A stretch of 64,000 nt of DNA from Nitrosopumilaceae archaeon (GTDB lineage Archaea > Thermoproteota > Nitrososphaeria > Nitrososphaerales > Nitrosopumilaceae), in assembly GCA_965207375.1 (NCBI GenBank), contig OZ242274.1:1728001-1792000 (forward strand), written 5' to 3'. Shown here piece after piece: positions 1 through 64,000 of the stretch. Both the position numbers and the translations under genes were made by a program. A model generated the notes under the pieces. The model ran no database searches, was not told the DNA's origin, and saw nothing but the letters and a program-made list of their open reading frames with translations. How positions within the stretch are numbered: the first letter of the stretch is position 1; the number at the start of each line of letters is the position of its first letter.

Positions 1-419
1 CAATGCATACAGTGTGATGGAATCTCTATTAGAACTATTTCTGTGGTTTTTTTCTCAGTATTGTCATCTGCATCTTTGGGCTGTTTGTCCTGGCAAGGCA
101 GCTTAGCTGCATCTTTGGATTGTTCATCAATTATTGTCTCTGCATCCCTGTCTACAGTATCTGCAATTACTGCTAGGATATGCTTGCATTGAGCCTGTCT
201 GTATTTGTGATCTGGACAGTCACATGACCAGGAATTTTTTTTCTGTATCACGGTATATCTGATGTTGTCCTTAGATTGGGACTGTACTGTGTAATGGTTA
301 TGCCTGACTTTTTTTATTGCATTTTGTGTTTCTAGTATTTTCAAGGCACGATTTCCGCGTCCTTGTGCACCCTTGCTCCAAGATACACGTGTACTCATCC
401 ATCTAGTAACTCTTGTCAT
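1..419 (-). CDS. SWIM zinc-finger-containing transposase (IS6-like thaumarchaeal type), N-terminal part; runs off window start
   Basis: Not in ORF track. Manual translation from ATG 419: MTRVTRWMSTRVSWSKGAQGRGNRALKILETQNAIKKVRHNHYTVQSQSKDNIRYTVIQKKNSWSCDCPDHKYRQAQCKHILAV...IPSHCMH. This has a CxC-x8-CKH SWIM motif and the start of a second Zn motif. A TIR-like motif lies upstream at 707-728. Confidence 0.65.
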   Translation of the reverse strand, partial: MTRVTRWMSTRVSWSKGAQGRGNRALKILETQNAIKKVRHNHYTVQSQSKDNIRYTVIQKKNSWSCDCPDHKYRQAQCKHILAVIADTVDRDAETIIDEQSKDAAKLPCQDKQPKDADDNTEKKTTEIVLIEIPSHCMH

Positions 420-664
420 TTTGTCAGTACTGCGCGTAAGCAGTACCGATGTCTTGTTTCGTATAGCCTCAAATTTTTCGTGTAGTTTAAATTTTGATCT
501 TGTATATGATTTTTGATATGTTAGTCCCATCATTGCGAAATACGATGGGACTACATGTCGTGTGTATTTGGATCATGTGGGTTAACAAATTTTGAAAAAA
601 TGGTTAAATTTTTGATCTCTTTTACCGGTACAAAAGCAAATTATGCTGCAATTGAAGAAATTTT

Positions 665-728
665 AGGCACGCGCAATCCGGAGAAAATTTGCATAGTGAC
701 TTTGACCAACAATTAACGCTGGAGAATC
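665..728. repeat. IS end with TIR-like motif (CAACAATTAACGCTGGAGAATC)
   Basis: About 65 bp similar to 40750-40814. Related TIR motifs at 35862, 40311 and 49828-49848. Confidence 0.65.
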
Positions 729-774
729 ATACGAAAAAATAACTTATAAACATCTTTGTTGGCACTAGAAACAA

Positions 775-3700
775 TTGAGAAGAATAATTTACGGTATAAT
801 GTTTTTACTGGTAGCACCAGTCTTGTTTAATGTAGATATATCAGCACAGACCCCAGAATATGTAGATATAGGAGCTCTAATCCCAAAGAGCGGCAACTTG
901 GCAGACTTGGGCCTCAGATGGGAGGCAGCAACCCAGTTTGGAGTTGAGAGATTCAACCAGTATCTGGAGGATAAAAACGCAGACTGGCGCCTGCGTCTTG
1001 CAGATGCAAACATTTTGGATACAAAATCAGACACAGATGCTGCAAACGATGCTGCTAGAACCCTCACACAGACAAATCAAATAGAATACATTATAGGTCC
1101 TGCAAGATCTAGCGCAGTTGAACAAATAAGACAGACAATGGAAAATGAGGACTGGTCTGCCCTGTTGATTTCGTGCTGTTCTACGGCATCTGAAATTGCA
1201 ATACAGGACACCATATTCAGATTGACTCCGGCAGACGACAAGCAAGGTCCGCACATTGCAAAGTTTTTGCACAACGAGGGAAAACAGGTCATGATTCCAA
1301 TGTGGATAAATGATCCATATGGAAACGGACTAGTCAAAAGTACTGTAGAACGGTTCAAAGAACTTGGCAATACTGCGATATATAGTCCACAGACTGACCA
1401 AAGCGCATCCTTTGATGCAACATCTGAAATCATGGCATACAAAGAATGCAGCGACAAAAATGGCTCAGAGGACGGCAAGGCAAACCCAACATGTGATGAT
1501 CAATTCACAGAAATGATACAAAAGCTAAACGACATTGTAACGATACAGATACTCTCACACGGTGCAGACAAGGTATCCATACTATATGTAGGATTTAACA
1601 CAGATGATATAGCACGTCAGGCAATGCAGTATCCTGCCCTGAAACTAGTACAATGGGTAGGCGCAGATGCATCAGTTTCGCCGTCACTAGTAAGCGATGA
1701 AAACTTGGGAGTGCGTGACTTTTTACACAATGTAAACTTTCGTGCAACCACATTCTCACTTGAAGCAACAACACAGGCACACAGTGATGTAACAAAACAT
1801 TTAGAGGAAAAATTTCCCGGAACACAAATTCTCTCATATGCATATTCCTCATATGATGCAGCATGGGCAATCGGCCTTGCAATAGAACAGACTCGGGCAG
1901 ATTCGGTAAAGGTCACAGTTCAAAATGTAACAGACCGCCTAGCAATGGCAGTTGAAAACCATCCAAATCCCGCACTTGGCACCATAAAGCTTGACAAATA
2001 CGGGGACATTGCAAGTGCAAGCTACGACGTGTACGGCATAGAATCAGATACAATAGGTGTGATACCTGCATGGCACAAGATAGGAACATTTAATCCAGAC
2101 GGTTTGTTTGCACCTTCATTTCGCAACCCCCTACAAACCATAAACATTGGAATACTGCTAAACACAGAAAATTACGGTTCAAACTTTAATGACGGCGTAT
2201 TTGGCGTGACAATGCAGCAGAGCATAAGAGACTGGAATGAGGCAAACACACAACACGAAATCAGACCATACACAATAAGCATATCTGATGGCCCACTAGC
2301 TGCTCTTAACACCTTACACAGCGGAATATATGACGACTTTTACCATCCAAAGCTAAACAAAACAATACACGAGGCCACAAGTACATATGATGGAAGTTTT
2401 GATATCAGTGGAAAATATATCGGCATGTCATACTATCCATTTGTTATAGATTCGCAAGGTATGATTGTACAAGACGGAATCAACATAGGCTCAGAGGACG
2501 GCCACACACAAAACGCAGACATTGATGAAATACCTGGCAGCGATAGAACAGCAGAACAGATGTTTGATCTGTTCAGAGAGACAAATGGACCAAAAGAGCT
2601 GTGGTGGCAATACGAGTACGGGTCACCTGCCATAATCAAGCGTTCATTGTTGATATACCATGAGGAATCAAACTCCATAGTAGGTGCAGGATATCATCCC
2701 ATACTAGGAGGAGATACACAACACAATGACACGCTACGCAAAGTAATACAAGATGCCGAACAGTACGTCAAAGATAACGGAAATGATGTAACTAGTCTCA
2801 ACGGCATATACGATATAAAAACAGCAGATTTGCCATTTTATTCATTTGTCATAGCACCAGACAGAACAGTTGTTGCAAGTTCACTACCCACAGAATCAGT
2901 AGGTAGAAGTGCAGACTTGATACCAATTATCGGCAAAACAATAGATCAAATTGAAGCAGAACTAGATGACACCGGCAAATCATGGGCAAGTTACTTTTTT
3001 TACAATCATCTGACAGGGATAGCAGAGGTAAAACGTGGTCTATTTGAGAGAGCTGAAATAAACGGTACAGAATATACGTTTGGTACAGGATATCACCCAT
3101 ACCAAAAAATATCATATTTCGTAGGTCCCTCATCTAGCGGCAATCTAGAGCCAATAATTGATTATATCAACGAAAATGACTATATACTGATATCGCCAAC
3201 ATCAACTGCACCCTCACTTGGCAAACCAGATAACGTGTTTAGACTATCGCCTCCAGATACGGTCGATGCCATACAGACCATACACCAAATGCGTGATGAT
3301 AACAAAAAGCACATCATACTAGTCCAAAGAGATGATGTCTGGGCCAATGGATTTGCAGACATCATACTGTCACATGAAGATATGGTGTTTTATGACATAA
3401 ATGATGGTACAAATGACATATTGTGGCCTGTAAGCAATATTGATTCTTTTGACTTTGATACATATGCAAAACACCTAGATGCACAGATTCAAGAAACAGT
3501 AACAAAAGCAGGATCAGAGGATCGCGTAGGGATTTTATACATTACATTTTCAGACAATTTTGTAAGATTCCTCAATGCAGTAGATAATCATACAGATATA
3601 GCTGACGACTCTGGCATATTTTCTGTAAAATATTACGGTACAAACTCTATGATAGATTCAATATTGCCAAGTAATGCAAATGCAAGTAAAATAGCCAAGG

Positions 3701-4404
3701 GGGCAGACATCACTGCAACCTCATATAATATACCAGACAACGAAATAAGCCTAGCGCTCAAAGATACGCTCCAGAAATTAGGAATACAGTACACCTCGTA
3801 TTATTTTGCCTCAGCATATGACGCAGTCATGCTCCTAGGAGATGCGGTATCATCTACTGATTCTGTAACAGAGACTGTTCAAAAGATTGCATCAACTAAC
3901 CAATACCTAGGCGCACTAGACAACAACATTGGAATATCACTAGATGCATCAGGTGACCTTGTTGCACACCCAGAGTATAATTCAATATACGAGTTGGCTC
4001 AAACAGGCAACCAATACACATGGCAGCAAAGAGACGATGCATGTTCTGTTGTATTATCAGAGTCCAGTGTAGATTTTGGATCAGTCAATATGCAAAAACC
4101 TCAAAGCAGTATACAAAATATGACATTTACAAATGACGGGACTACAACAATACGCATGATAGATGCAATTGCAGACGACTATGCAGATGCAACAGTAATG
4201 TCATCACTTGTAGAGTTTGGTAAAGACGGTCAAGGGTTTGAACGCCTGCTTGGCAAAAAGACACTTGTCACAGGACTCGAGCCTGGAGAAGCTGTAACCA
4301 TACAGTACAGAATGAACATACAGTATATACAGACAGATACCATACCAGAGGAAATAATACAAAACATATCATACAGAATAACGTGTGATTCGGAGGCATC
4401 CTAA
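775..4404 (+). CDS. Secreted multi-domain solute-binding protein: two type-1 PBP (LivJ/branched-chain-amino-acid-like) domains, two Cache-like domains inserted in the second, C-terminal Ig-like domain
   Basis: Signal peptide; IGALIPKSG, IIGPARSS, ISCCSTA, FRLTPAD and AYSSYDAAW motifs. Cache-like YPFVID...WWQYEY and YSFVIA...WASYFFYNHLTGIAEVK segments. Confidence 0.8.
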   Translation: MRRIIYGIMFLLVAPVLFNVDISAQTPEYVDIGALIPKSGNLADLGLRWEAATQFGVERFNQYLEDKNADWRLRLADANILDTKSDTDAANDAARTLTQTNQIEYIIGPARSSAVEQIRQTMENEDWSALLISCCSTASEIAIQDTIFRLTPADDKQGPHIAKFLHNEGKQVMIPMWINDPYGNGLVKSTVERFKELGNTAIYSPQTDQSASFDATSEIMAYKECSDKNGSEDGKANPTCDDQFTEMIQKLNDIVTIQILSHGADKVSILYVGFNTDDIARQAMQYPALKLVQWVGADASVSPSLVSDENLGVRDFLHNVNFRATTFSLEATTQAHSDVTKHLEEKFPGTQILSYAYSSYDAAWAIGLAIEQTRADSVKVTVQNVTDRLAMAVENHPNPALGTIKLDKYGDIASASYDVYGIESDTIGVIPAWHKIGTFNPDGLFAPSFRNPLQTINIGILLNTENYGSNFNDGVFGVTMQQSIRDWNEANTQHEIRPYTISISDGPLAALNTLHSGIYDDFYHPKLNKTIHEATSTYDGSFDISGKYIGMSYYPFVIDSQGMIVQDGINIGSEDGHTQNADIDEIPGSDRTAEQMFDLFRETNGPKELWWQYEYGSPAIIKRSLLIYHEESNSIVGAGYHPILGGDTQHNDTLRKVIQDAEQYVKDNGNDVTSLNGIYDIKTADLPFYSFVIAPDRTVVASSLPTESVGRSADLIPIIGKTIDQIEAELDDTGKSWASYFFYNHLTGIAEVKRGLFERAEINGTEYTFGTGYHPYQKISYFVGPSSSGNLEPIIDYINENDYILISPTSTAPSLGKPDNVFRLSPPDTVDAIQTIHQMRDDNKKHIILVQRDDVWANGFADIILSHEDMVFYDINDGTNDILWPVSNIDSFDFDTYAKHLDAQIQETVTKAGSEDRVGILYITFSDNFVRFLNAVDNHTDIADDSGIFSVKYYGTNSMIDSILPSNANASKIAKGADITATSYNIPDNEISLALKDTLQKLGIQYTSYYFASAYDAVMLLGDAVSSTDSVTETVQKIASTNQYLGALDNNIGISLDASGDLVAHPEYNSIYELAQTGNQYTWQQRDDACSVVLSESSVDFGSVNMQKPQSSIQNMTFTNDGTTTIRMIDAIADDYADATVMSSLVEFGKDGQGFERLLGKKTLVTGLEPGEAVTIQYRMNIQYIQTDTIPEEIIQNISYRITCDSEAS

Positions 4405-4405
4405 A

Positions 4406-7400
4406 ATGTCAATTATAGGTAAAATTTCACTTTTAGTTATAGTCATGGCGTTTGGAGCCATTACAATAATGTATACAGATGCAGCATATGCACAAGGAGC
4501 AAATGTAGATTCAATAACCTTTGTAAAAGAAACAAATGTCACAGACGCAATACGCGACATGCAAAATGGCGAGCTAGACGTCTATTACAGAAACGTTCCG
4601 CCAAGTACCATAGACGCCTTAGAGTCAACTAAGGGACTGCATCTTTACGAATCAACAGGAGGAATAAGATACAGCATATTTGTAAATCCTGCAGATACAG
4701 AATTTAATCCATTTTCAGACAGAGAGATTCGCTTTGCATTAAACTATATCATTGACAGAGACTATATTCTCAATGACCTTCTTGGGGGCCATGGCAGCAT
4801 ACAGTACTCAAATCTAGGTCCAACACATAGGGATTATAATTCAGTCTCAGATGCACAAAATGCTCTAGGCATAGTGTACAACCAAGACAAGGCAGATCAA
4901 ATCATAACAAAGGTACTAGAGGCAAAGGGTGCATCAAAAAATAATGATGGCATCTGGCAGTACGAGGGAGCAGATGTCGTAATCAAGATGTTCATACGTC
5001 AAGACGATCCTATACGTAAATCCCTAGGAGAGAGAATAGCAACTGAACTAGAAAGCATAGGATTTGTGGTAGAAAAAAGATACGGCAATTTGGCTGATGT
5101 ATATTCTGCCGTATACGGGACAGACCCCAAAGACTATACATGGCATATATACACAGAAGCATGGGCAGGCCAACAGATACGCAAATATGACACCTCAAGT
5201 CAGGCAGGATTCTATGCACCATGGCAAGCCAATATGCCAGGATCCGGAATTGCAAGCTATTGGAACTATCAAAATGACACCATAGACAATACAACACAGA
5301 CAATCTATAACGAATCATTTACAGACGAAGCACAGCGGATAAAACTAGTACAAAGGGCAGACCAAATAGCAATATCTGAAGCTGTGAGAATATTTCTTGC
5401 AAGTCAAAATGAGCTGCACATAGCATCAGAGAATGTATCAGGAATAGTGACAACGCAGGGGGAGGGAATATTATCGCGATTTTCAACCATTAATGCACAT
5501 GTTGAGGGTAAACCCACACTGAACATAGGTGTCAGACATATCAGTCAGGGCGCATGGAATCCAATAGGTGGATTCTCAGACACATACAGCAATACCATAT
5601 GGGACGTACTACATGATCCTTCAATAGACACACATCCAGTTACAGGGGATATAATACCTGTCAGGATAAACTGGATGGTGGACACACATGGTCCAGATGC
5701 AAATGCACAGGTACCAGATGATACCATACACTGGAATCACACAAGCCAAGCATGGGAGACAGTAGAGGCTCAAACCACATACGTAAGCAAGGTCACAGTA
5801 GACATGACATTTAGCAACTGGCACAACGGCCAGCCAATGAATATAAACGACATCATGTACGGCGTATACTTTAGCACGCAATGGGGACAGTCAGAACAGG
5901 GTGATGACACATATGATCAAATATACTCACCTGCAGCAAAGAGATCACTTGAAGAGGTCTCAGGCATACAAGGCATACGCGTATTAAATGATAATACCAT
6001 CGAGGTATATCTGAACTATTGGCATCAAGATGATTCAGAAATAGCAGCAAACGGCATATATTGGAGCGTCATGCCATGGGAGATTTATGCTGCAATAGAA
6101 AAAACAATCATCAATGATCAAGCCACATTTTCAACGCAGGATGATGCACAGATTCCATGGCTTTCACTTGTCAATTCAACACATGCAGGATTTATCAAAG
6201 AGCACCTAGAGAAATTCAAATCAGGCCAGTACGACACACCAGAGGGATTATACAATCAAGAGTTAGATGTTCAACCAAGATACGATGCATCAATAGGGTG
6301 GATAAATACACACAATCATGCAATAATAAGCAACGGACCATTTTATCTAAGTGAGAGTTATGCAAAAGATCAGCAAAGTCTAACAATAAAGGCATTTGAT
6401 GATGACACATATCCGTTTGGTCCAGACAAGTGGGAATATATCATAGCAGAGTCAAGTCCGCTAGGGCAAACCATACAGATAGGCTCCATAGTGCCATTGA
6501 CAGGAGGCGCATCAGGATACGGAATGGATATGGCACATGCAATAGATCTTGCAATACGTGATTTTAACGAAAAAAATACAATACAGTTAGAGCTGACAAG
6601 ACATTCAGACTCTGCAACAAATCCGGTCACCACACAAAAGGCATTTAATGACACGTATAGTTCCGGAATAAGACTGTACATTGGCCCCTCAATTAGTGCA
6701 GATGCAGTGATAAATGACCTGCGAGCAACAAACTCTATATTCATGATATGCTGTCTTGCCACGACACCGGAGGCAATAGATGACAACATATTCAGACTGA
6801 TTGCAAACCATACGGGTCACGGCAATGCATTAGCACACCTTATGAAATCAGAATATACAGATACCGTAATTATAGTTGGGCGCAACAATCCGTGGATTAC
6901 AGATCTGATGGATCAAACAGCTGCAAAGTTTGAGGGGTTGGGCGGTACGGTACACGAGCAAAGAATTCTGTATGATGACACATATGACTCTGCCATAACT
7001 GAGCTTCAGACTGAGCTAAATACGATAGCTGCAGACTGTACTGCATGCAATATTGCTATTTTGTATATCGGCTTTGAGGAGACAGTAGGATTCATGGAAT
7101 CATTACATGATGGCCTGAGAATACCTGAAAACATTCCGCTCTCAATGTACGGGGCAGAGACTAATACGGTAATACCTAAAATAGTTGAGAATCAAAAGGC
7201 TCACGACTTTGGCAAGCGCCTTGCAATGAAAGCAGTACAGCCTATAACATATGAAAATGACATAAACATACATGTAAAATCATACGTAAAACAAAAACTT
7301 GACAGGGATCCTAGCATATACGCATATTCTGCATATGATGCAGTAATGTTGCTTGGAGACTCTTTAATTAATGCAAACAGTACCAATGTGTCAGTACTAA

Positions 7401-8761
7401 AAGAGTCCATAAAGACCACAGGTGTAAACTATAACGGCGCACTAGGCAACATAACACTTGATGCAGCAGGAGATGTAGAAAACATGACCTATGGAGTATG
7501 GGAGCTACAGGATTCATGGATAAACACATTATACTTTGATTATAATACTGCAAGATTTGTAATTACACCAGATACCATACAGCAGGCAAATAAAATAAGC
7601 ACAACACTTGCAGAACCGGTCACGCCACCCGTACAGCCCCAACCACCTGTTGAACCTGAACCACCTGTACAACCAGAGCCCCCTGTAGAACCAATACAGT
7701 CCCAACCACCGGTAGAACCTGAATCTGCACCAAATAGATCAGGATCAGGCGGAGGAGGATTTACACTAGGCCCAGTTGCCGCAGCCTACAACAGATGTGG
7801 GACAAATGATGGTTTTATCATAATAGGTGCAACGTATGGTGATAACATGCTTGCATCAATATCATATGGCGATACCACAATTCCAGGAAAAGACATCAGC
7901 TCAGAGGTTGATTTCTCAAAGTATATCTCAAAGAGAATACCGGTAAATGTGTATGCGTTTAGCTTTGAGAATGTATCAATGGATGCATACCTCAAGGTCA
8001 ACATATATGACAAAAGTGGCAAATTAGCCACAGTGCCATTATCAACAGAGTCGTGTCAGGATGTACATCAATTCGGCATGATTAAAGGAATCACAGCAGG
8101 AGAATCTTTGGCAGATATTGTATCAGTTGGCAAGACAGATGTCTCTGCACCAGAAGAGACAGTAGAATCTGAAGCTAAAGAACCAAAAGATACCATAGAA
8201 TCTGTAGAGACTAAACCCGTAGAGCCTACAGAGACGGATAAAGATGAAAAACAGTCAGAGACTGCACAGCCTGTAGAACCAACAGAGATGGCTGAACCGG
8301 TGGAACCAACAGAGATGGCTGAACCTGTAGAGCCTACAGAGACTGCACAGATAACAGAGCCGGTAGAACCAGTAGCGGTTGCAAATGATTCGGACAACGG
8401 CTGCCTGATTGCAACTGCAGCATATGGAACAGAGCTTGCACCACAGGTACAACAGTTAAGGGAGATAAGGGACAGTATCGTGTTGCCCACACAGGCAGGT
8501 ACCTCATTTATGAGCGCATTTAACAACGCATACTATACATTCTCACCACAGATTGCAGACCTTCAAAGAGAACATGCAGTGTTTAGAGAATCAGTAAAGA
8601 TCTTTATCACTCCAGGAATCACAATACTAGGAGTCATGCACAGCTCAGACGGGTCAGAAGAATCAATACTGTTTTACGGCTCGATTGCAATAGCAATGCT
8701 TGCAGGAATCTACATAGTAGCTCCAACATTTGCAATCAGGACAATATGTAAAAAATTCTAG
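4406..8761 (+). CDS. Membrane-anchored fusion of peptide-binding (SBP family 5, OppA/DppA-like) and type-1 PBP domains, Pro/Glu linkers, CFI-box-type C-terminal anchor
   Basis: FNPFSDREIRFALNYIIDR, WHNGQPMNINDI and SNGPFYL (family 5); IGSIVPLTGG...AYSAYDAV (PBP1); GCLIATAAYGTELAPQVQQLREIRD plus TM helix. ATG 4406 preferred over GTG 4385. Confidence 0.85.
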   Translation: MSIIGKISLLVIVMAFGAITIMYTDAAYAQGANVDSITFVKETNVTDAIRDMQNGELDVYYRNVPPSTIDALESTKGLHLYESTGGIRYSIFVNPADTEFNPFSDREIRFALNYIIDRDYILNDLLGGHGSIQYSNLGPTHRDYNSVSDAQNALGIVYNQDKADQIITKVLEAKGASKNNDGIWQYEGADVVIKMFIRQDDPIRKSLGERIATELESIGFVVEKRYGNLADVYSAVYGTDPKDYTWHIYTEAWAGQQIRKYDTSSQAGFYAPWQANMPGSGIASYWNYQNDTIDNTTQTIYNESFTDEAQRIKLVQRADQIAISEAVRIFLASQNELHIASENVSGIVTTQGEGILSRFSTINAHVEGKPTLNIGVRHISQGAWNPIGGFSDTYSNTIWDVLHDPSIDTHPVTGDIIPVRINWMVDTHGPDANAQVPDDTIHWNHTSQAWETVEAQTTYVSKVTVDMTFSNWHNGQPMNINDIMYGVYFSTQWGQSEQGDDTYDQIYSPAAKRSLEEVSGIQGIRVLNDNTIEVYLNYWHQDDSEIAANGIYWSVMPWEIYAAIEKTIINDQATFSTQDDAQIPWLSLVNSTHAGFIKEHLEKFKSGQYDTPEGLYNQELDVQPRYDASIGWINTHNHAIISNGPFYLSESYAKDQQSLTIKAFDDDTYPFGPDKWEYIIAESSPLGQTIQIGSIVPLTGGASGYGMDMAHAIDLAIRDFNEKNTIQLELTRHSDSATNPVTTQKAFNDTYSSGIRLYIGPSISADAVINDLRATNSIFMICCLATTPEAIDDNIFRLIANHTGHGNALAHLMKSEYTDTVIIVGRNNPWITDLMDQTAAKFEGLGGTVHEQRILYDDTYDSAITELQTELNTIAADCTACNIAILYIGFEETVGFMESLHDGLRIPENIPLSMYGAETNTVIPKIVENQKAHDFGKRLAMKAVQPITYENDINIHVKSYVKQKLDRDPSIYAYSAYDAVMLLGDSLINANSTNVSVLKESIKTTGVNYNGALGNITLDAAGDVENMTYGVWELQDSWINTLYFDYNTARFVITPDTIQQANKISTTLAEPVTPPVQPQPPVEPEPPVQPEPPVEPIQSQPPVEPESAPNRSGSGGGGFTLGPVAAAYNRCGTNDGFIIIGATYGDNMLASISYGDTTIPGKDISSEVDFSKYISKRIPVNVYAFSFENVSMDAYLKVNIYDKSGKLATVPLSTESCQDVHQFGMIKGITAGESLADIVSVGKTDVSAPEETVESEAKEPKDTIESVETKPVEPTETDKDEKQSETAQPVEPTEMAEPVEPTEMAEPVEPTETAQITEPVEPVAVANDSDNGCLIATAAYGTELAPQVQQLREIRDSIVLPTQAGTSFMSAFNNAYYTFSPQIADLQREHAVFRESVKIFITPGITILGVMHSSDGSEESILFYGSIAIAMLAGIYIVAPTFAIRTICKKF

Positions 8762-8891
8762 TAAAACTGACACAACAGAAACTATACACAAAGACACATC
8801 TTAATTCAATTTTTGTGTTTTGCATTAAATGATTATAGTTGCATTTATGATACTGTCTAAGTTTATAGATTAGACAAATACAAAATCTACA

Positions 8892-11800
8892 ATGCAACAC
8901 CAAGTAAACGAGCAACAAAGAAATGCCATACAGAACATCGATGGACCATCTAGAATTGTTGCAGGTCCCGGCAGCGGCAAGACGTTTGTGATTGTAGAAA
9001 AGGTGCGCAAAATGGTAGAGAAAGGTACGCCAGAATCATCGATTCTGTGCATGACATTTACAAACAAGGCAGCCGAAGAGATGAGGCAAAGACTAGAAGG
9101 ATATGGCATACAAGACGCAAAGGTAAACACGTTTCATGCATTTGCAAAGGAGTTAATCGAGGATAACTTTACAGAGTCAGGAGTTACAAAATCAGCAAAA
9201 ATATTTAAAAAAATATCACAGATAATATGGTTCATAAAAAATACAGACAAGTTTGAAATTGATTCTGACCATCTAGACATGGGAGGAAGAAAACATCAGA
9301 TAGACATTTACGAACAGATGCTAGAGGCAATAGGTTCCTTTAAGGAATTAATAATACCATCACAGGATCTGCAAAGACACATCGATTCAAAGCTAAAACA
9401 CCTACAGGATGCAGACAATTCAGAGCAGCTAAAGCAATATCGGCTGCTAAATGAGTTCAACAAGGTGTATGCAGCATATGAAAAACACTGCAAGGAAAAG
9501 AATTTGATTGATTTTGATGACATGGTTGTAATTGCAGTCAAGATACTCAAAGACGAGGTCATCCTCAAAGACTACCTAAAACAGCTCCAGTACATTCTCG
9601 TAGACGAGTTTCAGGATAATAACTATTCACAGATGCAAATAGTCAAAGCGCTTGGTAGCAAGGCAAACGTCACAGTTGTAGGAGACGAGGATCAGAGCAT
9701 AATGAGATTTCAGGGTGCATATTCTGGAATATTTGAGGATTTTGAGGAGACTTGGCCTGATTTTAAAAAATTTGAGTTAAACCGTAACTATCGCAGTACA
9801 AAAAATATCGTAAATCTAGCAAATCAACTACTAAAGGACGTCAACTACAGAAAGGAAAAGAACCTACACTCAGACGAAGAAGACGGAGAGCAGGTACATG
9901 TGATTGAGAGTCCCACAGACAAAGGCGAGGTAGAGTTTGTAGTAAAAAAAATCCGCAGTTTGATTGGCTCGCATGTCAAAAGACGCAAAGATGATGACAG
10001 TCCTATATCATACAAAGATATTGCAATTCTGACTAGACGCAAGGCAGAGGGTCAAAAGTTTGCAAAATCGCTTCGCTCCTTTGGAATTCCTGCCACATTT
10101 TTAGGTGAATTTAACATGTTTACAAGCCCTGCAATACTAGACCTGCTTGCATACCTAAAGATAGCAGAATCACCAGAAACTGCAGGAATCGAGACATGTA
10201 GAATACTCAAAAATCACGGAATATCAGAGCAAAACATTTTGGTTCTTGCAAATGCAGCATATGAAAAAGCATCAAAATCCCACAGTAGCAGTGACTGTGT
10301 CCTAGAGACTGTCAGGAATTATCAAAAATATCCAATAACACAGCAGACTGAAATTGCAGAGATTGTATCACAGGTAGACAAAACAATGGAGCTTGTAGGT
10401 GCCACAGTAAGCGAGCTAGTCTACAAAACAATGTTTGACATATCTGGCCTGTACAAAAGACACATAGACTCAGAAAAACCACACGACAAGAGGAGCATAA
10501 TATTACTAAACAAGTTTTACGATCTTGCACAAGAGTTTCAAGATACGTATCCAGAAAAATCACTTTCAGAGTTTTTATCAGACATGGAAATCATAGGAGA
10601 CCTAGAAGTAGAGATGGACGATGTTGCAGTAGAAGAGTCAGTCAGCGTCCTGACAATGCATAAAAGCAAGGGAAAAGAGTTTCCAATAGTTTTTGTGGCA
10701 GACATGGTAGATGGAAAGTTTCCAACAAAGCTGAAAAAAACCCCATTTTCAGTACCGCCAGAAATGTCAAGGGAGCATGACAAGACAGAATACACCGAAG
10801 AGTCGCACATAGACGAGGAAAGACGTCTGCTGTATGTGGCGATAACTAGGGCGATGAACATGCTGTTTTTAATGTATCCAAAAAAACATACAGAAAATGT
10901 AAATGGAAAAAAACCATCAAGATTTCTAGATGAGTTAAACTATGAACAAAATCCTCTAATAACTACAATTGAGTTTGAAGAATCAGAAAACTTTGATTTA
11001 GAGTCAGAAGATGAAATCCAAAGAGAAAAGGACAGAATTCAAAAGGAGGCCATCAGGGCAATAAGTCAATCGCAGATGAAAAGTGCCATACACAGGATGG
11101 TGGAGCTTGGCAGGGTAGAACATTACGAAAAATACGGGAATTTTGAAGGTTTTGTACCAGAGAATGTGTTAAAGGTGGACACCTCAGATATAGACACGTC
11201 AATAAAATTTACAGGTAAAAAACAGACACTTGTTAACAAAGAAACTCTCACACTGTCACCTAGCAGCGTAAAGGCATATGAGGATTGTCCGCTAAAGTTC
11301 AAGTATCAAAAGATTATGCGCGTGCCTCAGCCTCCAAATACCGCATTTGAATTGGGATCTGTAATTCACAAGGTTGTAGAGGATATGGCACAAAAAAAGA
11401 CGAAACATGAAAAGGTGACAAAGGAGGAATGCATGAAAAAGCTGCAAGAATCATGGGAGACAAAAACATATCTGAACAGAACAGATGAGGGAAATGCAAA
11501 GTCGCGTGCAGAAAAGATGATAGATACATATCTAGAATGGGAAAACGGCACAAAGAATGTGCTTGTTGGAACCGAGATTGCATTTGAGGTAGAGATAGAA
11601 GGTGTCACGTTTAAGGGAAGAATTGACAGATTAGAGAAAAATCCAGATGGCAAGCTAGAGATAATTGATTTTAAATCCGGCAAAACTGTAAAAACCAAAA
11701 AAGAGGTAAAGACAGATCCCCAGCTAAACATATATGCAAAGGCAATAGAAAAGCTCAAAAATGAAACACCTGCAAAGGCAACATTGTTTTATGTAGAACA

Positions 11801-11975
11801 GGATACAAAACGAGAATATGACATAACCCAAGAATCATTAAAAGATGCCATGGCATTAATTAAAACAACAATAAATGAAATTCTTGATGAAAACTTTGAG
11901 CCTACTCCAAGCTTTCAGGCATGCATGTTTTGTCCGTACGGCGCAATATGCGATGTAAAGTTTCCAGGCACATGA
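8892..11975 (+). CDS. UvrD/REP-family helicase fused to C-terminal PD-(D/E)XK nuclease with probable Fe-S cluster (AdnB/AddA-like)
   Basis: AGPGSGKT, TFTNKAA, VDEFQD, VGDEDQSI, NYRS, TMHKSKGKEF, EERRLLYVAITRA; C-terminal CPLKF, GRIDR, IIDFKSG, QLNIYA, CMFCPYGAIC. Confidence 0.92.
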   Translation: MQHQVNEQQRNAIQNIDGPSRIVAGPGSGKTFVIVEKVRKMVEKGTPESSILCMTFTNKAAEEMRQRLEGYGIQDAKVNTFHAFAKELIEDNFTESGVTKSAKIFKKISQIIWFIKNTDKFEIDSDHLDMGGRKHQIDIYEQMLEAIGSFKELIIPSQDLQRHIDSKLKHLQDADNSEQLKQYRLLNEFNKVYAAYEKHCKEKNLIDFDDMVVIAVKILKDEVILKDYLKQLQYILVDEFQDNNYSQMQIVKALGSKANVTVVGDEDQSIMRFQGAYSGIFEDFEETWPDFKKFELNRNYRSTKNIVNLANQLLKDVNYRKEKNLHSDEEDGEQVHVIESPTDKGEVEFVVKKIRSLIGSHVKRRKDDDSPISYKDIAILTRRKAEGQKFAKSLRSFGIPATFLGEFNMFTSPAILDLLAYLKIAESPETAGIETCRILKNHGISEQNILVLANAAYEKASKSHSSSDCVLETVRNYQKYPITQQTEIAEIVSQVDKTMELVGATVSELVYKTMFDISGLYKRHIDSEKPHDKRSIILLNKFYDLAQEFQDTYPEKSLSEFLSDMEIIGDLEVEMDDVAVEESVSVLTMHKSKGKEFPIVFVADMVDGKFPTKLKKTPFSVPPEMSREHDKTEYTEESHIDEERRLLYVAITRAMNMLFLMYPKKHTENVNGKKPSRFLDELNYEQNPLITTIEFEESENFDLESEDEIQREKDRIQKEAIRAISQSQMKSAIHRMVELGRVEHYEKYGNFEGFVPENVLKVDTSDIDTSIKFTGKKQTLVNKETLTLSPSSVKAYEDCPLKFKYQKIMRVPQPPNTAFELGSVIHKVVEDMAQKKTKHEKVTKEECMKKLQESWETKTYLNRTDEGNAKSRAEKMIDTYLEWENGTKNVLVGTEIAFEVEIEGVTFKGRIDRLEKNPDGKLEIIDFKSGKTVKTKKEVKTDPQLNIYAKAIEKLKNETPAKATLFYVEQDTKREYDITQESLKDAMALIKTTINEILDENFEPTPSFQACMFCPYGAICDVKFPGT

Positions 11976-12057
11976 GGCAGATAAAATCTACGTACACAAA
12001 ACAGTATTGCTAGGTAACAGATCGACTTAAGTTGTCTAGAAAATCGATCTATTGTTC

Positions 12058-12202
12058 TGAACACATGGTAACCACCCCGGCGCAGTACTAGTGGTGGATC
12101 GACCACTGATAATGTGTGGGCTATGCGCCCTGATAGATGTGTGCAGCTTCCGATCCGTCAACAAATCAGTAAGGAGGTGAAAAAAGGATGAAAACATACA
12201 TT
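12058..12202 (+). mobile_element. IS110 left-end remnant (partial non-coding end, SD GGAGGTGA, first codons MKTYI), truncated by a MITE
   Basis: 12130-12186 resembles 25713-25766 of the IS110 at 25.6 kb. 12058-12104 recurs inverted at 27380-27425. Confidence 0.65.
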
Positions 12203-12284
12203 GTACTTGTTCACCACCTCATACCTAATTTTTCAATCATTATACCATCTGGACACAAATTGGTTCTATTATGTAAACAAGTAT
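12203..12284. mobile_element. About 82-bp MITE with IS66-type TIR GTACTTGTTCAC
   Basis: Similar to the reverse complement of 38725-38806; same TIR as the IS66 element at 21589-23084. Confidence 0.75.
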
Positions 12285-12484
12285 CAAAAAAATAAAGATC
12301 TGCAAGATCAGGATATTTGTTATTCCCATGATTCTCAGCATTTGAATTATTTACTGCCGTTTTGATCCCACCGTTGTTTTTGTACAGTAAAAGATGTACA
12401 AAATATGACAAATACAAATAAAATATTATTTTCAATACTGATTATAATCATGACACTTTATGATCGGGATTTTGTGATGGGCCA

Positions 12485-13288
12485 ATGCGTATGAAACCTC
12501 GTAACAACAAACCAAACAAGACAGTACAGAATAATCCCAATCCGTTTTCAGTAAACGGTAAGCATTATGACAGAAACACAGACGAAGATGAACTTGAAAG
12601 GGTATTTGGCAAGATATTGCCGCTTGACAGCGTCAAAAGACGCAAGAAATTAAATGAAATACGAGAGATAATAAGAAACCTCAATTTTGAGGAGGGCGAG
12701 GATTCGATAATTGGATTTGAGCCAGGTGATCCGGAACTCAAAGTTCATAGGACATCCAGTATCAGCATAGATCATCTCAATGGAGTAAAATTTGCAGAGA
12801 AAGGAGATAACAAAAGAGCAGCATTATCATTTGAAAAAGAGATAACAAAAAATCCCAAAAATGCACAAGCACATTACAGTCTAGGTACGGTCATGCGAAG
12901 AATGGGAAAACGAGACAGGGCCCTAGAATGTTTCAAAATGTCCGTAATTGTAGATCCATATTTTGCTTTGGGACACCACGATATAGGATTAGAATTTACA
13001 AATCTTGGTAACCTAGATCAAGCCATGTGGCACATGGACCAGGCTTTGAAATTAAATCCAGATTTGAGCCTAGCAATATTTGGCAAGGGCGTTATTTTAT
13101 CACAATACAAAAAATACAAAGAAGCAATTATTTACTTTGATCGTGCCCTACAATATGATCCAAATGAGCCAATAATCTATGAACACAAGTCAACTGCATT
13201 AATGATGCTAGGCAAGATAGACGAATCAATGAAGTGTCTAGATCAATTAGAAAAGATTGATCCCAATAACGAGTTACTGCACTGGTAA
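12485..13288 (+). CDS. TPR-repeat protein
   Basis: Repeated AHYSLG / GHHDIG / AIFGKG / IYEHKS helices with xDP/xNP turns. Confidence 0.85.
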   Translation: MRMKPRNNKPNKTVQNNPNPFSVNGKHYDRNTDEDELERVFGKILPLDSVKRRKKLNEIREIIRNLNFEEGEDSIIGFEPGDPELKVHRTSSISIDHLNGVKFAEKGDNKRAALSFEKEITKNPKNAQAHYSLGTVMRRMGKRDRALECFKMSVIVDPYFALGHHDIGLEFTNLGNLDQAMWHMDQALKLNPDLSLAIFGKGVILSQYKKYKEAIIYFDRALQYDPNEPIIYEHKSTALMMLGKIDESMKCLDQLEKIDPNNELLHW

Positions 13289-13351
13289 AACAACAGGTCA
13301 CCTCTAGACATGCATCGCCAATCTTAAAACTAGGTCTGAAAAAAACCATAT

Positions 13352-13849
13352 ATGGAAGACACAACAGACTCACAAGTTCTAAACTATTTTGAAACAGTAA
13401 TGAAAAACTTTGTCATGTACAAGTTATCACATACAGATGACTGGATTAAAAGATGTATTCCTCCAGAAATAAGAGACGAGATGAATAAACGTCATGACAG
13501 AGCAAAAAAAATAAACAATGTACTAAACAAGCCAAGCTATGGCATTATAGAGTACATCAACTTTGATGGATATGAACGCATAATATCACGAAAGGACAAC
13601 TGGGGTCAATATTTTGAAAAAGTATTTTTGGACAAAACAGTATTTACATACAAGATGAATGTATTGTTGTCACTTAGAAATGACATAAGACATGGAAGGC
13701 AGCTAAACAACATCAATAGGATTCGCCTCAGGCTGCACTGTTACGACATACTAGCACAGATTCATGAATCAGGAATGCCAGATTCTGAGGATAATGACAC
13801 AATTATGAACAAACTCGGACTAGCAAATATAGCTACAGATGACAGATAA
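13352..13849 (+). CDS. Swt1-like HEPN domain protein (putative RNase)
   Basis: DDWIKRCIP, EYINFDGYERII...NWGQYFEKVF and an Rx4H motif in LRNDIRH. Confidence 0.75.
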   Translation: MEDTTDSQVLNYFETVMKNFVMYKLSHTDDWIKRCIPPEIRDEMNKRHDRAKKINNVLNKPSYGIIEYINFDGYERIISRKDNWGQYFEKVFLDKTVFTYKMNVLLSLRNDIRHGRQLNNINRIRLRLHCYDILAQIHESGMPDSEDNDTIMNKLGLANIATDDR

Positions 13850-13943
13850 CTGTCTTAACAGACCCACACAGTATTTACAATTATATCAATGCAATTATAG
13901 TAAAATAAAATCAATCATTCTATGTTAGACGAAATGTAATAGT

Positions 13944-14759
13944 TTAAAGTTTTGATTTTGAATTGACAATATCTAGCATCTTCGAAGCTGCCTGACGTAC
14001 CTCGTCCTTGGGACGGTTAAGAGATATCAGGCATTCTACAAAAAAGCCCCAAGTCACCAAGCTTTGATTATTGCATTTTAATGATTGTTCAAATGCTTCT
14101 AGTGCCTCGTTGTGTCTAGCATAATACTTTAAAACAATTCCCTTAAACAGCGGAATTAAAGAATCATATGGATCTAGTTTTATCGCACAGTCTGCACACT
14201 CTAAGGATTTTTCAGGTCTTTCCAACACCACATAATATGGACATAGGTATAAGAGAGCATAAACGTCATCTAACCCATACTGCATGAGACTATCACATAG
14301 ATCTAGTGCATTGCTGTGTTGCCCCACTACCAAATATGCATATGCGAGTTTGAACATAAAGTACGGATTGTGCCGATAGTCAAGCAATAACGATTCATAA
14401 ATCTTGACTGCCTGATCAAAGTTATCTAATTCAAGGAGACAAAAGCCAACATAATCCCATGTGTCATCAATTAAAAAACGAGATACAGATCTATCAGAAT
14501 TTAGGATTTTATCAAATTCCTTGATGGCATCAGTAAATCGCCCTTTATTGATTAGAGATATTCCATGATCATGAATATTCCACAAGTTTGAATCAGAATC
14601 ATCATAGTTACGATCAATAACATCGTGTCGCTCATTTAGAATCATATCGCGCATAAAACCGAACATGTCATCACGAGTTAATCTCCTAGTGAAGAGATCA
14701 TCAATATTTGCATCTAGTGATTTAAACACGTACACAATATACACATACAACATATACAA
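13944..14759 (-). CDS. TPR-repeat protein
   Basis: TPR-like helical repeats (WDYVGFCLLEL, FKLAYAY, AIKLDP). Start may be a few codons downstream. Confidence 0.75.
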   Translation of the reverse strand: MYMLYVYIVYVFKSLDANIDDLFTRRLTRDDMFGFMRDMILNERHDVIDRNYDDSDSNLWNIHDHGISLINKGRFTDAIKEFDKILNSDRSVSRFLIDDTWDYVGFCLLELDNFDQAVKIYESLLLDYRHNPYFMFKLAYAYLVVGQHSNALDLCDSLMQYGLDDVYALLYLCPYYVVLERPEKSLECADCAIKLDPYDSLIPLFKGIVLKYYARHNEALEAFEQSLKCNNQSLVTWGFFVECLISLNRPKDEVRQAASKMLDIVNSKSKL

Positions 14760-14908
14760 GAATCACTCTAAAAAAAGATACAATGTTATGAATTTTTTTC
14801 AACCACTCTCAAAAATTTCCCACATCCTGATTCAGATTAACATATAGATTTGGCACATCAAATTTGGGTGTAAAATTTCATGATTTTGATATTTTTGCAC
14901 ATGACCTG

Positions 14909-15115
14909 TTACAAATTCATCGTATAGAAAGCCGTCTCAGGAAATATCATCTGGATTACAACTGCAATTACACTAAGTGCCAGTCCTAAAAACAAACAGT
15001 TTCTTGCCTTTTGTGGATCATCATGTCGCAAAACAAAGTACGCAATGATACCACCTATGACATTTAAAAATATGGGCAACAAAAACCACCAGTTACTACG
15101 CTGAGCTGACTGCAT
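14909..15115 (-). CDS. Small two-helix membrane protein
   Basis: WWFLLPIFLNVIGGIIAYFVLRHDDPQKARNCL; two hydrophobic segments. Confidence 0.75.
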   Translation of the reverse strand: MQSAQRSNWWFLLPIFLNVIGGIIAYFVLRHDDPQKARNCLFLGLALSVIAVVIQMIFPETAFYTMNL

Positions 15116-15310
15116 ATTGAACTAGGTACAGAAAGTGCTTATTCCTTTTTTTGTGTATTATTTTTGACTCTTAATTTGATTCAAATCACATGAATTTGCC
15201 AATAGATTTTCAGATATGACAGTTACACGCCTAGCACATGTCAAAAATAACCTAGTTTACATCTAATTCAGGCACAAAACATTTAAAAAAATCTAGATCA
15301 TTATTTACAT

Positions 15311-15336
15311 TGTTTCTAAACTCGAATTTAGAAACA
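15311..15336. promoter_or_regulatory. Palindromic putative operator (TTTCTAAAyTCGAATTTAGAAA)
   Basis: Near-perfect 26-bp palindrome upstream of 15453; copies at 16125 and 30269. Confidence 0.55.
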
Positions 15337-15452
15337 TCAAAACAGCACAACATGAATCAGATCCCCATTTGCACACGAAGATGTTTTTAATTTATCGTAC
15401 AGGCATCAAATAGAACCTGAGATTAATAAATAAGATAAACATGGTATAAAAA

Positions 15453-16094
15453 ATGAAATATGGAACATGCGTTAAATGCAAGGCTAGAATAACAAAACCT
15501 ACAGCATTAGAGCATCTGCAAAATTGTATACCATTGAATCCCCCAGATACACCACAGAAAAGTTTTGTTTTGCGAATAAATGACAGAGACGTATACAGGT
15601 ATTGGATGTATGTAAAAATATCAGGATCATCTACTCTGTTTGATTTAGATTCCTTTTTGAGAGACCAATGGTTAGAATGTTGCGAACACTTGAGCATGTT
15701 TGATATAAATGAGATCAAATACGAGGATATTGCAAAGTTGGAATGCAATGACTTGGGCAGTGAAGATGTCAAAATAGCAGTAGAAAAGATCCTATACAAA
15801 GGACTAAATTTCAAACATGTCTATGATTTTGGAAACAGTACCACATTAGGATTACAAGTAGTTGGCGAGTATCAGGATGATGCATCTGCCAAAAAACAAA
15901 TCAAACTCTTGGTTAAAAACAACCCGACACGTCACAGATGCAAAATATGTAAAAAAGATGCAGAACTCATATGCAGGGATTGTTATGAAGGAGGATCATC
16001 ATACTTTTGCGAACCCTGTGGTGAAAAACACGAATATCACGAATTACTTTCGGTGGCCAACTCACCTAGGGCAGGCGTGTGCGGATATGGATAA
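15453..16094 (+). CDS. Plasmid pRiA4b ORF3-like (IS1096 TnpR-like) protein with C-terminal zinc finger
   Basis: TLFDLDSFLRDQWLECCEHLSMF, HVYDFGNSTTL, CKIC...CRDC...CEPC..H, NSPRAGVCGY. Confidence 0.8.
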   Translation: MKYGTCVKCKARITKPTALEHLQNCIPLNPPDTPQKSFVLRINDRDVYRYWMYVKISGSSTLFDLDSFLRDQWLECCEHLSMFDINEIKYEDIAKLECNDLGSEDVKIAVEKILYKGLNFKHVYDFGNSTTLGLQVVGEYQDDASAKKQIKLLVKNNPTRHRCKICKKDAELICRDCYEGGSSYFCEPCGEKHEYHELLSVANSPRAGVCGYG

Positions 16095-16124
16095 AATTTA
16101 CAATGTCACAGAGGATAACAAAAT

Positions 16125-16154
16125 AATATTTCTAAATTCGAATTTAGAAATATT
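16125..16154. promoter_or_regulatory. Perfect 30-bp palindrome AATATTTCTAAATTCGAATTTAGAAATATT
   Basis: Self-complementary; intergenic, between the stop at 16094 and the start at 16319. Confidence 0.6.
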
Positions 16155-16318
16155 CTTATAGCATACAAGTGTTTTTTAAACAATGCAATATTTCAAATAA
16201 TATAGGTTCAAACAGGCACTCAATAAAAAAAAGTTAATCAAAATTATCATATAAAAAATCAAACACAAATGATCGCAAAAGAACATATCAAAATAAAAAC
16301 AACTAGTGAATAGTATTA

Positions 16319-17389
16319 TTGTTGAGACATCCAGTAATAACTGAGGATAATTTTTTGCAGCTTCTTTGGGAGTATACCGATCAGATGTACGGTCATCAGA
16401 TAGAAGAATCATACGACATATGTCCATATGATCTAGATTTTGCTGATGAAGAGTTTGTGTACAAGCAAGTATGTACATGGTTTATGTTTGAAAGAAAAGA
16501 CAGATACGGACAGACAGTAGTGGATGAATTTGTAGATAAATTTGTAAGTAATCAGTACCTACGGGCAAAGATCCTACAAACAAAGAACCTCACCTATGAC
16601 ACATTTTACATAGAAAAATCAATAGATGCAGATGGCATAATTCAAGCAAGATCCGAATCGAACGGAAAAGTATTTCGAATCAAGATCATGTCAGGAGGTA
16701 GCATTTATGTAAAAGGCAAAATACTTTCAGGCAGAATATACCCATGGGATGAAGATGGTACATATCGTGCCAATGGAATACTCAAGATTACAAATCCACA
16801 TGACGAAATTCTTGACAAGTTGGATTTTGATCCAAGAGAATGGGAAAAAATATATCAAGAAGAAATAGAATCTGTTGCTGTTACCGTTAAATCAATGTCA
16901 CATACATTGTTGAATAAATTGCCAGCAGTCTGGATATATGACATCTGTGATGCTTTGGGCATACATAATGTACACCTCAAAAAAGACAAGATATTTGCCA
17001 TTTCTAAAAAGCTCACATCCAAAGACGAACTCAACAGAGTCATAGATGGCCTCCCAAAGAAGGAAAAAAGTGCACTTGAGTTTATTCTCAAAAAAAGTGG
17101 CGTTGTAAAACATGCTGAACTTTGTAGACAGATTGGGCCAGATGATACAAAACTATACTGGGATGGAAAATCCTTATCGACAATAGCAAATCTCCGACGA
17201 CGTGGGCTACTAATAGTGGGCAAAATGTTAATCAATAATACAAGATACAAGGTGGCAATCATACCTGTAGACATATTCTATACCATCCACACCACAAAAG
17301 AGATACAAAATATATTAAAATCAGGCAATGCAGAAAAAGTTCCCCCCAATAAATTCAAAATAATTCAAAACAGTAACAGAGTGATGTGA
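16319..17389 (+). CDS. Hypothetical protein, paralogue 1 (C-terminal winged-helix-like region)
   Basis: 356-aa ORF collinear with 17609-18673 (CPYDLDF, WFMFERKD, LRAKILQ, RYKVAIIP shared). Start may be GTG 16307. Confidence 0.8.
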   Translation: MLRHPVITEDNFLQLLWEYTDQMYGHQIEESYDICPYDLDFADEEFVYKQVCTWFMFERKDRYGQTVVDEFVDKFVSNQYLRAKILQTKNLTYDTFYIEKSIDADGIIQARSESNGKVFRIKIMSGGSIYVKGKILSGRIYPWDEDGTYRANGILKITNPHDEILDKLDFDPREWEKIYQEEIESVAVTVKSMSHTLLNKLPAVWIYDICDALGIHNVHLKKDKIFAISKKLTSKDELNRVIDGLPKKEKSALEFILKKSGVVKHAELCRQIGPDDTKLYWDGKSLSTIANLRRRGLLIVGKMLINNTRYKVAIIPVDIFYTIHTTKEIQNILKSGNAEKVPPNKFKIIQNSNRVM

Positions 17390-17608
17390 CAGTCTCAAGG
17401 TCAGTAATTTAGAGATAAACGATATTTAAATAAATTCATAAATTTTGAATTGTTCGTATCACAAAAACAGCTAAACCAAATGTGTGCAAAATAGGCCAAA
17501 ATCTAACCCAAAAAAGCAAAGAGAACAACAGGGACAGGCTAAGAATTTGGATCACATTTCACTTAGCTGAAAAAAGCATTAAAAATAAAAGTTAGTCTGT
17601 AGACATGT

Positions 17609-18673
17609 TTGTTGAAGATGTCTCAAGTTACAGAAGATAATTTTCATAGTCTGTTTTGGAGATATGTTACTACAACGTATAATCAACAAATATACAACTA
17701 TCATAATGCGTGTCCATATGATCTAGATTTTGATGATGAGAAATTAATACACATACAGGTAATGACGTGGTACATGTTTGAAAGAAAAGACGAGTACGGA
17801 AAGACAATAGTTGACGAATTTGTAGATATGTTTGTAGACGATCAGCGTCTACGGGCAAAGATACTTCAGGCAAAGAATCTTTTCTACGATGACTTTATCA
17901 TACAAAGATCAGCAGATGAACACGGTATAATCCAGGCAAGATCTAAAACTAGTAATAAAGTATTTCAAATCGAGGCAAGAGACAATTACGAAAATTTTGC
18001 AAAATGGGTAGAGTTTTCAGGGTTCATATATCCATGGCATGATGACGGGACACATCAGATGACTGGAATTATCACCATGGATTATCAACTGCACAATAAA
18101 CTAGCAGCACTAAGTCCTGCAACAATTGAAAAAAAATTGCAAGACGAGATGGAATCTGAAGTTGTCACCATCAAATCAAGATTACCCACACTGCTCAAGA
18201 GGATGCCAGCAAACTGGATAAACGGAATCAGCGTTACCTTAGATATAGTCAATGCAGATGTAAAAAAAGCAAAGATAAAAGCCATCATCAACAAACTCAC
18301 ATCAGAGGGCAGTCTAACAGACATAATATCAGGTCTGCCAGAGGATGAAAAAGTTGCATTCCAGTTTGTCCTCAAAAAAGGAGGTTTTGTAAAGTATGCA
18401 GATTTTTGCAGACGAACAGAATCTGATGATACAGTGAGGCTTTGGGACAAAAAACACTCCTCAATAGTAACAAATCTAAGGCGACTAGGACTGATAATAG
18501 TAGGTAAAATGATGATGAATAATAGAAGATACAAGGTGGCAATCATACCTGCAGATATAGTCCATACCGTCCACACCACAAAAGCAATACAAAATATACT
18601 AAAAACAATCAATGTAGAAAAGTATACACCTAACACCTTCAGAATAGTCCCAAATCATGACGGAGTAATGTAA
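17609..18673 (+). CDS. Hypothetical protein, paralogue 2
   Basis: 354-aa tandem paralogue of 16319-17389. Confidence 0.8.
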   Translation: MLKMSQVTEDNFHSLFWRYVTTTYNQQIYNYHNACPYDLDFDDEKLIHIQVMTWYMFERKDEYGKTIVDEFVDMFVDDQRLRAKILQAKNLFYDDFIIQRSADEHGIIQARSKTSNKVFQIEARDNYENFAKWVEFSGFIYPWHDDGTHQMTGIITMDYQLHNKLAALSPATIEKKLQDEMESEVVTIKSRLPTLLKRMPANWINGISVTLDIVNADVKKAKIKAIINKLTSEGSLTDIISGLPEDEKVAFQFVLKKGGFVKYADFCRRTESDDTVRLWDKKHSSIVTNLRRLGLIIVGKMMMNNRRYKVAIIPADIVHTVHTTKAIQNILKTINVEKYTPNTFRIVPNHDGVM

Positions 18674-18736
18674 TTATCCTAGACCAATAATTTCAGACAC
18701 AGACAATACGTAAGAAAGATAAAATCGAGTTTAAAA

Positions 18737-18820
18737 TATATAAAGAAACTCTCAGTGAGATAAAAATACTATATAAAGAAACTCTCAGTGAGATGAAAAT
18801 ACTATATAAAGAAACTCTCA
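18737..18820 (+). repeat. 33-bp tandem repeat (about 2.5 copies) containing a TATA-like box
   Basis: Unit TATATAAAGAAACTCTCAGTGAGAT(A/G)AAAATAC starting at 18737, 18770 and 18803. Confidence 0.9.
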
Positions 18821-18831
18821 CAATCATAAAC

Positions 18832-20345
18832 ATGTTTGATGCACAATTAAGAAAAACAAATCCATGGTGGGCAAAAAGAGACGCAATCAAAAAAGACAAA
18901 CAAATCCAAGAATGGCAAAAATCTCAGATAAGGTACGATCCTCCGTTACGCCACAGTATCAGATATGACTTTGAATATGACAATACGGTAGTGTATACAT
19001 TAAGAGGTCCACGGCAGGTTGGAAAGACTACCCTAATCAAACTTCAAATTCAAGAGTTTTTATCTAACAGATTCATATCTCCCTGGAATATCTTCTATCA
19101 TTCCTTTGATTTAATTCAAACTAGAACTGAGATGGTAGAGGTAATTGAAACATATCTACGACTGTCTAAAAAATATCGCAACACATCTAAGAGAACATAC
19201 CTCTTTTTAGATGAAATATCGGCCATAAAAGAATGGCAAAAGGGAATCAAATGGATAATAGACCAAGATTTGCTTGAAAACTGTACCGTACTAGCAACAG
19301 GATCCCATGCAGCAAATATCATCAATGCAGCAGAACGACTTCCAGGAAGAAAGGGACGAATTAAGGATCCACATCACAGACTTTTACGACCCATGACATT
19401 TTCAGAATTTGTACACATTCAAGACAAAGATATCAAAGAATTTATGCAAGAATCACCCTGTATGAGCCATCAAACAAAGACAAATTCCTTCAACAACTTT
19501 ATTCAAAAGAGGTTCCAGAGCAAGCAGATCAATTATACAACAACTTTAACACCGAACTAGGCGATTATTTTTACGAATACATGCTGACAGGAGGAATACC
19601 AAAGATTGTAAATGAAAAGAGCAAAAACGGCATTATTGCCTCAGAACTATATGCTGATTATTTAGACGGGTTAAAAGGAGGCTGGGGCCTACAGCGAAAT
19701 GAGGCACTACTCAAGCAGTTTGCCGCTGCAATAATTAACAGTGCAGGATATACAACTTCATGGGACAGTCTGCGACTACAGGCACAGCTAGGAAGCTGGT
19801 CCACATCGCAAGAATACGCATCATCATTGAAGGAATTGGCAATTATATCCATAATACACAGGTACAATACAAAGAAAAAGACTGCCATGACTGCCAAAGA
19901 AAAAAAGATCTATTTTCATGATCCGTTTTACATGCACATATTTCATAGTTGGATAAATCCAAGTGAGCCATTTGAGGTATCTGAAGAATTCATGGCAGAT
20001 TCGATTAACCAGGGACGCGTAGCAGAAGGAGTGGTGGCAGATCATCTCATAAGACTTGCCTTTGACCTGACAAAAAACAAGCAGGTATTTGACTATACTA
20101 ACCACGTATTTTATTGGAAGGATCACAATAATAGAGAAATCGACTTTATATTTGCAGATAGCGAAAAACAGGTTCCAATAGAGGTCAAATATAGAAACAA
20201 GATTGACAGTAGAGAGCTAGGTGGCCTAGTCAATTTTTTGGATGAAACAGACACTAAAAGTGGCATAGTATTATCCAAAAACGAATCAAGTGAGAGAAAA
20301 GATTACGTCACCATCCCCACAGCCGTGTTTTTAATGATGATATAG
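18832..20345 (+). pseudogene. AAA_14 ATPase + DUF4143 protein, split by a frameshift near 19455
   Basis: NPWW, GPRQVGKTT, FLDEI, TGS in 18793-19560; GGIP, KKIYFHDP, EIDFI, PIEVKY in 19581-20345. The second frame is open back to about 19458. Confidence 0.85.
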
Positions 20346-20769
20346 GTATAGTACCAAAAAGTAGTCCGCCTAAAAAATCCCACAAAAACAATAATTGCTA
20401 GAAAAACTGCATTTTGAAATATTACGCCTAAAAGCTAAACCCCCCTCTACAAATGCATCATTTAGGCACAGTATCGTTTTTTCAAAAATAGGTAATTTTT
20501 GGGGGGGTTTAACACCTGTTCTTGTATACGATATGCAACCATCAAAACATGGGGATAGCTCAGCAAGATGTTATCCAAAAAATTATCCTAGGCGTAAAAG
20601 CTAAACCCCCCTAAATGCAGCACACATCTTGCATTTCAGATAGGTCTTTGACAATTATAGGCGTAACAGAAACTCATTTTTGATACAATATGATCAAAAA
20701 CCCCCTAGGGTTTTACCACACATTTAGGAATAAGAGACAAGTCTCAAGCATGTATTTCTGTTAAAAATG

Positions 20770-20882
20770 CCCTATACTTTTACAAAAAAATGCTTAGACG
20801 AACATGAGGATGAAGATGAGAGGCATTAATGATGTTCATAGTAAACTCTCCCAGAATGGGCGTGTGTGGATACGGCGTATAA
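20770..20882 (+). pseudogene. C-terminal remnant of a pRiA4b ORF3-like gene
   Basis: Encodes ...VNSPRMGVCGYGV*, matching ANSPRAGVCGYG at the end of 15453-16094. Confidence 0.6.
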
Positions 20883-21588
20883 CTAGTCAAGGTATCAAAC
20901 GTATGCAAATTTAGATTTGTAGTAAGCTTGCAAAATTCGTAACTGTTTCGCTTTTTGAAGCTCTCTCAGATAGTCATGCGCAACATCCCCTATCATTGCA
21001 ATTGGGTCTTCCTCAGGATATGATATACAGAAAGGATAATGCTATCCGGGGCTGTAGGAATTTCTTAGAAGGTCATAAAAAACAGTATCTTGAATTAGTT
21101 TGTGTTATAACCCTGCCTAGAATTTTTCAAAATTTGCAATTTTCAGGCCAGATTCGGTCTGGGAGAAATCAATTTGATGATACAATAGACAAAGTTTGAC
21201 CTTTCAGATCCAAATAGTAGGATTGCCTACTCATCTCAGATTGCACATAAGAGATGAGCAAACAATCCTGATACAATACAAACCAAGGAGGTATAAAATC
21301 TTCGGCAACGCCTGGTACATGATTTACAGGAGGTCACAATATTGACAGAGCAAAAAGTTTCGAGTAAACCAAAGCAAAAATCACGTCTAAAGATGACCAA
21401 TGCACAAAACGATGCAAGATATCTAGCAGTTGGACGCATGATATATCCCAAAAAAAATCCAGATCATGACGATGAACTCAAAAGAGCCAACAAAAAGAAA
21501 AACGGTCACCCTTACAGATACGCAGAATCTACAATACTAGCTCTTGCAACAATGAGGGCATTTTGTGGATTATCCTATCGCATACTAG

Positions 21589-23084
21589 GTACTTGTTCAC
21601 GTGGTGTCTACAATTTCACCATTTGTTCAAATTTTGATCACCATCAGATCTAAATCATTCTGACTCACAAGTTGTATAATGAGTACCATCAACTGGAAAA
21701 GTGCATACAAAAAGGAACACCGAAAAGTCCTTCTTCTTGAATCTCTAGTATCAAGTTTACAAAAAATCATATTACAAAAAGATGACCTCCTACTACAAAA
21801 AGATAAAAAAATTCAAGAGCTTACCAAACGTGACAACTATCATGACAATTCCAATACTCCTCCATCTAAGGATTCCATTACACGCAAGCAGGACCGCAAA
21901 ATACGTGCAGAGAACAAAAAATCTACTGGAAAAAAAACAGGGAGGACAACCTGGTCGCACAGGTGTAGCCCGCAAGGTCAAAGTAGATGAAGAAAAAGAG
22001 CACAAATTAGACACGTGTACCAAGTGTGGTTCTCAAGACATACACCATACAGACACCAAAATCAGGATAATAACTGATATTGTGAAAACTCCTCCTCCAC
22101 ATACTTGCAAGCACAAGATTCATGGGTATCATTGCAACTGCTGTGGAGCTACTGACATTACACCCGAGGTTGACATTCCAAAAAAGGGTCAGTTTGGAAA
22201 TGAAGTGATAAAGGAGATAATGGATAATCACATACATCGCATGCCGGTACGTATGAACAAGGAGGCCATGAAAAGACGTGGAATCGAAATATCTGAAGGA
22301 GGTATTCAAAACATCATAGATACAGTCTCTGATGCGTTATTTGTGCCTGCAAATGAGATAAAAGAAAAGATACAGGAAGCCGAGATTCTGATAGCAGATG
22401 AGACATCAGAGCGACTGCATGGAAAGACGATATGGTTGTGGACGTTTCATAATCCAATTACAAGTGAGAATTTCTATATAATTAATCCCAGCAGGGGAGC
22501 AAACGTACTCAAGGAAATAATAGGTGACTCACAAGATATAATCATAACCTGTGACGGATGGCCTCCATACCGCAGATATATCATCCAGAGATGTAACGCG
22601 CACCTAATACGTGAAATCAAAACAATATCACAAAAGAATCCAGATTCTAAAATTGCAAAAAATACACTGCAATGCCTACAAAAGATATACCATGACGGCA
22701 AACATGTCCTAGACAAACCACCTGATTACCGAAAATCATATGCTGGACAATTGGAAAAAAGAACACGTAACCTTGTCAAAAGGTATGCCAATGATGAAAT
22801 TGTGGGTAAATTTGTAGCAAAACTGTCACGGGCCATACCTGACATGTTCCGGTTTGTCATAGACCCTCGTATACCATCTACAAGCAATCTTGCAGAGCAG
22901 AGCCTGCGTGAGTATGTTGTGTGCAGGAGAATATGTAGATGTCTCAGATCTGAAAAAAGTATGGAGCGTAGAGGCAATCTGTATACGTGTGTTACTACCT
23001 GGAAGAATCTGGGACAGGATTATCTAGCAGAGCTGGTTCGGTACATTTAGGGCCAAAAATGCTCAAAAATAGGTGAACAAGTAC
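21589..23084 (+). mobile_element. IS66-family element, 12-bp TIR GTACTTGTTCAC, 8-bp TSD CATACTAG
   Basis: TIRs at both ends; CATACTAG at 21581-21588 and 23085-23092. Confidence 0.92.
21679..23050 (+). CDS. IS66 transposase, two ORFs joined by a +1 shift at an A8 run (21930-21937)
   Basis: NSNTPPSKD in frame 1, then GGQPG, CTKCG, CNCCG, ADET, CDGW, QRCNAHL and SNLAEQSLR in frame 2. Confidence 0.85.
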
Positions 23085-24039
23085 CATACTAGAAGGCTTT
23101 GCAACAGAGGCACTAGGTCAAGAGTATGTTCCAAGCTTTAGTCAGATCCAAAAAAGAATGAAAACCGTCAAGGTGTCAATCAAAGATGACCTCATTACGG
23201 CACAAGGCAAAAAGAGTGCACTTCATCTTGCACCTGATGGTACTGGTCTTAGTCCTAGTAAGAGAAGTGAATACATCAGGTACAGGCACAAAGTACAGCA
23301 CGGATTCATCAGGTTTGTCATTGTTGTAGATACTGACACGCGTGAGATACTCTCCTTTAGCGTAACAGATGAAAGGATAGGTGAGGTCCCACAGTTTGAG
23401 GAACTTACGTGTACTGCACTAGAAAACTGCGGTATAGATGTTGCAGACAGAATTAACCAAGCAGATAAATCAAATGAGGATCAATCAGCATGTCAAAAAG
23501 CAGATGACCCAGAACATCCAATTGCAGATTCACAGAAAGATGAAGACGACATGCAAGAATATCAATCTCTGAATAATGAATTATTGGATGAATTAAAAAT
23601 AGTCGTGCGGGCAGACGGTGGATTTGACTCGCGTAAAATATTTGCATTATGTAAAAAGATACACATTAAACCATGCATCAGAATAAAACACAATGCAAAT
23701 ACGCGTTCAGATGGTGTCAGTAGGGATCGTACTCTTGCAGCCATTGATCAACTAGGTGGTGGTGTATCAGATCCTAAAAAATTTGCACAGCTGACAAAAG
23801 AAGAACGCGAGGCAAACAGGAAGGTCTGGAAAAAAAGGGTGCAATATGGCAAAAGATGGATAGTTGAGATAGTAATATCATCAATTAAGCGATTGTTTGG
23901 TGATTCGGTATCTGCTGTAACGTGGGAAAACATCATACAAGAGATTAATCTCAAGGTACACATCTACAACAAGATGTTACAGGTACAAAGGAGGGCAATA
24001 GCATAAACATACGACTTGAACATTGGTGTACTATGTACC

Positions 24040-24202
24040 TCACTTGGAAATATGGAGGGGTTATAACACTAACTAGGATCAACGATATTGTGTGCGGTTT
24101 GATAAACCGCAGCATATGGTGGCTGTTAGATCAGATGTCCTGACTGAGGCAGTGCATCTGGATGGTAGCAGACACGCATGAAAAATAATTACGGATCACC
24201 TC
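24040..24202 (+). mobile_element. 3' end fragment of the ISL2-type IS5 element
   Basis: Resembles the reverse complement of about 37281-37430 and ends in TIR TAATTACGGATCACCTCT. Confidence 0.8.
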
Positions 24203-24284
24203 TCAGTGCCTCCACAGGAAAAATCAACGCCCTTGCTCATCATGGTGGTGATGTGGAAAGAGGAGGCGAATAATTGCTCAGGTT

Positions 24285-24764
24285 CTAGGGCTTCAGACGG
24301 CAGTCCACGTTTATGCTTACCGTCAGGCCGCCTTCGCGCGTGGAATTCGCGTCCGCGTGCATCGCATTCATGACGCACTTGTCAAAGCCACCTAGTGCGA
24401 GATCGAACGCGCCTGGCTCCGTCACGAACGTGTGCTTTTCACCCGATCGGGACGCGTCTGTCACGCCGTAGTGTTCCGCGTTGCAGTCCAGATGCATCAT
24501 GATTGTGCCATTGCCGCGATTGTCCAAGTTTACGGTGCATGAGTCGTACGACGCGTCGTATCGCGTCTCGACAAGTCCGTCATTCCAGATGTGGGATTTC
24601 CAATTATTCGTAAAGACATGGTATCCGTATTGGGTGTTCTCTATATTTGACCCCATGAATGCAAAGACATGCCAGAAACCACAATACACTACAAGTATGG
24701 CAAGCGCGGTTACCAGAACTATGGTGGTGTACTTGAAAAATTTAGATATCATAAGAACCATCAC
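24285..24764 (-). CDS. Membrane-anchored/secreted hypothetical protein
   Basis: N-terminal TM helix; several Cys; visibly GC-richer than flanks. Confidence 0.6.
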   Translation of the reverse strand: MMVLMISKFFKYTTIVLVTALAILVVYCGFWHVFAFMGSNIENTQYGYHVFTNNWKSHIWNDGLVETRYDASYDSCTVNLDNRGNGTIMMHLDCNAEHYGVTDASRSGEKHTFVTEPGAFDLALGGFDKCVMNAMHADANSTREGGLTVSINVDCRLKP

Positions 24765-24797
24765 TTCTGGGAATAAAAAAGGTGTAGATCATAGAGA

Positions 24798-25466
24798 TCA
24801 GCTTGCACTGCTGTATTGCCACCAGCCGGACAGTATGTACGGGGACGTACCTATATCAAAGTTGTCCGAGCCAGATACTGTCTCTCTTTGTTGCCCTTCG
24901 TAGTTAATCGATACGGAGTGGATGTCGTACGGGAACAAGCAGTAGTAGTTGAATGCGGACTCTCCCTCCCATTCAACAAACACCTTACCGATGTAGTCGC
25001 TAGTGTCGGATTCCACTATCCATTCGTCAGTCCATAACCCGCACCACTGCGTCTCCCTGTCGTACAGGTCAGTTGCCGTGGTGCCTTGATCCGATGCGTA
25101 TTTGCTGATGAAGTTTGGTGGATCCTGTAGGTGACTCATGGTACCTGCTTCATTAAGAGTGGATGCGAACCTGTTGTTTATGCCCTTGCCGTCAGACACC
25201 AGCGTGTAGGTGCCGTCACCGTTGAGGTAGAAATTTAACTCCGCCATAGATGACTCGCCGTCTACAGTACTGGTGATTGTAGAGTGATACCAGCCAGAAG
25301 TCGACTGGATAGTGTTGAACGCATACGTGCCTCCGTTACCTTTGACCGTGTATGTGCCCTTGTCGGCTAGGTTGTTGAGGTTATACACGATATGGTCGTC
25401 GTATATTACCTTTGGGTTGTCGTCAGTAGCGGATACCACGCTTATGATTGCATTTCTTAATGTCAT
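24798..25466 (-). CDS. Hypothetical extracellular-type protein, possibly 5' truncated
   Basis: 222-aa Thr/Ser/Gly/Tyr-rich ORF; frame open about 25 codons upstream toward the MITE/IS110 boundary. Confidence 0.6.
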   Translation of the reverse strand: MTLRNAIISVVSATDDNPKVIYDDHIVYNLNNLADKGTYTVKGNGGTYAFNTIQSTSGWYHSTITSTVDGESSMAELNFYLNGDGTYTLVSDGKGINNRFASTLNEAGTMSHLQDPPNFISKYASDQGTTATDLYDRETQWCGLWTDEWIVESDTSDYIGKVFVEWEGESAFNYYCLFPYDIHSVSINYEGQQRETVSGSDNFDIGTSPYILSGWWQYSSAS

Positions 25467-25599
25467 TATTGAATGGATCGTTGTGGGATTAATAAAGTAT
25501 GGGGGTTTTTGGGTAGGTACATACTCAGGTCGCCTCTGATTCTATGATATAGTTTTTGAACATACATGATCACTTGTAAATTCTCCGGGGCCGTATGGA

Positions 25600-25740
25600 T
25601 AGTATGGACCGATCCCTTGATTTTCATGACACGCAGAGCCACGTGTTCCGACGAAGTCTTCTACATGAATGGGGCAATCCGAGCTGCGGTGAAAGTGACA
25701 CAGAAATGATGTCTGATAGATGAATGCAGCTTACGGTCTG
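25600..25740 (+). ncRNA. Putative bridge RNA (target loop about 25611-25679, donor loop 25682-25731)
   Basis: Loop segments ATTTTCA and TACATGA match the insertion site; AAGTGA and ATAGAT match the circle junction. Closing stems AGCTGC/GCAGCT and CAGA/TCTG. Confidence 0.7.
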
Positions 25741-25769
25741 AACAATAAAACAGGAGGTGAAAAAAGAAA

Positions 25770-26823
25770 ACGAGAAAACCAAAGTATATTGGAATAGACA
25801 TTGGCAAGAAGAAATGCTTTGTATGCATAAAGGATTATAGCGGTAAGATACTACGTGAAACATCATATTACAATACGGTATCAGGTGCAACAGAGTTTGT
25901 AAAATCTCTAAAGACAAAACATGTTGCAGTATGTGAATCCACAGGAAACATGTGGACAAAAACATTTGATGTGTTTGAAAAGTACGGCATCAAGATAATT
26001 CTGGCAAACCCGGTTCAAACCAAGGCAATTGCATCTGCACGATACCAAGACAGACAAAATGGATGCTCGAACCCTTGCAGACCTGCCGCGTGCAGATCTG
26101 GTAGCTCAGTGTCACGTACCCGACATGACGATACGTCAACAAAAGGAGGTACTGCGTCGCAGAATAGCACTGGTTCGAGAGCGAGTCGAGGTTTCAAATC
26201 GACTAACATCGTTGCTTGACAGGTATGATTTAGTGTTACCAGCAATAAAACTTTGCGCAAAAAAGAATCTAAAGAAACTAGAGTCTCAGACACTAGAGTC
26301 AGATTACGACCAAAAAATGATGGAACAATCCGTGCGACACATAAGATACCTGACAGATGAAATATCAGATATAGAAAATACCGTCGGAGACATTGCACGA
26401 CACAATCAATACGCAAGACTGATCATGAGTCTGACAGGCTTTGATGCGTTTGGTGCATTACTTGTAGCACTTGAGATAGATGACATTTCACGATTCCGTC
26501 ATCCATCAAAGATTGTATCATGGATGGGACTGTGTCCTACGGTATACCAGTCAGGCAACACAACACGACATGGTAAGATGCGCAGGGATGTAAACTCAAA
26601 TGTAAAGTGAATAATGACTCAGGCAGCAAAGACTGCATCACTTCATGATTCCAGGATGGAACAGATCTATGAAAACAGTCGCAAGTCACATCCGTACGGA
26701 ATAGTAGTATCCAAGGTTGCAAACAAACTTGGCAAGATAATCTGGTTCATGTTACGAGATGATCTGCCGTACAAGCAACGCAAGAATAAACTGTATACGA
26801 CAAAGCTTCTCAAGCTACATTAG
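25770..26823 (+). pseudogene. IS110 recombinase pseudogene (ACG at start position, frameshift near 26043, stop at 26608)
   Basis: YIGID, CESTG, KTDKMDA, GLCPTVYQSG and VANKL motifs across three ORF pieces. Confidence 0.88.
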
Positions 26824-27141
26824 GATGGTATCTGCAGGTGGTGACTCACCTCCTGCCCCGCCACCCACCCAATGATTGCATTAGGATTAGGATGAAACAC
26901 ACTAGCGGATACTAAGCTTGTACAAGGTGATACCATCAGAGTAGTCAGGCACGAACTCTTCCCTAATCTTTATCAATGCACAAATCAAGTCAAGATAGAC
27001 CGAAAGTATTAGGATAGTCCATCCTGCGGCCCCGGAAATTTATATAGATAAAAATTTCATATCTGAAAAATTTACGACCGAAGTTTGTACCATAGAACCT
27101 ACAAAAGAAATAATTTTATGTTAGTATGATAAATTAAAATC

Positions 27142-27273
27142 ATGGAAGAAAGCATGAATAAATCACACACATTCATCTCAAAAGAGAGTTATACTGAGGA
27201 GGAGATAAGCAAACTCATTGACAATCTGTTAAATAGACACTTCAAAGTATATGATCGTCTTGCGGAAATCTAA
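27142..27273 (+). CDS. Small putative antitoxin (43 aa)
   Basis: MEESMNKSHTFISKESYTEEEISKLIDNLLNRHFKVYDRLAEI; stop abuts the ATG of a Doc-like fragment. Confidence 0.5.
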   Translation: MEESMNKSHTFISKESYTEEEISKLIDNLLNRHFKVYDRLAEI

Positions 27274-27370
27274 ATGTTTTATCCAGATCTTCTACATGTT
27301 AAACAAATCATAGCGAAGATAAATAGACGCTATTGTATGGATATTGTGATAGTCAACAAAGGTCAATACC
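27274..27370 (+). pseudogene. Truncated Fic/Doc-like toxin N-terminus
   Basis: MFYPDLLHVKQIIAKINRRY...VNKGQ, then interrupted by IS110-end/MITE sequence. Confidence 0.4.
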
Positions 27371-27379
27371 CAGACAGGG

Positions 27380-27454
27380 GTCGATCCATCACTAGTACAG
27401 CGCCGGGGTGGTTATCATGTGTTCACAAATTAACTCCATTATGTGAACAAGTAC
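27380..27454 (-). mobile_element. IS110 left-end fragment joined to half of an IS66-type MITE
   Basis: 27380-27425 is an inverted copy of 12058-12104; 27426-27454 is a MITE arm ending GTGAACAAGTAC. Confidence 0.65.
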
Positions 27455-27490
27455 GATTCAACTATATACTGTAAAATTAGAAATTTTAGC

Positions 27491-27955
27491 ATGATTCGGG
27501 TGGGCATGATCCTAATAATTGGCGCAATAATAGCATCAATGGCAGTAGCGATGATGTTTTTCTTAGAATATCAACCAAATATTTTGGAGACAGGACTAGG
27601 AGAGCAAATTACAGTAGGACCTACAACATACACCTTGTCATATGAAGGAATAGAAAAAGGTAGTAAAGAAATAGAATCAGATAAAACATTTATCAAAATT
27701 GGAATTCTAGCAAAAGACTCAGATGGAGACACAGTAACTGCAGAAAAAAAGCAATTCATATTACTAGATAAAAACAATGTGCAAACCGAGCCAACACACG
27801 GAATATTTGTGGAAGGATCCCCACAGATTATAGCATATTTCCCATTAGAGGACAAAGCCCTAGACGAGGAATTTCAGTACAAGATAATGATTAGGCCCAC
27901 CAAAGAACAGGGCTCAACAGACTTGGCCTTTGTATGTATTACAAATTGCCAATAA
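27491..27955 (+). CDS. Membrane-anchored protein (DUF4352-like)
   Basis: N-terminal TM helix, GEQITVGPTTYTL, C-terminal CITNC; start moved to ATG 27491. Confidence 0.7.
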   Translation: MIRVGMILIIGAIIASMAVAMMFFLEYQPNILETGLGEQITVGPTTYTLSYEGIEKGSKEIESDKTFIKIGILAKDSDGDTVTAEKKQFILLDKNNVQTEPTHGIFVEGSPQIIAYFPLEDKALDEEFQYKIMIRPTKEQGSTDLAFVCITNCQ

Positions 27956-27973
27956 ACGAGATAAAACTAGAGT

Positions 27974-30214
27974 CTAATCTCGTATCCACATCATGTTATT
28001 TTCTATTAGAAATGCGGTACGAGAGTCTCCATCAGTATCATATATCGTCACAGGCTCTGCCAGATCATTAAACTCTTCATAGGCATACAAACCTGTAAAT
28101 GCACTATCACGCACTTGTTCCATTCTTTCAGTGTGCCACTCGTATTTTTTGGCAAATGCAGGACATATGCGGTCATCAACATTATTGCAAACAGGAGTAG
28201 CAGTTATCTCTGGGCCATCCACATAGTACCAAGTACCTGCAGCATTTTTGGTCCATGTGTGGCCAAACTGATCCTGCCAAATGTCAGCAAGTTTGTCAAT
28301 TCGAACAAGATGTATATGCACTGCATTATGTTGACTAGATGTTTTTAACACTCCTGCACTATCAGAGGGTGCAGTATTCATGCTAGGTCCATTAACCTGT
28401 AGGCCATCATTCATGTAATGAACTGCATTGTATCTGCTTGTATCAACTGCCTCTATCAAAAATGGCTCGTGATACATTTGTTCCCGAAATAGCAGCTCAG
28501 AGATTGTCAATACAACACACTGATTGGGGCTATTTAACATGCATTCTTCCATATCTACACTAAATGTTGCATCTGTACCAAGTATGTTGTTGGGGTCAAC
28601 ATACACTATATCATCTATCACATACGTAGAATCACTATAATTCATTGAAACATGTACAGTTATCATAGCTTCAGCACTACTAGAGGGTGAACCTACACCC
28701 TCAACACCAAACCCTATCTGAAAGTAATCGATTCCACGTTGTGAGTATGCCTTTAATGTAATATCGTGTGTTGTTCCAGTCATAATAGTATCACGCTTAT
28801 AATCAACATGATAATCAAGTACATCCCTACAAGTCCCATCCATCGAGTATCCGCATGAGACCTGTTGTAGTCCGGTCAGATATGAAACACCAAAGGTAGG
28901 CCTGCTCAAATGTTCCTTGTCAGAACCGTTACCCGTATCAGAGGTCATCAGAGGCACAAATCCCTTACCTGGCACATATGTTCCAAGATGCTGCCACAAA
29001 GAGTCCTCCATTCCCCACACAGAATAGCTTGACCCTTCAAGATCTCCAAACTCATTAAGGGCGATATCTCCTAGAGACCCCACATAGTCTGCGGCTGTAG
29101 GTCGTATCTGCGCCTTTACATCAGCAAATGTAGCACCGGACCCACCTGCATTCTCTATTGCAAGTCCAAGAACCCATATGGAATCATAGGAGGAATATGC
29201 ATACACACTTACCGGCTCTACCGGAAATTGTGCGTCAAGTCTTGACTTTAATCCATGGTATCTATCAGAGGTCGTATCTGCTGCAAATATACATGAACGA
29301 AAATTTGAATCGGTGAGAAACTCTAACAAATCAGGATCAGATACGTTATTTATGACAGAAACATTTGCATCAGATCCTACAAGCTGTATGTTGACGCTTC
29401 TGAGAACAGGATCTTGAGACGCCCTTTGTACAAAGTCTACAGTTTCACCAAATCCAATAAACAATATCACCAGATCATCAGCTGAGGTGCCAGATTGTAT
29501 TAGATCACTTACATGATCTGATAGTATCTTTACCTTATCATCAAATATTGGACCATAGCATCCAGGTAAGGAGCATTTTTCATATCCTCCTACAGTTGAG
29601 ACATCTGTTGTTCCTCCCAATTCCTCAAATGCTGCTATTGTGGTTTCTTGCAAACCCCTACCAAAGCTATCATTAAGATATATTGCTATCATGTGTTTCT
29701 TGCCTGCATCATACATCAGGTTTGCAATTACCGGACCATGATATGTGTCGTCAGGTGCCAGTCTAAACGCATTGTCATTAGATATTGCAAGTGATGGTGC
29801 AGTCGAACAGCAACTTATTGTCAACATGTCATTTGTATTAAGAAATGGAAGTATCGTACTAACACCTGCGCTTCTAGAAGGTCCAGAAAGATACTGTACA
29901 CCTTCATCGTAAAGTTCCTGTACTGCTGCAAGTGTTCCACTATTGCTTGCACTAGTATCTTTGGCAACAAGGTTCAGTCGCCACTGTGCACCTTTATCTT
30001 CTAAATACGCATTAAAGTCAGATATGGCAAGCTCGGTAGCAAAGGTTCTATGCTCACCTGCATTGTCTGCTCTTCCGGTTTGTGGAAGTAAAGCTCCAAT
30101 ATCAACAGATGTAGGATCGCTTTGTGCATAAACTGTCTGAAAAGACCCAAGGCCTAACAGAACAGATGAAAATAAGATCAAAAATACAACGTAACTAGAA
30201 TTATTTTTCAACAC
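27974..30214 (-). CDS. Secreted type-1 PBP (LivJ-like) protein with uncharacterised C-terminal domain
   Basis: IGALLPQTG, GPSRSA, ISCCSTAP, FRLAPDD, AYSSYDSIW; paralogous to domain 1 of 775-4404. Confidence 0.85.
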   Translation of the reverse strand: MLKNNSSYVVFLILFSSVLLGLGSFQTVYAQSDPTSVDIGALLPQTGRADNAGEHRTFATELAISDFNAYLEDKGAQWRLNLVAKDTSASNSGTLAAVQELYDEGVQYLSGPSRSAGVSTILPFLNTNDMLTISCCSTAPSLAISNDNAFRLAPDDTYHGPVIANLMYDAGKKHMIAIYLNDSFGRGLQETTIAAFEELGGTTDVSTVGGYEKCSLPGCYGPIFDDKVKILSDHVSDLIQSGTSADDLVILFIGFGETVDFVQRASQDPVLRSVNIQLVGSDANVSVINNVSDPDLLEFLTDSNFRSCIFAADTTSDRYHGLKSRLDAQFPVEPVSVYAYSSYDSIWVLGLAIENAGGSGATFADVKAQIRPTAADYVGSLGDIALNEFGDLEGSSYSVWGMEDSLWQHLGTYVPGKGFVPLMTSDTGNGSDKEHLSRPTFGVSYLTGLQQVSCGYSMDGTCRDVLDYHVDYKRDTIMTGTTHDITLKAYSQRGIDYFQIGFGVEGVGSPSSSAEAMITVHVSMNYSDSTYVIDDIVYVDPNNILGTDATFSVDMEECMLNSPNQCVVLTISELLFREQMYHEPFLIEAVDTSRYNAVHYMNDGLQVNGPSMNTAPSDSAGVLKTSSQHNAVHIHLVRIDKLADIWQDQFGHTWTKNAAGTWYYVDGPEITATPVCNNVDDRICPAFAKKYEWHTERMEQVRDSAFTGLYAYEEFNDLAEPVTIYDTDGDSRTAFLIENNMMWIRD

Positions 30215-30268
30215 TAGAAAACATAATGAACTGATAAATAAATCTCATGTTTTTTGCAAATGCAATAA

Positions 30269-30296
30269 AATATTTCTAAATTCGAATTTTGAAACA
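30269..30296. promoter_or_regulatory. Third copy of the TTTCTAAATTCGAATTT palindrome
   Basis: About 55 bp upstream of the 30214 start. Confidence 0.55.
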
Positions 30297-30586
30297 TACA
30301 AAATAATTCATTTGCAACAAATAAAAAACACTGTAGACATATCACAAGTTTTAGAGAATAGCGATATTTTGAAAATGACAAAACGCCTTGTCCTGAACTA
30401 AGAGGTGGCCCCGAACTTTTGTTAATTTGGTTTACACTGTGCAATAAATTTTTGAATTTAATTGTAAGATTTCTAACCAAATTTGAAACAAAACAACTGC
30501 AAGTTTAATAAAGTCATGAAAATTAATCTGTTTGATTTTGTTTCGTGTTTTTTTGACAAATAAAATAACTGATTATCTATGGTGTG

Positions 30587-30991
30587 TTAACTAGTTGGTT
30601 TTAGCTCGGGCAAAACAAAGATTTTATCTGGTCTAATTTTTAGAATAATTCTTTTTTCTCCTACTTGTCTGAAAGGATAAGTGTCGCAGTTGAGATATTT
30701 CTTTGTTAGTAGGTCTGCGTGTTTGTATGTATAGTCTGGAATAATCTTAACTACTATTCCACGAATGGTAGTCATGTCTAATGGACAGTCATTATCCACG
30801 GCACAAACTGCAACTCTAGGATCACGCATGACGTTTTTGTGTTTGACTCTGCCCTCAGCGGTGTTTACTAGGATGTGACCGTCTTCATAGTTTGCCCATA
30901 CAGGAGATAGTTGCGGGGCACCGTCTTTCATCAACGTTGCAATGTAGACTAGGTTTTTTCCCTCAAAGAGATTAATTGCCTTTTGCTCCAT
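30587..30991 (-). CDS. PPOX-class F420-dependent oxidoreductase
   Basis: IATLMKDGAPQLSPVW, GRVKHKNVMRDPRVAV. Confidence 0.9.
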   Translation of the reverse strand: MEQKAINLFEGKNLVYIATLMKDGAPQLSPVWANYEDGHILVNTAEGRVKHKNVMRDPRVAVCAVDNDCPLDMTTIRGIVVKIIPDYTYKHADLLTKKYLNCDTYPFRQVGEKRIILKIRPDKIFVLPELKPTS

Positions 30992-31041
30992 ATCCTTTTC
31001 TCCAAATTATTCAAGTAGGTTTGAGCAATCTTTTGTGGACA

Positions 31042-31545
31042 TCATTCTTTGACCTGTTTGGGTTTTGGGTTTTCTAATATGTTGGTAACTGCCCTGTTCA
31101 TAATTTCCAACATCAGATATTGGGAATATCCATCATCGGATTTTTTGCTTTTTGGGGCAAGAGATTTTAGAATTTTTTCCATTTTTGTTGTAGTGCTTTG
31201 AATTTGTTTAGAGTATTTGAAATCAAAGTCTTTTGGAACATTATAGTCTAGTAATTTTATTGAGGTTCCGTAAAATTTTGTGACAGCTCCTCGCGTTTCT
31301 TCAATCTTTACAATCTCAATTAATCCAGTTACTTTTAAAATATCTAGATGATGCCGAATTGTGGTCAGTGCTTTTTTGTATCCGGTTTTTTTGAGTTCTT
31401 TAGATATCTGCTCTGCATTTAGTTGCCGGTGGTACAATAGCTCCAACATTTTTGCACGTGCCGGGTCTTCAATGGCACGGGCATGATCCACGCTAGTCGT
31501 GATTATTCTGTTTACCTTGATTGGTTTTTGTAACAGTGTTGACAT
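31042..31545 (-). CDS. ArsR-type winged-helix transcription regulator
   Basis: AIEDPARAKMLELL, TTIRHHLDILKVTGLIEI. Confidence 0.88.
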   Translation of the reverse strand: MSTLLQKPIKVNRIITTSVDHARAIEDPARAKMLELLYHRQLNAEQISKELKKTGYKKALTTIRHHLDILKVTGLIEIVKIEETRGAVTKFYGTSIKLLDYNVPKDFDFKYSKQIQSTTTKMEKILKSLAPKSKKSDDGYSQYLMLEIMNRAVTNILENPKPKQVKE

Positions 31546-31878
31546 GATGAATCTTTACAGACCAAGCTAAAAGATCATTGTATCATATTTTTTTGTCTAA
31601 TCGCATTAATTTTTTTCTGTTATGATAATTATGGTAAAGATACAATATGTTTAGTACCATTACGATATTTTTTGTAACTACTATGAAAAATATAATAGTA
31701 CAACTAACTATTTGATAATAGTCTAATTATTATACCACCAATATGATTAAAATAGTAATAAAACTAGAAAAATAAAAAATTACAAAAAAATGCCAACATC
31801 TGAGGATATCATTCAAAACAAGGACAAAGTGTGCCAAAACAGCAAAACAGGCCCTAGGCCTCAAAAGTAAAATTCGAG

Positions 31879-32712
31879 TTATAGTGACTGGCCTGTTATA
31901 TTTTCAAAGGCCTCAGCATATCTACGAGTCATTTTCTCAACAATAGAAGGTGGGATTTGGGGCGGGGTTGGTTTTTTGCCTGCATTACGGTCAATATCAA
32001 ATTGTCTGGCATAGCCGTGCTCTGCAAGCCAGTCTCGCAGAATTTGCTTGTCGTATGATTCTTGGATTTTTCCAACCCGATACAGGTTCTTTGGCCATAA
32101 CCTGTACTCGTCAGGCCCAATAGAATCACCCAATACGATTTGGTTTCCTTCAAAACCAAATTCAAGCTTAAGATCGGCTAAAATAAAACCTGCAGAGTCT
32201 GCAATGCCTGCCATTTTGTTATAAATCTCGATGGATTTTGTAGACAGCCAGTCAAACTGTTGCTCAGATACAAGATTCATTTCAAGTGCGATTTTTTTGG
32301 TTACAGGCATGTCATGTTCGGATTTAGTGGTAGGATCAAATATAGGAACGGGTAGTTTTGATGCAATTTCGGTTATAGTACCATCAGGTACAGAGATTTC
32401 ACCTTTCTTCCAGCGATGTATCAAACTACCATAAAAATAACCGCGAACCACACACTCCATCGGAATCATTTTCATCTTTTTAACGATAATTTCTGTATCT
32501 GATTCCCGTCTTATGAAATGATTTTTTACATCTAGTGTCTCAAACCAATATTGGGCAAACCGGCAGAGAACCTTGCCTTTTTTTGGAATGTCTTGTGTAA
32601 ACTTTACGTCATATGCAGAGACTCGGTCACTGAATTTGAAAAGCAGGTAAGAATCATCAAATTCGTAAATATCCTTTACTTTGCCTGATGCAAGAAATTC
32701 CAAGTAAAACAT
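31879..32712 (-). CDS. purC: Phosphoribosylaminoimidazole-succinocarboxamide synthase
   Basis: [47 protein letters not shown]. Confidence 0.96.
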
Positions 32713-32924
32713 GTCCGGTTTGGATGGAAATTAACTTTTTCACAAGTGTCAACGTCACACCAGAATTAATTCTATTTTTTGAAATTTCATGTCTAAATTA
32801 TCATAAATTCAAAACATTAACAGATACAATAAATTCAAGGTATTAATTAAACAATCTTACATTATTTTTATTGAATCATTTAATTATCTATATCGTTTCA
32901 TGATATCTATGAAAGCATTATCTC

Positions 32925-33013
32925 TAGTTTTCATGGCATCTGCCGCTTGTAGATGCTACATTAGGAACCCCCCCCCATACATTACACGGTATAGTTTTCA
33001 TGGCATCTGCCGC
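32925..33013 (+). repeat. 22-bp direct repeat flanking a C9 tract in a signal-peptide coding region
   Basis: TAGTTTTCATGGCATCTGCCGC at 32925 and 32992; C9 at 32968-32976. Confidence 0.85.
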
Positions 33014-35330
33014 AGGATTGTTATTATTATTTACACCGACTTTAGCAGAGGCCCATTCTCCAACTGATGATGACTTTTTATGCAAAAGTGACAAATTGAT
33101 GACGCAGTTTGGAGCGGAAATAGTCCCAAGATCAATTTACAACCCAGACGGTACAGTACGTTTCACTTTCTTGGATATGGTAGGAGGACAACGTGGCCAA
33201 TTGGGTGTTTATACCGACTCTGATGGTATAACCTACACATGCATTAACTATTATGACAATCAATTACAGTTTGATACTGCTACACGCGTACAATATAGCA
33301 GAGCTACAGACACATACACTGTACCACCTGGCCAAAATTACCATGACGGAATAGAAAGAATTGACATTTTCCATCATAATGGCACTCTAAAAGAATCTAT
33401 TCTATATGAGGCAAAAAGCATTCTAGGTGTTTCAGATGAAGATGATCCGAATAGTAACCCAAATCAAGGCGTGTTTATGAAACTAGAACATCATGAAGAT
33501 GGCACACTAAAAGAAATAATCAATCTTGAGGATGGTGAATCTACAAGTGAAATAAAATTCAAAGAGGGCGGAAACATTGCAACAGAAGTTATCAAACGTG
33601 ACTTGAAGGCAGAAAACACTACAAGGACAGATGAAAACGGTAATTTCCTATTACCTCAAAATAAAACTACATGGCATGATAACGGAATCCAAAAGAGTTA
33701 TTATGAAATATTTCCAGACGGTAAAGATTTGACTATAGAGTGGAATGAATATGGAACTATGACCAAATATGGCAAAACATATTCCAATGATGTGCCGTAT
33801 GTTTTACTAGACTCGTCTGGTCAGAATTTCATAAGCGCTCAAAATATTGCAGATATTTCAAAACCTGCACTTGTGGCTATTGTACGTGATGCCTTAAGAG
33901 AGAATCATCTAGTAGATATAGAGATTAGGAAAGCCATCATACTACAAAACATTAAATCTTTTCTAAAAAATCAACTTCTAAATTTGGATAATGTAGAGAC
34001 TCACAATATAAACGAGGTAAGCACTGCAATTGCAAATGGCATATATGGTGCGATTGTTATTACAGAAGCGGACAATAATCGTGGCAAAAACTATGTTGCA
34101 AGACTTGCAGATGGTTTTGTAAGTGCAGGAATTGCAAATCTTGTCTCTACCGGACATGTTCAAGTCTCGACTCTGTATGACTACACAACCATTGACGGAT
34201 GGACTAGCACAGATCAGAGATTATATGGCATACATTTGCAGACCGGAATAACCCATGACGGCTCTGTAAATGAAGGTCTATGTTATTCTGAAGATAGAGT
34301 ACGTATAACATGCACTGATGATTCTAGGGCAGAATATTTTGAATTTCTAGAGCGTCAGATTCCAAGAACAGGCGGCAGCACTCATGATACTGCATCTGCA
34401 AAATATGACCGTGACTTGAGTAACGAGATAACACCAGAGTTGCTAATTGTTAGGCCAGGTTATGTAGATACGTCTTTACTCAAGGAAGTACAATATGCAA
34501 AATCTCTATTAGAACGCGGTAAATCAATACCAAATGGCCCTAATGATCATGAGACTTGGAATAAGGTACTAGCAGCATTTGGACATTTAGATCAAGGCAA
34601 GATGACAGCATCTGAAGCCCAAGTCAATGTTGATACATACGGAGGCCCATTATGGTCAAGAATTGCAGCAGCAATTAGCGAGTTAGAATCAGATACACCT
34701 GCAGGCATTAACGCAGAATCAATAGAACAGCAACCTATACCGGATTCAATACCTGATTCTATACAAGATACACAAGTTAAGCCTGAACCAGCAATAGACC
34801 CAGAACTAATTGAGGATGTAAAGTACCTTGCAAGTCAAACACATCACGGTGAACAGCATGTAGATAGATGGAATAGAGTTTTGGCAGCATTTGGGATTAT
34901 AGAGCATGATAATCCAATTACAGTTGCCGAGGCTGAAGCAAATACTCAAAAATACTCTAGTCCACTTTGGCCTAAAATTGCAGAAACTTTGAAGGTAATA
35001 GAAGATGCAAATGAACAGCAGCAACAGGAAATACACGTACCACAGGTTAACCAAACATCAAATATCGCACAAGATACACCACAAGTTGTACCTGAACCAA
35101 CACCTGCAATAGACCCAGAACTAATTGAGGATGTGAAGTACCTTGCAAGTCAAGTACATCACGGTACAGAACATGTTGACAGATGGAATAGAGTACTAGC
35201 AGCATTTGGGATTTTACAACATGATAATCCTATGACTGCAGCAGAAGCTGAAGCAAATTCAAAAAAATATTCTAGTCCATTATGGCCTAAAATTGCAGAG
35301 GCTTTGAAAGTAATAGAGAATGCCAGCTAA
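33000..35330 (+). CDS. Secreted protein with MORN/YwqK-like beta repeats and three C-terminal about 70-aa helical repeats
   Basis: HHNGTLKE / HEDGTLKE / WHDNGIQKS repeats; IDPELIEDVKYLASQxHHGxxHVDRWNRVLAAFG...SSPLWPKIAE twice, plus one diverged copy. Confidence 0.8.
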   Translation: MASAAGLLLLFTPTLAEAHSPTDDDFLCKSDKLMTQFGAEIVPRSIYNPDGTVRFTFLDMVGGQRGQLGVYTDSDGITYTCINYYDNQLQFDTATRVQYSRATDTYTVPPGQNYHDGIERIDIFHHNGTLKESILYEAKSILGVSDEDDPNSNPNQGVFMKLEHHEDGTLKEIINLEDGESTSEIKFKEGGNIATEVIKRDLKAENTTRTDENGNFLLPQNKTTWHDNGIQKSYYEIFPDGKDLTIEWNEYGTMTKYGKTYSNDVPYVLLDSSGQNFISAQNIADISKPALVAIVRDALRENHLVDIEIRKAIILQNIKSFLKNQLLNLDNVETHNINEVSTAIANGIYGAIVITEADNNRGKNYVARLADGFVSAGIANLVSTGHVQVSTLYDYTTIDGWTSTDQRLYGIHLQTGITHDGSVNEGLCYSEDRVRITCTDDSRAEYFEFLERQIPRTGGSTHDTASAKYDRDLSNEITPELLIVRPGYVDTSLLKEVQYAKSLLERGKSIPNGPNDHETWNKVLAAFGHLDQGKMTASEAQVNVDTYGGPLWSRIAAAISELESDTPAGINAESIEQQPIPDSIPDSIQDTQVKPEPAIDPELIEDVKYLASQTHHGEQHVDRWNRVLAAFGIIEHDNPITVAEAEANTQKYSSPLWPKIAETLKVIEDANEQQQQEIHVPQVNQTSNIAQDTPQVVPEPTPAIDPELIEDVKYLASQVHHGTEHVDRWNRVLAAFGILQHDNPMTAAEAEANSKKYSSPLWPKIAEALKVIENAS

Positions 35331-35426
35331 CAAGCAATCAATGAATTTTTAAAAATCAAGGTTTACGTAAAACACACTGTATCGTCAAACTCTAGACATG
35401 GCATTAACAATTACACTTTTTCTTGT

Positions 35427-35855
35427 TCAGGATCCCATCATTCCAACCATTTTTGGCGGAGTTCTATATGCCTTGCTTACAATAATGTCATTATCAGCAG
35501 TCACAATGACATAATCCATAGCGTTGTTCTCAGGAGGAGACACAATAATTCGCTTTCCTGGGCCCATCGTGCCAATATCAAGCGTGTCACCCTGGCCAAA
35601 ATTTACACGCACATTTGTCAGAGATTCACTGCCGGTATTTTGTATCGTTACTCTTCCCGTGATGAAGAGGTTTTGTTTGTCCAACAGTGGATCAACGTAA
35701 ATGTCATACTGCTGGGTTGCAATCCCTACATCAGAGATGTTGACTGCAATTACTAGCGCAATAATACCAATTGTGCAGATACCGGCAATCAGAAAACAGT
35801 TGTAGGTTGAAACCAAACGATAGCATTTTGGCAATCTAATAATTAAGAATTTCAT
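35427..35855 (-). CDS. Membrane-anchored hypothetical protein
   Basis: TM helix followed by a beta domain (GRVTIQNTGSESLTNVRVNFG); start uncertain. Confidence 0.75.
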   Translation of the reverse strand: MKFLIIRLPKCYRLVSTYNCFLIAGICTIGIIALVIAVNISDVGIATQQYDIYVDPLLDKQNLFITGRVTIQNTGSESLTNVRVNFGQGDTLDIGTMGPGKRIIVSPPENNAMDYVIVTADNDIIVSKAYRTPPKMVGMMGS

Positions 35856-35888
35856 TATAATGATTCTTCAGCATTATCTGTTAGATAG

Positions 35889-36743
35889 GTGCAGTTACTG
35901 TGGGCCCGGTACAAGAACACCAACAGTGTACAGTATCCATATACTATAGGCAGGCCCACAATAGAACTGCCTAGAAAGAGGGAGCACTATACAGTACTTT
36001 CTGCAAGGACAACCAATCATCTTGCCGCAAAGAGAATAGAGGATATGATTGAGGACCAAATTGGCATACATATATCTCACAATACGATACATCAAATATT
36101 GCGAGAAGATGACATTGTAAAAGAGGAACAAAAAAAGAAGCAACGCCGCAGATGGATCAGATATGAGCGTGAGCACTCTAATTCCATGTGGCATACTGAC
36201 TACAAACAGCTCGATGACGGCAGATGGTTTGTGTCGTATCAGGACGATGCCTCACGATTTGTTGTAGGATATGGTGTCTTTGAGAATGCAACTAGTGAAA
36301 ATGCCATATCTGTACTGATGCAGGCCATCAAAGATCATGGCAAGCCAGCATCCATTCTGACTGACCGTGGCTCTCAATTCTATGCAAATGCAGATACAGT
36401 CAAAAAGAAAGGCGCGTCAGAATATGAAAAGAAACTAGTAGAACTTGACATAAAACACATACTTGCACGGGTGAATCACCCGCAGACAAACGGCAAGCTA
36501 GAACGACTCCATGGAGAACTGCAAAGAAAATTGCACGAATTTGTTGATGTGGTAGGCCCTCCTGGAACTGCAAATCCCATGAATGTACAACCAATAGAAT
36601 CTGATCCAGTAGTACGATTTGTAAGGTGGTACAATTATGAGCGCCCTCATGACTCACTTGATACCTCTAAATTGGAGACTCCTGCACAGGCATTTGCAAG
36701 AAAGATGCCTCCAAATGATATAGTCGAGGAGGTCACAAAATGA
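35889..36743 (+). pseudogene. IS481-family transposase, N-terminally truncated
   Basis: RYEREHSNSMWHTD, DDASR, LTDRGSQF, HPQTNGKLER, YNYERPH. 5' end replaced by the TIR motif at 35862. Confidence 0.85.
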
Positions 36744-36899
36744 CTACACATTACGGGAGTGGAAATGTTATTAGAAATCCAATTATACATGGCGGTGTAA
36801 AAGCCTAATGAAATTCAAATTAATCGATTATGGGAGTCTAACGGGGGTGAACTACTTTTGGGATCCCACAGATAAAAAATAACCTAGCAATACGCAAAA

Positions 36900-37256
36900 C
36901 TAAAGGGGTTTTGCTTGATCGATTCTCTTTTTTAATTTTTGGCTAGTGGGATAGATCCATACTATCGAGCCGTCAGGATTTAGCTGTATCATGTTTGTTT
37001 TTTGCAGATATTCCAGTATGAAGTTAAATGTTGGATACTGCATGGACTTTGGCAGTTTTTTGTTCAGCTGGCTTTTTGTCTCAAAATACTTGTATCTGGA
37101 GATTATCTTGGCCACAGTTGCCACATTTCGTAGTGTAGGGTTGACCTTTTTTGTCGCTTCTAGTAAAAAATCAAGATACTCTACAATCCCCAGATACGGC
37201 TTTGGTTTTTGTTTATTGTCTGTTAATGTTTTCAATGTACATTGTTTATAGTACAT
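36900..37256 (-). CDS. Winged-helix-like protein, probable antitoxin partner of 38379-38690
   Basis: NPTLRNV...KSQLNKKLPKSMQYPTFNFILEYL...DGSIVWI; adjacent to the RelE-like gene once the IS is removed. Confidence 0.6.
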   Translation of the reverse strand: MYYKQCTLKTLTDNKQKPKPYLGIVEYLDFLLEATKKVNPTLRNVATVAKIISRYKYFETKSQLNKKLPKSMQYPTFNFILEYLQKTNMIQLNPDGSIVWIYPTSQKLKKRIDQAKPL

Positions 37257-37280
37257 ATAAGTATATAAAATATATGTATG

Positions 37281-38362
37281 AGAGGTGATCCGTAATTATT
37301 TTTTATGCGTGTCTGCTGCCATCCGGATGCCCTCCCTCAGTCAGGCCATCTGATTCAACCGCCACCATATGCTGCGGTTTACCAAACCGCACACAATATC
37401 GTTGATCCGGTCGTATTTTATGAGTGGATTCCTGTATACGTTTCCCATAATACGCCAGGTTTTAATCCTGCGTATTGCATGTTATACACATACGCGAATC
37501 TTTGAGTGGATTTTGTTGTATTCCTTTTGCTCCTCTGTGAGCTTTGCACCCTTTTTCTTTTTGATTGGAGTGCACAGTATCCCTCCAGGAACCTCAGGTG
37601 CCCCTTGGTATCCTCTGTCTGCATATATGGTGACCTGTGCTTCATCAGGTATTTTCTCTGGAAATGTTGGAGGTTTTTTCTTGTATACTGTAACGTCATG
37701 TACTTTTCCGGGTGAATGACGTGTCTTGTGCACGATTAGTCCATGCGTGTTAGTCGTATATTGTATCTTAGAGGTGTGCGCTCCTGCTTTGCCCGAATAG
37801 TGAGACTTTTCCATGTCCTTGCGTCCTGGTCTTTGTATTTTCTGTTCTGAGGCATCAACAAGACATCTAAGACCTGGAAGAATCTCTTCTAATTCCTCTA
37901 TGGAGGAAATTCTTTGCATCTTGTCATGTATTTTGGAAGGTATAGGAATGCATAGTTTGAGGATGGGCTCTATATGGGTAATAGAGCGCGATACTGATGC
38001 TTGTCCTATTTCAAACATGACTGCTGCTACATCTTGTGTACAGTATGTGCGATAGTAAAACAAAAGCAGCATCACCTGGTCTCGTACATTTAATGCGAAT
38101 CTGCGGCCTGCACCTATTGCGCGCACTCTGTTTTCTCTAGAGAGCCTCTTTTTTTCTGCTCTTGGATACTTTTTTTCCACCTTAGATACCAACAAATCAA
38201 ATTCTTTGGCAGACATGCCTGTTACGGCACGAAATCTTCTGGTATTTTTTACCAGTTTTTCATAGGACATCATGAGTTGTGGTAGATTCGGGCGATATTT
38301 GGATCTTTTTGGTATTGCTAGGCGTGAAATTTAGGAAAATTGGCTAATTACGAATCATCTCT
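37281..38362 (-). mobile_element. IS5-superfamily (ISL2/DDE_Tnp_4-type) element, 18-bp TIR, ATG target duplication
   Basis: AGAGGTGATCCGTAATTA ... TAATTACGAATCATCTCT, flanked by ATG on both sides. Confidence 0.88.
37341..38273 (-). pseudogene. DDE_Tnp_4-type transposase with a nonsense codon at the catalytic Glu
   Basis: VDASEQ, YSGK, ADRGYQG. RVCV*HAIRRIKTWRI continues in frame (expected VEH) to TGA at 37341. Confidence 0.85.
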
Positions 38363-38378
38363 ATGATACATATACGTA

Positions 38379-38690
38379 CTAGTATCTAAATAATCTGTCG
38401 TATTCCTTATGATTCATGATTTTGAGCATTAAGGCCATTTTCTGTCTAGTTTTTGTATCCACTGTAATGGTATAGAGCAATCTGTCTGAATCAGATAACC
38501 TGACACGATACAAACAGTCAAATTCATTACGAAACTTTTTGGGCCATCTATCAAAGGTAATGGCATCTCCCATAATTTGCTCGTGTTCTAGCAAATCCTT
38601 AACATCTCGAATTCGTGTTTTTCTAGGATCGTTATCTGATAGCGCTGCATACATTGGAGCAAAGTCTTTGCTGTCTCCTAACACCAGCAT
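38379..38690 (-). CDS. RelE/ParE-like toxin
   Basis: LYRVRLSDSDRLLYTI...KIMNHKEYDRLFRY. Confidence 0.65.
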   Translation of the reverse strand: MLVLGDSKDFAPMYAALSDNDPRKTRIRDVKDLLEHEQIMGDAITFDRWPKKFRNEFDCLYRVRLSDSDRLLYTITVDTKTRQKMALMLKIMNHKEYDRLFRY

Positions 38691-38724
38691 GATTGTACTA
38701 GGACTATGTGTTAATAAACAAAAT

Positions 38725-38806
38725 GTACTTGTTCACATAATAGAATTAATTTGTACCCAGATGGTGATGTAATGATTGAAAAATTAGGAACGAGGTGAAC
38801 AAGTAC
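38725..38806. mobile_element. 82-bp MITE with perfect IS66-type TIRs
   Basis: GTACTTGTTCAC...GTGAACAAGTAC; no coding capacity. Confidence 0.85.
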
Positions 38807-38976
38807 GATTTATCCAAGCAGTCATTTTTTATTCCCATAACACTTTTTCGTGCATTGTTAATACTTTCAAAGATTTTGAAACCCATAGAAGATTTAACCG
38901 ACAATATAAAAAAGGATCAGGGTAATAACATAATCCACTTAAAACTTAAAGTAGAATCTTTAGAAAATTATACACA

Positions 38977-39810
38977 ACGGCCACAAGATCTGCAATTGAG
39001 TGGACGGAAGCAACATGGAATCCATCTACAGGATGTACAAAAATATCGCCAGGATGTGCTAACTGCTATGCAGAAAAACTATCAAAACGCTTACAACAGA
39101 TGAGAGTAGGAAAATACTCTAAAGGATTTGATTTTGTTGAGCACGATAAGGATTTAGAATTGCCACTGACTTGGAAAAAGCAACGAAAAATATTTGTAAA
39201 CAGTATGTTAGATTTATTCCACGAACAGGCAAGTATGGAGTTTATCCAAAAATGCTTCTTTACAATGATAAAAGCACACTGGCACACATACCAGGTATTA
39301 ACAAAAAGACCAGAAAGACTGAAGGAATTTTCCTATCAATTTGAACATAAATTTGGTGAAAAAATACCCAGTCACATATGGGTCGGAACAAGTGTTGAGA
39401 ATCAAAAATATACATCACGAATAGAAGAATTACGCAAGGTTGCATGCACTATACGATTTATTAGTTTTGAGCCGATGTTAGATTCAATCACAGATGTAGA
39501 TTTGAAGAATATCGATTGGGCCATAATCGGAGGAGAAAGCGGTGCAGGATTCAGAGAGATAAAAAAGAAACGGATTACAGATTTGATTAAAGAGTGTAAA
39601 AGGCAAAAAGTTGCAGTATTTTTTAAACAATGGGGAGGATTTAGGCCAAAATCAAGAGGTAGAGAAATTAATGGAAAAACATATGATCAATATCCAATTA
39701 TTTCAAATGCACAAAGTGAAAAGATCAAAAGCAAGTTGTTACAGCAAGTTCTTTCACATGAATTAAAAGAATCAGGCAACATGATACAACTAGAACCAAG
39801 TTTGCAATAA
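38977..39810 (+). CDS. DUF5131 (phage Gp37/Gp68-like radical SAM) protein; start codon appears to be ACG
   Basis: In-frame extension upstream of 39100: ATRSAIEWTEATWNPSTGCTKISPGCANCYAE; also FVNSMLDLFH, LTKRPER, SFEP, GGESG, FFKQWGG. Confidence 0.88.
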   Translation, partial: TATRSAIEWTEATWNPSTGCTKISPGCANCYAEKLSKRLQQMRVGKYSKGFDFVEHDKDLELPLTWKKQRKIFVNSMLDLFHEQASMEFIQKCFFTMIKAHWHTYQVLTKRPERLKEFSYQFEHKFGEKIPSHIWVGTSVENQKYTSRIEELRKVACTIRFISFEPMLDSITDVDLKNIDWAIIGGESGAGFREIKKKRITDLIKECKRQKVAVFFKQWGGFRPKSRGREINGKTYDQYPIISNAQSEKIKSKLLQQVLSHELKESGNMIQLEPSLQ

Positions 39811-39878
39811 GCTAGTCAAGATGAAAGAGTAAGGGATGGAGCGCAAAAATCTAATTAAAAAAATATTCTAGATTTACT

Positions 39879-40160
39879 TTATTCTGTAACTGTGACTCCA
39901 TTCCAAAACGCCACCATGCCCTTGATTTTTTTGGCAGCATCATTTGGCTCTGCATAGTACCAGGCACAATCCTTGTTTGTTTTACCATCGACAGTCACAG
40001 TATAATAATTTGCCATGCCCTTCCAACCGCAAAATGACGTAAAAGATGTCTTGTGAAAATACTCTTGATGTATAGAATCAAAGGGAAAATAGTGGTTGCC
40101 TTCTACTATTACGGTATCATCACTTTGAGCAATGATCTTATTGTTCCAAATTGCCTTCAT
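39879..40160 (-). CDS. DUF427 domain protein
   Basis: MKAIWNNKIIAQSDDTVIVEGNHYFP, CGWKGMANYY, VAFWNGV. Confidence 0.92.
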   Translation of the reverse strand: MKAIWNNKIIAQSDDTVIVEGNHYFPFDSIHQEYFHKTSFTSFCGWKGMANYYTVTVDGKTNKDCAWYYAEPNDAAKKIKGMVAFWNGVTVTE

Positions 40161-40310
40161 GTACGAAATGCACATACGGTACTTAAAAAAATTACCCGAG
40201 TTAGTTTGTGTTATAGCTCTAATTTCATGCGTAATTTTGTATGTTTGAAATAGAGTTTAGGCAGGGTTACAACACTAAGAATATATCCCATAAAATTAGA
40301 ATATTTTTTT

Positions 40311-40814
40311 GATTCTTCTGCATTAATTGTTGGTAAAAAGCCATTTGAATAAGTACATGTGGCATTCAATGCATTGCATGTATACTCACACATAGCAAAT
40401 GTAGGTATAGTTAAAAAGAACAACAACGTCTAGGAAAGATTCAACGAAACACTACGGGATATACAACGGCTTGGATGTTGCATTAAAAGTAAAAACTCGG
40501 TAATATTTCCAAGATGTGAGGCTTATTACAATTTTATGTGACCACACTCAAGTCTTGGAGGCAAGACACCTGCAGAGGCAGCAGGTATAACCATACACGG
40601 ACAAAAGTGGAGGATCGTAATATCAAACGCTGTATTATACGTGCAATAAACTCTAATGTCAAAGTTACATGTGTGATGAAATAATGGCAACTCAGAGACG
40701 ATTATGTTCTGTTAATGTGTGATTGATCTGCTTGTACAGGCAGTAATCTAGGCAGGGGCAATCTGGAGAAAATTTGTATATTGATGTTTTATCAACAATT
40801 AACGCTGAAGAATC
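40311..40814 (+). mobile_element. Internally deleted IS6-like element (about 504 bp) with TIRs and a transposase C-terminal remnant
   Basis: GATTCTTCTGCATTAATTGTTG ... CAACAATTAACGCTGAAGAATC. 40390-40649 encodes NNNV*ERFNETLRD...YYNFM*PHSSLGGKTPAEAAGI. Confidence 0.78.
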
Positions 40815-40860
40815 TCAGAAAATATGAAATCTTATAATACTGTTTTGATGTAAATATATC

Positions 40861-40968
40861 ATGAACCACGATGAGAAGGAAGATCCTGAAATGAAAGAAC
40901 TTGAAAAGGAAGTAGAAAAAGGATTAAAACGCAACAGCATTGTACATAACCTGCTTCATGATCTTTAA
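40861..40968 (+). CDS. Small acidic putative antitoxin (35 aa)
   Basis: MNHDEKEDPEMKELEKEVEKGLKRNSIVHNLLHDL; overlaps the Doc start. Confidence 0.55.
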   Translation: MNHDEKEDPEMKELEKEVEKGLKRNSIVHNLLHDL

Positions 40969-41545
40969 TTCTATAACTCCAAAAGAAATTATCTACATCC
41001 ACAAACTTGTTGAAAAAAGATTCAATTTACCATCTGGTCACATTAAAAACGGCGAACTAGAAACCCTTGTTTCCAAATGCTACAAGATACCATTTGCCAA
41101 AGAACGAACCGATGTCCTTGAACAAGCGGCGATTTTATTTGAAGGAATCATTCGACTTCACATATTCATTGATGGTAACAAAAGAACGGCGTTGGAAACC
41201 ACTCGTGTGTTTTTAAACCGTAATGATTGCATACTAGTAGTACCATTAAGTGGCGCTAATTTCATCTATAAAATTGCACAAAATTGTACTTCAGATACAG
41301 AGCAAATATTGTCTAAAATCACCAATTGGTTGAAATCACATACTGCAAAAAGAAATCAACATTACAAGATAAAGGGATTGTTAATGGTTCACTTTTACCT
41401 GCCACTATTTACAATACGCTTTTTTACAAAAATTAAACTGCGGAGATGTGGCAGATGGATTATCAAAAAATATCTTACGAATAAAGATCCACAGATCACA
41501 GAGTTTATGCTGGAAATTTATGAAAAACAATTAGATTTATTTTAG
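40958..41545 (+). CDS. Fic/Doc family toxin
   Basis: HIFIDGNKRTA Doc-type motif; ATG 40958 preferred. Confidence 0.9.
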   Translation: MIFNSITPKEIIYIHKLVEKRFNLPSGHIKNGELETLVSKCYKIPFAKERTDVLEQAAILFEGIIRLHIFIDGNKRTALETTRVFLNRNDCILVVPLSGANFIYKIAQNCTSDTEQILSKITNWLKSHTAKRNQHYKIKGLLMVHFYLPLFTIRFFTKIKLRRCGRWIIKKYLTNKDPQITEFMLEIYEKQLDLF

Positions 41546-41684
41546 ATTCGTGATTACATTAGATGTGCTTGTTCACTTCATGTCTAATTTTTTAATCATT
41601 ACATCACCCTTTGGGCATAAATTAACTCCCATATGAAAAATCCCTTGGCTACGTGCCGGATCCTATACAGCGTGCATTTGCAGA

Positions 41685-42758
41685 TCAGGACATCTTTGCT
41701 AGGTCATCTAATCTATTATGTTTTCTCTGGGTCAGCTCACAATTCTGTGTTCTGTATTCTTCGTTGTTAGTCAGCATGTACCAAATTATCTCCAGCATGT
41801 GTCGCGCTACTGCAACCTTTGCCTTTTGTGCACCGTGTCTCTTTTTTATTCTCTCGTAGATTCTTTGCATTCTGGGATCATGCTGTATGGTTATTGTAGC
41901 TGCCTCAACTATGGCGTTTCTCATCCATACTGAACCCTCCTTTGTTATTCCTCCTCCTTTGTATGTGGATGCACTGTTACGGTGTGATGGTATTACGCCA
42001 CCTCCTGCAGCAAACTTTTCTGCAGTAGAATATCTTGTAATATCTACAAGCTCAGAAATTATTGTAAATGCTGTAATGTGTCTGATTCCTGGTATCGTCA
42101 TGAGCAGTTTTACTCTATCATCATCTTGTGCTATTTGTGCCATCTTTTGTTCTAGTTTGTTTACCTGTGCAATTGAAGTGTTTATGCATTCTAGATGTAT
42201 GTCCATTGACATGCGGTCTATTTCTGATATTGGCATACTTTCTAACCATTTCATTCCTTTTTTTGTAAACGCCCCATTGGTTGGGCACGTATAGTCATAT
42301 CTGGCAAGTATTGCATGGATTTTGTTTCTATGTCGTGCACCGTCTCGTTTGCATCCGCTTCTGGTTCTGACTAGATTCCTTAGATCTCTATAGTACTTGT
42401 TAGGTACAAAAGACTCGTATATCATGTCTGATTTTAATAAATCAGTTAGTATCTCAGAATCAAGCTTGTCGTCTTTTAGCTTGGCCTGTGCTATTATCTT
42501 CGTCTTTGCAGGATGTGCAAGTATTGTATCTATTCCCTCGTCTTCTAGCTTGTCATGTAATCTTATCCAATAGTTTGCAGTGGATTCACAGACTGCTCTT
42601 GCAGTGTCATTGTATGTTTCCTTTATGTGTTTGATAAAACCTGTTATGCCTTTTGTGTCGTTTGAAAATGTAATCTGTTCTAATTTCTTTTTGCTTTTAT
42701 CATTTTTTATGGTTGCAACACATTGTTTCTTGTGAACGTCTATTCCGATGTTGATGAT
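41685..42758 (-). CDS. IS110 DEDD recombinase
   Basis: IGIDVHK, CESTA, KDDKLDS, TIPGI, GVIPSHRNS, AKVAVARH. Likely starts at ATC after SD GGAGGTGA; the ORF-track ATG 42815 lies in the ncRNA. Confidence 0.92.
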   Translation of the reverse strand: MINIGIDVHKKQCVATIKNDKSKKKLEQITFSNDTKGITGFIKHIKETYNDTARAVCESTANYWIRLHDKLEDEGIDTILAHPAKTKIIAQAKLKDDKLDSEILTDLLKSDMIYESFVPNKYYRDLRNLVRTRSGCKRDGARHRNKIHAILARYDYTCPTNGAFTKKGMKWLESMPISEIDRMSMDIHLECINTSIAQVNKLEQKMAQIAQDDDRVKLLMTIPGIRHITAFTIISELVDITRYSTAEKFAAGGGVIPSHRNSASTYKGGGITKEGSVWMRNAIVEAATITIQHDPRMQRIYERIKKRHGAQKAKVAVARHMLEIIWYMLTNNEEYRTQNCELTQRKHNRLDDLAKMS

Positions 42759-42794
42759 ATCATCACCTCCTTTTTGATCAAAATTTGTGGACTT

Positions 42795-42930
42795 GACCTT
42801 GCGGAATACTCCCATTCACCATTCATCAAAAACGTGGTATTTTGTTGTCCGCTTACTGTGAGCTAGTCTATTACTCACCTTCATACGAGGTATTGTTAAT
42901 TCAGCCCTCAGATCCAATATAATCAGTACG
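42795..42930 (-). ncRNA. Putative bridge RNA (target loop 42856-42911, donor loop 42801-42852)
   Basis: RNA reads CUGAGGGCUG-AAUUAAC-AAU-ACCU..AGGU-GA-GUAAUAGA-C-UAGCUCACAG. Both loop segments match the insertion site AATTAAC-TC-TATTAC. Confidence 0.78.
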
Positions 42931-42981
42931 TAGCCGTAGGAGAAAAATTTTTCATATAACGTCTATTACGTAAACAAGCAC

Positions 42982-43510
42982 GAACCCTTGAGACCTATGC
43001 TGCCATGCGTCGTGTTTCATAAGTTGGCCTAAATGAGCTGATGTCTAATATTGCATCTTGCACCTGCAGATCAGGTGGTATGTCTCTTGGACTTGCAGTA
43101 TAGTACCGTGGCCTTTTTTGATACTACACAAAACTGTAGTGATTTATCTAGTCCTATGATATCACACGTGATAGACACTGCACTCATTTTTTGTCTTCCT
43201 CCAACGTTTTTTTTAAAGCGTCATTTGCCACTGCATACTCTCCTATTATCCTCTTAAGGGAGGAGATCTCTTTTTTGTGACGTTTGGCAAGCGATGATAT
43301 ATCAGAGTCGCTAAATGAGCTTTTGCCTGCTTTTAGGAACTTTTCCTTCCAGGCATAGACTGTTCTTGGTTGCAGGTTGTGCTGTCTGCATAATTCTGCC
43401 ATACTGGTTTCAGAGTTAAAGGTCTGTAACACGATACGTACCTTCTCATCTGTGCTCCATTTTGATTTTTTGTTCATATTTTGTATGGCCTCCTAGCGTG
43501 GTCCGCACCA
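42982..43510 (-). mobile_element. IS3-family remnant: left end TG, orfA (43184-43477), decayed start of orfB
   Basis: KWSTDEKVRIVL...MAELCRQHNL...VYAWKEKF HTH; inserted in the last codons of ahcY; truncated at the MITE. Confidence 0.8.
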
Positions 43511-44728
43511 CTTTATCTGTTCTATTGTAAGCTTGTCGATTTTAACATTTGATGATTTTAATGCCTTTTTGGCTATTGCAGTATCGATACAAGCAGGAAC
43601 TTCAAGAATCTGGTTGGGTAGTTTTTTGTAGTTTTTAAAAAGATGTAAAATGGACAAAAGTTGGTTCGAAAAGGACTGATCCATGACTTCTGGAGGATGG
43701 CCTTCTGTGACTGCAAGATTTGCCACTCTGCCTTTTGATACCAGAAATATCGTCTTGTTATTTATGATACATTTGTCAAGACCAGGACGCATATTTTTGA
43801 CATATTGTGACCTGTGTAAAAGAAATTTTGCATCAACCTCAACATCAAAGTGACCCACATTGCCCACAACTGCGCCGTCCTTCATGGATTCAAAATGTCT
43901 TTTGGAAATCACATTAACCATTGCAGTACATGTAATGAAAATATCACCAATCTGTACAGCACGGTCCATCTGCATGACACCATATCCGTCCATGTGTGCC
44001 TCCAAGGCCCTGATTGGATCGACTTCGGTAACTATCACCCTTGCACCCATTGCCTTGCATCTTGATGCAACACCCTTTCCGACCCAGCCATAACCTGCCA
44101 CAACTACTTGTTTTGCAGCAAACAAAAGATTCATGGCACGAAGATAGCCATCAATCGTGCTCTGCCCTGTACCGTATCTATTATCAAATAGATGCTTTGT
44201 GGCAGCATCATTTACTGAAATAACCGGATAGCGCAGTTTGCAGGAATTTTGCAGTGCCTTTATTCTGTTTATTCCGGTGGTAGTCTCTTCGGTGGCACCA
44301 ATTATGTCCAGATCAGAAAATTCAGGATTTTTATGTATCATAATGCTAAGCTCTGCGCCATCATCAGTTACAATGTCAGGCCTTTGTTTGAGTACATTAT
44401 ACACGCACCAAGCAAACTCTTTTTGTGTCTGATTTGACCATCCAAAAACTGTAATTCCTCTAGATACCAAAAATGCTGCAACGTCATCCTGAGTCGTCAA
44501 CGGATTACCAGCTGATGCAACTACCCTAGCACCAAGCTCTTTTGCTCCAATTAACAGTACTGCAGTCTCTTTTGTCAACTGGAGACAAAATCCAAGCGTA
44601 AGACCGTAGAGCGGTTTTGATTTTTTAAGCCTGTGTATTGTATCATCTAAAATTTTCATATGCGCGCGTGCCCACTCGTAGGATAATTTGCCCTGCCTTG
44701 CTAATTTTGGATCTTTGATTTTACTCAG
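43493..44728 (-). CDS. ahcY: Adenosylhomocysteinase
   Basis: NPLTTQDD, DDGAE, EETTTG, FDNRYGTGQS, GYGWVGKG, GHFDVE, GHPPEVMD. Frame extends to CTG 44728 (SKIKDPKLARQGKLSYEWA). Confidence 0.95.
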   Translation of the reverse strand: MSKIKDPKLARQGKLSYEWARAHMKILDDTIHRLKKSKPLYGLTLGFCLQLTKETAVLLIGAKELGARVVASAGNPLTTQDDVAAFLVSRGITVFGWSNQTQKEFAWCVYNVLKQRPDIVTDDGAELSIMIHKNPEFSDLDIIGATEETTTGINRIKALQNSCKLRYPVISVNDAATKHLFDNRYGTGQSTIDGYLRAMNLLFAAKQVVVAGYGWVGKGVASRCKAMGARVIVTEVDPIRALEAHMDGYGVMQMDRAVQIGDIFITCTAMVNVISKRHFESMKDGAVVGNVGHFDVEVDAKFLLHRSQYVKNMRPGLDKCIINNKTIFLVSKGRVANLAVTEGHPPEVMDQSFSNQLLSILHLFKNYKKLPNQILEVPACIDTAIAKKALKSSNVKIDKLTIEQIKWCGPR

Positions 44729-44729
44729 T

Positions 44730-46166
44730 CTATTCGCCTTTCATTTCCTTACGGGATCTAAATTCAGGTACAATTCCTAAAGAATCATAATTGCCAGAAG
44801 AGCATGTAAAACACATAGAGTCCTTTGAAATTCCAACCGCATTGGCTAGATTTTGGGCATCATTATATCCTAAAAAGTCAGCACCAATATTTTGTCTGAC
44901 CATTTCGGTTAGCTGTTTTTCAGACATTTCAGTATCAGAAAAAGTTGCCAATTCTTGTCTGGATGGAAAGTCAATGCCTGCATAACACGGAAATTTAATT
45001 GGAGGATACGTAATTATCATGCTTATTTTTTTTGCCCCGGCTCTGCGCAACGCCTTGATAATGGCCTTTGAGCTTGTACCCCGGACAAGGCTGTCATCTA
45101 CAACTACGACGTGTCTGTCTTTGATTATTTCTCGAATTGGAATTATCCACCGGTTTATTTCAACACGGTCGCTTTGATGGGGTTCGATAAAACTCCTCAA
45201 CGGACCCTTTTTGCTGTATCTGTCCTTAAGCAATCCCTCATCAAAGGATACACCTAGCTGCTGGGCGTATCCTAATGCGGCAGGCCTTGCAGAGTCAGGT
45301 ACAGGAATTACCAAATCAGCATCATGTATTGGAAACTTTTTGGCAAGATATCTTCCAATGTTTTTTCGTGCAACGTAGATGTTTGTGCCCTCCATGTTAC
45401 TTGAGGGGTGCGCAAAATAGGTAAACTCAAATGAGCAGTGTGCACGAGAATTATCGTCTGAAAACTTTTCTGTTTCCATGCCTTTTTTGCTAAAACGAAT
45501 TAATTCACCCGGAGTCACGTTGCGCAGTAGCTGTGCACCTACAGCAGAAATGGCAGAAGATTCAGATGCCACAATATAGGTGTCATCAGATTCCTTGTGT
45601 CCTAACACCATTGGCCTAAATCCCTTGGGATCACGTGCAGCATAAACAGAATTATCGTCTGAAATAAACGTAAAACAGTACGAGCCTGCCATTTCGTCTT
45701 TTAAAATAGACAATGCCTTTCCCATTTTACCATTCTCAGATATTAAAGATACCAGACGTTGTGCAGCAACTAGGGTATCACTTGCATTTTGAGGAGTAAA
45801 CGAACATCCTCCAACAAGGTTTGAGAGCTCTTTGGCATTTGCAATTGTTCCATTATGTGCTATACATAGATCTTTTACCTTTAGCGGTTGTGCATTGTCT
45901 AGGGAGCTTCGTCCCATGGTGGAGTATCGGACATGCCCAATCACGCAAGGTGATGCATATTCTTCTGTAATTTTTTTAAATTCAGAGGAGGCTGCAGAAA
46001 CTAGACCCAGTCTTTTGATGGGTTCTTTGTTTGGAATTGCCAGACCCCAGGCCTCCTGTCCTCTATGCTGCAATGCGCGAAGTGCATCAATTGCCATAGG
46101 AATTACATTAGTTTCACTAAGACTGTATATTCCCACTACACCACAGTTTTCCTTTACCTTAGGCAT
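44730..46166 (-). CDS. purF: Amidophosphoribosyltransferase
   Basis: ENCGVVG, LQHRGQE, GHVRYST, VDDSLVRGTS. Confidence 0.97.
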   Translation of the reverse strand: MPKVKENCGVVGIYSLSETNVIPMAIDALRALQHRGQEAWGLAIPNKEPIKRLGLVSAASSEFKKITEEYASPCVIGHVRYSTMGRSSLDNAQPLKVKDLCIAHNGTIANAKELSNLVGGCSFTPQNASDTLVAAQRLVSLISENGKMGKALSILKDEMAGSYCFTFISDDNSVYAARDPKGFRPMVLGHKESDDTYIVASESSAISAVGAQLLRNVTPGELIRFSKKGMETEKFSDDNSRAHCSFEFTYFAHPSSNMEGTNIYVARKNIGRYLAKKFPIHDADLVIPVPDSARPAALGYAQQLGVSFDEGLLKDRYSKKGPLRSFIEPHQSDRVEINRWIIPIREIIKDRHVVVVDDSLVRGTSSKAIIKALRRAGAKKISMIITYPPIKFPCYAGIDFPSRQELATFSDTEMSEKQLTEMVRQNIGADFLGYNDAQNLANAVGISKDSMCFTCSSGNYDSLGIVPEFRSRKEMKGE

Positions 46167-48318
46167 GTAAAATCAGCTCCTCCAGCGATTTTAACCAGTC
46201 CGTACGTGCTTTATCAACGCTTATTCCAAATGAGGTATCCTTTGAGTTAAATCTTATCTGATCACCTTCAAAGATGCCCAAAATTCCATAATCTATCTTC
46301 TTTTTTGCAAGCATTTGGCTTGCACGGGATTTGTTTTTTTGACTTACAACTAGGATGTATCTGGAATGACTCTCAGAGAATAGTGTCTTGTCTACAGGTA
46401 GATTCTGGCCGGGTGCCTTGTCCAAACTGACACAGCAGCCAATTTCAGAGGTCATACACAGCTCAGATATTGCAACTGCCAATCCGCCTTTTGAGCAGTC
46501 ATGTGCATTTTGAACCAGCCCCCGTTTAATCAATGACAAAACAGCACTCATGTTGTTTTTTGATTTTACAAGGTCAACTGTAGGGCTCTTGCCCCCAATG
46601 AAACTATGAATATATTCATAATATTCAGAGCCTCCAAGCTCATCACAGGTATTGCCTACAAGAAATATTGCATCACCTGGCTCTGCTTTTTGTAGATAAG
46701 GTTTTTTGTCAATTAACCCCAAGACTCCAATTATAGGAGTAGGCTTGATTGGACCCTTTGGAGTTTCATTGTATAAACTCACCTTGCCGCCAACACAGGG
46801 AATTTTGAAAAACTTTGCAAAATCTGCAATGCCTTTGAGTGACTCTAAAAAGGTCCAAAAAATTTCCGGGTCTTGTGGGTTTCCAAACTGTAGGTGATCT
46901 ACCATGCCTATGGGTTTTGCACCGGTACACACTACATTTCTGCACGCCTCTTCAAAACAGCCAATGGCTCCCTGACGAGGATTAAGGTAACAGTGTTTTG
47001 GATTGCCATCAATTTTAACTGAAAGAAATTTTCCATTGTCCAGTCTTAGAACAGATGCATCTTGTCCGGGCTTTAGAATTGTTCTAATTCCTACCTCATG
47101 ATCATACTGTCCATAAATCCAGATTTTGCTTGCAATATTTGGTGATTGTAAAAGTCTAAGCAGTGTGTCTGCCAGATTTTTTGGGATCTCAAATTTTGGA
47201 TTTTTGTCTATATCATCTAGGTATTTTGGCCTGACAGATGGCATGTCTAGTAATTTGGCATTGGCAACTATTTTGGCAGGAAGACAAGCTAGTACCTTTT
47301 TGCCCCGTGTTATTTTCATGATATCATCAGAGGTTACACGTCCTATGACAGATAATTCAATCCGGTACTTTGCGCAAATCTTTTCTAGTTTTTTTAATTT
47401 TGGCCCATCAGTAATTACAAGCATTCGCTCCTGAGATTCAGAGATCATGATTTCATCATGATGCATTCCAGATTCCCTTGTGTGTACTGCATCAACATCT
47501 AAGGTAATGCCGATATTCATTGCATCTGCAGTCTCAGATACTGCACAAGAAAGACCTCCTCCACCCAAGTCCTTCATTGCCTTGATAAGTTTTTGATTTC
47601 TTGCCTCCAAGATGACCTCTATAATTAATTTTTCAATAAAGGGATCGGGAATTTGTACAGCAGAGCGGTCCTGTTCCTCCAGAGAATCTGAGGCAAATTG
47701 AGAACCACCTATCCCATCACGTCCCGTATATCCACCCAACAAGACAACATAGTCGCCGGCATCTGCATGATTTTTTATCAGATTCTCTTTTTTGCCAAAT
47801 CCAACAGATGCAACATCCACTAGAGCATAATTTGTATAACAGTCATCAAATTCAGTCTCACCGCCGATTGTAGGTATACCAAGACAGTTTCCATAATCTG
47901 CAATTCCAGTAACTGCATTTTTAAACAGCCATCTTGCATGTAGATCTTTTTCTATATCGCCAAAACGCAGTCCGTCAAGGATTGCAATTGGTCTAGTACC
48001 TGCAGATAAAATATCCCGAATTACACCTCCAACACCTGTAGCTGCACCACCGTAGGGCTCAACTGCAGAAGGATGATTGTGGCTTTCTATGTGTACCGTT
48101 ACTACATAACCGTCACCTACATCTAATACGCCAGAGTCATATCCCCGCTCGTTGATTACCAGAGTCCCATCCATGGGTAACATTTTCAAGTGTTTTTTAG
48201 AGGATTTGTAAGAGCAGTGTTCTGACCATTCAGCAGATATAATTTGCAATTCGGTAGAATTTGGATTGCGCTTAATTTTTGATTTAAGATAATCTAATTC
48301 CTGCGGGGTAAGACTCAT
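46159..48318 (-). CDS. purL: Phosphoribosylformylglycinamidine synthase subunit PurL
   Basis: WSEHCSYKSS, ESHNHPS, DLGGGGL, SESQERM, GGKVSLYN. Confidence 0.97.
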   Translation of the reverse strand: MSLTPQELDYLKSKIKRNPNSTELQIISAEWSEHCSYKSSKKHLKMLPMDGTLVINERGYDSGVLDVGDGYVVTVHIESHNHPSAVEPYGGAATGVGGVIRDILSAGTRPIAILDGLRFGDIEKDLHARWLFKNAVTGIADYGNCLGIPTIGGETEFDDCYTNYALVDVASVGFGKKENLIKNHADAGDYVVLLGGYTGRDGIGGSQFASDSLEEQDRSAVQIPDPFIEKLIIEVILEARNQKLIKAMKDLGGGGLSCAVSETADAMNIGITLDVDAVHTRESGMHHDEIMISESQERMLVITDGPKLKKLEKICAKYRIELSVIGRVTSDDIMKITRGKKVLACLPAKIVANAKLLDMPSVRPKYLDDIDKNPKFEIPKNLADTLLRLLQSPNIASKIWIYGQYDHEVGIRTILKPGQDASVLRLDNGKFLSVKIDGNPKHCYLNPRQGAIGCFEEACRNVVCTGAKPIGMVDHLQFGNPQDPEIFWTFLESLKGIADFAKFFKIPCVGGKVSLYNETPKGPIKPTPIIGVLGLIDKKPYLQKAEPGDAIFLVGNTCDELGGSEYYEYIHSFIGGKSPTVDLVKSKNNMSAVLSLIKRGLVQNAHDCSKGGLAVAISELCMTSEIGCCVSLDKAPGQNLPVDKTLFSESHSRYILVVSQKNKSRASQMLAKKKIDYGILGIFEGDQIRFNSKDTSFGISVDKARTDWLKSLEELILHA

Positions 48319-48995
48319 TTTTGCACACCTGTAGATTCTAAAATGGATTCAAATATCATCGAGGACGGCCTGTGATCAGTGGGATTGATTTGTGCCTCTG
48401 CTGCACGTTCCGGATGAGGCATCATGCCCACAACGTTGCCTTCTTTGTTACAAACACCTGCTATTTTATCAGAAGAGCCGTTTGTTGCAGTCTCGTAACT
48501 AAAGACAATCTGATTGTTCTTTTTTAGCTCAGAAAGAGTTTTGACATCAACATAGTACCTGCCCTCACCATTAGCAATAGGAATTGGTATCTTTTGTTTG
48601 TGTCCTAGTTTGTTGGTAAATGGAGTACTGTTGTTTTCAACTATAATATTGGTCCATTGGCACATAAAATTCAAAGATGTGTTTTTGAGCAAGGCACCAG
48701 GTAAAATGCCAGACTCTACTAGAATCTGAAATCCGTTACATACTCCTAAAACCGGCATACCTTTTTCTGCCATTTTTTTGACATCTGAAATTACCGGGCT
48801 GTGTGCTGCAATTACCCCAGAGCGCAGCCTGTCACCATATGAAAAGCCACCCGGTAAAACTAGGGCATCAAGATTTTTGGGTAAAGAGTCCTCGTGCCAG
48901 AAATATTTTGTGTTAAAATGAAATACATCAGAGAGAACATGAAACATGTCACGATCACAATTGCTACCTGGAAAAACTACAACACCTACCTTCAC
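48315..48995 (-). CDS. purQ: FGAM synthase glutaminase subunit PurQ
   Basis: FPGSNCDRD, PGGFSYGD, GVCNGFQIL, GMMPHPER. Confidence 0.97.
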   Translation of the reverse strand: MKVGVVVFPGSNCDRDMFHVLSDVFHFNTKYFWHEDSLPKNLDALVLPGGFSYGDRLRSGVIAAHSPVISDVKKMAEKGMPVLGVCNGFQILVESGILPGALLKNTSLNFMCQWTNIIVENNSTPFTNKLGHKQKIPIPIANGEGRYYVDVKTLSELKKNNQIVFSYETATNGSSDKIAGVCNKEGNVVGMMPHPERAAEAQINPTDHRPSSMIFESILESTGVQK

Positions 48996-49055
48996 AAAAA
49001 TACTGTACAGTCGATCTATTTAATTGAAATCTAGAAAAATAATTTTCTGATCGCA

Positions 49056-49316
49056 TCAGGCAGCCCGGACTGTAACAATTATTTGACTGACTAGGGGGTT
49101 GTAAATTCTTAATTCATCGCAGAGTTCTCGGATGACCTTTTGTGCTTTGAGGTTATCATGTTCATTTATGGTAAATTTGAGCATCTTGGCTGCTTTAACT
49201 TGGGAAACAGAGGAAAAATTACCCTTTAAAACCAAATCATTTAGAATTGTTGCCCCTTCAGGATCTGCAATTCCTGGCTTGTTCTCAATGATAACATCGA
49301 CGTTATAATCAGGCAT
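49056..49316 (-). CDS. purS: FGAM synthase subunit PurS
   Basis: NKPGIADPEGATI, YNPLV; upstream of purQ; start reassigned to ATG 49316. Confidence 0.93.
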   Translation of the reverse strand: MPDYNVDVIIENKPGIADPEGATILNDLVLKGNFSSVSQVKAAKMLKFTINEHDNLKAQKVIRELCDELRIYNPLVSQIIVTVRAA

Positions 49317-49622
49317 ATGTTTTGTAGATATATTGTGATTATAATTCTTGTCAAATGTTACAAAATTGAGTGTCTTTTGGATCTGAAAAAAACACATACA
49401 TAAACGGTACAGCTTTTTTACATTTGTCAGGTTCGTAAATGTCAGAGACTGATGCTACAAATTTTCAGGCTTTTTTGGTCGTAATAATTGGATTTGAATA
49501 TGGTAAATCTGTTCGTAATCTTATGTGCCACATTCAAGGAAATTAGATGATGATAGTCCAAGTTCTACAAGACTTCAAGCACCAATGCAAACAAACACAA
49601 AACCGTAAAATTGAAGGCATCT

Positions 49623-49731
49623 ATGGAGCCTTGTTTTGTCGGTCTAGACGTTTCACAAAAAGACCATTCAAATATCTATCATGGATACAGACGGCAATGA
49701 ACTAGCCAACAAAAAGATACAAAACAATCGA
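49623..49731 (+). pseudogene. IS110 recombinase N-terminal remnant
   Basis: MEPCFVGLDV(frameshift)HKKTIQISIMDTDGNELANKKIQNN. Confidence 0.7.
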
Positions 49732-49759
49732 TTCTTTAGTGTTAACTATTGGTGACAAG

Positions 49760-49848
49760 CAGAATATAATCTTCTCCGAATTGCCATTATTTCATCACAT
49801 GTAACTTTGATATTTGGATTTATTGTAAACAGTTAATGCTGAAGAATC
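49760..49848. repeat. Rearranged end fragment of the IS6-like element
   Basis: 49760-49811 resembles the reverse complement of 40658-40711; TIR AACAGTTAATGCTGAAGAATC at 49828-49848. Confidence 0.65.
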
Positions 49849-50010
49849 TTTAGATACTGCATAAGATAGAAAATGATGTTAATTTCTTGTAATAGATCAG
49901 TTCTGAAGTAACTTTGGTTTTTAGATGATCTACTAAAGTTCATACAAAATCAATTTATGGAAAAACACAAGGTGTTTGTAATATTTTTTGATAGTGTAAC
50001 TCTAGATAGA

Positions 50011-53000
50011 TTACGTGCGGATAGATCTATTTCGACGCATCAACAAATATACCAAAGCAACCACAGCAAACACACCCAGTATAGAATATACTATCAGCAG
50101 TGATGTTTGTGATAGGATGGATGGAGAAGAGTTTGTCTGCTGAATATCTGTTGGCTCTACAGAGATAACCGGTTCCAGTGGTTCAACGGGATCTAATGGC
50201 TCTGTAGGTTTTACAGGTTCTGTTGGTTCCAGTGGTTCAACGGGATCTAATGGTTCTGTAGGTTTTACAGGTTCTGTTGGTTCCAGTGGTTCAACGGGAT
50301 CTAATGGTTCTGTAGGTTTTACAGGTTCTGTTGGTTCCAGTGGTTCAACGGGATCTAATGGCTCTGTAGGTTTTACAGGTTCTGTTGGTTCCAGTGGTTC
50401 AACGGGATCTAATGGCTCTGTAGGTTTTACAGGTTCTGTTGGTTCTACATCATCAGTATCTGCTCGTTCAGTCATGTCACCAGATAATTTGTCACCAGTA
50501 TCAGATACAAGATTGCCTAAAGAATCACTTACTGAAATGCCCTTAATTATATCAAAGCGATGCACGCTTGAGCATTCACCAGATAGGGATAACGGCAATG
50601 TGGCTTTTTTGCCACTTTTATCATACACATTTATCTTAAAGGAAGACACGTCCGTTGACATGTCTGCAAAGTCGAACATGTACAGTTTTATCGGAGTATA
50701 TTTTGACACATATTTTGAAATATCGATATTGTAATTTTGTCCTATAATCGTAGTTTCCCCATAAGATACAGATGCTGCAAGATTGTCTCCATATGTAGCT
50801 GCAACAAGGACAAAATTGTTATGGATACCGCATTGATTGTATGTAACAGCTACAGGACCCAAGGTAAATCCACCACCACCTGCTCGGGATTGTACTTTGC
50901 CGGAGCTAGGTGAACTGACTGTGGTATCTTTATTTTCAACTGTATCAACTATGCGTACTGTCCTAGTCTGAGGTTCGGCATGATTGCTAGTAGAATCTAC
51001 ACATCTGTATGCTATTGTATAATCACCTAGAGTATCGGTAGTAACGCTACTTGTGTCAGCTGTAAGAGTAGGGTTTGGATCCATATCATCGATACATGTA
51101 ACATCCTTTAGTGCATCCACATTAGAAAAAACAGAATTTTTGTTTATTGTGATTGTATCAGAACCTATTATTTTAATTACGGGAGGAATTATATCGGAAT
51201 CTACAGTAAATGTAGGAGTTGCACTGACAATGACAAATGCTGGGCCTATCCCTACAGCATTAGTTGTATTTACTCTGAAATCATATGGTACGCCGTTTGT
51301 TAGATTTGACACAGTATATGACGTTACATTTCCTATAACATATGCATGGCTGGGCCATGGATCTGATGATGCCTTGTACTGTATAACATATCCGGTAATA
51401 GTGGATCCTCCATTGTCAGTAGGTGCAGTCCAACTCAATACTATTTGTATATCACCAGATGTAGCAAATAAATCTGATATTGCTGTAAGACCTGTTGGTG
51501 CAGCAGGTGTTCCAATTACGGTTACATTTCTAGTTTGTTGTATAGCAGAGTTGTTTGCATCATCAGTACAGATGTATGTTACGGTGTAGCTGCCAACAAT
51601 TGCAGTGTTGACATTTGTAATATCAGCTGTAAGAGTGGGACTTGAATCTTCAGTGTCTGTACATGTAACACCTACAAGTGCATCTGTAGCAGTAAAGGCA
51701 GAGTGTTGATGTACTATTATGGCATCAACAGGTGTTGCAATTACAGGTGGAACAGTATCAGGTACAGTGGATGCTGCAGGTGTTGCCTGTGCGGTACCAG
51801 AGGATATACCTGTACCTGCAATATTTGTGGCGTTGATTCTGAAATCGTACTGTATGCCGTTTGTCAGACTCGTGATAATACCAGTTGTTACATTGTTTAC
51901 AGTGGTACTAGTGCCAGGCCATGGATCTGATGAGGCTTTATGTTGTATGACATATCCAGTGATTGCAGAACCACCGTTGTTTGTAGGCGCAGTCCAGGAT
52001 AGAGACGCCTGTGCGTTGCCTGAATTGGCTACAGGACTAGATGGTGCACTAGGAACCGTAATGACATTTACTGTACGGACTGCATCTACAGAATTGTTAG
52101 AGTCGTCAGTACAGGTGTATGTTACCGTGTATGAACCAGCCGCAGAGTCATCAACTGTACTTGTATCAGTGAGCGTAGGAGTGGTATCTACATTGTCAGT
52201 ACATGTGGCACCTGCGTCTACATATGTTGTACCTACAGATATCGTAACATGATTATCACCGTTGATTACAATTGTAGGTGCGATATTATCAGGTGCTACA
52301 GGTGTTGCCTGTGCAGTACTTGATGCAGGACCTGTTCCTGCAATATTTGTTGCATTTACTCGAAACTGGTATGGTGTATCGTTTGTGAGACCTGTGACAG
52401 TTGTAGATGTTATAACAGATACCGCATCAGTAAAGGTACTCCATGATGTTCCTGCATTTGCACTGTATTGTATTGTATAATCTGTAATTGCAGAGCCTCC
52501 GTTGTTAGACGGGGCAGTCCATGACAATTCAACCTGTGCGTTGCCAGGAGTTGCTATAAGACCTGTTGGTGCAGCAGGTATTCCAATCACATTCACTGTA
52601 CGAACATGTTGTATGGCAGAATTGTTTGCAGCATCAGTACAGATGTACGTTACTGTATATTGGCCAACAGTAGAGGTATCAACGGTTCCGGTTTGTGTAA
52701 GTGAAGGATTAGGATCAAGGTTGTCAGTGCATGTTGCACCTGCGTCAGTGTATGTGGTGCCCAGTGTTATCGTGATAGAGTTTGCTCCGTTTATTGTAAT
52801 TACAGGTGCAGTCGTATCAGTAACAGGTGCTACAGGTGTTGCAGAAGCAGTAACAGATGTAGATCCCGTTCCTACTGTATTTGTAGCAGATACTCTGAAC
52901 TGGTAAGTTTGTCCGTTTGTCAAACCGGTAACAGTTGCAGTGGTGCCGGTTCCGATACCATCAGTAAAGGTACTCCATGATGTTCCTGCATTTGCACTGT

Positions 53001-56000
53001 ATTGTATTGTATAATCTGTAATTGCAGAGCCTCCGTTGTTAGACGGGGCAGTCCATGACAATTCAACCTGTGCGTTGCCAGGAGTTGCTATAAGACCTGT
53101 TGGGGCAGCAGGTATTCCAATTACTGTTACATTTCTAGTTTGTGATATAGCAGAGTTGTTTGCATCATCAGTACAGCTGTACGTTACAGTGTAGCTGCCA
53201 ACAATTGCAGTATTGACATTTGTAATATCGGCTGTAAGAATGGGGCTTGAATCTTCAGTGTCTGTACATGTAACACCTACAAGTGCATCTGTAACAGTAA
53301 AGGCAATATTTTGGTGTACTATGATAGCATTGCTAGGGGTTGCAATTACAGGTGGAACAGTATCAGGTACAGTAGATGCTACAGGAGTTGCCTGTGCGGT
53401 ACCAGATGATAGACCTGTTCCTGCAATATTTGTAGCATTGATTCTAAAATCATACTGTATGCCGTTTGTTAAACTAGATATCGTATGAGAAGTAACATTT
53501 CCTATAGTAACAGTGGTGCCAGGCCATGCATCTGTTGATGGTTTATGTTGTATGACATATCCGGTAATTGCAGATCCTCCATTATTAGGGGCAGTCCAGG
53601 ATAGAACGATTTGCGCATCACCAGGAGTTGCTATAAGACCTGTTGGGGCAGCAGGTATGGTTCTAGGTGTTACACCTACACTATCAGATGCTATACCCGT
53701 ACCTGCTGTATTTGTAGCAAATACTTGGAACTGATATGTAACTCCGTTTGTTAGACCTGTGACAGTTGTAGTTGTATCTGTGTTAGTGCCGTCATTGACT
53801 GCAATCCAGTTTGTTCCTGCATCTACACTGTACTGTATGGTATAATCGGTAATTGCAGATCCTCCTGTATCAGTTGGTGCAGTCCAGGACAGAGACACCT
53901 GTGAATTTCCAGGTGTTGCTGCAAGACCGGTTGGTTGACCTGGAACACTTCGTGGTGTTGCCTGTACTATACCAGATGATACGCCTGTGCCTGCCTGATT
54001 CGTTGCGTTAATTCTGAAATCATACTGTATGCCGTTTGTTAAACCTGTAATGGTATTAGAGGTTACATTGCCTAGAGTAACAGAGGTGCCAGGCCACGGA
54101 TCTGTTGATAGTTTATGTTGTATGGTATATCCTGTAATTGGGCTACCTCCGTTGTTTGTAGGTGCAGTCCAGGATAGAGACACCTGTGCGTTTCCCGGAT
54201 TGGCTGCAGGATTGGTTGGTGCAGCAGGTATGGTTCTAGGTGTTGCATCAGCAGTAGCAGAGAGCGTACTTTGTCCTATGTTAGTTACAGCAAATACTTG
54301 GAACTGATATTCCTGTCCATTTGTTAGACCTGTAACAGTTGTAGAGGTATCGTGGTTAACGCCATCATCAAATGTACTCCATGAGGTTCCAGCATTTGCA
54401 CTATACTGTATGAGATAATCTGTAATTGCAAAGCCGCCTGTATCAGATGGTGCAGTCCAAGATAGGGACACCTGTGCGTTGCCAGGTGTTGCTCTGAGAT
54501 CTGTTGGTGCGTCTGGTGCATCTTGTGGAGTTGCAAATATTGGGATTGATGCCTCACCAGTTCCTACAACATTTGTGGCATTTACTCTAAAATCGTACTG
54601 TACACCGTTTATCAGATTCTCGATTCGCCATGAGGGTATGTTGGTGACGATAACAGACGTACCGGGCCACTCTGCAGATGATGGCTTGTATTGTAATGTA
54701 TATCCTATAATTGCAGAGCCGCCATTGTTAGTTGGTGCAGTCCAGAGCAGTACGACATTTCTGTCTCCAGGTACGGCAGATAAGCCAGTAGGTGCACCTG
54801 GAACTGTAATAACAATTACTGTACGAACTGCTTGTGCAGAATTATTAGAGTTATCTACACAGATGTATGTTACAGTGTATGAACCAGCTGTAGAGTCATC
54901 AACTGTACTGACGGCATTAAGGGTAGGAGTAGAATCTGTATCATCAGTACATGTGGCACCAGCGTCTACATATGTTGTACCTATAGATATCGTAACAGGA
55001 TTGGCACCGTTTATTGTAATTGTAGGCGGTGTACTATCAGGTACAGTAGATGCTACAGGGATAGCCTGTACGATACCAGACGATACACCTGTACCTGCTG
55101 TATTTGTAGCGTTAATTCTGAAATCATACTGTACACCGTTTGTCAGACCTGTGATGATATGTGAAGTGACATTACCTATAGTGGTACTAGTACCAGGCCA
55201 TGGATCTGTTGATTCCTTATGCTGTATTGTATATCCTGTAATTGGGCTACCGCCATTGTTTGTAGGCGGAATCCAGGTTAATGAGACCTGTGTGTTGCTA
55301 GGTGTTGCAGATAAGCCGGTTGGTGCTGTAGGTCTTCCAATTACATCCAGCGATACAACGTTTGATGCTACATTATCATTGCCTACGACATCCTGTGCAG
55401 AACCGGCAGGTATGCTTACGGTCAATAGTCCCCGTGAGGAGTTTATCACATCAAAGTGCATGTCGCGCTGTACGTAAATTCGGTTATTATTAGAATCAGA
55501 TATGTAAATTTCTCCCTTATCTCCAAGGATAATTCCTGAGGGGTATTGAAACCGATCGTTGCCTGAACCTAAACTATCAAACTGAGATAGGTAATTGCCA
55601 GAGCTATCAAATATTTGGATTCTATCATTACCTATTTCTGCAACATACATGTGATCTGTACCGTTGATTGCTATTCGGTAGGGAGAATCAAACTGACCGT
55701 CGCCTGCACCTTCACTACCAAATTCGGTTAGAAAGTTGCCTGCATTATCAAAGATTAGAATTACATCTCTATGTTGATCAGTCACAAAGATATGACCTGT
55801 AGAATTTATTGCAATGCCTATGGCGGTCTGAAATCCACCTTCGGTAAGACCAAAATTTCCAAATTCTGACAGATAGTTGCCAGAAATATCAAAGATTTTA
55901 ATATTATTATTGCCAGTATTTACCACATACACATGGCCTGTATCGGTGATTGTTATTCCTTGTGGACGAGTAAGTTGATTATCTCCAAGATCATTGCTAC

Positions 56001-59000
56001 CAAACTGGGACACATATTTGCCAGAGCTATCAAATATTTGGATTCGGTGATTGTCGGTATCTGGAACATAGACGTAACCCGTGCTGTTGATTGCAATTCC
56101 TATAGGGTCTGCAAACTGGCCGTCACCTGAGCCTGCACTACCAAACTGTGAAACATATACGCCCTCATTATCAAATATCTGGACGCGATTGTTGAATGAA
56201 TCTACTACAAATATGTGACCGGTGCCGTTGATTGCAATATCCTCGGGGGCATCAAACTGGCCATCACCTGAGCCTCCACTACCAAAAGAGCCGTAAAACG
56301 GCGTAATTAAATTCTGTATTGTCCCAGAAGATGTCAAAATATCAGAGGATGTAATACCGGTCACATGCTCGCTGAATCGTGCAATAAATGAAATGGTAGA
56401 AAGAGAGGTAGGATCAGGCGATGCTACAGGCGATGCTACAGACAGTACCACAGATGGAGGTGTGGCATCAAATACCAATGATGATACAGTTGATGCAGAA
56501 CCTGTTCCAACTATATTTGTAGCATTTACTCTGAAATCATATCGTAGGCCGTTTGTAAAACCAGTTAGATCATGAGAGGTAATATTTCCTAGAGTAACAG
56601 ATGTTCCGGGCCAAGCAGAAGAGGATACTTTGTATTGTATAACATATCCAGTTATTGGACTACCACCGTTATTAGGGGCAGTCCAAGATAGAGACATCTG
56701 TTGTCTTTCTTGTTGTATTGTAAAGTCAGTTGGTGCAGCAGGTGTTCCAATTACGGTTACATTTCTAGTTTGTGATATAGCAGAGTTGTTTGCATCATCA
56801 GTACAGCTGTACGTTACGGTGTAGCTGCCAACAATTGCAGTGTTGACATTTGTAATATCGGCTGTAAGAATGGGGCTTGAATCTTCAGTGTCTGTACAGG
56901 TAACACCTACAAGTGCATCTGTAACAGTAAAGACAGTATTTTGGCGTACTGTTATGGCATCGCTAGGTGTCGCAATTACAGGAGGGGTGGTATCAGGTGC
57001 AATGGATACCACAGGTGTTGCCTGTGCGGTACCAGATGATAGACCTGTTCCTGCAACATTTGTGGCATTGATTCTAAAATCGTACTGTATGCCGTTTGTT
57101 AAACTAGGTATCGTATGAGAGGTAACATTTCCTATAGTAACAGTGGTGCCAGGCCATGCATCTGTTGATGGTTTATGTTGTATGGCATATCCAGTGATTG
57201 GGCTACCTCCGTTATTAGGGGCAATCCAGGATAGAACTATTTGTGCATCACCAGGTGTTGCTGTAAGAGTAGTTGGTGCAGCAGGTATGGTTCTAGGAGT
57301 TGCATCAGCAGTACTAGATGATTCACCTGTTCCTGCAACATTTGTGGCATTTACTCTGAATCGATAAGTATCTCCGTTTGTGATACCTGTGACAGTTGCA
57401 GAGGTATCTGTGCTAGTGCCGTCATTGACTACAGTCCAAGATGCTCCTGCATTTGCACTGTATTGTATTGTATAATCAGTAATTGCAGAGCCACCGGTAT
57501 TAGAGGGGGCAGTCCAAGATAGAGACACCTGTGCGTTACCTGGAGTTGCTGTAAGACCAGTTGGTGCAGCAGGTATGGTTCTAGGAGTGGCACCAACAGG
57601 ATCAGATGCTCTACCTGTACCTGCTGTATTTGTAGCAAATACTTGGAACTGATATGTAACTCCGTTTGTTAGATCTGTAACAGTTGTAGAGGTGTCGGTT
57701 CCCATACCGTCTGCAAATGCGGTCCAGATGTTGCCATCGGTACTGTACTGTATTGTATAATCTGTAATTGCTGAACCTCCAGTATTAGAGGGAGCAGTCC
57801 AAGATAGAGACACCTGTGCGTTACCTGGAGCTGCTGTAAGACCAGTTGGTACACCCGGAACACCTATCGGAGTTGCAGATACAGTGTTTGAAGATATACC
57901 TGTGCCTGCAACATTTGTGGCATTGATTCTGAAATCATACTGTATGCCGTTTGTCAGGCTTGTTATGATACGTGATGTTACATTGTTTACAGTAACAGAT
58001 GTTCCAGGCCAAGTATTAGATGATTCTTTATACTGTATTGTATATCCGGTAATTGGAGAACCTCTGTTATTTGTAGGTGCAGTCCATGACAATGTAACTT
58101 GTGCATTGCTAGGTTCTGCTGTAAGAGTTGGTTCACTAGGGGTTCCAATTACTGTTACATTCCTACTCTTCTGTACGGCAGAGTTGTTTGCATCATCTGT
58201 ACAGCTGTACGTTACAGTGTAGCTGCCAACAATTGCAGTGTTGACATTTGTAATATCAGCTGTAAGAGAGGGGTTTGAATCTTCAGTATCTGTACAGGTA
58301 ACACCTACAAGTGCATCTGTAACAGTAAAGGCAGCATTTTGGTGTACTATTATGGCATTGCTAGGTGTTGCAATTACAGGCGGAGTAGTATCAGGTGAAG
58401 TAGATGCTGTAGGTGTTGCCTTTGCAGTGTCGGATACAGGACCTATTCCTGCTGTATTTGTGGCGTTGATTCTGAAATCATATGGCACATTGTTTACAAG
58501 ATCTCTGATTGTATATGATCCAATATTTCCTACAGTGACAGTGGCAGTGGTACTAGACCAAATGGATGTAGATACCTTGTGTTGTATGACATATCCAGTA
58601 ACAGGTGAACCGCCGTCATCATGTATAGTCCAAGACAGAACAACTTGTGCGTTACCAGGTGTAGCTGTAAGACTCGGTGCACCCGGTAGGGTTCTAGGAG
58701 TAGTAGTAGCAATAGCAGAAGGCATACTTGTTTCTACAGTATTTGTAGCAAATACCCTAAATTGGTAAGTAACTCCGTTTGTCAAACCTGTAACAGTTGT
58801 AGTGGTTGTAGTTCCAATACCGTCATTAAATGTGTGCCAAGAAGTACCAGAGTTTGAGCTGTACTGTATAATATAATCTACAATTGCAGAGCCGTCAGTA
58901 TCAGGTGGTGCAGTCCAGGACAGAGTAACTTGAGTGTTGCCAGGGGTAGCTGTAAGACCTGTTGGCATACCAGGCGTTCCAACTATATTCAAAGATACAA

Positions 59001-62000
59001 TATTTGAGACAGTATTATTATTTCCTGATGCATCCTGTGCAGAACCTGCAGGTATGCTTACTGTTAACTGTCCTTTTGCAGGATTTACCACACTAAAAAA
59101 ATATGCATCGCGTTGTACGTAGATTCGGTTGTGTTCATTATCGGTTATGTAAGTTCCCTGAGTCGGACCAAAGGCAATATCAACCAGACGGGAAAAATTT
59201 GGAGGGGCAAAATCTGAGAGATAATTGCCAGAAGGATCATATGTCTCAAAGCTGTGATAAAGATAGTACTTTACATAAATACGATCAGATGAGTCAATTG
59301 CCACATTAATTGGAGAAAAAGATCCGGGGGCCGTATTTCCAAGCTGCGATAGATACTTGCCGGTATCGTCAAAGATTTGTATGCGGTGGTTGTTAAAATC
59401 TGCCACAAATATGTGACCTGTACTGTTTATTGCTAGTCCGCGGGGGAGGCCAAATTGTCCATCTCCTGAGCCTGCACTGCCAAACTGTGATAGGTATTTG
59501 CCGGTATCGTCAAAGATTTGTATGCGGTGGTTTCCATGATCTGCCACAAATATGTGACCTGTAGAGTTTATTGCTATTCCTTGTGGGGAGTTAAACTGTC
59601 CATCTCCTGCGCCTGCACTGCCAAACTGTGAGATAAATTTACCAGAGGGGTCAAATATCGAAATGCGATTGTTACCCGAATCTGCCACATGTATATTACC
59701 CAAAGGACCCACTGCAATATCACCTACACCATTAAACCTGTCATTGCCTGAGCCGGTACCACCAAACTCTGAGATATAGGTACCCGTACCATCAAATATC
59801 GAAATGATGCTGTCAGTATCATCTGCCGCAAATATGTGACCTGTGGAGTTTATTGCAATTGAACCTGCACTGGCAAACTGGCCGTCGCCTGAGCCGATAC
59901 CTCCAAAGTGACCATTAACAGGGGAAAACATAATCTGCGCTGTTCCAGAAGATATTGAAATATCAGATGCATTAAATCCAGTTACAGGTTCACTGAATCG
60001 GACTATAAACGGAATTGTGGAAAGATTTGTTGGATCAGGAGACAGAGTAGTCAATATCACAGATGGAAATTCCGCATCAATTGTAAAGGATATGACATCA
60101 GATGCAGTACCATTTCCTACAGCATTTGTTGCATTCATTCTTAAATCGTACTGACCACTTTCAAGACCGTATATTGTATGCAAGGTAACTTGAGGCACTC
60201 GCACAGATGTTCCTGGCCACTCCTCTGTTGATAATTTGTACTGTACAATGTATCCAGTAATAGGTGAACCTCCGTTTCCGGGAGCAACCCAACCCAGTTC
60301 TATTTGTCCACCACTTGGCGTCGAAGATGTGATAACAGGTACGCCGGGGACTGTGCGAGGTGTGGCGCTGACAATATCAGATGTGTCACTTTCTCCTGCA
60401 ATGTTTATAGCAGATACTTGAAATTGGTATTCCTGTCCGTTTGTCAGACCGGTGATAATAGCAGATGTTGTATTTGAGATGCCATCATCAAATGCTTGCC
60501 AGGACGTACCTGAATCAGAACTATACTGTACTGTATAATCAGTGATTTCAGAGCCTCCATCATCAGATCTAGTCCAATTAAGTGTAACTTGTGCATTGCC
60601 ATATGTTGCAGTTAAACCAGTTGGCTTGTCAGGTATTTTAATTACGGTCAAAGTTATCTCATTTGAGGCAATGTTATCTATGCCTGCTTTATCCTGTACA
60701 GACCCTGCAGGTATGCTTACTGTAAGTTCTCCTTGTATCGGGTTTGTTACATCAAAAGAGTATACATCGCGTTGTGCATAGATTCTATTGTTTGAACTAT
60801 CTACTACATATAGGAATCTAGAATCGATGGTAATGCCTTTTGGGGAATTAAACTTGTCGTCGCCTGAGCCATGACTACCAAACTTTGAGACAAAGTTTCC
60901 TGAAGAATCAAAAATCTGGATACGATGATTGTTTGTATCTGCAACATAAACGTGGCCTGTACCGTTGATGGCTATTCCTTGTGGCGCGTTGAATTGACTA
61001 TCACCTGAGCCATGACTACCAAACTTTGAGACAAAGTTTCCTGAAGAATCAAAAATCTGGATACGATTCTGATTCAAATCCGTCACGTATATGTATCCTG
61101 TATCGTTGATTGCTATACCGTAAGGCTGGATAGTCTGACCATCATTTGTACCTCTGCTGCTAAAGAAGGAAATGCGCGTATTAGAACTATCAAATATCTG
61201 GATGCGATTTTGGTATGAACTTTCTGTCACATATATGTATCCAGTGCCGTTGATGGCTATGTCTTGAGGTTCATTAAATCCAGGGATTTGTGAAACATGT
61301 TTTCCTGTACTGTCAAATATCTGGACACGATTGTTTCCAAGATCTGCCACGTATACGTAACCTGTACCATTGATGGCTATTCCGGTTGGCTGATCAAGCT
61401 GATCATTGCCCGAACCACTTTCTCCAAAATCTGAAATATATTTTCCTGTACTGTCAAATATCTGAATAGTATCTGAACTTGCATCTGTCACATATACATA
61501 ACCCGTACCGTTAACTGCTATTCTATCTGGAGTCGAAAGAGGATCTGTACCAAAGTAGCTAATTGGTGGAATTAAATTCTGAATGGTTCCAGAGGAGATA
61601 GAAATATCTGATGCGTTAAAGCCAACAATAGGTTCGTTGAATCTAGCAACAAATGGAACTGAGGTAAGAGTAGTTGGGTTGGATGCAAATGTAGACAATG
61701 TCACATAAGGTTTGGCAATGATAAATTGAAGGGACACAGTAGTAGATGCTGTGCCTGCTCCTGCAGCATTTGTAGCATTTACTCTAAAATCATAAAACAC
61801 ATCTTCTGTCAGACCGGTTATTATATGAGAGGTAAAATTGCCTATGTTCACAGATGTACCAGGCCACTCTGCTGATTGTTCCTTGTACTGTATGATATAG
61901 CCGGTGATAGGTGAGCCTCCGTTACTAGGTGCGCTCCAGGACAGTGACATCAACAAGTCATCAGGTGTTGCAGTTAGACCTATAGGAGTGCTAGGTACTG

Positions 62001-64000
62001 TACGAGGTGTAGAATCAACGACATTAGATGCAATACTTGTTCCTGCATTATTTGTAGCGTTTACCCGGAATTGATACACCTGTCCATTTGTCAAACCGGT
62101 GACAATTACAGAGGTATCAGCAGATACATCATCAGAGAATGTAGTCCAAGATGTACCCGAATCAGAACTGTGCTGTATGGCATAATCAACAATTGGAGAT
62201 CCACCATCGTTTACAGGTGCAGTCCATTCAAGCGTAACTTGTGTGTTGCCCGGTGTTGCCTCAAGAGCAGTTGGTGCATCAGGTACTGTAATTACGGTCA
62301 GAGTTATCTCATTTGATGCAACATTATCGTTGTCTGTCTCATCTTGTACAGATCCTGCAAGTATGCTTACGGTTAACTGTCCTGCAGGAGGGTTCACCAC
62401 GTCAAAGGAATACACATCACGTTGTACAAATATACGGTTATTGCCAGTATCTACAACATAAAGATCGTTTGTGGAATCAAATACTAGTCCTACCGGGAAA
62501 CGAAATGAAACTGGATAAGAACTTCCAAATGTTGATAGATAGTTGCCTGAAGGATCAAATATTTGGACGCGGTTACCATTTGTATCTGCTACATATACAT
62601 GGCCTGTACCGTTGATGGCTATTCCGCTTGGAGTATGAAACTGACCATCACGTGAACCAGAACCGCCAAACTGTGAGATAGAATTGCCTGAAGGATCAAA
62701 TATTTGGACGATATGGGATAATTCAGATGTAACATAGACGTGACCTGTAGCGTTTATGGCTATTCCGTTTGGGGAAGAGCTGGGAAACTGTGAAATATAG
62801 TTGCCTGAAGGATCAAATATTTGGACGCGGTAGGAAGCGGAATCGACGATATGGACGTGACCCGTAGCGTTGATAGTTATTCTGTGTGGCCTATCAAACT
62901 GACCATCACCGAAACCACGGCTGCCAAACTGTGAGACAAAGTTGCCTGAAGGATCAAATATCTTAACTAGATTGGTTGTAGATGTAACATAGATATAATC
63001 TGTAGAGTTGATGGCTATTCCGCGCGGGTTAGTAAATCTGGAATCATCAAATGTATGGCCGCTAATCTGTGAAACATATTTTCCAAAGGTATCAAAAATC
63101 TGAATGCGGTGGTTGAAAGTATCTGCCACATATATGTAGCCCGTAGAGTTGATGGCTATTTCGGTAGGAGTCTGAAACTGCCCATCACCTGTACCTCTAG
63201 TGCCAGAATAAAAACCAAGCAAACCTTTCACATTCTGCACAGTTCCAGAAGATGCAGAAACATCTGATTCATCAAAGACAGTTACTGATTCGCTAAATAT
63301 TACGGTAAATGGAATGGCAGTAAGATATGTGATATCTTCTGCACTAGTCAAAAGTCTTACAGTTGGAGATACATCAATTGTAGAAAATAACACAATAGAG
63401 TCATCAATTGTATTTCCACTCAAATCGCTAAATGCTGTAGCATTTACCTTTAGATAGATTTTGCCAGCAAGTGACATTACGCTTGAGCTTTGTGATGCAG
63501 TAAGAGATATCATGATACGAATATCATTATCTGTATTGGTTATACTGGCACCTGTAAGACTCACATCGCCAGCATTGTTACTGAGACTGTTTGAAATTGA
63601 CAGTTTAGTTAGATCAATTTCTGTGGCATTTATTGTTTCATTAAAATCAATTAGTAAATTTTGATCAGGTGAATCTGGATCAAATGAAACTTTGAGTAGG
63701 GCTGGTTTTGTCGTGTCTGGACTTATACTTATTGCATTGTCGTAATCGTCTTCGTTTGCAACATTATTTATTGTCTTGACTGCACCTGAATCAATATCTA
63801 GCTCTAATTGCTGACCTAGTACAAGTATAGCAGTTCGCTGTACTTCATTTATCACAATTTCAAGAATACGTGCATCACCAGTATCAGATACCATGGCACC
63901 ACCCAATGTTACTCCTCCTGACGAATTCCCAAGTTGACGAATGTGGAACTTTGTTAGATCAACGTTTGATATAGGAGTGAGATCTATGGTTTTATCAAAT
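50011..64000 (-). CDS. Giant surface protein (>4660 aa, 5' end outside window): NHL beta-propellers within Ig-like domains, many FN3 repeats, DUF5011-like Ig domains, Pro/Glu stalk, C-terminal TM anchor
   Basis: FN3: LSWTAP..GGS.IT.Y...GLTNG..Y.FRV.ATN..G. NHL: P.GIAIN.TG.IYVAD..N.RIQIFD. DUF5011-like: P.ITING.N...Y.DAGATCTD. Frame is open to the window end. Confidence 0.93.
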   Translation of the reverse strand, partial: FDKTIDLTPISNVDLTKFHIRQLGNSSGGVTLGGAMVSDTGDARILEIVINEVQRTAILVLGQQLELDIDSGAVKTINNVANEDDYDNAISISPDTTKPALLKVSFDPDSPDQNLLIDFNETINATEIDLTKLSISNSLSNNAGDVSLTGASITNTDNDIRIMISLTASQSSSVMSLAGKIYLKVNATAFSDLSGNTIDDSIVLFSTIDVSPTVRLLTSAEDITYLTAIPFTVIFSESVTVFDESDVSASSGTVQNVKGLLGFYSGTRGTGDGQFQTPTEIAINSTGYIYVADTFNHRIQIFDTFGKYVSQISGHTFDDSRFTNPRGIAINSTDYIYVTSTTNLVKIFDPSGNFVSQFGSRGFGDGQFDRPHRITINATGHVHIVDSASYRVQIFDPSGNYISQFPSSSPNGIAINATGHVYVTSELSHIVQIFDPSGNSISQFGGSGSRDGQFHTPSGIAINGTGHVYVADTNGNRVQIFDPSGNYLSTFGSSYPVSFRFPVGLVFDSTNDLYVVDTGNNRIFVQRDVYSFDVVNPPAGQLTVSILAGSVQDETDNDNVASNEITLTVITVPDAPTALEATPGNTQVTLEWTAPVNDGGSPIVDYAIQHSSDSGTSWTTFSDDVSADTSVIVTGLTNGQVYQFRVNATNNAGTSIASNVVDSTPRTVPSTPIGLTATPDDLLMSLSWSAPSNGGSPITGYIIQYKEQSAEWPGTSVNIGNFTSHIITGLTEDVFYDFRVNATNAAGAGTASTTVSLQFIIAKPYVTLSTFASNPTTLTSVPFVARFNEPIVGFNASDISISSGTIQNLIPPISYFGTDPLSTPDRIAVNGTGYVYVTDASSDTIQIFDSTGKYISDFGESGSGNDQLDQPTGIAINGTGYVYVADLGNNRVQIFDSTGKHVSQIPGFNEPQDIAINGTGYIYVTESSYQNRIQIFDSSNTRISFFSSRGTNDGQTIQPYGIAINDTGYIYVTDLNQNRIQIFDSSGNFVSKFGSHGSGDSQFNAPQGIAINGTGHVYVADTNNHRIQIFDSSGNFVSKFGSHGSGDDKFNSPKGITIDSRFLYVVDSSNNRIYAQRDVYSFDVTNPIQGELTVSIPAGSVQDKAGIDNIASNEITLTVIKIPDKPTGLTATYGNAQVTLNWTRSDDGGSEITDYTVQYSSDSGTSWQAFDDGISNTTSAIITGLTNGQEYQFQVSAINIAGESDTSDIVSATPRTVPGVPVITSSTPSGGQIELGWVAPGNGGSPITGYIVQYKLSTEEWPGTSVRVPQVTLHTIYGLESGQYDLRMNATNAVGNGTASDVISFTIDAEFPSVILTTLSPDPTNLSTIPFIVRFSEPVTGFNASDISISSGTAQIMFSPVNGHFGGIGSGDGQFASAGSIAINSTGHIFAADDTDSIISIFDGTGTYISEFGGTGSGNDRFNGVGDIAVGPLGNIHVADSGNNRISIFDPSGKFISQFGSAGAGDGQFNSPQGIAINSTGHIFVADHGNHRIQIFDDTGKYLSQFGSAGSGDGQFGLPRGLAINSTGHIFVADFNNHRIQIFDDTGKYLSQLGNTAPGSFSPINVAIDSSDRIYVKYYLYHSFETYDPSGNYLSDFAPPNFSRLVDIAFGPTQGTYITDNEHNRIYVQRDAYFFSVVNPAKGQLTVSIPAGSAQDASGNNNTVSNIVSLNIVGTPGMPTGLTATPGNTQVTLSWTAPPDTDGSAIVDYIIQYSSNSGTSWHTFNDGIGTTTTTTVTGLTNGVTYQFRVFATNTVETSMPSAIATTTPRTLPGAPSLTATPGNAQVVLSWTIHDDGGSPVTGYVIQHKVSTSIWSSTTATVTVGNIGSYTIRDLVNNVPYDFRINATNTAGIGPVSDTAKATPTASTSPDTTPPVIATPSNAIIVHQNAAFTVTDALVGVTCTDTEDSNPSLTADITNVNTAIVGSYTVTYSCTDDANNSAVQKSRNVTVIGTPSEPTLTAEPSNAQVTLSWTAPTNNRGSPITGYTIQYKESSNTWPGTSVTVNNVTSRIITSLTNGIQYDFRINATNVAGTGISSNTVSATPIGVPGVPTGLTAAPGNAQVSLSWTAPSNTGGSAITDYTIQYSTDGNIWTAFADGMGTDTSTTVTDLTNGVTYQFQVFATNTAGTGRASDPVGATPRTIPAAPTGLTATPGNAQVSLSWTAPSNTGGSAITDYTIQYSANAGASWTVVNDGTSTDTSATVTGITNGDTYRFRVNATNVAGTGESSSTADATPRTIPAAPTTLTATPGDAQIVLSWIAPNNGGSPITGYAIQHKPSTDAWPGTTVTIGNVTSHTIPSLTNGIQYDFRINATNVAGTGLSSGTAQATPVVSIAPDTTPPVIATPSDAITVRQNTVFTVTDALVGVTCTDTEDSSPILTADITNVNTAIVGSYTVTYSCTDDANNSAISQTRNVTVIGTPAAPTDFTIQQERQQMSLSWTAPNNGGSPITGYVIQYKVSSSAWPGTSVTLGNITSHDLTGFTNGLRYDFRVNATNIVGTGSASTVSSLVFDATPPSVVLSVASPVASPDPTSLSTISFIARFSEHVTGITSSDILTSSGTIQNLITPFYGSFGSGGSGDGQFDAPEDIAINGTGHIFVVDSFNNRVQIFDNEGVYVSQFGSAGSGDGQFADPIGIAINSTGYVYVPDTDNHRIQIFDSSGKYVSQFGSNDLGDNQLTRPQGITITDTGHVYVVNTGNNNIKIFDISGNYLSEFGNFGLTEGGFQTAIGIAINSTGHIFVTDQHRDVILIFDNAGNFLTEFGSEGAGDGQFDSPYRIAINGTDHMYVAEIGNDRIQIFDSSGNYLSQFDSLGSGNDRFQYPSGIILGDKGEIYISDSNNNRIYVQRDMHFDVINSSRGLLTVSIPAGSAQDVVGNDNVASNVVSLDVIGRPTAPTGLSATPSNTQVSLTWIPPTNNGGSPITGYTIQHKESTDPWPGTSTTIGNVTSHIITGLTNGVQYDFRINATNTAGTGVSSGIVQAIPVASTVPDSTPPTITINGANPVTISIGTTYVDAGATCTDDTDSTPTLNAVSTVDDSTAGSYTVTYICVDNSNNSAQAVRTVIVITVPGAPTGLSAVPGDRNVVLLWTAPTNNGGSAIIGYTLQYKPSSAEWPGTSVIVTNIPSWRIENLINGVQYDFRVNATNVVGTGEASIPIFATPQDAPDAPTDLRATPGNAQVSLSWTAPSDTGGFAITDYLIQYSANAGTSWSTFDDGVNHDTSTTVTGLTNGQEYQFQVFAVTNIGQSTLSATADATPRTIPAAPTNPAANPGNAQVSLSWTAPTNNGGSPITGYTIQHKLSTDPWPGTSVTLGNVTSNTITGLTNGIQYDFRINATNQAGTGVSSGIVQATPRSVPGQPTGLAATPGNSQVSLSWTAPTDTGGSAITDYTIQYSVDAGTNWIAVNDGTNTDTTTTVTGLTNGVTYQFQVFATNTAGTGIASDSVGVTPRTIPAAPTGLIATPGDAQIVLSWTAPNNGGSAITGYVIQHKPSTDAWPGTTVTIGNVTSHTISSLTNGIQYDFRINATNIAGTGLSSGTAQATPVASTVPDTVPPVIATPSNAIIVHQNIAFTVTDALVGVTCTDTEDSSPILTADITNVNTAIVGSYTVTYSCTDDANNSAISQTRNVTVIGIPAAPTGLIATPGNAQVELSWTAPSNNGGSAITDYTIQYSANAGTSWSTFTDGIGTGTTATVTGLTNGQTYQFRVSATNTVGTGSTSVTASATPVAPVTDTTAPVITINGANSITITLGTTYTDAGATCTDNLDPNPSLTQTGTVDTSTVGQYTVTYICTDAANNSAIQHVRTVNVIGIPAAPTGLIATPGNAQVELSWTAPSNNGGSAITDYTIQYSANAGTSWSTFTDAVSVITSTTVTGLTNDTPYQFRVNATNIAGTGPASSTAQATPVAPDNIAPTIVINGDNHVTISVGTTYVDAGATCTDNVDTTPTLTDTSTVDDSAAGSYTVTYTCTDDSNNSVDAVRTVNVITVPSAPSSPVANSGNAQASLSWTAPTNNGGSAITGYVIQHKASSDPWPGTSTTVNNVTTGIITSLTNGIQYDFRINATNIAGTGISSGTAQATPAASTVPDTVPPVIATPVDAIIVHQHSAFTATDALVGVTCTDTEDSSPTLTADITNVNTAIVGSYTVTYICTDDANNSAIQQTRNVTVIGTPAAPTGLTAISDLFATSGDIQIVLSWTAPTDNGGSTITGYVIQYKASSDPWPSHAYVIGNVTSYTVSNLTNGVPYDFRVNTTNAVGIGPAFVIVSATPTFTVDSDIIPPVIKIIGSDTITINKNSVFSNVDALKDVTCIDDMDPNPTLTADTSSVTTDTLGDYTIAYRCVDSTSNHAEPQTRTVRIVDTVENKDTTVSSPSSGKVQSRAGGGGFTLGPVAVTYNQCGIHNNFVLVAATYGDNLAASVSYGETTIIGQNYNIDISKYVSKYTPIKLYMFDFADMSTDVSSFKINVYDKSGKKATLPLSLSGECSSVHRFDIIKGISVSDSLGNLVSDTGDKLSGDMTERADTDDVEPTEPVKPTEPLDPVEPLEPTEPVKPTEPLDPVEPLEPTEPVKPTEPLDPVEPLEPTEPVKPTEPLDPVEPLEPTEPVKPTEPLDPVEPLEPVISVEPTDIQQTNSSPSILSQTSLLIVYSILGVFAVVALVYLLMRRNRSIRT
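50171..50446 (-). repeat. 54-bp coding tandem repeat, 5 copies (EPTEPVKPTEPLDPVEPL)
   Basis: Near-identical DNA units in the membrane-proximal stalk. Confidence 0.92.

Follow-up and report, generated by a model that had tools for sequence, protein, structure and literature searches.

A decayed IS110-family element occupies a palindromic repeat

The DNA analyzed is a stretch of 64,000 nucleotides (the window, whose numbering is used for all positions below) from a genome that is archaeal, its single SSU rRNA locus scoring 1444.9 bits with the archaeal model versus 1086.2 bits with the bacterial one. The features at the locus are the following:

25513..25566 (+): left half of the target repeat, a MITE/REP-like palindrome of ~93 bp, ending in ...ATACA, which is the left target (28 uninterrupted copies)
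25567..25568 (+): predicted left core copy, TG (TG at the junctions of relatives and at uninterrupted sites in G061, a genome of the same genus)
25569..27048 (+): IS110-family element, 1480 bp excluding the core copies (ends from the homology of relatives and the repeat consensus)
25578..25593 (+): left subterminal inverted repeat, AAATTCTCCGGGGCCG (read from the sequence; partner at 27027-27041)
25602..25744 (+): very probable bridge/seek RNA gene (covariance model R1, 77.2 bits, E=7.9e-24; helices covary in relatives)
25770..26823 (+): recombinase pseudogene with DEDD/RuvC-like and Transposase_20 domains (Pfam; NCBIfam NF033542)
26824..27026 (+): right non-coding region, with a degenerate version of a block kept in relatives
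27027..27041 (+): right subterminal inverted repeat, CGGCCCCGGAAATTT (read from the sequence)
27049..27050 (+): predicted right core copy, TA here where TG is expected (3 of 32 right junctions lack TG, this one included)
27051..27093 (+): right half of the target repeat, starting with AAAATTT, which is the right target (repeat alignment)

The element has a recombinase gene between non-coding ends of ~200 nt (left) and 225 nt (right). Its subterminal inverted repeats match in 15 bases, with one additional C in the left copy, and relatives carry repeats of 10-12 bp equally far from their ends. An earlier note on this DNA had described an IS110-family element whose recombinase is a pseudogene, and the protein searches bore this out: both Pfam domains of the family are present, in pieces, with PF01548 (E=6.8e-11 and 1e-10 on two pieces) and PF02371 (E=1.5e-13) divided between two frames. 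We located three lesions: positions 25770-72 read ACG where relatives and the intact paralogue have an ATG start; one surplus base lies near 26042, where two frames overlap (26029-54) and contigs of related elements from public runs are one base shorter (at 26042/26043); and positions 26611-13 read TGA where relatives and the paralogue encode Trp. The NF033542 model ('IS110 family RNA-guided transposase') gave 129 bits on the 193-aa middle piece, which falls short of the 140 required of a whole protein, the gene being in pieces, and 224 bits on an intact paralogue that also aligns with the IS621 and ISCro4 transposases, its only relatives in the PDB. The pseudogene pieces read YIGID, CESTGN, KTDKMDA, and YQSGN, candidates for the catalytic D, E, D, D, and Ser motifs at the places that align with IS621 in an intact paralogue.

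Four intact paralogues in the genome share ~42-46% amino-acid identity with the recombinase (G000:C1:13.6k, 610k, 877k, and 1246k). A search for close intact relatives of the 193-aa piece returned none above 37% identity in genome contigs and none above 39% in metagenome contigs, and a DNA search of 201 genomes of the family returned the RNA scaffold only, besides the host genome's own partial copy. The nearest named proteins found were haloarchaeal 'IS110 family transposases' with ~33% identity to the paralogue. With three recombinase lesions, a right core that reads TA, and a genome holding no intact close relative, the window copy is a fossil. In runs X4-X6 and a second X1 contig set, relatives were mostly 90-97% alike over the compared pieces (window 25700-27050), and the element's lineage may be intact elsewhere.

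The target repeat and the crossover dinucleotide

The element sits at the centre of the ~93-bp repeat and both flanks derive from one repeat. Taken as one joined sequence, the flanks match the genome at 36 further places, and an alignment across the insertion point took in 28 uninterrupted copies; their consensus reads ACATACATGAAAATTT, with the centre …TTTTTGAACATACATGAAAATTTCATGCCTG…. The empty site had previously been reconstructed as CATACAT-GA-TAAAAAT, which is 3 letters longer than all 28 uninterrupted copies. Because the core is read as TG (see below), the empty site is ACATACA-TG-AAAATTT, identical to the repeat consensus. Contigs of runs X1 and X4-X6 were also compared with positions 25000-27600 in a check for an empty allele; the joints that they contain are other repeat copies, and none of these contigs ran across both unique flanks.

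The repeat itself has 16-nt terminal inverted repeats (GTACAnACTCAGGTCG…), its arm motifs occur 76 and 32 times in the genome, and its centre is targeted by the element's lineage in both orientations. The 11-mer TACATGAAAAT occurs 21 times in the genome versus 8.6 times expected from composition, and three of these occurrences lie within the repeat.

For the comparison with relatives, 100 regions were fetched, five of which were left out as they are shortened by contig ends; the remaining 95 and five host-genome loci made up the 100 sources given to R1, all of which were aligned, and right ends were found for 32 of the 100 relatives. At the left junction, 99 of 100 relatives carry TG ahead of the conserved end, a count made with a left-junction finder that rewarded TG. 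At right junctions, which were read without preference, TG follows in 29 of 32, with GG, AG, and TA (the window copy) once each, and TG also follows in 3/3 of the other right-end remnants of the element's lineage in the genome. The G061 genome contains at least 8 copies of a sister element, and the uninterrupted site TAGCCTGT-TG-CATAAC was found there 23 times at ≤1 mismatch (control: 0), making this a clean case in which the crossover dinucleotide can be fixed from uninterrupted sites in the same genome.

These counts bear directly on the earlier reading, in which a bridge RNA works with a GA core, the empty site given above, a circle junction TATATA-GA-TCACTT, and AAGTGA (25693-98) as the left-end guide. 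That reading has real points in its favour at this locus: GA is present at both ends of the window copy (25568-69 and 27047-48), the right junction reads TA so that the TG duplication is imperfect here, and AAGTGA is a perfect 6-nt complement of TCACTT. Across relatives, however, GA is common to both ends in 18 of 32 elements versus 29 of 32 for TG, and the search for a GA-type uninterrupted site in G061 gave 0 matches. Together with the length of its empty site and the misfit of its guide described below, this makes the GA version highly improbable. Judged by these sequence comparisons, the core is TG at 25567-68 with a mutated copy at 27049-50, and the circle junction would read TATAGA-TG-ATCACT. 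Two other parses, AT, and GA with a right end ...ATAGAT, give the same empty site and were rejected on the junctions of the family; xT/AT holds in 2 of 32 junctions.

The left end encodes a two-loop RNA whose helices covary

We built the covariance model R1 from 20 aligned relatives, excluding the window copy as well as L036 (degenerate), L048 (motif only), L011 (a paralogue with one base different), and L058 (a cut duplicate). Its match at 25602-25744 agrees with the earlier claim of a two-loop RNA in the non-coding left end, and places the following parts:

25605-11 / 25734-40 (+): helix P1 (family model)
25614-16 / 25671-73 (+): helix P2 (family model)
from 25628 (+): helix P3 (family model; 25-nt insertion in the window copy)
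25681-87 / 25726-32 (+): helix P4 (family model)
25697-700 / 25710-13 (+): helix P5 (family model)
25617..25627 (+): 5' strand of the target loop, U-UGAUUUU-CA-U (covaries with the right flank)
25659..25670 (+): 3' strand of the target loop, UUC-UACA-UG-AAU (covaries with the left flank)
25688..25696 (+): 5' strand of the donor loop, GGUGAA-AG-U (covaries with the left end)
25714..25725 (+): 3' strand of the donor loop, U-GAUAGA-UG-AAU (tracks the right end)

In an ordinary MAFFT alignment the five helices pair in 93.3% of cells, versus 82.9±0.9 when shuffled, and controls in which the helices were slid pair at only 31-47%. Both sides have changed in 14 of 28 pairs, and the covariation score was matched by 0/500 shuffles. 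Run unaided, RNAalifold recovered 26 of the 28 pairs and left the four guide strands unpaired. The strand of the RNA is fixed because the first P4 pair is G.U in 20/20 sequences. The family fold is feasible in the window copy (-31.2 kcal/mol, MFE -35.6), and the window left end folded alone was no better than shuffles (z=0.74; 156 of 200 shuffles equal it); the structure, with both loops, is supported only by the comparison of relatives and not by the single-sequence prediction suggested earlier. Both stems proposed earlier are spelled at 25682-87/25726-31 (AGCTGC/GCAGCT) and 25701-04/25712-15 (CAGA/TCTG). The former does close the second loop, as GAGCUGC/GCAGCUU, and the latter is replaced in the family register by GACA/UGUC (25697-700/25710-13). 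Rfam 15 gave no match at its gathering score, the best being SNORD49 with 16.2 bits (37 needed), which lies inside the recombinase gene.

The same left-end scaffold is carried by the four intact paralogues, with different loop sequences, and was found by DNA search in 22 of 201 genomes of the family, the host genome counted. R1 matches eight places in the host genome and ~165 places in 29 of 151 sampled genomes of the family, a tally that counts the host genome and, for this purpose alone, the genome G077, which is flagged as unpublished; outside the family, a match was found in 1 of 131 genomes of a phylum sample. As the mechanism is already known, what this adds is an archaeal family of bridge RNAs with good support. 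R1 also matched weakly (12.3 bits, E=0.0055 in 6.7 kb) on the Haloarcula plasmid NZ_CP142029.1 (L328:1051-1173), directly upstream of an IS110 transposase gene ~33% identical to the paralogue, and the upstream-RNA layout may extend to haloarchaea.

Four loop strands match the flanks and the element ends

Both flanks and both element ends are matched by loop strands, which covary with them across relatives, as would be expected from the earlier proposal that all four guide segments are readable. The 5' strand of the target loop has the format U, 7 variable bases, 2 bases, U, and the 3' strands of both loops read U, 6 variable bases, UG, 3 bases. In the target loop, GAUUUU (25619-24) pairs with AAAATT of the right flank (5 Watson-Crick pairs and 1 G.U), the following CA, found at the core position in 67 of 100 relatives, pairs with the core TG, and the last U stands opposite the final A of the right end. 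On its 3' strand, UACA and UG have the same sense as the left flank and the core, and the next bases, AA, are in most relatives those with which the left end begins. In the donor loop, GGUGA is complementary to TCACT, bases 2-6 of the left end (4 Watson-Crick pairs and 1 G.U, 5/6 bases in the window copy), where A25692 opposite T25570 is a compensatory change, the pair being U:A in most relatives. On the 3' strand of the donor loop, AUAGA and UG have the same sense as right-end positions 27044-48 and the core, and the variants ATAGA, ATAGG, ATGGA, and ATGGG track the right end. For handshake-like bases after the donor-loop core, neither the right flank nor the left end showed a clear relation.

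Permutation figures (2000 each, permuted between distinct guides) are indicative and overstate independence, the relatives being kin and the right-side samples small: pairing of the target-loop 5' strand with the right flank was 3.44/7 versus 1.80±0.32 permuted (reached by 0; 15 distinct guides from 32 elements, several single insertions fitting poorly); identity of the target-loop 3' strand to the left flank was 4.38/7 versus 1.75±0.15 (reached by 0; 54 distinct guides, 98 insertions); pairing of the donor-loop 5' strand with the first six left-end bases was 4.30/6 versus 3.06±0.19 (reached by 0; at offset 0 only); and agreement of the donor-loop 3' strand with the right end was 4.86/6 versus 4.0±0.29 (reached by 8; six distinct types). 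The match to the left flank is carried by positions -1 to -4, with identities of 0.92, 0.90, 0.90, and 0.79. The comparison of guides and flanks across intact relatives that had been suggested as a check came out positive, with more distant members of the family and not with close ones.

We then considered the window copy alone by shuffling positions 25600-25745 with dinucleotides preserved and counting matches anywhere, in loops or not. All four matches were reached together in 1 of 20,000 shuffles and their sum in 3, so that the combination exceeds chance. Taken singly, the longest exact words (8, 8, 8, and 6 nt) were reached in 476, 276, 334, and 6850 of 20,000 shuffles, and the 6-nt word AAGTGA alone is weak.

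The four words quoted earlier all stand at the places given for them: ATTTTCA at 25620-26, TACATGA at 25662-68, AAGTGA at 25693-98, and ATAGAT at 25716-21. ATTTTCA, in which the right-target guide ends and the core complement follows, keeps its role as a right-flank guide; the 6/7 match claimed for it gives way to a perfect complement of TGAAAAT, because the empty site is ACATACA-TG-AAAATTT. TACATGA comprises the left-target guide, the core, and one further base, and ATAGAT runs from the left-donor guide into the first base of the core. AAGTGA, by contrast, cannot be kept as the left-end guide: it is out of register and overlaps both the conserved U and stem P5, and the family register places GGUGAA at 25688-93.

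These results also weigh against a reading of the left-end structure as a leader that regulates the recombinase, or as protein-binding DNA sites, with the flank matches being by-products of the end repeats and no guide present. The region does lie directly 5' of the ribosome-binding site and start codon, as such a reading would have it. A leader, however, needs no tracking of the flanks, whereas the loop strands change with the flanks in elements at different targets; the compensatory changes and the strand-specific G.U pair indicate an RNA fold; and the same architecture was found experimentally to be a guide in IS621 and ISEc11, as described in PMC11208160 and PMC11187229. We regard the leader or DNA-site reading as very improbable.

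A guide RNA could, in typical IS1111 style, instead lie in the long right non-coding end (26824-27048), with the left-end RNA otherwise employed. The IS1111-type subterminal repeats, the 225 nt of non-coding DNA on the right, and the block that relatives keep there would suit such an arrangement, which we nevertheless consider scarcely credible: each of the four guide relations points to the left-end RNA, the right end folds no better than shuffles (z=0.14), and target or donor words were not seen there by eye.

The right ends of relatives were inspected in their own right (22 distinct). Lying 70-90 nt before the right end, the kept block reads …GCTAGCGTTAGC-TATAAA(G/T)…, with CTAGGCACGGATCAGAAG ~20 nt further on; the TATAAA/TTTAAA word is clear by eye in ~12 of the 22, and in the window the block is degenerate at ~26890-26960. 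It may resemble an outward-directed archaeal TATA-type promoter that would enter the bridge-RNA gene in the circular form.

A probable bridge RNA for an archaeal IS110-family element

Positions 25602-25744 are very probably the bridge-RNA (seekRNA) gene of an archaeal insertion element from the IS110 family, for which we have the fold, the four sequence relations, the covariation across relatives, and the TG duplication. From these we infer that the RNA is expressed, bound by the recombinase, and used in strand exchange; a search for RNA runs that cover the locus gave none. The transcript would be ~143 nt long, made from the same strand as the recombinase gene, with an outer stem around two internal-loop modules. 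The first loop would read the target, its 5' strand complementing the top strand of TG and the right flank (AAAAT) and its 3' strand, equal in sense to the left flank and TG (TACA-TG), pairing with the bottom strand. The second loop would read the joined element ends, its 5' strand pairing with the start of the left end and its 3' strand having the sense of the right end and TG. By analogy with IS621 and ISEc11, a recombinase tetramer with the RNA would exchange strands at the TG common to the circular donor and the target, the donor junction being …TATAGA-TG-ATCACT… and the target …ATACA-TG-AAAAT…, the centre of the repeated palindrome.

Comparison with described IS110 and IS1111 systems

RNA-guided recombination by IS110 and IS1111 elements has been known since 2024 (PMC11208160, PMC11208158, PMC11187229). 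The element resembles IS621, as described in PMC11208160 and PMC11208158, in that its left end carries the RNA, ahead of a DEDD/Ser recombinase, that the RNA has two internal loops, a target loop followed by a donor loop, that each loop reads one strand per side of a 2-nt core, and that the target is a repeated palindrome; the bases past the element's 3' guide match partner DNA, resembling the handshake guides of IS621. It differs from IS621 in that, by the same two reports, the guide order is inverted, the core is TG versus CT, and subterminal inverted repeats of 10-15 bp in the element's family stand against 2-3 bp. The host here, unlike that of IS621, is an archaeon, and the intact paralogue has weak similarity to the IS621 protein (E=5e-14).

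With the IS1111 seekRNAs of ISEc11, ISPa11, and ISKpn4 in PMC11187229 the element shares the order of guides, the top-strand complement lying 5' of the bottom-strand match, and subterminal inverted repeats of IS1111-like length; ISPa11, according to that report, also targets REP-type repeats. In contrast, the RNA gene is upstream of the recombinase here and downstream in the IS1111 seekRNA elements described there, and the element extends 9 and 7 nt past its inverted repeats (core uncounted) versus 7 and 3 bp for IS1111 by the count of PMC11187229. Guide order is what separates IS1111-type from IS110-type seekRNAs in the account of Siddiquee et al. 2024 (PMC11187229), in which subterminal repeats mark IS1111 and the RNA is usually downstream of the gene, with a few exceptions. 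Those named, ISMtsp17, ISHvo10, and ISAcp5, are given there as IS1111-type or diverged elements with upstream or two-sided long non-coding regions, and the element, with ~200 nt of non-coding DNA upstream and 225 nt downstream, is likened to them by description.

With respect to class, the element belongs to IS110 in the broad sense (DEDD RNA-guided transposases) by its PF01548 and PF02371 domains, and it has what characterizes a bridge RNA or seekRNA: a structured RNA with two internal loops that adjoins the recombinase gene, and strands that match the target and the joined ends, overlap at the core, and covary. The upstream position of the guide RNA (RNA 25602-25744; gene from ~25770) is that of the narrow IS110 group, whose guide order and absent or very short subterminal repeats are not found here, the order being reversed and the repeats 15 nt. 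The IS1111 group is matched in its subterminal repeats of ~11-13 bp (15 nt with one indel here; 10-12 nt in relatives) and in the top-strand complement lying 5' of the bottom-strand match; a downstream guide RNA is lacking, all guide relations mapping to the left end. As far as its sequence tells, the layout is a hybrid, with the RNA upstream as in the IS110 group and with IS1111-like guide order and subterminal repeats. Since the clade combines IS1111 order and repeats with an upstream RNA, it departs from each group in one defining feature.

Whether the archaeal clade as a whole is a natural hybrid of both groups, with IS1111-type ends and guide polarity and an RNA gene upstream of the recombinase, we can propose only tentatively, giving it somewhat less than an even chance. 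If it is, more than one switch of ends would have occurred, in the RNA module or in the element's polarity with respect to the core. The clade may also transcribe its guide RNA from a TATA-type promoter in the right end, which would reach the RNA gene in the circular form only, and R1 would then define an undescribed bridge-RNA family mostly confined to one archaeal family. A literature search on IS110 in this archaeal lineage and on bridge RNAs of archaea and IS1111 showed nothing on the clade among the records listed; the supplementary tables of PMC11208160 and PMC11187229 may list such elements. A layout that fits neither published group definition fully bears on the movement of the RNA module between element ends, and the RNA family, which displays natural reprogramming of both target guides, is useful comparative material.

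Remnants and other elements in the genome

Among the right-end remnants of the element's lineage, one fragment lies at C1:1860677-1861250 (95% identity to the element) and another at C1:985072-985253. At G000:C1:1598372-1598455, a 22-nt right-end remnant, consisting of the inverted repeat and the terminal bases, lies in a repeat centre with TG on both sides; it is also present in contigs of runs X4 and X6 (loose ends at window 25568). A TG is found at window 27025-26, and a deletion from the left core to there would yield the 22-nt form. It may be an aberrant recombinase product or result from a marked copy of the repeat having spread.

A left-end fragment 82% identical to the element lies at G000:C1:727737-727818, preceded by TG and a different flank (GTAAGTGTTAACC). 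Its right-target guide reads UGAAACU versus UGAUUUU, and it ends before the left-target guide; a natural retargeting within the lineage is a possible explanation.

Two copies of the paralogue's bridge RNA with internal deletions were seen at window 12092-12161 (+) and at G000:C1:555748-555817 (R1, 34.6 bits); in these the stretch between the hairpins is gone and the 5' strand of the target loop is fused to the 3' strand of the donor loop. A 61-nt left-end fragment of the paralogous family (92% identity) lies at window 27366-27426 (-), ~320 nt to the right of the element.

Finally, the '41.6-kb element' at window ~41640-42960 (-) belongs to another IS110 lineage, present three times in the genome. 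The guide order and core described earlier as common to both elements are not borne out: R1 gave no match to the 41.6-kb element, and its ends (ATGAAAAATTTTTC… and …GGGAGTTAA) differ from those of the element at 25569-27048. The 41.6-kb element and one R1-family paralogue have a repeat in common in their right flanks.

Follow-up and report, generated by a model that had tools for sequence, protein, structure and literature searches.

A probable RNA-guided IS110-family element of an ammonia-oxidising archaeon, inserted in an IS66-derived MITE

The closest described systems are the IS1111-family elements with seekRNA and the bridge-RNA element IS621. According to PMC11187229, the IS1111-family seekRNA carries its match to the top strand 5' of its match to the bottom strand, an order that is contrasted there with that of the IS110-type ISEc21. 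In IS621, as described in PMC11208160 and PMC11208158, the left guides lie on the 5' side (LTG, A50-U58) and read the bottom strand, and the right guides lie on the 3' side (RTG, G77-G80) and read the top strand. Bridge RNAs were predicted for 85.7% of the IS110 and 93.0% of the IS1111 entries of ISfinder by the account in PMC11208160, a 2026 preprint reports 32,190 candidate RNAs modelled from bacterial and archaeal genomes (10.64898/2026.10.21.760802), and 662 archaeal IS110 recombinases are counted in 10.1101/2024.06.21.599552. Guidance by RNA is by now regarded as common to the entire family (compare the name of NF033542 in NCBIfam). The demonstrations of bridge- or seek-RNA recombination found in the literature were for bacterial elements only, and the literature search returned no description of an archaeal bridge RNA; the clade described here may already figure in the tables supplementing PMC11208160 and the 2026 preprint.

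The window, which is the whole stretch of 64,000 nucleotides that was analysed, contained a locus that is very probably an IS110-family (IS1111-like) element of an ammonia-oxidising archaeon, moved by RNA-guided DEDD/Ser site-specific recombination; this reading draws on sequence comparison. The locus is on contig C1 of a 4.3-Mb assembly, and the host was assigned as an ammonia-oxidising archaeon because an amoA gene and a full-length SSU rRNA, both archaeal, were present on the same contig. The insertion sequence occupied positions 41629-42963 on the minus strand, as placed by its junctions and by empty sites; its length of 1,335 bp counts the core once, as GA in the sense orientation at 42963-62.

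The element split an 82-bp MITE at AATTAAC-TC-TATTAC, and both MITE parts were delimited by comparison with empty copies. The left part (41565-41628, plus strand), with the terminal repeat GTGCTTGTTCAC, closed with AATTAAC (41620-26), the right target flank in the recombinase orientation, and the core TC (41627-28). The right part (42964-42981, plus strand) consisted of TATTAC, which is the left target flank GTAATA in the recombinase orientation, followed by the terminal repeat GTAAACAAGCAC. The filled site had TC at each of its two junctions (41627-28 and 42962-63), and empty MITE copies of the same genome, where GTAATAGAGTTAATT is contiguous, had a single TC; the boundaries and the 2-bp core are therefore real. 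Read in the recombinase orientation, with a slash at the boundary, the left junction was ...GTGCTTGTTTAC GTAATA GA / CGTTATATGAAAAAT... and the right junction ...ATTTTTCATATGG / GA GTTAATT.... The hallmark of the IS110 family, site-specific insertion without target duplication and with a 2-nt core common to the target and the element junctions, was thus present. Identical flanks are common in site-specific elements and ends are hard to call, as PMC11187229 describes, and the ends might on that ground have been misplaced, in which case the "flanks" would belong to the element and the identity of guide and flank would be an internal repeat. The joined site with its single core in the empty MITE copies contradicts this for the window, and among the relatives four G039 sites share only CCGGCAGA upstream and four G065 sites share only GGTAAGTAGA; we consider misplaced ends barely credible.

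A BLAST search with the joined flanks as query returned about 25 related repeats of 76-95 bp, all on C1, with terminal repeats GTACTTGTTCAC (12 nt) and 8-bp duplications, and many of them carried ...AAATTAACTCTATTACG... unbroken. The same 12-nt terminal repeat and 8-bp duplications were found in ten 1,495-bp elements of the genome, the transposase of which belongs to the IS66 family (NF033517, 214.5 bits). The target site was not found in these ten full-length IS66 copies, and no 8-bp duplication was seen around the window's own MITE copy. A search of the whole genome placed the exact 15-nt target at 2 unoccupied sites, and at 7 sites with at most one mismatch, all in MITE copies. Since the 15-nt target is present in this genome only in IS66-derived MITE copies, the MITE is a multi-copy landing site. 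Other IS110-type copies adjoined the MITE at GA/GTTAATTTGT (999348-1000409 and 1557219-1557732), and at least 3 copies of the element family adjoin MITE sequence in the genome. The first-pass annotation had claimed an 82-bp MITE split with duplication of a 2-bp core, an IS66 origin for it, and its use as a landing site that belongs to another transposon; the first was borne out by the single TC of the joined empty sites, the second by the terminal repeat and duplication held in common with the ten IS66-family elements, and the third by the confinement of the target to MITE copies.

Landing in a multi-copy sequence of another repeat or transposon is a habit that this element has in common with ISEc21, IS4321/IS5075 and ISPpu9. 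ISEc21 is described as inserting in a conserved region of IS3-family transposase genes (PMC11187229); IS4321/IS5075 are described as targeting the terminal repeats of Tn21-family transposons, with other insertion sequences targeting REP sequences (PMC11208160), and ISPpu9 as inserting in REP sequences. Unlike the sites of these elements, the site here was in a non-autonomous IS66-derived MITE, beside its terminal repeat.

The left end (42947-42961, minus strand) started with the terminal extension CGTT (42961-58, right donor), followed by an 11-nt subterminal inverted repeat, ATATGAAAAAT (42957-47). The right end was a 56-nt non-coding stretch (41629-41684, minus strand), the last letters of which before the core were ...TTTTTCATATGG, with the subterminal inverted repeat at 41631-41641 and a 2-nt terminal extension GG. 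Subterminal inverted repeats of 7-17 bp are an IS1111 trait, and the 11-bp repeats found here, with the extensions CGTT on the left and GG on the right, fall within this range; these repeats covaried in the relatives. The non-coding DNA around the recombinase gene amounted to 146 nt upstream and 56 nt downstream.

The recombinase ORF (41685-42815, minus strand) encodes 376 aa, and the domain search identified DEDD_Tnp_IS110 and Transposase_20, with scores of 76.4 bits for PF01548 (cut-off 29) and 70.9 bits for PF02371 (cut-off 21.3). The NCBIfam model NF033542, "IS110 family RNA-guided transposase", scored 224.2 bits, where the cut-off is 140. The catalytic D, E, D and D and the Ser were in place (IGID, CEST, KDDKLD and NSAS, against IGID, IEAT, KTDTVD and ESGS of IS621, 8wt6_A), in an alignment to the IS621 protein that was weak and partial (E 2.6e-13). 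In tblastn searches against plasmids, the best matches were 34% identical and annotated just as "IS110 family", and identity was about 24% to an "IS1111A/IS1328/IS1533 family" match and to IS110-like matches alike. By eye, the best bacterial match sat in an apparent transposase gene of another insertion sequence, and no guide RNA could be defined by eye at the ends of that match. Four inspected relatives (P0002, P0003, P0009 and P0035) start with MINIGIDVHK, and the window copy has ATC at that start codon, so that the AUG of the donor guide, within the donor loop described below, supplies its sole ATG in frame.

The left non-coding end would encode an RNA of about 110 nt with two modules (42911-42801, minus strand), both defined on that strand from sequence, alignment and covariation. 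Module 1, the predicted target-binding loop (42856-42911), had an outer stem of CUG.GGGCUG (42911-02) with UAGCUC.CAG (42865-56). Within it, the 5' guide AAUUAAC (42901-42895), complementary to the sense-strand right flank, was followed by AAU, by the hairpin ACCU-CGUAUGA-AGGU (42891-77) with GA after it, and by the 3' guide GUAAUAGA (42874-42867), which equals the left flank plus core, with a C before the outer stem. Module 2, the predicted donor-binding loop (42801-42852), was closed by GCGGA (42852-48) with UCCGC (42805-01) and held the 5' guide CAACA (42847-43), AAAU, the hairpin ACCA...UGGU (42838-18) with GA after it, and the 3' guide AUGG+GA (42815-42810), which equals the right end plus core and is followed by GUAU. 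The scaffold AAU-ACC...GGU-GA was common to both loops. Loop 1 matched the target at 15 of 15 positions (8/8 in the 3' guide and 7/7 in the 5' guide). Loop 2 matched the right end and core at 6/6 and the left end, CGTTA, at 3/5, with an A opposite a C next to the core. All positions given by the first-pass annotation for the element, the guides, the closing stem and the scaffold were confirmed on re-reading the sequence, and so was its remark that the fourth guide fits only partly (CAACA with CGTTA, 3/5).

Both guide words together, at any position, occurred in 35 of 200,000 shuffles of the 184-nt non-coding end. The single-sequence MFE was no better than that of shuffles (z-score +0.78), and the proposed fold, at -18.0 kcal/mol, lay 8.2 kcal/mol above the MFE of -26.2. 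Of the fold that had been claimed for the upstream end, single-sequence folding recovered the donor module and missed the target module; as folding gives no support for module 1, the structure rests on covariation among relatives, by which the target module was supported. An Rfam scan of 41000-43600 with E up to 10 gave four chance-level matches, none of them in 42780-42963, from a database that may hold no bridge-RNA model. Three extra basal pairs on the outer stem of loop 1 (C-G, U-A and G-C) were not conserved in the alignment of relatives and were excluded from the tested structure. Antisense transcription of the guide region was rejected by reasoning only, its pairing geometry fitting neither the published IS110 nor the published IS1111 order.

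Of the 101 genomes sampled from the same family, 26 had recombinase homologues, the source genome G000 included (25 of 100 without it). A large protein collection yielded 411 homologues at E <= 1e-30, the named sources being Nitrosotenuis, Nitrosotalea or Nitrosopumilaceae. The comparative set was built from 27 elements of 8 genomes in one archaeal family, read with the DNA upstream and downstream of them, and was reduced to 16 lineages with distinct guide pairs by dropping 11 duplicates; the fragments L007 and L014 (without module 2) and L070 (insertion in the RNA, left flank cut off) were left out. The two-module layout was kept in all 16 lineages, and the RNA was upstream of the recombinase gene in 16/16. 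For the 20 pairs of the four helices, 91.5% of 318 cells were paired, against 35-45% when the partners were slid by 1-3 columns, and compensatory changes on both sides were found at 9 of the 20 pairs. RNAalifold independently found 3 of the 4 helices. The RNA structure is thus conserved.

The guides covaried with the DNA on which they would act. The left target guide (3' side of loop 1) agreed with the left flank of its own element at 88 of the 96 non-core positions in the 16 lineages, with scores per lineage of 6, 3, 6, 6, 6, 5, 6, 6, 6, 6, 5, 6, 6, 6, 5 and 4. Cross-pairs averaged 2.76 of 6, and the observed sum was reached in 0 of 100,000 permutations, a count that, like those that follow, is not a strict probability because the lineages are kin. 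Guide and flank examples were GTAATAGA in the window, CGTAAGAGA and TGTATGAGA in two G061 lineages, TTACCAGA in G083, CCGGCAGA at four G039 sites, and TAAGTAGA, CCAGTAGA and TGAGCAGA in G065; at least 14 different left-target guides were found, each at its matching site. The right target guide (5' side of loop 1), read as reverse complement, agreed with the right flank at 63 of 84 positions over 12 lineages, with cross-pairs averaging 3.28 of 7 (permutations, 0/100,000). For this comparison 4 lineages were dropped, no right end having been found in them, and three registers were allowed for own pairs and cross-pairs alike; poor fits to the right flank were seen in own_B (4/7), G099c (3/7) and G083b (3/7).

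The donor 5' guide, taken as the first 5 nt after the outer stem of module 2, was compared with the opening 5 nt of the left end of the same element, and 64 of 80 positions paired (permutations, 0/100,000), for example TAGTA with TACTA, TAGTG with CACTA, TGGCA with TGCCA and TAGCA with TGCTA, and Watson-Crick pairing was complete (5/5) in 7 of the 16 lineages. The donor 3' side, AUGG plus core, equalled the right end plus core in every lineage. Lineage G099 had the core AA, not GA, in both loops and in the right end. Different guides were found at correspondingly different sites inside single genomes (G061a/b, G065a/b/c, G083a/b and G099), and such pairs would be hard to explain other than by guidance.

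The upstream region might instead be a structured 5' leader that regulates expression of the recombinase, the protein picking the target and the flank matches being incidental. Since loop 2 contains the ATG of the ORF, the structure could control translation. A leader would not, however, change in step with DNA outside the element, and three guides and the core covaried in this way over the 16 lineages; nor does a leader account for copies in one genome that carry different guides at matching different sites, as in G083a/b, G065a/b/c and G061a/b. We regard a leader function alone as highly improbable. The first-pass annotation had read the element as a bridge-RNA-guided recombinase and had proposed that loop sequence should be compared with flank across homologues. 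Each of three guides was found to track its own flank or end, with 0 of 100,000 permutations in each case, and the guided reading is supported by this covariation together with that of the stems, by the DEDD and Ser residues of the recombinase, and by the confinement of the target to the MITE.

Under RNA guidance, the 5' side of module 1 would pair with the right target flank on the sense strand (GTTAATT) and its 3' side with the antisense strand of the left flank and core (GTAATA-GA). The 5' side of module 2 would pair with the first bases of the left end, and its 3' side (AUGG-GA) with the antisense strand of the right end and core. The recombinase would then join the junction of the excised circle (...CATATGG-GA-CGTTATA...) to the target, with strands exchanged at the GA core and without target duplication. 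We infer all four of the following: that the RNA is made, that the recombinase binds it, that the circle forms, and that the window copy is still active.

The genome contained 14 places matching the element, comprising 1 full open copy, a copy B with an internal TGA, a copy C that is split and inverted, and fragments for the rest. In the window copy the 376-aa frame was open, no catalytic residue was missing, both ends were present and the target loop was perfect. It could nevertheless be a fossil that was guided into the MITE once and is now immobile, its recombinase poorly translated or its donor guide decayed, with the mechanism of the family left standing. The ATC at the codon where the four inspected relatives have their start ATG points that way, as do the 3/5 fit of the donor 5' guide against 5/5 in 7 of 16 lineages and the state of the genome copies, which were 95-98% identical, short of full identity, and mostly fragments. 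Contigs of 4 sequencing runs were fragmented repeat contigs that showed no joint, circle junction or empty site, although a missing joint proves nothing. Against a fossil speak the reading frame of 376 aa, which opens at an in-frame ATG and contains every catalytic residue, the intact state of the two ends, the two repeats and all target guides, and the A-opposite-C mismatch, which was also present in G066 and G061b and may therefore be tolerated. On these grounds a fossil state of the window copy is possible and rather unlikely.

The locus and its relatives give strong comparative support for a bridge- or seek-RNA mechanism operating in Archaea. They form a compact natural reprogramming series within one archaeal family, with at least 14 left-target guides, a switch of the core from GA to AA mirrored in both loops, and donor guides that track the ends. 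They also indicate that one transposon's MITE can become the niche of another, and they are candidate sources of a programmable tool for integration in ammonia-oxidising archaea, which to our knowledge have no genetic system. A further reading, which we hold to be doubtful, is that the clade has a distinct RNA-guided architecture that combines IS1111-type polarity, long subterminal repeats and a 5'-encoded RNA, with the guide serving as message and the subterminal repeat as TATA box. With the start codon of the recombinase within the donor guide (AUGG-GA), one transcript would serve as guide and message, and the A/T-rich subterminal repeat TTATATGA of the left end may act as an archaeal TATA box. 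On this reading an active element would give archaea that lack a genetic system a programmable integrase of their own. It would also be a bridge-RNA system still alive in Archaea, of relevance to the descent from IS110-like elements that has been proposed for Nop5 and the C/D-box guide RNPs.

Compared with IS621 (Durrant et al. 2024, PMC11208160; Hiraizumi et al. 2024, PMC11208158), the element shared the features reported there of an RNA in the left end, upstream of the recombinase, and of two stem/internal-loop/stem modules, in which the target loop precedes the donor loop and each loop reads the two strands at a 2-nt core; the catalytic residues (D, E, D, D and S) were also shared. It differed from IS621 in that the guide order was reversed in both loops, the core was GA (AA in one lineage) where CT is reported for IS621, and the subterminal repeats were 11 bp where 2-3 bp are reported. 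The likening to IS621 in the first-pass annotation thus stood for the bispecific target and donor loops and not for the order of the guides, which is opposite and of IS1111 type, with 11-bp subterminal repeats. With the IS1111 elements that have a seekRNA (ISEc11, ISPa11 and ISKpn4; Siddiquee et al. 2024, PMC11187229), the element shared, on the description given there, a DEDD recombinase, insertion without target duplication, subterminal inverted repeats of 7-17 bp with terminal extensions, and a guide complementary to the top strand 5' of a guide complementary to the bottom strand. Its host is archaeal, unlike those of ISEc11, ISPa11 and ISKpn4, and the likeness to IS1111 is one of guide order and repeats. 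The non-coding region of IS1111 elements is described as usually downstream of the recombinase gene, whereas here it was upstream, the IS110-type position, for which rare exceptions among IS1111 relatives such as ISMtsp17 are mentioned in PMC11187229. IS1111-type guide polarity can thus accompany an upstream RNA, and the combination of this polarity and these repeats with an upstream RNA is unusual and not unprecedented. Strong comparative evidence supports counting the element among the RNA-guided IS110/IS1111 kind that is already known, as a new member from the Archaea.

The MITE split by the first element in the window was flanked by a Fic/DOC-family ORF (201 aa; window 40940-41545, + strand) on one side and an HTH_Tnp_1 ORF (97 aa; window 43184-43477, - strand) on the other. 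There was no 8-bp duplication at this MITE copy, in contrast to most copies. The left arm of the MITE (window 41529-41604, - strand) produced weak C/D-box snoRNA-like matches to Rfam that were below any threshold; snoR25 reached 22.2 bits (E 3.4), whereas its gathering score is 50. These matches were probably due to chance. In window 42757-42815 (- strand), the recombinase frame was open from the AUG within the donor guide AUGGGA. The window lineage carried ATC, 6-7 nt past a GGAGGTGA word, where four inspected relatives start with ATG (MINIGIDVHK).

A second repeat family was found at 41 sites on C1, the host contig that carries the window (for example at 258149 and 1677448), with the terminal word ...TTGACCAACAGATAACGCTGGAGAATC. 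In copy B, another copy of the first element in the host assembly, the right end adjoined this word TTGACCAACAGATAACGCTGGAGAATC, and several solo right-end remnants (C1:369135, 1618048, 702574, and 1969390) adjoined it too. The left target guide of copy B was CCAACAGA, which agrees with the second repeat family, while its true left flank was TAGACAGA despite this guide. By its appearance, copy B is a hybrid or has been rearranged. In the region of C1:1682819, a MITE terminal repeat was followed by ATAATAGA, fused directly to TAACGCTGAAGAATC of the second family. This junction could join the left flank of one kind of target to the right flank of the other, and could be a leftover of excision or of an element-mediated rearrangement.

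A second IS110-family clade of the host (366 aa, 31-32% identical) was located at C1:12525-13592, 875850-876914, 610195-611259, and 1246084-1247148, with the non-coding region likewise upstream and with subterminal repeats roughly 20 nt long (ATG.TAACCACCCC.GCGC). One of the four full copies lay inside the MITE family used by the first element, at the site GTG^CCTAAAGGG, about 10 bp away from the site of the first element. End-like remnants were present in further MITE copies, for example at C1:484231.

The other contigs C2, C3, and C4 together made up 2.14 Mb, half of the host assembly, with a G+C content of 36.7-36.9% versus 38.2% for C1 and 14 tRNAs versus 46 on C1. No match to SSU rRNA and no copy of the IS110-type element was found on C2, C3, or C4, and MITE repeats were nearly absent from them. 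These contigs look unlike a cellular chromosome, and the assembly scored 99.95% completeness and 0.06% contamination despite them.

Among related genomes of the same archaeal family, one lineage with three element copies in G099 (L073, L074, and L085) had the core AA in place of GA. Both RNA loops carried the AA core, as did the right end, and the sequence at the left junction was ...CTTACCAG-AA-GCTATG. In the copy L039 (G039:C3), a tandem duplication lay upstream of the recombinase gene, at a distance of about 100-290 nt. The duplicated unit began with base 1 of the left end, took in everything up to and including the left target guide and the core, and was bounded by two 10-nt words GACCGGCAGA, one in the flank and the other in the guide-coding DNA. 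This arrangement is consistent with the target flank having recombined with the DNA copy in the guide itself, or with slippage between the two.
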